Positions 1 to 20,085 of a DNA stretch of 20,085 nt are shown here, in pieces. The DNA lies in NCBI GenBank assembly GCA_051382305.1, contig JBBCAV010000015.1, positions 1 through 20,085 of the forward strand. Reading direction: 5' to 3'. The first letter of the stretch is position 1, and each line of letters begins with the position of its first letter. A model generated the notes under the pieces. It was given only the letters and a program-made list of their open reading frames with translations. It made no database searches and had not been told where the DNA came from. Source of the stretch: Bdellovibrionota bacterium FG-2. GTDB lineage: Bacteria > Bdellovibrionota > UBA1018. Made by a program: the position numbers and the translations under genes.

Positions 1-112
1 AGGAGTTTTTGCTTGTTTTTATGAACCAGAGATGAGACTTTATGTTGGGCTGCTGCGACGAGGGCGTGTCATGATCGTTCCCTCCGTTGGGGTAGTTAAA
101 GTAACGTTATTT

Positions 113-147
113 AAAGCTCGGAATCTTAGTCCGGGCTTTTTTTATTT
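113..147 (+). terminator. Hairpin plus T-tract (intrinsic terminator-like), possibly within an IS end
   Basis: AAAGCTCGGA(113-122)/TCCGGGCTTT(130-139) stem with one G-U pair, running into a T-rich tract. Confidence 0.5.
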
Positions 148-208
148 GTACCCTCCATCCTAAAATCCGCAACAATTTTATCAGATCACGGCGGCGAGGT
201 GAACGGGC

Positions 209-502
209 TTATCCGGCTGCCATTGCCCCTAGATCGGTCTGAAGATAGAGATTGTTCACTTTCGAAATGTCCTCAGGAATATTCGAGAACGAAAGTTTTT
301 TTGGCGTCATGCGATGAGTGGGGTGAATGTCCTTTAAGATTGAACGTAATTTTTCAATATTTTGTGGAGTGAGTAGCAGGCAAAGGTCTAGATCCTGCGT
401 GACCATTGCTGAGCCGTGAAGTACGCCAGCAAATCCGCCAACCACGACGAATTCAATCTTTTGATTGATGAAGATCTGAAGAAGGCGATTTAGGCTTTGG
501 AT
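209..502 (-). pseudogene. Truncated nucleotidyltransferase (MNT-like) gene
   Basis: IEFVVVGGFAGVLHGS..TQDLDLC is a GG..DxD nucleotidyltransferase motif. The frame is open up to an ATC at 502 with SD GGAGAG. It ends abruptly at LQTDLGAMAAG*, much shorter than expected for the family. Confidence 0.7.
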
Positions 503-675
503 AGAAGCTCTCCGGCCTTTCTCAGTTCATTGACGAGTTCTAGTGCTGATTCATGACGCTCGATGCGTTCTTGAGGAGAAAGATCGAGGTTTACATCCAA
601 TAAGCTAACGTCGATTCCATACGCAATCGCATCAGTAATCGCGTCGGGAGGTGGATTGTGCTTTTCTTTTTTCAT
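490..675 (-). CDS. Small partner protein upstream of the nucleotidyltransferase (antitoxin-like)
   Basis: ATG at 675 with SD GAGGTG. GIDVSLLDVNLDLSPQERIERH resembles small proteins that precede MNT genes. It overlaps the start of the MNT frame. Confidence 0.6.
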   Translation of the reverse strand: MKKEKHNPPPDAITDAIAYGIDVSLLDVNLDLSPQERIERHESALELVNELRKAGELLSKA

Positions 676-729
676 GGGGACGTCACCTCGATCATGAGCT
701 CGTCTCATCTCTAGCTGAGGTTCTCGTCA

Positions 730-740
730 AAAATTGGCGT
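730..740 (+). repeat. att core, tRNA-distal copy (AAAATTGGCGT)
   Basis: Identical to 11876-11886. Joining the copies gives an in-frame alternative LSR C-terminus. Confidence 0.8.
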
Positions 741-794
741 ACCGAAATAGAGTTGTTCCGAAACGCCTGTGCCGAATACACCTCAGCGGCATAG
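735..794 (+). other. Detached 3' segment of the LSR gene (WRTEIELFRNACAEYTSAA*), coding only after excision
   Basis: TGG CGT ACC GAA ATA GAG TTG TTC CGA AAC GCC TGT GCC GAA TAC ACC TCA GCG GCA TAG, in phase with LSR codon W527. Confidence 0.75.
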
Positions 795-951
795 TGGCCT
801 ATTCCTTTGAAAAAATCCATAGCTAAGAAATCTTAAGGAGTCTGGTAAGATATGGCCCCATGTCCGAGCATTTGGTCGTCCAAATGAATCCTGTTTAGCG
901 TTTCAGCTTAGTGGGGAAGCTTTCGTCATTTTATTAACGCTTGAATTTTAG

Positions 952-1146
952 GTGGAAATTGCCGATATTGCTTATGTGAAGAAGCTTCAATTCTCTAAGA
1001 CCAAGCGGCAACAGCAACCCAAGAAGAAGGGTGCTCCCTCTTCTTTTCTCGTGCGCCTCGCCCAGGATTGGTCAAAAGTTAAGTCTTCTATCCCTCTTTC
1101 GATCATCGCCGCCGACCGTCGCGCTGCCGCTTCCAAGAACTCCTAG
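952..1146 (+). CDS. Small basic hypothetical protein
   Basis: 64-aa ORF ending 6 bp before the 346-aa gene; no motif recognised. Confidence 0.3.
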   Translation: MEIADIAYVKKLQFSKTKRQQQPKKKGAPSSFLVRLAQDWSKVKSSIPLSIIAADRRAAASKNS

Positions 1147-1152
1147 TTTCCT

Positions 1153-2193
1153 GTGAAAAAATCTATCCGATCCTACAAGTCTGCGATGTATGCCACAAGA
1201 GGGGATGCCCTGAAAACTGGCGACATCATCAAGCTCACGTCTGCGGATTTTCAGCGAATCGTAAAGCATCAGAGTATTCTTCAAGTGCTCAATCAATTTT
1301 CTGCCGATGACAAGTACACGGGGAACCTGTGGGCGGTTCTAAATAAGCCGTGTGACATGGTTCACAGCCAGAATCAGAAGTTTAAGCACAATTTGTTTTT
1401 GTGCCCTTTACAGGGGTTTTTGTCGGCCATCAAGTTCGGTCCTCTTGACGATTGTTTGCACTCTGCGACAACGAAGACGCCCGCAGCCGCACTTAAAGAT
1501 GCTTTCAGTAATTACACGCGGCGAAATACCAAGGAAAAGTATCCAAGGCCTTCTGAAAAGGCCGCGCCAGAATATGCAAAAGAGGTAGAGAATCTTGCTC
1601 GGCCCGCTATTGAAAAGATACGAGAGTTGGTCGGTGAGTTAAGCACCGAGGACGATGATCCCGAAGGGATTCTGTCGGATTTGAGGAAAGCAGTACGAAA
1701 GAACCGACTTGCTTATCAAGACTTAAAGACGTTTGGCGAGAGCAGCGAGTTTCAAAAGGTAATAGACGCTCACAAGCGGAGTATTCAGCGGCAGAAGGCG
1801 GTCATCATATCTCCGGCAAAGCACGACAAGGTCGCTGACCTTTGCTTAAATCAATTCGATACCCAAGGTATCTTTTTGTACGAGCCGCATCAGAGAATCT
1901 GGAAGGTCAGCAACGATTTGGTGCATATTATTCGCCTTGAGGAGATGCTAACGCTGAAAGTTAAACCCTTACTCCGAGATAATGGTGAGTTAGTGCATTT
2001 GCTTTTGGATCGCCGGGTTATTAGCCTGACGGAAAATTTCTCAGACCGCCTTCAGAACATTATGGGTAATTACTACTCGAAGATTGGAACAGATGACGTG
2101 TCCTCATCTCCAATCATGGAACTTTACCATCGGCTCTTTCCAAAGAAATTCTTTTGGACCCCGACTGACTATGAAAAAAGATCCTCACAATAA
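1153..2193 (+). CDS. Hypothetical cargo protein with GDI..PCD..CPL..RxxSL..Y(S)KIG pattern (possible PemK/MazF-like fold, candidate defence gene)
   Basis: 346-aa ORF with TGDII, AVLNKPCDM, LFLCPL and RRVISLTENFSDRLQNIMGNYYSKIG. Family assignment is inferred. Confidence 0.6.
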   Translation: MKKSIRSYKSAMYATRGDALKTGDIIKLTSADFQRIVKHQSILQVLNQFSADDKYTGNLWAVLNKPCDMVHSQNQKFKHNLFLCPLQGFLSAIKFGPLDDCLHSATTKTPAAALKDAFSNYTRRNTKEKYPRPSEKAAPEYAKEVENLARPAIEKIRELVGELSTEDDDPEGILSDLRKAVRKNRLAYQDLKTFGESSEFQKVIDAHKRSIQRQKAVIISPAKHDKVADLCLNQFDTQGIFLYEPHQRIWKVSNDLVHIIRLEEMLTLKVKPLLRDNGELVHLLLDRRVISLTENFSDRLQNIMGNYYSKIGTDDVSSSPIMELYHRLFPKKFFWTPTDYEKRSSQ

Positions 2194-2197
2194 ATGG

Positions 2198-2216
2198 CGT
2201 CGGATCTAATCCGACG
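2198..2216. other. Perfect 8-bp hairpin after the 346-aa gene
   Basis: CGTCGGAT-CTA-ATCCGACG; no T-tract. Confidence 0.45.
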
Positions 2217-2420
2217 GCAAGTGGCCAAATTTCATAAGTGAGGCCGGTCTTTTGTGTACTACGAAAACTCGATAAAGGTGGACGTTTTGATGGCAAAAGT
2301 TTGTGCGCACAAATGAGCGTTGCTGACCGCCCCCCGCCGAACTTCTCCGGTTCTGGTGAAATTATTAGCTTCTTCCGACAAGGCAATTGACCACTCATGG
2401 TCAAAGGGGAGGAAAACGAT

Positions 2421-3074
2421 ATGTCACGCCTGTCATCAGCAATCGAAGCCGCAGTCATCGCCGCCTTCGAGGACTCCGGTTCAATCAGCAAAGCGGCAAG
2501 CCTTAATCGAGTGGCCCGGAATACGGCAAAACGTATTCTAAGGGATGCGGAGATACTTCCAACGGCTTGCGCTATAAATGCGAGCGCAGAAGTAATGGGG
2601 CCTTGTCCGGCGCCATTCAAACCACTTTTCGAGCCTGACTTGCTAATGCTTCAGGGCATGTTGGATCGGTTTCCAGTGGGTCCACAGCCATTCAAACAAT
2701 CGAACACTCCGCTGCCTGAGACGACCCAGATCAGTTTTAAAGAAAATGTTATTGAACGGACAAAGGTGATTGCCGCGCACCTTGGGGTTGATAATGAACT
2801 TGATGCCTTGAAGCTGCAAGTGGTGATGTCGGAATTTGTGTCGCATCTGATACTCAGTTACCAATCTTTGGCGAGCACTGCTGACTACCTTCAGTTCAAG
2901 GATCTGGCCAAGATGGCCCGTAGAACGCGCTCACTCGGCAGCATTGCGAGTGAACACTATAGGAACTTCATGAACGGCATTCGCGACCTTGAGATTACAT
3001 ATCGCCGTCGCCTACCCGATATGGGGCGGGGTAATTCTTTTATCAACATCCATGGCCCCTCTGTGGAGGCATGA
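2421..3074 (+). CDS. HTH-containing protein, possibly terminase small subunit-like
   Basis: ATG at 2421 with SD GGGGAGG. N-terminal HTH SISKAASLNRVARNTAKRIL, helical core and C-terminal beta-strand-like SFINIH. Confidence 0.55.
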   Translation: MSRLSSAIEAAVIAAFEDSGSISKAASLNRVARNTAKRILRDAEILPTACAINASAEVMGPCPAPFKPLFEPDLLMLQGMLDRFPVGPQPFKQSNTPLPETTQISFKENVIERTKVIAAHLGVDNELDALKLQVVMSEFVSHLILSYQSLASTADYLQFKDLAKMARRTRSLGSIASEHYRNFMNGIRDLEITYRRRLPDMGRGNSFINIHGPSVEA

Positions 3075-3077
3075 CGA

Positions 3078-3356
3078 ATGAAGATGTGCAGATCCTTGCA
3101 ATACGGGCTGCTATTGCATCAGGCACTTCACGATCCAGATGGCTTCGCTGCATTGATGAAATCGGATGAAGGCCTGGCGTTAAGCAAAAAACACAACCTT
3201 GCAGACGTTTTGTCGCTGGCCCTAAGCTGGCGCGATCATGGTGAGGAGGACCTCAAGCGGCTCACCGAGGAGTGGGACGTCATGGATGTCAAAAGCGGTA
3301 GAGATATCCTGCCCACCAAGAAAGAGCAGTTGTTCCCGAAAATCCAGCAGTGTTAA
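3078..3356 (+). CDS. Hypothetical protein
   Basis: SD GGAGG (3065-3069) 8 nt before the ATG; follows the HTH gene; overlaps the convergent PEGA gene by 68 bp. Confidence 0.5.
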   Translation: MKMCRSLQYGLLLHQALHDPDGFAALMKSDEGLALSKKHNLADVLSLALSWRDHGEEDLKRLTEEWDVMDVKSGRDILPTKKEQLFPKIQQC

Positions 3357-5106
3357 GGTATTTATCAAATCCCGCTTGTAGGGTTAGGCAATGATGGATC
3401 GAGGGGTTCCTGCTTAGTAGTTTATACCCTACAACTCCACCCATCCGCGCCTGGTTAAATTTGGCGACTGTCACTGTCTGGCCTGGTCCATTGCGTTCCA
3501 ATTCACCATGACTGTTGGTTGAGGAATTATCGGGAATGTTTTCCGCTGAGTAGGTGTGTTGAGCGTAACCGATAGTAGGTCCAGCAAATAGCCAGCCAAT
3601 TGCTTGCTCTGACGGATTCCCTGATTCAAACAAATAGAATGGCACGGCAGCGTAATAGTCAGACCCCGTCAAGATAACTGGAACATCTGCCTGTTTTGCT
3701 CCATAAGAATAGAAATTATACGTCATTGAGGTAGAACCGTTAGACCCTCCGGTACCACCGGCACCGAACTTGATTCCGATTCGCCGTTTGAGTTTGTACT
3801 CAATATCAATAGAGACACGCAGAAAGTCAGCGCCAATGCTTTCTTTTACGGTCTTCCCCCCCTGGCCAATACCAAACCCAATAAACAAATAGGCTGCGTG
3901 AAGACTTCCCAGCGCCTCAATCCGAGCGCGCTCGGCATCACGCTCTTGCTCTTCTTCGCGTTCCTGCCTTCTAATTTGCTCCAGAGAGACGAGTCGAACC
4001 GTCGGCAGCATAAGTTTTTCGCCCCCACGCAGCTCGATGTGTTGATTGAAGTCCTGGTAGCCATTCTTTCTTAACGCGATGTCGTGGCTCCCGGCTGGCA
4101 CCTGCTGAAATCCCATTGGTGTTCGGAGATTCGCAAGTGGGCGCTCATCAATAATGATCTCGGCACCAGAGGGGGAGCTTGTTACCGCGACAAGAGCTGG
4201 CTTGAGCGTCAAAACTAGTGGCAGGTCAACCTCTTGGTCCTTGAGTATTTCTTTTTCTGTGACAAGTGGCTCACCTTCAGCATGGCTGACCTCGATCCTG
4301 ATGCTCTTTCCAGCGGTTACAATGACGTAATCCGTGGGGGTGGTTCCAATCCGTTTCCCGTCGATGACCACATGTGCGTTCGGAAGGTTGGTCGTGACTC
4401 TTATTTTACCGCTGGCTGGAACTAGGATTTTGTTGACTGCGACCTTGGCTCCAGGAACAACGATTATCTTTTCCTCGATTGCCTCATAAGCGGTGTCCTC
4501 AATGCGAACGATGTGTTCTCCCGTCGTTAGTTGCCCAATCAGGCGCAGCGGTGTCCGTCCCCATCGCTCTCCGTCAATATAGACGCTCGCGCTCGGATTG
4601 CTCGTTACTTCAATTGTTCCCCTGACTGCATCGAGGGCGTTGCCTTGCTGTGTGAAAACAAGGGGCGCTTCCGCCTCTTTGACTGTTGTCAGCCGAGCCT
4701 TTTCTCTCTCTATCGCGACCTTCGGATACCGATAAAGTACCCAGACGTTTACCCGTCCATCTGGACTTTGCTCTCGATAAAACTCGACCTGCTCAAAATC
4801 GTGCAGTCCGACCAGGCGTGATCGCTCATCAATACGTTTAGTGACTTGCGCTCTGTCGCTTTGCTCGTAGGATTGGGTATTTATCCGAGTTTTAAATCCA
4901 AAGTTTTCTCGAATGGCAGCATCGCTAGCATCTCTCACCGCCTCGTCCACTGCCACTCGATCATTAGCAGCGCCTGACGAGCGTCCGATATAATACTTAT
5001 CGGTTTTGGTTTGGGCGGGGGGATGGTCGAGCCATTCGGGGCGAGATGCGGCAAAAGCGAGCCCTGGAATGAGAAAAAGTAGCCACAGATCACGTGATAA
5101 TCGCAC
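3289..5106 (-). CDS. Exported PEGA-domain protein with N-terminal LPP20-like domain and probable C-terminal outer-membrane beta-barrel
   Basis: Signal peptide, then RPEWL..YYIGRS. Three PEGA-like repeats (VTSNPSASVYIDGERWGRTP, VTTNLPNAHVVIDGKRIGTTP, VTSSPSGAEIIIDE..TP), a charged linker and a C-terminal GYLYRF. Confidence 0.8.
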   Translation of the reverse strand: MRLSRDLWLLFLIPGLAFAASRPEWLDHPPAQTKTDKYYIGRSSGAANDRVAVDEAVRDASDAAIRENFGFKTRINTQSYEQSDRAQVTKRIDERSRLVGLHDFEQVEFYREQSPDGRVNVWVLYRYPKVAIEREKARLTTVKEAEAPLVFTQQGNALDAVRGTIEVTSNPSASVYIDGERWGRTPLRLIGQLTTGEHIVRIEDTAYEAIEEKIIVVPGAKVAVNKILVPASGKIRVTTNLPNAHVVIDGKRIGTTPTDYVIVTAGKSIRIEVSHAEGEPLVTEKEILKDQEVDLPLVLTLKPALVAVTSSPSGAEIIIDERPLANLRTPMGFQQVPAGSHDIALRKNGYQDFNQHIELRGGEKLMLPTVRLVSLEQIRRQEREEEQERDAERARIEALGSLHAAYLFIGFGIGQGGKTVKESIGADFLRVSIDIEYKLKRRIGIKFGAGGTGGSNGSTSMTYNFYSYGAKQADVPVILTGSDYYAAVPFYLFESGNPSEQAIGWLFAGPTIGYAQHTYSAENIPDNSSTNSHGELERNGPGQTVTVAKFNQARMGGVVGYKLLSRNPSIHHCLTLQAGFDKYLNTAGFSGTTALSWWAGYLYRF

Positions 5107-5121
5107 GCTGCCTCCGCGCCT

Positions 5122-5739
5122 TTATTCCTGCGATTGACTCGCTTTCTCAGGTATGGCGATGGCCGGAGCTGCCTTGAAAAATTCTACCTGCTTGGTGGTA
5201 ATGGCTTCCTTGATTCGCATGTCTACTGCGATGATCTTGTTAAGTATGCCCTGTTTTGTGGTGTTGTAGGCGGCCAGCGAAATCTCACTCAGAACGTAGC
5301 ATTCCACTCGCTCTGTCTGCTCAGCGCGAAACCGCTCATAGAATTCTTCGGTGAATCTAAGTCCCGTAAGAGTCCCGCCAAACTCAGCGGTTCTGACCTT
5401 GCCGAGCACTGTTTCGCCTGACTCCTGAAGCGTCGTTTGAGCATTGTCGATGGTTCCCTTGATGTCGTTCTTGATTTCAGAGACAAGATTTTCCTTGGTT
5501 TGCAACTTGGCTAGGTCGAAGCAGCCATTCACGCGCTCATCACCCCGAACTTGTTGAGAAGTCTTGAATAGATACTTGTCACCGTCTTGCCAAAATGTTT
5601 TTGAGTTCCTAACGAAGCTTGGGACATCGTTTTCTTTGTGAAGCGAGTTATCCAGCCATTCACGCTTGAGGCCGGTTGAGGAACAGCCAAGAAATACTGT
5701 TGTCAACAGGACTCCCGTCAACGTTACTTTGAGTGTCAT
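5122..5739 (-). CDS. Lipoprotein (LPP20-like)
   Basis: ATG at 5739 with SD AAAGGA; lipobox FLGC followed by SST. Confidence 0.7.
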   Translation of the reverse strand: MTLKVTLTGVLLTTVFLGCSSTGLKREWLDNSLHKENDVPSFVRNSKTFWQDGDKYLFKTSQQVRGDERVNGCFDLAKLQTKENLVSEIKNDIKGTIDNAQTTLQESGETVLGKVRTAEFGGTLTGLRFTEEFYERFRAEQTERVECYVLSEISLAAYNTTKQGILNKIIAVDMRIKEAITTKQVEFFKAAPAIAIPEKASQSQE

Positions 5740-5798
5740 TTTTGATCCTTTCATGGAACTGCGATTGAGATGTGCGACCATGTGGTGATCCGTCTCAA

Positions 5799-6485
5799 TC
5801 ACAGAAGTTTTTGTTTCCAACTACTAAACTTATTCCTAATTGTGTTCCAAGTGGACTGATACATTGGGATATTTAGGCCTTTTTGAAAATCTTCTTGCGA
5901 ACACGCAACCCATTTTCCATTCCGCATAACCGAATACTTTCTCAGATCACCCAACTCCATGTAGAGATAGAGTTCTGGTATCGTGATCTTTTGGAGAAGG
6001 GCTGGGTCGTCGTCAGCAATTATCTTCTTAGCCGTCTCTCCACCGTCCATAAAGAACCAGGTTTCCCCATTGTCCTCGGTGAGTCCGACCAATGAGCTGT
6101 AAATGGTGCCCTTTGCATCGTTGCGACTTGTGGGGGCTTCAGTGGGAATAACCGCCGCCCAAGCAGCCTTACCCTTCTGTATCTCGCTGGGTTTTCCTGC
6201 TTTTAGTTGGTTGACGGCAAACCCCATCTCTTGCTTATATTTAGCCGTAACCATTTGTAACATTTTGCTGTAGCCTTCAGCGCCGCCGAATGATTGCAGG
6301 ATATTGGGCAGGGCGAAGGAAGCCATTGTTATGTAGTCTTCATGAGCGTAGGCATCGACATATCTACCTACCGCTTGACGGAGAGTTTGGTCTGGGTTGA
6401 TTTTTTCTTCTGCTGTGGCAAAAGCGGAGGCAAACATAGCAAAACAAACAGCCAATGTTACCTTCGATAACTTTTTGACGGCCAT
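5799..6485 (-). CDS. Secreted hypothetical protein
   Basis: SD AGGAGA; Sec signal peptide ending ATA; TEDNGETWFFMD motif. Confidence 0.7.
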   Translation of the reverse strand: MAVKKLSKVTLAVCFAMFASAFATAEEKINPDQTLRQAVGRYVDAYAHEDYITMASFALPNILQSFGGAEGYSKMLQMVTAKYKQEMGFAVNQLKAGKPSEIQKGKAAWAAVIPTEAPTSRNDAKGTIYSSLVGLTEDNGETWFFMDGGETAKKIIADDDPALLQKITIPELYLYMELGDLRKYSVMRNGKWVACSQEDFQKGLNIPMYQSTWNTIRNKFSSWKQKLL

Positions 6486-6496
6486 CTTCTCTCCTG

Positions 6497-6880
6497 TTAC
6501 GGTTTTCGACCGCTACCCGTTTTCCTGATCAACCGCTTCGCTGATATTCTGTAAATTCCTTCAAGCCCGGAATCATGCTCTTCAAACAAAACTTCCAATG
6601 GAATTTGATCAGGGGTTTGATTTCCGTGAGTTCCGAGACACAGATACTCAAATGAAACGCCAAGACCTGTCGCCAGAGCCGCGACTTTGTGCAAGTCAGC
6701 CGGTTGTGCTCCGGATGCCCAATCGGCAATTGTACTCGCACTTACGCTGGCAATCTCGGCGGCAGCTCGATGGGTAAGATTACGCTCCTTGAGTAAGCGC
6801 GAGAGATTACTGGCCAAGGTGCCCTGCACCTTGCCTCGCCGTGGGCGCTTTGCTTCCTTCGTCATGATTCGATTTTCCAT
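6497..6880 (-). CDS. XRE-family HTH transcriptional regulator
   Basis: LASNLSRLLKERNLTHRAAAEIASVSASTIADWASG..KVAALATGLGVSFEYL. Start is 6880 or 6865 rather than 7027. Confidence 0.85.
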   Translation of the reverse strand: MENRIMTKEAKRPRRGKVQGTLASNLSRLLKERNLTHRAAAEIASVSASTIADWASGAQPADLHKVAALATGLGVSFEYLCLGTHGNQTPDQIPLEVLFEEHDSGLEGIYRISAKRLIRKTGSGRKP

Positions 6881-6898
6881 CAAAGCCGCTTGAAGGGT

Positions 6899-6937
6899 CG
6901 AATTATTCGGAGAACCGTTGTTACGTTCGAAGAACCG
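6899..6937. promoter_or_regulatory. Putative XRE operator repeats
   Basis: TTCGGAGAACCG (6906-6917) and TTCGAAGAACCG (6926-6937) start 20 bp apart, plus palindrome CGAATTATTCG (6899-6909), just upstream of the XRE gene. Confidence 0.5.
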
Positions 6938-7054
6938 ATCAACTGGGCTAATTGCTGTCGTGGGACTCTTCTTTTTCATCGCAGCTCCATAGGAGAAACC
7001 TTTACGATGATTGGGGGACGTCTCCAAAGCTCAGTCGATTGTGGCGGCTGTTTC

Positions 7055-7789
7055 CTAGTCATCGCCATCCCCCCTTTTGAAGTTCGTATTTCGCAGAAAC
7101 GCGCTCACAACACTCTTAGGTTTTTTGGCGGGGACTATAGCGTGAAGTTCAGCTTTCTCACACTTATCTGAACTTGGCGGGGCATAGAGGTCCAAGTTGT
7201 CGAGCGTTCCTACGGCGTGAGCGTACAAGTTGGTCACGCTAATTGAGTGATGGCCCAGGTTGTCGCGGACAGTGCCAAGGCCGACTTTGCCGGATGCCAG
7301 GAGGAGCGAGCAATAGGTGTGGCGCAAACAATGGGTTGATAACTGGGTCGGAAAGCTCAAGACAGCGAAGATCAGCTTCACTCGTTTTTGAACGCCGCGA
7401 GTCGTGTAAGCTGTACTGTAGCGGCTGGGAAATAGCGGCGCTGTTGGAGCCGATTCGCTGCCAAGCCTCTCCTTAATCAATAGCCATTCCTTGAGCATAT
7501 TCGCCGTTGTGCGAGTCAGGAGGACGGTTCGTGGGACATCGCCTTTGCCATGACGTACCGCAAGCCTAAGTCCCGCAAAATCGCTATTTTCAAGAGCGCA
7601 GAGTTCAAAAACACGAAGCCCCGTTTCGAGCAGCGTGCGAAGCAAGTAGAAGTCGCGAATGCCTTGAAGATTCTTGCTTCTGGCAAGAGCAAGATCGCGG
7701 CGATCAGTGAGATAGGCGTTAAGTCGCTCAATCTGAGTCAGGGTTAAGAACTTGTCTGAAGTTACTCGCCATTTCTTTCGTTTAGACAT
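7055..7789 (-). CDS. Tyrosine recombinase, catalytic domain only (resolvase/invertase-like)
   Basis: TGLRVFEL, GKG, HCLRHTY, LGH and TNLY supply the catalytic R-K-H-R-H-Y residues. ATG at 7789 with SD AGGAG. No arm-binding or SAM-like N-terminal domain. Confidence 0.9.
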   Translation of the reverse strand: MSKRKKWRVTSDKFLTLTQIERLNAYLTDRRDLALARSKNLQGIRDFYLLRTLLETGLRVFELCALENSDFAGLRLAVRHGKGDVPRTVLLTRTTANMLKEWLLIKERLGSESAPTAPLFPSRYSTAYTTRGVQKRVKLIFAVLSFPTQLSTHCLRHTYCSLLLASGKVGLGTVRDNLGHHSISVTNLYAHAVGTLDNLDLYAPPSSDKCEKAELHAIVPAKKPKSVVSAFLRNTNFKRGDGDD

Positions 7790-7810
7790 TGCATTGCTCC
7801 TTAAAAAGAC

Positions 7811-7878
7811 AGTAACACTAAGCGTTACTAATTTCAATACGAAAATGTATTGACCGTAAATACATAATACAATACACT
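7811..7878. promoter_or_regulatory. Divergent control region with sigma70-like promoter and repeats
   Basis: TTGACC(7850-7855)-N17-TACACT(7873-7878). Inverted repeats AGTAAC-N7-GTTACT (7811-7829) and TCAATAC-N6-GTATTGA (7834-7853). AATAC occurs at 7836, 7859, 7866 and 7871. Confidence 0.65.
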
Positions 7879-7886
7879 TTTATTAT

Positions 7887-8093
7887 ATGAGCGATCATCC
7901 GAGTTTTAAACGACCTGCCGAAATGAAAATCAAGGCCGACGAGCGCGTTCCGGTGTCGACAAGGATTCATGAATCCACCAGAGATTTTCTTAATCGTGAG
8001 GCAGAGAAAAATGGCCTATCGCTCGCTTTACTTCTGTCCAATGTGATCGAAGATTATGCGACGTGGTTGAGAGCTGAATCGAAGAAGAAATAG
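7887..8093 (+). CDS. Ribbon-helix-helix (CopG/Arc-like) DNA-binding protein
   Basis: VPVSTRIHESTRDFLNREAEKNGLSLALLLSNVIEDY fits a beta-alpha-alpha pattern. Confidence 0.75.
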   Translation: MSDHPSFKRPAEMKIKADERVPVSTRIHESTRDFLNREAEKNGLSLALLLSNVIEDYATWLRAESKKK

Positions 8094-8205
8094 CGCAGTT
8101 TGCCTCTAAGCTGACGAAAGGAGTCTTCATGATCCGAGTAAACTTCAGCCCCAAAACCCACACTACCAGTTCCTTCGTATTCGTCACAAGTAGAGGGGGT
8201 CGGTA

Positions 8206-8700
8206 ATGTGCGATGATGGCGGGGGCATTATTGAGGCAGGTGAGGACGAGGGTATTTTGGCTGAGATGTTGAACGAAACGGAATTAGCTCGTCGTTGTCA
8301 GACGCTCTTGGATTATGGTTTGACCCGGCATTTGCTCGACCTTACCTATGGGGCGACAAGGCGGTTCCCTGAAAATAATCGATTCCATTTTTACGAGGCG
8401 GTCGCATTCATGCGGCTTGGCAACGTCAATGCCGCTAGAGGAGCCTTCAACCGCGCCTATTCAGCCAGCTCGGGAAAATGCCTTCTCGTTTTCTATCTTG
8501 GGAATTGCCTCACGTCAGGTAGGATCGGTACGGCATTAGAAATAATTCATCGCCATTATGAGTCCTTTGGAAGTCGAGAAAAATGCTTGGTCTTGGAGAT
8601 GATTGAGATTGCTCTCTTCCTGGAGATTATCGAGCTAGAGGAGCTTCCAGCCGGTATCAAAGCGGCACTGATTTCGTTAAACTTGAATGAACTGACATAA
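8206..8700 (+). CDS. TPR-like helical repeat protein
   Basis: SD GAGGGGG; RRFPENNRFHFYEAVAFMRLGNVNAARGAFNRAY fits a TPR consensus. Confidence 0.6.
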   Translation: MCDDGGGIIEAGEDEGILAEMLNETELARRCQTLLDYGLTRHLLDLTYGATRRFPENNRFHFYEAVAFMRLGNVNAARGAFNRAYSASSGKCLLVFYLGNCLTSGRIGTALEIIHRHYESFGSREKCLVLEMIEIALFLEIIELEELPAGIKAALISLNLNELT

Positions 8701-8980
8701 TAAACGCAGATATTTTCATTTTTTTTAAGAAATCCGTCCGGTTTTTGTTTTTCACTCGTATAAATAACAGCGAGAAAAAATCGCGATGAGGAAGGCCTCA
8801 ATTGGTTCTTCTCCCCATGTGAAGGAACGTTGGACGCAATGTTGCGCCAGAAAAGGAAAGAACAGGTATGTTGATGAGGGCTGAGTTGCACGAGTGGCTA
8901 ATATCTCGGTTCCCGTTCCGCCCAGGCCCATCTGTAGCGGTCCTATCTACCCCATTCTCATGCTCTCATAGAGGTGACTC

Positions 8981-9898
8981 ATGATATTTGACAAGCTCAC
9001 CATTTATGGAGAGTTTCAGATTCGTCCTGAAACTCTTGGCATCATGACTGCTCACACCCGCTCTGTATCTCGCACTCATTTCTATTGGCAGAACCATCGG
9101 TACGAGCTGTTCAACGGAGCGGTCATCTTTGTTAAGCGTGGCAAGACAAGCAGGAAGGTAGAAGTTGACCTTAACCCTAATCACTTTTCATCAAAGAAGG
9201 CAGTGCTGAAGTTTCTCGACCTCATTATCGTTGATTTTGATCCTGCTGTGGTAATTCCAAAAAAAGTTCATCTCAATGTTGATCTCGTTGGAGTTTCGCC
9301 AGACTTAGTCAAGCAAGAGATCAATCCATCGTGGCTTAGAAAGGTCTTTAAGGTTGCTGATGAAGAGTCGTGGAAGTCTGGCAAATTCGACGAGCGGCGA
9401 GCCAGCTTTTACTTTGGTAGCAAAAAGCGAAAACAGCTCGTGATGTACGATGCGTTCAAACGTCATGGTGGAGTTGATCCCACGACTCGGATTGAGTACC
9501 AGATGAATGAAAAGAATATACACAAGTACGAGAGTTTGCGCGACCTGTTGGACCATATTCCCGGCATGAAGCCCTTCTCGATGCTTAAATTCTACTCCTA
9601 TTTTTCAAACCATATGCCAGACGCAAAAAATAGGATGAAGGCTGATCACCTGACGTTAAGTTTAGAAAAATACGGCTATCGACTCACCTTTCAGCGATTC
9701 AAGAAGTTGGACGGTCACTATGACGACTCATACGACGCTGTTCTAAAGCAGTTTAAAAAGAAGGACTACAAGCTGGATAAGCTTTTCCAACGGCGAGCTA
9801 AAAAATTCTTCGCGGCGGGAGTTGGTCGCGCTGACCGTGAGATGTTTCGAGATGCCAAGGAGATTATGAAGGCTGGTAAGGCAAGTGCTTGGAGTTAG
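8981..9898 (+). CDS. Rep_trans-like rolling-circle replication initiator / MOBT-like relaxase
   Basis: SD GAGGTG. KVHLNVDL, SFYFGSKKRKQLVMYD and TRIEYQ match, in order and spacing, the Rep_trans motifs RxDxAxD, YxGS..YdK and RxE. Confidence 0.7.
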   Translation: MIFDKLTIYGEFQIRPETLGIMTAHTRSVSRTHFYWQNHRYELFNGAVIFVKRGKTSRKVEVDLNPNHFSSKKAVLKFLDLIIVDFDPAVVIPKKVHLNVDLVGVSPDLVKQEINPSWLRKVFKVADEESWKSGKFDERRASFYFGSKKRKQLVMYDAFKRHGGVDPTTRIEYQMNEKNIHKYESLRDLLDHIPGMKPFSMLKFYSYFSNHMPDAKNRMKADHLTLSLEKYGYRLTFQRFKKLDGHYDDSYDAVLKQFKKKDYKLDKLFQRRAKKFFAAGVGRADREMFRDAKEIMKAGKASAWS

Positions 9899-9943
9899 GG
9901 CAATCGTGCCTATTTGGTCGAACAAAAGTTTTGGAGGTAACCC

Positions 9944-10297
9944 ATGAGTTCTCAAGAGAAAGACGCGAAATTCATCATCTCTGGTATCTGGCGCATCGCA
10001 GAGGAGATTGTTTGGCTTCGGGAAGTTAACGCAGAGGCAACTTGTAGACATTCGCTTGGTTCGTTTTGTCAGGACGACGACGCCTCGAAAAAGCTCGTTT
10101 TAGCGGCCCAGGATGCCGTAGGGGCGACTTCATCGGTTAGGTCGATCCTTGCCATTCGAACCCCCGCGGTTGAGTCCCTCGGGCTTGCTGAACAAGAGTT
10201 CAGGCAGCTTGTAGAAGTTTTTGAACTTCTTAATCAATGGAACGATGAAGCTAAGGACGCCCAACGGGAAGCTCTCGAACCCGAAACTCATGGCTAA
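9944..10297 (+). CDS. Hypothetical helical protein directly upstream of the integrase
   Basis: SD GGAGGT; ends 5 bp before the LSR start. Confidence 0.6.
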   Translation: MSSQEKDAKFIISGIWRIAEEIVWLREVNAEATCRHSLGSFCQDDDASKKLVLAAQDAVGATSSVRSILAIRTPAVESLGLAEQEFRQLVEVFELLNQWNDEAKDAQREALEPETHG

Positions 10298-10302
10298 AGG
10301 CC

Positions 10303-11937
10303 ATGAACGATAATAGAAGGAAAACTCTTATGCGCACACCATCCAAAACTAATGCCGACCGTCGAGCCTATCTTTTCCTTCGAGTGAGTAGCCATCATCA
10401 AAAGGGCAATACATCCCATGAGACTCAATACGAAGAAGCTGAGGCTTATTGCCGAAGAAAGGGGTTGACGGTTGATCGTGTCGTGCGGATCGTAGAGTCG
10501 GCAAGCGATTCTGAGCATCGAAAACAATACTCTCAGGGTATGAGCGATGCCGACAGAGTCGGCGTTCGTCATAGGGTCTTTTACGTTTTTGATCGTGAGT
10601 CGCGAAACTTGACAGACAACGAATCAAACGAAAAAAAAGTTCGGAGCGGTCAAATAGAGCTTCACTACGTTAGAGAAGACAAAGTCTTTAATGAGGATAC
10701 TACGGATTCAGATTTTTTCATGAGGGATATAAATGCGGTAAATAACAAGCAATTTATCCGGCAACTTAGCTCAAAAGTGAAGGACGCCACGAAAATGAAA
10801 GCGCAGAGTGGATGGTTTCCCGGCAATCATCTCCCACTTGGGTACATCCATAAAAAGAACCGGGATGAAAATGGGCGGGAATTGAAGCGCGGCACGACTG
10901 TTGTGCGCGACCCCAATGAGCAAAATGTTCGACAAGTTCAGCGAGAGTTTGCACTCCGGGCCGAAAGGTGTGCATTGGGGGAAATTCGATCAAAGATTAT
11001 TCATGAGGGGTTGATCCAGGCAAAAAAGATTCAATCCTACCACATTAGTACCATCGAGCGTCGCTTGAAAAATAGGTTTTATCGGGGACAGTTTGATTGG
11101 GCGGGGCAGGAGTATCAAGGTAAGCATGAGCTTATTATTCCCCATGGGACGCTCAAGGTGGTTGATGAGTCATTCGGCTTGAGAGTCCGGTACACTTCTA
11201 AACAGCAGCTCGGAATTTTTGGCGGAGGATGGCTGAAATGCGCGGACGCAGCGTGCGGTTGCCATGTTTTGTATGATCCGAAAATAAAGAAGATAAAATT
11301 GACAGGCGAGATGCGCGAATACAGATACTACCATTGCTCTGACGGCAAGAAAGTTCATCAAAAGAGATCAAATATAACCGAAGATTCCTTGTGGGGTGGT
11401 CTGGGCACAGCGGTGGATAAGATTACCATTACCGCAGAATTTGCGGACCAAATCGCAGAAGCACTGAATCAAGCACAACTGAAGGCGCAGAGCGCAGTCC
11501 GCAGGGAGATGGATGGATACAGTGCTGCGCTGGATACCCTGGAGAATAAGCGGAATCGCCTCTTTGATATGTTACTGAGCAATGAGATTAGTAAGGATGA
11601 GTTTGATCGACAGTCCCAACGTTTAACCAAAGAGCGGCATGAGATCACTGCTATGCTCGAAGCCGCCCAGCTCAGGATCACTGGTGCTGTATTCAAAACT
11701 GCGAAGGATATTCTCGAACTGGCCACAAAGGCGAAATCACTGTGGATTCAGCGAACACCCGCAGAACGCAAGATGTTCCTGGATCACATACTCTCGAACC
11801 CGGTTTTTGATGGGGTAACTGTGCGATATGAGCTGAGAAAGCCTTTCGTCATTCTAGAGGAAATGACGAAAAAAGAAAATTGGCGTCTCCACGGGGATTC
11901 GAACCCCGGTTACTCCCGTGAAAGGGGAGTGTCCTAG
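10303..11937 (+). CDS. Large serine recombinase (integrase), integrated-state isoform
   Basis: YLFLRVSS catalytic Ser motif, DRESRN, PLGY recombinase domain, CADAACG..YYHC zinc ribbon and coiled coil. The last 18 residues overlap tRNA-Glu on the opposite strand. Confidence 0.93.
   Translation: MNDNRRKTLMRTPSKTNADRRAYLFLRVSSHHQKGNTSHETQYEEAEAYCRRKGLTVDRVVRIVESASDSEHRKQYSQGMSDADRVGVRHRVFYVFDRESRNLTDNESNEKKVRSGQIELHYVREDKVFNEDTTDSDFFMRDINAVNNKQFIRQLSSKVKDATKMKAQSGWFPGNHLPLGYIHKKNRDENGRELKRGTTVVRDPNEQNVRQVQREFALRAERCALGEIRSKIIHEGLIQAKKIQSYHISTIERRLKNRFYRGQFDWAGQEYQGKHELIIPHGTLKVVDESFGLRVRYTSKQQLGIFGGGWLKCADAACGCHVLYDPKIKKIKLTGEMREYRYYHCSDGKKVHQKRSNITEDSLWGGLGTAVDKITITAEFADQIAEALNQAQLKAQSAVRREMDGYSAALDTLENKRNRLFDMLLSNEISKDEFDRQSQRLTKERHEITAMLEAAQLRITGAVFKTAKDILELATKAKSLWIQRTPAERKMFLDHILSNPVFDGVTVRYELRKPFVILEEMTKKENWRLHGDSNPGYSRERGVS
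11844..11871 (-). terminator. 10-bp hairpin inside the LSR CDS just downstream of the tRNA 3' end
   Basis: TTTCGTCATT-N8-AATGACGAAA perfect inverted repeat. Confidence 0.45.
11876..11886 (+). repeat. att core, tRNA-proximal copy
   Basis: AAAATTGGCGT is the reverse complement of the tRNA 3' ACGCCA plus ATTTT. Confidence 0.8.
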
Positions 11938-11956
11938 GCCTCTAGACGATGGAGAC
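11881..11956 (-). tRNA. tRNA-Glu (anticodon TTC)
   Basis: GTCTCCATCGTCTAGAGGCCTAGGACACTCCCCTTTCACGGGAGTAACCGGGGTTCGAATCCCCGTGGAGACGCCA forms a 76-nt cloverleaf with GTTCGAA T-arm and encoded CCA. Confidence 0.97.
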
Positions 11957-11994
11957 GCATATGCCGACGTCCTCGACAATTTTGAGAGTTCCAA

Positions 11995-12023
11995 TCAATA
12001 CATGGGTGTATTGCGTTTTTCAA
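11995..12023 (-). promoter_or_regulatory. Putative tRNA-Glu promoter
   Basis: Minus strand TTGAAA-N17-TATTGA about 40 bp upstream of the tRNA. Confidence 0.45.
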
Positions 12024-12156
12024 TATCGATTCCGTGGGACCCCCAAAAAACTTCCAGTGGGCCTATTTTTAGGCTTTACGATGGGTCTCTTCTCGCTAGC
12101 AGACGGGCTGAATTATTTGTTTGACACTGTGAGTCGGATGTGATCAGTAGGGGGTT

Positions 12157-12963
12157 ATGAAATGGGACATGGGTGGATATTTTAAGCAGTACTGGGGGAG
12201 GAGCCTTCTTTTTGCCGCAGCAGCGGTAACGGGGGGATCCGCTATTCTTTCGGGGTGTCAGATGAACGATTCTGCGCCGGTGGAGGCCGCGTCTTCGGCC
12301 CTGCGCACAGGTTGTCAGGTCAGCCCTGATCAAAAGGCAAGCTTCTTAAAGCCAGTGGGCGCCTCTTTGCTCACGGTCAAGGTTGATGATCAGTTCTCGG
12401 ATGTCCAGATTCAGGCGATCAAGAAAGCGGTGGATGAGTGGAATGGATTTTCGGCTCGCCTCGCAGGTCGACCCTATTTAGAAATGGTCAAGAGTACGGT
12501 TCCGGAGAGTGTGCGCTCCTTGGATCCTCATGAGTGCTCCGGGGGGTTTGGAAATGCGGATTCGTTCTACATCGTGCGCGAGCAATCCAATACGAGATGG
12601 CAGGCCATGAGTTTCTCGAGCAACATTTCTGCGGCCACCATTCGTTGTGATGATGGCAAGAGCGTCACGGAGCAGGTGGTTCTCGTCAATACTTCGGTCA
12701 CTGATGTGGTTCAGCTTACCAGTGTTGCGCTTCACGAATTAGGGCATGTTTTGGGACTAGATCATAGTTGTGCGGATAGTTTTGGAAAAACGGATTTCCG
12801 CGGCTGCGCGGGCCTTCTTCCTGATAATGCTTATCGCAAGGCTGTTATGTTTCCGACGCTCAAGAAGGCGCACTTCGATGGAGATACTTTTGATGTGAAA
12901 GAAACTCTTCGAGAAAACGATACGGTCCGTGCTAGTTGTCTTTCCATGGGCGATGCTCAATGA
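12157..12963 (+). CDS. Matrixin (M10) family zinc metalloprotease, lipoprotein
   Basis: HELGHVLGLDH (HExxHxxGxxH), Met-turn AVMFP and lipobox LSGC. Confidence 0.9.
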   Translation: MKWDMGGYFKQYWGRSLLFAAAAVTGGSAILSGCQMNDSAPVEAASSALRTGCQVSPDQKASFLKPVGASLLTVKVDDQFSDVQIQAIKKAVDEWNGFSARLAGRPYLEMVKSTVPESVRSLDPHECSGGFGNADSFYIVREQSNTRWQAMSFSSNISAATIRCDDGKSVTEQVVLVNTSVTDVVQLTSVALHELGHVLGLDHSCADSFGKTDFRGCAGLLPDNAYRKAVMFPTLKKAHFDGDTFDVKETLRENDTVRASCLSMGDAQ

Positions 12964-13601
12964 TTCTACTCGCAGCCTCTGCAGGTCTTGTTGGCTTGAT
13001 GCACACGCTTGCTCCCAGTCACTGGTTGCCTGTGGTTCTGATGGTTAAAGCGCGTAAATGGGGAGTCGCGCGTGCAGTCTTGGGTGCGCTCGTAGCAGCT
13101 TCTGGCCATTTGCTCACCTCGATGGGTCTGGCCTTGGTTGCGATTAAGATTGGATTTGAACTCATGCCGGGCTTTGAAGAGGAAATTGAACACTATGGGG
13201 GCGCAGGCCTGATTGTTTTCGGCATTTCCTACGCCATCTTTACTTATTTTCGGCACTCCCAATGTCATGGCCACAGCCATCATGGCCCCGATCCCGAAGG
13301 CGACTCTCGCTCCGGCGATTCGCGCGCGTTTTTGTTTCTCTTCACGCTCGGGCTCTCTCCCTGTTTGGCGGTGTTCCCGGTCTTCGCAGCCGCTTCGGGG
13401 CGAGGAACCTTGGCGTTGACTTCAACGCTAGTGGCTTTTTCTTTTGGCGTTTTGACCACGCTAATTAGTGCAACCGTGCTTGTCTCGCGCGGTTTTATGG
13501 CATTTGATCATCCCTTGATTGAGCATTATGGGGAAGTTATTGCCGGTCTCGTAATCGCACTCATGGGCGTGTTTGTATTTTTGTTTCCTTCACTTTTTTG
13601 A
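12960..13601 (+). CDS. Nickel/cobalt transporter-like membrane protein (RcnA/UreH-like)
   Basis: GLMHTLAPSHW, His-rich loop HSQCHGHSHH, LSPC and about 6 TM segments. ATG at 12960 overlaps the upstream TGA. Confidence 0.75.
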   Translation: MILLAASAGLVGLMHTLAPSHWLPVVLMVKARKWGVARAVLGALVAASGHLLTSMGLALVAIKIGFELMPGFEEEIEHYGGAGLIVFGISYAIFTYFRHSQCHGHSHHGPDPEGDSRSGDSRAFLFLFTLGLSPCLAVFPVFAAASGRGTLALTSTLVAFSFGVLTTLISATVLVSRGFMAFDHPLIEHYGEVIAGLVIALMGVFVFLFPSLF

Positions 13602-13679
13602 AGCACGGGTTTCTATTCGATCTCTGCATGCTGCGCCAGGTCTTGACCTGAGCCGCTTGCCCCGATAATCAAGAGGCTG

Positions 13680-14282
13680 ATGATCTACCAAATATTGTTT
13701 TTATCGCTTCTTGCAGGCGCGCTTCACGCCGTGGCCCCTGATCGTTGGATGCCGACCTCGCTTTTAGTTTGGAAGATGAAGTGGAATTTTGGAAAAACGA
13801 TGGGTTTTGCGGCATTAGCCCTAGGTTTTCATGTCTTGCTCGGGGTTGCTGTTTGCTTTGCCTTAGGTGAAATTTTCTTTCGTATGCAGCCGCAGGATCT
13901 CTTCGCGTTTTCAATTATCTTGGTTCTGCTTACCGCACTTGTTCGCGTTTGGCGTTTTTCGCGCATTCGCGAAGTGATGGGGGCTCGCGCTAACAGTCCT
14001 TGGGGTGTTTTTGCCGTGATCTCGATTTTGGGGCCTGCGGAGACGGTGATTCCGGTTCTGTTGAAAGCGCGTGAATCGGGACTTGGGTTTTTATTGCCCG
14101 CCCTTACTTTTTACGCAGGCGTCTTGGGAACGGGACTTTTGTTGGTCTTCTTGGGTCGGCGGGTTTGGGATCGGCCGTTTCGGCTTCGCTTTTGGACGGC
14201 CTGGGCACAAAGTAAACGTGTGATTTTTCCGGTAGCGGGCGTCGTCGTGGTGAATCTGCTTTTGTTGCTGCAGGTGAACTAG
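13680..14282 (+). CDS. Second Ni/Co transporter-like paralogue
   Basis: GALHAVAPDRWMP, GFHV, LGPAE and multiple TM segments. Confidence 0.65.
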   Translation: MIYQILFLSLLAGALHAVAPDRWMPTSLLVWKMKWNFGKTMGFAALALGFHVLLGVAVCFALGEIFFRMQPQDLFAFSIILVLLTALVRVWRFSRIREVMGARANSPWGVFAVISILGPAETVIPVLLKARESGLGFLLPALTFYAGVLGTGLLLVFLGRRVWDRPFRLRFWTAWAQSKRVIFPVAGVVVVNLLLLLQVN

Positions 14283-14296
14283 GTCGCGCAAGCGGT

Positions 14297-15292
14297 CTAG
14301 AACCATTGCTTGGCGACGAAAAATTCCTCGACCAGCTTTTTCATAATTTCCTGAACTGGCCGGATTTCCTCGATGAGGCCCACGCCTTGGCCTGCGCTCC
14401 AAACTTCTTTCCAAGTCGTGCCCGAAACCGCTTTTTCCAGCACTTTTGAGCCTAAGTACGCGCGAAGCAGCTTCATGAGCTTCTTCGTCTTGGCGTTATT
14501 AAGTAGGAATTCTTCAAGGGGGTTGAGCTCCAAACCCACCTTATCGACATACGGTGTGCGAATCACGGAAGCGGGGGTGCCCGATATTTTTTTGGTGAGC
14601 ACAATGTCTTCAGGCTCGGCTTTGAGGATCGCGTTCTTGTACGAAGCGTCCACCGGCGCTTCGCGGGACGCAATAAAGAGCGTTCCAATTTGAACGGCCG
14701 AAGCGCCCAGGAGCAGGGCTGCGGCCATTTGCTCGCCGGTAGCGATTCCGCCGGCTGCGACGACGGGAATTTTCAAATGTTTTTTAAGATAAGGAATCAA
14801 TACCAGCGGTGAAATGGGCCCCGCATGTCCCCCCGCCCCCGAACTCACTCCGATCACGCCATCGGCGCCGAGGTCCTCGACCTTGCGCGCGTAATCGAGT
14901 GTCGTGACATCGCAAAAAACTTTGCAGCCTACGGCGTGCATTTTTTGGATCGTCTCTTTGGGGCTTCCCAGTGAGGTTACGACGAGCGGAACTTGTTCTT
15001 CGGCACAAACATCAAGGTCGGAATGCAGTCGGATGTTGGCTTTGTTGGTGATGAGGTTTACGCCAAAAGGTTTGTTCGTGAGAGTTTTTACTTTCTGAAT
15101 CGCTTTTCGAAAATCTTCGGTGGAGCGCCAGTTCAGGGAGGGCATCGCGCCTAAGCCGCCCGCTTCGCTCACAGCGGAAACTAAACCTTCGTTGCTCACG
15201 AGAAACATGGGGCCCGCGATGATGGGGTAAGCGCAGCCTAGGAGACGGGTGAAGTCGGTAGGGATGGTGTCGGTTGTGATTGTGGGGGTCAT
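14297..15292 (-). CDS. Nitronate monooxygenase family flavin oxidoreductase
   Basis: YPIIAGPMFLVS, AGGHAG, PVVAAGGIATG, VQIGTLF and WSAGQGVG. Confidence 0.92.
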   Translation of the reverse strand: MTPTITTDTIPTDFTRLLGCAYPIIAGPMFLVSNEGLVSAVSEAGGLGAMPSLNWRSTEDFRKAIQKVKTLTNKPFGVNLITNKANIRLHSDLDVCAEEQVPLVVTSLGSPKETIQKMHAVGCKVFCDVTTLDYARKVEDLGADGVIGVSSGAGGHAGPISPLVLIPYLKKHLKIPVVAAGGIATGEQMAAALLLGASAVQIGTLFIASREAPVDASYKNAILKAEPEDIVLTKKISGTPASVIRTPYVDKVGLELNPLEEFLLNNAKTKKLMKLLRAYLGSKVLEKAVSGTTWKEVWSAGQGVGLIEEIRPVQEIMKKLVEEFFVAKQWF

Positions 15293-15449
15293 GGGGAGAG
15301 GGTAGCACAGGATTGGGCAGTTGGAGAAGGCTCCATGGTTTCACTGGGTGCACGCCAAGAAAGTTTTTTTGAAGAAAAGATAGTCGGGCGCCTTTTTTTG
15401 CCTTTTGTCTGACAGTATGATAAGCTGTCAGACAAAGAGGGCGGTGAAC

Positions 15450-15857
15450 ATGGCGACTATTTTAGATGAACTAGAACAACGACGGAAAGAAGCTAGGGAG
15501 AAACTTAATTCAATCGGCGATATGCGACAGGGTTCGTTGGTTGAGCGTTTTAGAAAATGCGGTAAACCCTCCTGTCGATGCGCGACCGATGATTCGTACG
15601 CTCACGGACCCTGTTGGTCACTCACTCGTGGCGTCAAAGGGAAAACGTTAACTCGTGTGATCCCTGCGCGTGCTGTTGAAGAGACTCGGGCTCAACTTGC
15701 TCGAGGGCAAGAATTTCGTCGTATTTCCCAGGAACTCTACGAAGTAAACGAAAAGATTTGCGAAGTGAAGCTTGCTGGTTCAGCCATAGCTTCCGGAGAT
15801 AGTGGCAAAAAAAAGAACTTGGCACTGCCTTCAAAGCGGAAATCATCGCCGAGATAA
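15450..15857 (+). CDS. DUF6788-like orfA of the IS
   Basis: MRQGSLVERFRKCGKPSCRC..HGP; ends after an A8G slippery run. Confidence 0.75.
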   Translation: MATILDELEQRRKEAREKLNSIGDMRQGSLVERFRKCGKPSCRCATDDSYAHGPCWSLTRGVKGKTLTRVIPARAVEETRAQLARGQEFRRISQELYEVNEKICEVKLAGSAIASGDSGKKKNLALPSKRKSSPR

Positions 15858-17170
15858 ACAAGCTCATCGGCGGGCCGATCGAAGCGGGGGGTTTCGAGGC
15901 GATCGAAACGGCAGCCCGCCGAGAAGCGATGCGAGTAACGATGCGAGTAACGGTACGTGCCATCCAGGAGCGGCTCAACGCCGATACGACGGACCATGTT
16001 AGTCCGTTTCTACTTTGTTCCTGCGGGAAATGGGCCTGTTATTCTGGACGTCGTTCGAAGACTTTTGAAAGCGTGCTTGGATCCTTAACGCTTTCACGCG
16101 CCTATTATTATTGCGCTTCATGTGAGAGCGGATTTTGCCCGCGTGACCAACACTTAGGAATCGTGGGCGCCTCGCTCTCACCAGCGGTTTTGAGAATGGT
16201 GGGCCATGTCGGTGCTCTCGTTAGTTTTCATGAAGGGCATGAACTGCTCCACGATCTTGCCGGTGTCGATGTATCGCCACAGCAAGTTGAGCGCGAGGCA
16301 GAAAAGCTTGGACGCGAGATTGCAAATGACGAAAAAAATATCGTTGAGCCGACAGCGCCACAAGAACCATTGCCCCGCACTCTTTATCTGGGGCTCGATG
16401 GCACGGGCATCCCGATGAGAGCTATTGAACTTGAGGGACGAGCAGGGAAGCAGGACGATGGTTCGTCAAAGACCCGTGAAGTAAAACTTGTCACGGTATG
16501 GAGTGCGGAGAAGTGCGGAGAAATGCGATGAAGAGGGGGTACCCGTGCGTGACGAAGGGTCTGTCAGCTATTCTGCTGCTATCGAAAGTGCCGCATCAAA
16601 GGACACTGATAAAGAACCTTCTGAATTTGCTCAACGAGCAGTACGCGAAGCAACACGGCGTGGATTTGAAAAGGCAGAGCGACACGTAGTCCTCGGAGAT
16701 GGCGCACCTTGGATCTGGAATATCGCTACAGAACAGTTTCCTGACGCCCTTCAAATCGTTGATGGTTTTCACGCCAATGAGCATTTATCTATCCCTGCAA
16801 AAGCGATCTATGGACCCACAAGCGACCTTGGCAAGCAGTGGGCACACGCACGGTGTTCGGAGCTTAAGGCCGGAAAAATTGATGACGTCCTGGCCGCACT
16901 TGAAGTCCACGCCTCTCACGAAGAATTACGAGAGTGCAGTGAGTATATCAAAAAAAATCGGGCACGAATGCGTTACGGTGAGTTCCATGCTGGGGGAATC
17001 TGCACCTCTACTGGTGTCGTAGAATCCGGCTATAAACGCGTTATTGGCGTCCGTCTCAAGCGAGGCGGGATGTTTTGGACTGTGAGTGGCGCCAACGCAA
17101 TTATTGCACTGCGAAGCTGTAGACTGAGTGGTCGATTCGAGGACTCTCTGGGAGAGAAGGTCGTCAAAGC
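15815..17170 (+). pseudogene. ISKra4-family DDE transposase, frameshifted
   Basis: FEAIETAARR, RAYYYC, LYLGLDGTG, TREVKL, LGDGAPWIW, GVVES and RLKRGGMFW. Broken by a 10-bp duplication at 16502-16521 and a probable +1 shift near 17145. Confidence 0.88.
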
Positions 17171-17241
17171 CTGCTGCGTCAACCTGGCTGTGGAGCGGGA
17201 GCAGCCTGGGCCCCTATCTCACAAAATTGTCGTGCACCCCT

Positions 17242-18138
17242 CTAAATTGCGCAAACCGGAAGAAGTGTTGAAGTTGGCACCGCGTAGGGGGTCTCGCTTG
17301 TGATTGGGATTTCTGTAGGAATCTCAGGGGATGGCGCGGGTTGTGCTGCTGGACGAGAATTTAACCCGAGTTTTTGAGACAACCACTGCATTACGATTGG
17401 ATCCACTAGGTCTTGTGCGCCAGTGAGTTGGTGATCGAAGCCATCGAGAGGGTGGAACTCTTTGAAAATCGTGGAGGGCGCCTCTTCTAAGATGTCAAGC
17501 GAGGCTGAAAAAGGCACATTCTCGTCATCATGCGAATGGAAAAGAAGTAATGACTGGTTTGTGAAACTGACGACTGCTTCGGTATCTCTCGATTGAGGCG
17601 AAAATCCGATGACGGTCGTGACCTCAGGGATTTTGACTGCGGAATTAACAATGACGGCTCCGCCAAAAGACCAGCCCACGATGGCCATTTTTGAAACGCC
17701 GTGGCTGCGCAAAAACTGTGCTCCTGCGAGCGCATCATTAACCGACGGGTCAAGCACACCGGGTGAACGGTATTCAACGAAGATGGATTCGACGCATCCT
17801 CCGGAAAATTGGGATGAAAGTTGTGTTGCCATTCGTGTATAAATTCCATCTGCCGGCTCAATGAATCCTCCGTCAACGCCTGAGACAAAAATGATTCCTG
17901 CGCAAGGGGTTTCTGTTGCAGGACTCCACCACTGTGCATGTGCAAATTCCCCGGTTTCGTTTTCAATGGGGAGATCGATTTCACGAGCGGTGCTAAGAAT
18001 GCATTGGGGCGTCGATGCCGTGGGCGTAGGCGGCACAGGGGATGCCGTGGGAAGGGCTTGCGCGGGCTCCACTTTTCCGCATCCAGTCAGTACAATTAAA
18101 ACGATAAGAGACAGGAATCTATTTATTATAGGTCTCAT
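17242..18138 (-). CDS. Alpha/beta hydrolase lipoprotein
   Basis: Lipobox LTGC, nucleophile elbow GWSFGG, HSHDDENVP and FDH. Confidence 0.85.
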   Translation of the reverse strand: MRPIINRFLSLIVLIVLTGCGKVEPAQALPTASPVPPTPTASTPQCILSTAREIDLPIENETGEFAHAQWWSPATETPCAGIIFVSGVDGGFIEPADGIYTRMATQLSSQFSGGCVESIFVEYRSPGVLDPSVNDALAGAQFLRSHGVSKMAIVGWSFGGAVIVNSAVKIPEVTTVIGFSPQSRDTEAVVSFTNQSLLLFHSHDDENVPFSASLDILEEAPSTIFKEFHPLDGFDHQLTGAQDLVDPIVMQWLSQKLGLNSRPAAQPAPSPEIPTEIPITSETPYAVPTSTLLPVCAI

Positions 18139-19597
18139 CGCGTGTGGCAGAAGCACTTTTCGTGCCTCTTTTCATCATCACGCCATAAGTCATCCCAGAA
18201 ATCGCAAACCCCACAAACCACGCATAATGATAAAGGCTGTTAATCCAAGAGGGCATGGCGTTAGGCGTAAGTGCTCCAATTTGAGTCAAGAAACCTGGAA
18301 CGTTTGGTAAAATACCGATTATGAGAGAGAGCACAGCAAAGGGATTGATGCCGCGTATGTACCAATAGCGGCTCTCTTTTTGATAGAGTTCGGTTACGAC
18401 CAATTTTTGAGATCGGACCCAGAAGTAATCCACAATCATGATGCCGCCGATGGGGCCCAGTAGACTCGAATAAGCGATGAGCCAGGTGAAAATATAACCC
18501 TGAGGATCCGCGATAAGTTTCCAGGGAAAAATAAGAACGCCCACGATGCCGGTAATGTAACCCCCGACTCGAAAACTTATCTTGTGGGGCGCGAGATTTG
18601 AAAAATCATTGGCGGGGCTCACAATGTTTGCGGCGATGTTGGTGGCCAGTGTAGAGATTGCGACGGCGATCATCGCAAAGCTAACGAGAATGGGGGATTC
18701 GAATTTTCCGGCCAAACCCACGGGATCCCAAATGGTGTTACCAAAAATGATGGCTGTGGCACTGGTCACGACGACGCCAATGAACGCAAATAGCGTCATC
18801 GAAGTCGGAAGGCCTATGGCTTGGCCCACGATCTGAGCGCGCTGGGAGCGGGCGTAACGGGTAAAATCTGGAATGTTCAGCGAGAGCGTAGCCCAAAAGC
18901 CGACCATTCCCGTGAGGGCCGGGAAAAAGAAGGTCCAAAACTCGGAACTCGTTTGAAATTTCGATGGCTTCGCTAAGATCGGCCCTAAACCATCGGCGGC
19001 CCAGAGTGCCCAGGCGAGGAGCACAATCGCCGCAGCAGGCAGAAAAATGGCCTTAAATACGAGCAATTTTCGAATGCTCTCGACGCCCAAGTACACGACC
19101 CACATATTGAGGAGCCAAAATAAGAGAAACGTAACGGCAGGTCCGGTCTGAAGTCCCCACGATTCGGGAAACAGCGCGGGCAATTGATCAACCGCAGGAA
19201 ACCAAACCTTAAGCATTTGAAACAGGGCAAAGCCGCCGATCCAGGTTTGAATGCCAAACCATCCGCATGCGACAATCGCACGCAGCATGGCGGGGATGTT
19301 CGCTCCTCGGATTCCGAAACTGGCGCGACTCAAAACGGGAAAGGGGATGCCGTAGCGAGCGCCGGCGTGACCATTAAGGACCATGGGAAACAAAACAATG
19401 AGATTGCCCAGGAAAACGGTGACAATGGCTTGCCACCAGTTCATGCCGCCTTCGATGAGTGAGCTCGCCAGCATGTAGGTTGGGATGCAAAGACTCATAC
19501 TGATCCAGAGGGCGGCAAAGTTCCAGGTGCCCCAGTTTCGATTTTGTTCCGAAACGGGCGCAAGATCGGCGTTGGTGTATTTTTGTATTGTTTCCAT
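18119..19597 (-). CDS. NCS1 family nucleobase:cation symporter
   Basis: NADLAP, YGIPFPVLSRASFG, ACGWFGIQTW, WATLSLNIPDFTRY and NIAAN; SD GAGGGG before ATG at 19597. Confidence 0.95.
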   Translation of the reverse strand: METIQKYTNADLAPVSEQNRNWGTWNFAALWISMSLCIPTYMLASSLIEGGMNWWQAIVTVFLGNLIVLFPMVLNGHAGARYGIPFPVLSRASFGIRGANIPAMLRAIVACGWFGIQTWIGGFALFQMLKVWFPAVDQLPALFPESWGLQTGPAVTFLLFWLLNMWVVYLGVESIRKLLVFKAIFLPAAAIVLLAWALWAADGLGPILAKPSKFQTSSEFWTFFFPALTGMVGFWATLSLNIPDFTRYARSQRAQIVGQAIGLPTSMTLFAFIGVVVTSATAIIFGNTIWDPVGLAGKFESPILVSFAMIAVAISTLATNIAANIVSPANDFSNLAPHKISFRVGGYITGIVGVLIFPWKLIADPQGYIFTWLIAYSSLLGPIGGIMIVDYFWVRSQKLVVTELYQKESRYWYIRGINPFAVLSLIIGILPNVPGFLTQIGALTPNAMPSWINSLYHYAWFVGFAISGMTYGVMMKRGTKSASATRDETYNK

Positions 19598-19670
19598 TCT
19601 TGATCCCCTCAAACGTGATCACTTGGGTCTATTCGGGAGGGGGGTGGGAGGCAAGACTTAATTTGACGTT

Positions 19671-19820
19671 CTAATTTGTCTGGGCCTGTGAAGCTTGTTG
19701 TTCTTCGAGCTTCGCGCGCGCAGCGCGGATATCTGCGGGATTCCAATAATCCGGATCGTAGCCTAAGTAATCAAATCGCTCACTCACTATGAAGATGCAA
19801 TCGATGGGGCCTGTCTGAAC
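19671..19820 (-). pseudogene. 3' remnant of an unidentified gene interrupted by the ISAzo13 element
   Basis: Open frame VQTGPIDCIFIVSERFDYLGYDPDYWNPADIRAARAKLEEQQASQAQTN* starts at the IS boundary and is co-oriented with NCS1. Confidence 0.5.
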
Positions 19821-19823
19821 TAA

Positions 19824-20085
19824 GGAACTGTAACAAAATAACTGAGTGATTTTAGTTTCTTGTCGGTCGGATCGTATAATTCCAATCACCATGAAATTTG
19901 TGACGGCGCAGGTTGATCGTGGCGAATTGCGCATCGGAGATTTTGACACCCTTGGGATACTTGCCCTTATCCAACTCGCACCTGACCCGCAAGCCGCTCT
20001 TTGTCCGGGTGGAGGCGATGAGGTTTATGATGGTGGTCAAACTCGCTAGGGGTCTGCCACGCCAATTCTTGGTAATGTAAGAAAA
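19824..20085 (-). mobile_element. Right end of an ISAzo13-family IS (continues beyond the window)
   Basis: Transposase 3' end followed by TTATTTTGTTACAGTTCC and a TTA target-like triplet; boundary approximate. Confidence 0.75.
19852..20085 (-). CDS. ISAzo13-family transposase, C-terminal part
   Basis: FSYITKNWRGRPL..IINLIASTRTKSGLRV..YPKGVKISD..FHGDWNYTIRP. Confidence 0.9.
   Translation of the reverse strand, partial: FSYITKNWRGRPLASLTTIINLIASTRTKSGLRVRCELDKGKYPKGVKISDAQFATINLRRHKFHGDWNYTIRPTRN

Follow-up and report, generated by a model that had tools for sequence, protein, structure and literature searches.

Serine integrases are prized tools, as a short pair of sites and one protein suffice for one-way insertion; reversal depends on the timely supply of a second protein. 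To our knowledge, the canonical large serine recombinases (LSRs) carry attP outside the integrase gene and target protein genes or intergenic DNA. Their att sites are short, with a crossover of 2 nt, and a separate directionality factor binds the zinc-ribbon domain and the base of the coiled coil. Abe et al. are said to have described in 2021 an "extreme C-terminal element" in SprA of SPbeta. Integrase genes with attP inside the coding sequence are described for tyrosine recombinases. In Mx8, attP lies within int, a tRNA gene serves as target and integration generates a recombinant int with a new 3' end; the section of the review concerned states that the enzyme is not inactivated by integration but changed in specificity (PMC6070905). 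In the SSV-type integrases of Sulfolobus, integration splits the gene and excision restores it (PMC4383910, PMC6070905, in the parts dealing with these elements). An earlier note on the DNA studied here had named both as precedents of integrases extending across attP, in agreement with the same parts of the two papers. Mycobacteriophages with integration-dependent immunity (BPs and relatives) have attP inside the repressor gene, and the pertinent part of PMC4557955 describes that integration changes the C-terminus and the behaviour of this regulator. The use of tRNA genes by serine integrases is given as not known in a 2014 database paper, and we found no published accounts of serine integrases targeting tRNA genes or splitting their own gene.

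The analysed stretch of 20,085 nucleotides from Bdellovibrionota bacterium FG-2 (the window) contains at 730-11886 an 11.1-kb integrative element abutting the 3' CCA end of a tRNA-Glu gene. Its integrase works like those of the Mx8/SSV group without being a member: the att core lies inside the integrase ORF and the C-termini differ between the states, corresponding to a gene that is altered (Mx8) or split (SSV) and restored upon excision, and a tRNA gene as target and a related bacterial lineage are further shared with Mx8. However, the Mx8 and SSV enzymes recombine long att sites by the different chemistry of tyrosine recombinases, whereas that of the window is an LSR devoid of a tyrosine catalytic domain, and its crossover is placed at the CCA end itself, with only ca. 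6 nt of the tRNA, located inside the 11-nt core, repeated at the element ends. With 6 nt repeated and a serine recombinase as integrating enzyme, the element does not qualify as a tRNA island of the Islander type, which carries a displaced tRNA fragment and a tyrosine integrase. The integrases of A118/LI, Bxb1, PhiC31 and SPbeta (SprA) resemble that of the window in domain order, fold and short att cores, but here the integrase gene itself is the substrate. In the mycobacteriophages it is the repressor that is split, and by a tyrosine integrase, in contrast to the window with its split integrase.

Layout of the element and its junctions

The LSR gene (10303..11937, plus strand) encodes 544 amino acids in its integrated form and crosses the right junction into the antisense of an intact tRNA-Glu(TTC) gene (11881..11956, minus strand; ARAGORN), the sole copy found in its own genome, whose last bases ACGCCA fall within the core. 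The plus strand holds exactly two exact copies of the core AAAATTGGCGT, the attL core at 730-740 (TGG at 735-737) and the attR core at 11876-11886 (TGG at 11881-11883), and the latter TGG is codon W527 and the antisense of the tRNA CCA at once. In the integrated form, the element contributes codons 1-528 and the tRNA-Glu antisense the final 16, giving a C-terminus that ends in KKENWRLHGDSNPGYSRERGVS before the stop codon. The frame starting at TGG 735 encodes WRTEIELFRNACAEYTSAA and is closed by TAG 792-794; this segment (735..794, plus strand), consisting of W, 18 codons and TAG, represents the detached native 3' end of the integrase gene, and the joined product is predicted to comprise 545 aa. 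The identical 11-bp core copies, the 544-aa ORF continuing along the tRNA-Glu antisense and the in-frame 545-aa product had all been put forward in the earlier note, and they are borne out by the two repeat copies, the ORF and tRNA positions, and the reading from TGG 735 to TAG, respectively.

By itself, the 11-nt repeat is within chance expectation. A repeat search returned at least 60 direct-repeat families in 13.5 kb of the window, and ca. 20 exact 11-mer pairs are expected by our own estimate; with one mismatch allowed, AAAATTGGCGT finds 4 matches versus 0.71 expected. The repeat is raised above chance by what the DNA after its left copy encodes. The native C-terminus in this LSR family has the form WRxxh[DE]xFR[TN]xhxxhxAA, and a matrix of 15 positions built from the C-termini of 26 other proteins, the window being left out, scores 20.0 at 735, compared to 3.3 at the next plus-strand site and 6.0 at the best minus-strand site of the window. 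Among the 64,545 TGG sites scored in the whole 4.34-Mb genome, site 735 ranks first (runner-up 17.5; 99.99th percentile 13.9).

The element body (741..11875, ca. 11.1 kb) contains genes mostly without known function according to Pfam, PHROGs and NCBIfam scans, which matched no phage structural genes in it. Assigned were a PEGA-domain protein (3289-5106), an XRE-type HTH regulator (6497-7027) and a short mid-element tyrosine recombinase (7055-7837), all on the minus strand, as well as an Arc-like small protein (7887-8093) and a TPR protein (8206-8700) on the plus strand. Solely the HTH regulator (8 loci) and the tyrosine recombinase (6 loci) recur in other elements. The right flank is syntenic with the same-genus genome G001. 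The left flank is very short because the contig begins with a multi-copy repeat (1..225) outside the element, which occurs at 13 places of its own genome with 92-100% identity, many of them contig ends, and has a contig depth of 175-410 versus 8-17 elsewhere. Two ORFs on the minus strand of this flank (B side, 209..708) form a toxin-antitoxin-like pair: one (490-675/708) encodes a small protein, the other (209-445) the N-terminal portion of a DUF6036-type nucleotidyltransferase. They share 52% and 64% identity with adjacent genes on another contig of G001; the Pfam DUF6036/DUF2204 matches are found on the G001 homolog, and no tRNA was found at that G001 site.

The integrase and its tails in the family

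Pfam assigns a Resolvase domain to residues 22-170 (E 1.2e-08) and a Recombinase domain to residues 210-285 (E 1.2e-04) of the LSR. In the N-terminal, resolvase-type catalytic domain with its nucleophilic Ser and conserved Arg residues, R27, S29, Q33, D97, R98, E99 and R101 are invariant among 40 aligned relatives, as are C313 and C345, with C318 and C320 nearly so. The Recombinase domain is followed by a zinc ribbon with an inserted coiled coil, corresponding to long paired helices at 378-459 in the model. The AF2 model of the 544-aa form has a pLDDT of 85.5, falling below 50 for residues 530-544, and the tRNA-encoded tail is predicted as disordered (pLDDT 42-44). In contrast, the native tail of the family member P0024 is predicted as a packed helix (pLDDT ca. 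90). The P0024 model matches the SPbeta, Bxb1 and PhiC31 integrases with Z-scores of 11-14.8 (SPbeta: Z 14.8, 457 residues aligned, rmsd 15.7; Bxb1: 14.1) and the LI integrase with 12.3.

We could place the W codon in 104 of the 110 related loci, and in 76 of them ARAGORN called a minus-strand tRNA there. In all 76, covering 22 anticodon types, the tRNA 3' end coincides with the first base of the conserved TGG, which is the exact antisense of CCA. A paralog in the same genome likewise ends in a tRNA-Arg. The resulting hybrid tails have no common feature and vary in length with the tRNA, from 2 to more than 35 residues (16 in the window); if counting starts at W527, the range is 3 to more than 36 aa. 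The clade with the split gene occurs in Bdellovibrionota and some Myxococcota. Three phage-borne relatives on viral contigs (L152-L154, 50% identity) have neither the Trp nor the tRNA overlap and possess quite different C-termini, so such an enzyme can do without this architecture.

Native-type tails are either contiguous with the gene or located at the far end of the element. The 120 homologous proteins fall into 27 with a native-type tail, 78 with a tRNA-antisense or very short tail and 15 others. In 17 of 99 integrated-type loci (the window and 16 others) a native tail lies upstream on the same strand, behind a shared core of 5-11 nt that always contains TGG. The far-end scores are bimodal, with 17 loci at 19.3 or above and the next at 9.3; on the minus strand, taken as control, a score of 19 was reached in 1 of 104 loci. 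Upon extension of the upstream sequence by 14-20 kb, the tail appeared in four of five further loci and was absent from one. Among the 52 integrated-type loci for which the DNA covered 8 kb or more on the upstream side, it was not found in 35. [quoted passage not shown] In a tree built without the tails, the tail classes require 10 changes versus a shuffled mean of 24.3 and are thus partly clustered; the nearest neighbour of 19 of the 27 native-tail proteins also carries a native tail. Judged from this clustering, some subclades may simply live differently rather than being caught in two states.

Movement of the elements is suggested by a closed 7.6-kb contig and empty sites, as far as assembled sequences tell. 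The first 94 nt of contig L112 (7,627 nt) equal its last 97 except for one TGG; the contig closes on itself, and an intact gene with native tail runs across its ends. In G001, where the locus is free of an element, a hairpin adjoins the tRNA; this hairpin is also present in the left flank of L053, and a 49-nt unitig in run X1 joins it straight to the tRNA. For the window element, neither circle nor empty site was seen in the contigs of one run.

A predicted partner and the proposed attP arm

The end of a small ORF (9944..10297, plus strand) is separated by 5 nt from the start of the integrase gene, which has the same orientation, and the two proteins are probably co-expressed. A conserved helix at about residues 76-103 marks the small protein as a candidate recombination directionality factor (RDF). 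Homologs, forming one sequence cluster of 25 ORFs and another of 23, lie directly upstream of LSR genes elsewhere. With this conserved RDF-like gene, the element remains in line with the remark in the earlier note that LSRs normally rely on a separate directionality factor. A complex of LSR residues 296-544 with residues 72-117 of the small ORF, predicted from our own alignments, scores 0.77 (best of three controls 0.00); of 80 solved complexes, 58 attain the mark passed here, as do 2 of 110 mismatched pairs. At least 86% of the contacts are common to the runs, and the partner pLDDT is at least 73. Integrase-RDF complexes have already been solved, so this pass may only mirror likeness to them. 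The predicted binding site of the small protein is the groove used by directionality factors, with contacts at LSR residues 374-391, 465-484, 492-496 and 512-521 that include the base of the coiled coil, as described for a canonical LSR in the relevant part of PMC11722253. The last of these contacts precedes the swap point by six residues. According to the same part of that paper, a residue near the C-terminus of the SPbeta integrase (Int F532) lies at the RDF interface and affects directionality; the predicted contacts at 512-521 resemble this, although the residue match is rough, only the ends of the alignment ranges having been used. [quoted passage not shown]

As DNA, the tail-coding segment would also serve as the P' arm of attP and imitate the tRNA T-arm 5 bp further out. 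Comparison of the tRNA arm (B') with the tail-coding arm (P') gives the best agreement at a shift of +5 (65 of 162 positions) versus 25-52 at 12 other shifts, and 5 bp is likewise the offset of the outer, zinc-ribbon motif between attP and attB arms of canonical LSRs reported in the consulted part of PMC3783163. A scan for dyad symmetry revealed a weak maximum only, 3 nt to the right of TGG. The D-x-F-R-T codons fall on the stretch resembling the T-arm at +5, and the attP-arm role can explain this part of the tail conservation.

Meaning of the tail exchange

We consider it likely that the window element was inserted by its own LSR at the CCA end of tRNA-Glu(UUC) and that the integrase gene is split and rejoined in the process; the left flank, which differs from the sequence after tRNA-Glu in G001, speaks against this explanation. 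Crossover at attP would take place in or just after the W527 codon (TGG), 18 codons before the stop and hence inside the gene, so that integration splits it. The gene body stays at attR and reads on into the tRNA antisense, receiving an arbitrary tail, and the native last 18 codons come to lie ca. 11 kb away at attL until rejoined by excision. Under this scheme, the chromosomal copy would provide a tail-less or hybrid enzyme, the sole one available for excision, and the excised circle the full enzyme with the conserved C-terminal helix, the one available for integration. As read from the sequence, each DNA state demonstrably permits one isoform only. We are highly confident that the architecture and the exchange of isoforms exist and are subject to selection; the chances that the isoforms differ with consequences for the element are roughly even. 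The helix presumably matters to the protein, and its loss and regain would most likely have a regulatory effect because it starts six residues after the predicted RDF-like docking surface. A difference in activity, directionality or stability, as proposed in the earlier note, is made more plausible by the fold predictions, the predicted partner interface near the swap point and, by analogy, the role of the SPbeta C-terminus.

Tentatively, the recombination might rewrite the enzyme's own directionality module, the native helix occupying or shielding the RDF groove. The circle-encoded enzyme would then ignore the RDF and integrate, and the removal of the helix by integration would render the chromosomal enzyme responsive to the RDF and capable of excision. 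Hybrid tails of any length seem to be tolerated, which fits a switch as well as a dispensable tail. Possible, albeit doubtful, is an architecture that is real while the tail exchange has no regulatory meaning: attP would lie over the gene's 3' end because of the compactness of the element and the need for a P' arm resembling the tRNA. The tail would then be kept mainly as DNA, the isoforms would work alike and the direction would be set by the RDF-like protein only. The T-arm mimicry of the D-x-F-R-T codons, the heterogeneous hybrid tails, the deviating C-termini on viral contigs and the existence of a conserved RDF-like partner argue for it. However, the conservation reaches past the expected attP half-site of ca. 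25-28 bp and includes a hydrophobic or Cys position at +11, a length of exactly 17 aa in 9 of the 16 complete far-end tails and a terminal Ala in 10 of them; moreover, varying codons encode the conserved residues, and the native tail is predicted as a packed helix.

It is rather unlikely that the native helix is needed for full activity and that integration weakens or alters the integrase, thereby stabilising the inserted state and preventing further reactions. The identical geometry of Mx8 (attP inside int, tRNA gene target), where integration changed the specificity of the enzyme without inactivating it, as stated in the cited section of PMC6070905, and the predicted contrast between a structured native helix and a disordered hybrid tail fit this idea, but the hybrid, being the only integrase of an inserted element, must still excise if the elements move, as the closed contig and the empty sites suggest. 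In phages with integration-dependent immunity, ssrA-like tags are removed by integration. A corresponding exchange of a degradation signal, with an ssrA-like Ala or Ala-Ala end rendering the circle-encoded integrase short-lived and the chromosomal one stable, or the reverse, is improbable: native protein tails end in A in 17 of 27 cases (AA in 10), AA closes 7 of the 16 complete far-end tails, and the arrangement resembles the attP-in-repressor phages (PMC4557955, in the part cited), but the tail is predicted as a packed helix rather than a free tag, and a large number of native tails have greater length and other ends. The core might also be accidental, the ORF merely entering the tRNA and the true ends lying elsewhere. 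Short repeats of 11 nt are indeed frequent in the window, but we reject this reading as having a negligible probability, in view of the 76 exact tRNA-end registers among 76, the first place of site 735 in the genome and the native tails at the far ends of related elements.

If recombination rewrites the directionality module, the state of the DNA itself would set the direction and the timing of the RDF would be unneeded, and the clade would represent the first serine integrases reading tRNA CCA ends. It would also establish tRNA genes as possible targets of serine integrases, cut at their CCA ends in no fewer than 22 anticodon types, and such enzymes escape island finders built for tyrosine integrases. 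For integrated copies, gene callers always report the wrong C-terminus, 78 of the 120 homologs having tRNA-derived or very short tails. Finally, a clade whose enzyme has its C-terminus exchanged by the reaction it catalyses, beside a predicted docking surface, would offer a ready-made test of how the extreme C-terminus controls direction, and could suggest self-resetting switches.

Integrase gene and tRNA-Glu at the element junctions

Contig C15 (JBBCAV010000015.1), of which the window comprises the first 20,085 bases, belongs to a 4.34-Mb genome of 433 contigs that is 85% complete; the source of the window homologs is Bdellovibrionota. The large serine recombinase (LSR) gene of the element is located at 10303–11937 on the plus strand and encodes a protein of 544 aa with Pfam Resolvase and Recombinase domains. 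Its 3′ end runs into tRNA-Glu(TTC) on the minus strand (11881–11956), the sole tRNA found by ARAGORN in the window. The resulting hybrid C-terminus reads ...KKENWR|LHGDSNPGYSRERGVS*, in which the residues past WR are the antisense reading of tRNA-Glu; the TGG codon of Trp527 (11881–11883) is antisense to the CCA encoded in the tRNA gene, and the Glu codon GAA within the RER of the tail is antisense to the anticodon. The core repeat AAAATTGGCGT is present in two copies at 730–740 and 11876–11886, and the frame starting from the TGG at 735 yields the alternative tail WRTEIELFRNACAEYTSAA with a stop codon at 792–794. All details of the observation in the earlier note, namely the core copies, the tRNA, the 544-aa ORF and the in-frame alternative tail from 735, proved to be correct. 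The 11-nt core repeat alone is not beyond chance, repeats of such size being abundant in the window, and terminator and promoter scans near both gene ends revealed nothing exceeding shuffled sequences. A repeat of ca. 225 nt occupies the left border of the window (1–233). It occurs at least 13 times in the genome, frequently where contigs end, and its 38-nt core (188–225) reaches a contig depth of 410; it is probably the end of an IS or MITE, at which the assembly broke off immediately before the element.

Sequence comparison shows that integration at the CCA end splits the LSR gene and that excision restores it, the tRNA being kept intact. The inserted copy can accordingly make the hybrid form only and the circle the native form only. 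Tyrosine integrase genes which extend across attP are described for Mx8 and SSV (PMC4383910, PMC6070905); Mx8 is the closest functional parallel to the system of the window, whereas SSV is a looser one. A survey of the open-access full-text literature yielded no account of a serine integrase that has attP in its own gene or that targets tRNA genes, and the term 'tRNA' is absent from the main text of the preprint of Durrant et al.

Native and hybrid tails in the integrase family

The 120 best homologs of the LSR all share the segment ...VRYxLKKPFxxLxEMxxxxxW, and Trp527 is invariant in an alignment of 40 sequences. When classified by the residues following this tryptophan, 78/120 homologs carry tRNA-antisense or very short tails (e.g. 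WRPQGDSNPCILREREVS), 27 a non-tRNA, native tail of the type WRxxh[DE]xFR[TN]xhxxhxAA with a modal length of 17 aa and a terminal Ala in 17 cases, and 15 other tails. A 15-position matrix was built from 26 native-class tails, the window being excluded, and applied to each TGG followed by 11–50 open codons. The site at 735 scored 20.0, compared with 3.3 for the next plus-strand site and 6.0 for the best minus-strand site of the window. Genome-wide it ranks first of 64,545 sites (second 17.5; 99.99th percentile 13.9), and this ranking implies that the native C-terminus of the family follows the left core copy in frame. The conservation of the W-led tail, which the earlier note had proposed to examine, is thereby borne out for the left core of the window.

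Genome, metagenome and viral collections were scanned and provided 128 related loci; with the window and the own-genome paralog added, a C-terminal block was found in 110 loci and the W codon could be located in 104. A native tail lies upstream on the same strand in 17 of the 99 integrated-type loci (window counted), in elements of 2.5–11.5 kb. The far-end scores are bimodal, with 17 at 19.3 or above and the next at 9.3; on the minus strand, used as control, a score of at least 19 occurred once in 104 loci (median 2.2). This single match (L052, score 19.9) may mark where a second, oppositely oriented element ends. For 52 loci the upstream sequence available reached 8 kb or more; in 35 of them, the scanned DNA contained no tail. 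Extension by 14–20 kb further upstream in five of these 35 disclosed tails in four, leaving 31 loci without one, so that the W-type tail which the earlier note had proposed to look for at the far ends of related elements is found there as well as in the 17 loci. Three of the four extended loci carry two native-type tails 1–2.7 kb apart upstream of one integrase (L157 at 10896 and 13614, L159 at 8893 and 11232, L160 at 14915 and 16011), which could be left ends stacked by successive insertions or contributed by satellite elements. The cores shared between both ends comprise 5–11 nt; TGG alone is common to 17/17 and TGG plus three more bases to 16, which places the crossover in codons 527–528. 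A scan for dyad symmetry did not narrow it further.

The register relative to the tRNA is strict. At the W codon of 76 loci, ARAGORN detected a tRNA on the minus strand, and in all 76 the tRNA 3′ end coincides with the first base of TGG. These tRNAs span 22 anticodon types for Glu, Ser, Arg, Val, Leu, His, Asp, Ala, Gln, Met and Asn. The residue after the tryptophan (R, C, W, G, L or Y) tracks the discriminator base and position 72 of the tRNA; among the 17 loci for which both ends are known, 16 have the same residue here in their hybrid and native tails. The own-genome paralog (locus L027, contig C338) is located at tRNA-Arg(ACG); an ORF of 394 aa (147–1331 of L027), transposase-like by eye, lies on the opposite strand ca. 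185 nt upstream of the integrase start. The own-genome assembly did not reveal the far end of the paralog, and a candidate site on contig C286 was rejected with just 6 nt shared. Three relatives with 50% identity on viral contigs of 31–40 kb (L152–L154) end with ...MVVPPGSFSDLFPAFPDEND, lack both the Trp at the conserved position and the tRNA overlap; judged by these sequences, they are a branch without the split-gene arrangement.

Conservation of the tail appears to act at both the protein and the DNA level. Conserved residues are encoded by varying codons (TTC or TTT for Phe, with Leu CTC or CTT in two loci; CGA, CGG or AGA for Arg; GCG GCA, GCT GCA, GCT GCC or GCA GCT for the final Ala-Ala), and the conservation, the fixed length and the terminal Ala reach 30–51 nt from the crossover, past the usual attP half-site. 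At the DNA level, comparison of the tRNA arm (nt 12–30 from TGG, T-arm) with the tail-coding arm gave the best match at a shift of +5 (65/162; 25–52 for 12 other shifts). For LI integrase, the zinc-ribbon motif is described as shifted by the same distance between attB and attP (PMC3783163). The shifted match thus indicates that the F-R-T codons also imitate the T-loop TTCGAAC.

Mobility, empty sites and cargo

A related element was recovered as a self-closing contig of 7,627 nt (L112), the first 94 nt of which equal the last 97 nt apart from a single TGG added at the W codon; the LSR gene of L112, which has a native tail, spans the contig ends. The two ends (1–94 and 7531–7627) thus differ as WW and WWW; a TGGTGG (CCACCA) core in which the exchange was misaligned would leave just such an additional TGG at the crossover codon.

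A sister element (L053), whose integrase is 49% identical, is inserted at the same tRNA-Glu with the same hybrid tail as in the window. In its left flank lies a terminator hairpin; in G001, a same-genus genome whose corresponding locus is free of the element, the same hairpin is immediately adjacent to the tRNA. Among the contigs of X1, the one sequencing run matching the stretch, a 49-nt unitig (depth 65; window 11870–11906) joins this hairpin straight to tRNA-Glu and represents an empty site with a flank of the G001/L053 type; the run also contains the L053-type right junction. The depth of the tRNA unitig (92.6) approximates the sum of three forms (ca. 65 empty, 14 window attR, remainder ca. 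13), and these depths suggest that the L053-type element is polymorphic. For the element of the window, neither a circle junction nor an empty site with its own left flank was detected in the X1 contigs searched against 1–13000, a result which does not imply absence since contigs drop rare forms.

The ancestral empty site of the window's copy was likewise not recovered from the comparison with G001, which has the tRNA and the right flank and a different left flank consisting of the hairpin and a 390-aa gene. The latter gene was not found in the 85% complete own genome. A toxin-antitoxin-like gene pair occupies the left flank of the window (209–708), one gene coding for a small protein and the other, which is truncated, for a nucleotidyltransferase of the DUF6036 type. 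Their homologs sit elsewhere in G001 without a tRNA; therefore, the region downstream of tRNA-Glu varies between strains. In G001, a 224-aa ORF contains the homolog of the small protein as its C-terminal part.

Most genes of the element were left unnamed by Pfam, PHROGs and NCBIfam scans, and Pfam assigned only an HTH to the ORFs of the closed contig L112. In tblastn searches of the window proteins against all loci, only the HTH and the tyrosine recombinase recur elsewhere, with homologs of the XRE-type regulator in eight and of the tyrosine recombinase in six other loci. The genes for this Xer-like, short (260 aa) recombinase (7055–7837) and the regulator (6497–7027) adjoin each other on the minus strand of the element; the recombinase may serve in dimer resolution or in inversion.

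Structural context of the swapped tail

The predicted LSR fold is that of the SPbeta, Bxb1, PhiC31 and LI integrases; when solved structures were searched with a profile, the A118 integrase and an archaeal protein were the only ones reached, SPbeta not being among them. The AlphaFold2 model of a native-tail family protein (P0024; 29-sequence alignment, pLDDT 85) shows the tail as a helix of residues 518–533 with a pLDDT of ca. 90, and of 73 for the last few residues. In the model of the hybrid protein of the window (40-sequence alignment, pLDDT 85.5), residues 530–544 are below 50. Structural alignments stop at model residues 506–513, so the swapped helix lies beyond the point to which the solved chains are ordered.

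A small ORF on the plus strand (9944–10297) ends 5 nt before the integrase start. In other loci, the ORFs found in this position fall into two clusters (25 and 23 members) with a common helix sxEEFxxhVxhFxxLxxWRDE. Residues 72–117 of the product of the window's ORF were folded together with LSR residues 296–544 on the basis of own alignments in three runs, accompanied by three controls. The predicted complex scored 0.77 in the three runs (best control 0.00), with at least 86% contact agreement and a partner pLDDT of at least 73; this mark was attained by 58/80 solved complexes and 2/110 mismatched pairs, counts that apply only approximately with own alignments. The predicted contacts involve the outgoing and returning coiled-coil bases (374–391, 465–484), residues 492–496 and residues 512–521 just before Trp527. 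The essential helix of the SPbeta recombination directionality factor (RDF) packs at the corresponding place, flanking Int F532 (PMC11722253). Because such complexes are already solved, the pass of the predicted complex may reflect likeness and not binding. By eye, the partner helix (..EQEFRQLVEVFELL..) and the native tail (..IELFRNACAEYT..) have a common F-R-polar-h-h-x-x-aromatic pattern; they could compete for one groove or merely be two similar-looking amphipathic helices.

A simple two-state reading, with one tail for the inserted and one for the circular form, is opposed by several observations. In a tree calculated without the tails, the tail classes are partly clustered (10 changes versus 24.3 by shuffling), the phage-contig relatives do without the split-gene architecture, and four chromosomal or unclosed loci (L030, L075, L091, L100) have native-like tails contiguous with the gene. 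Alternatively, the tail swap may be neutral, act as a lock or exchange a degron. We infer that the hybrid form is excision-competent and that the native helix matters to the protein. As this helix starts six residues past the predicted RDF contacts, the likeliest consequence of the tail swap would be a changed response of the enzyme to its partner.
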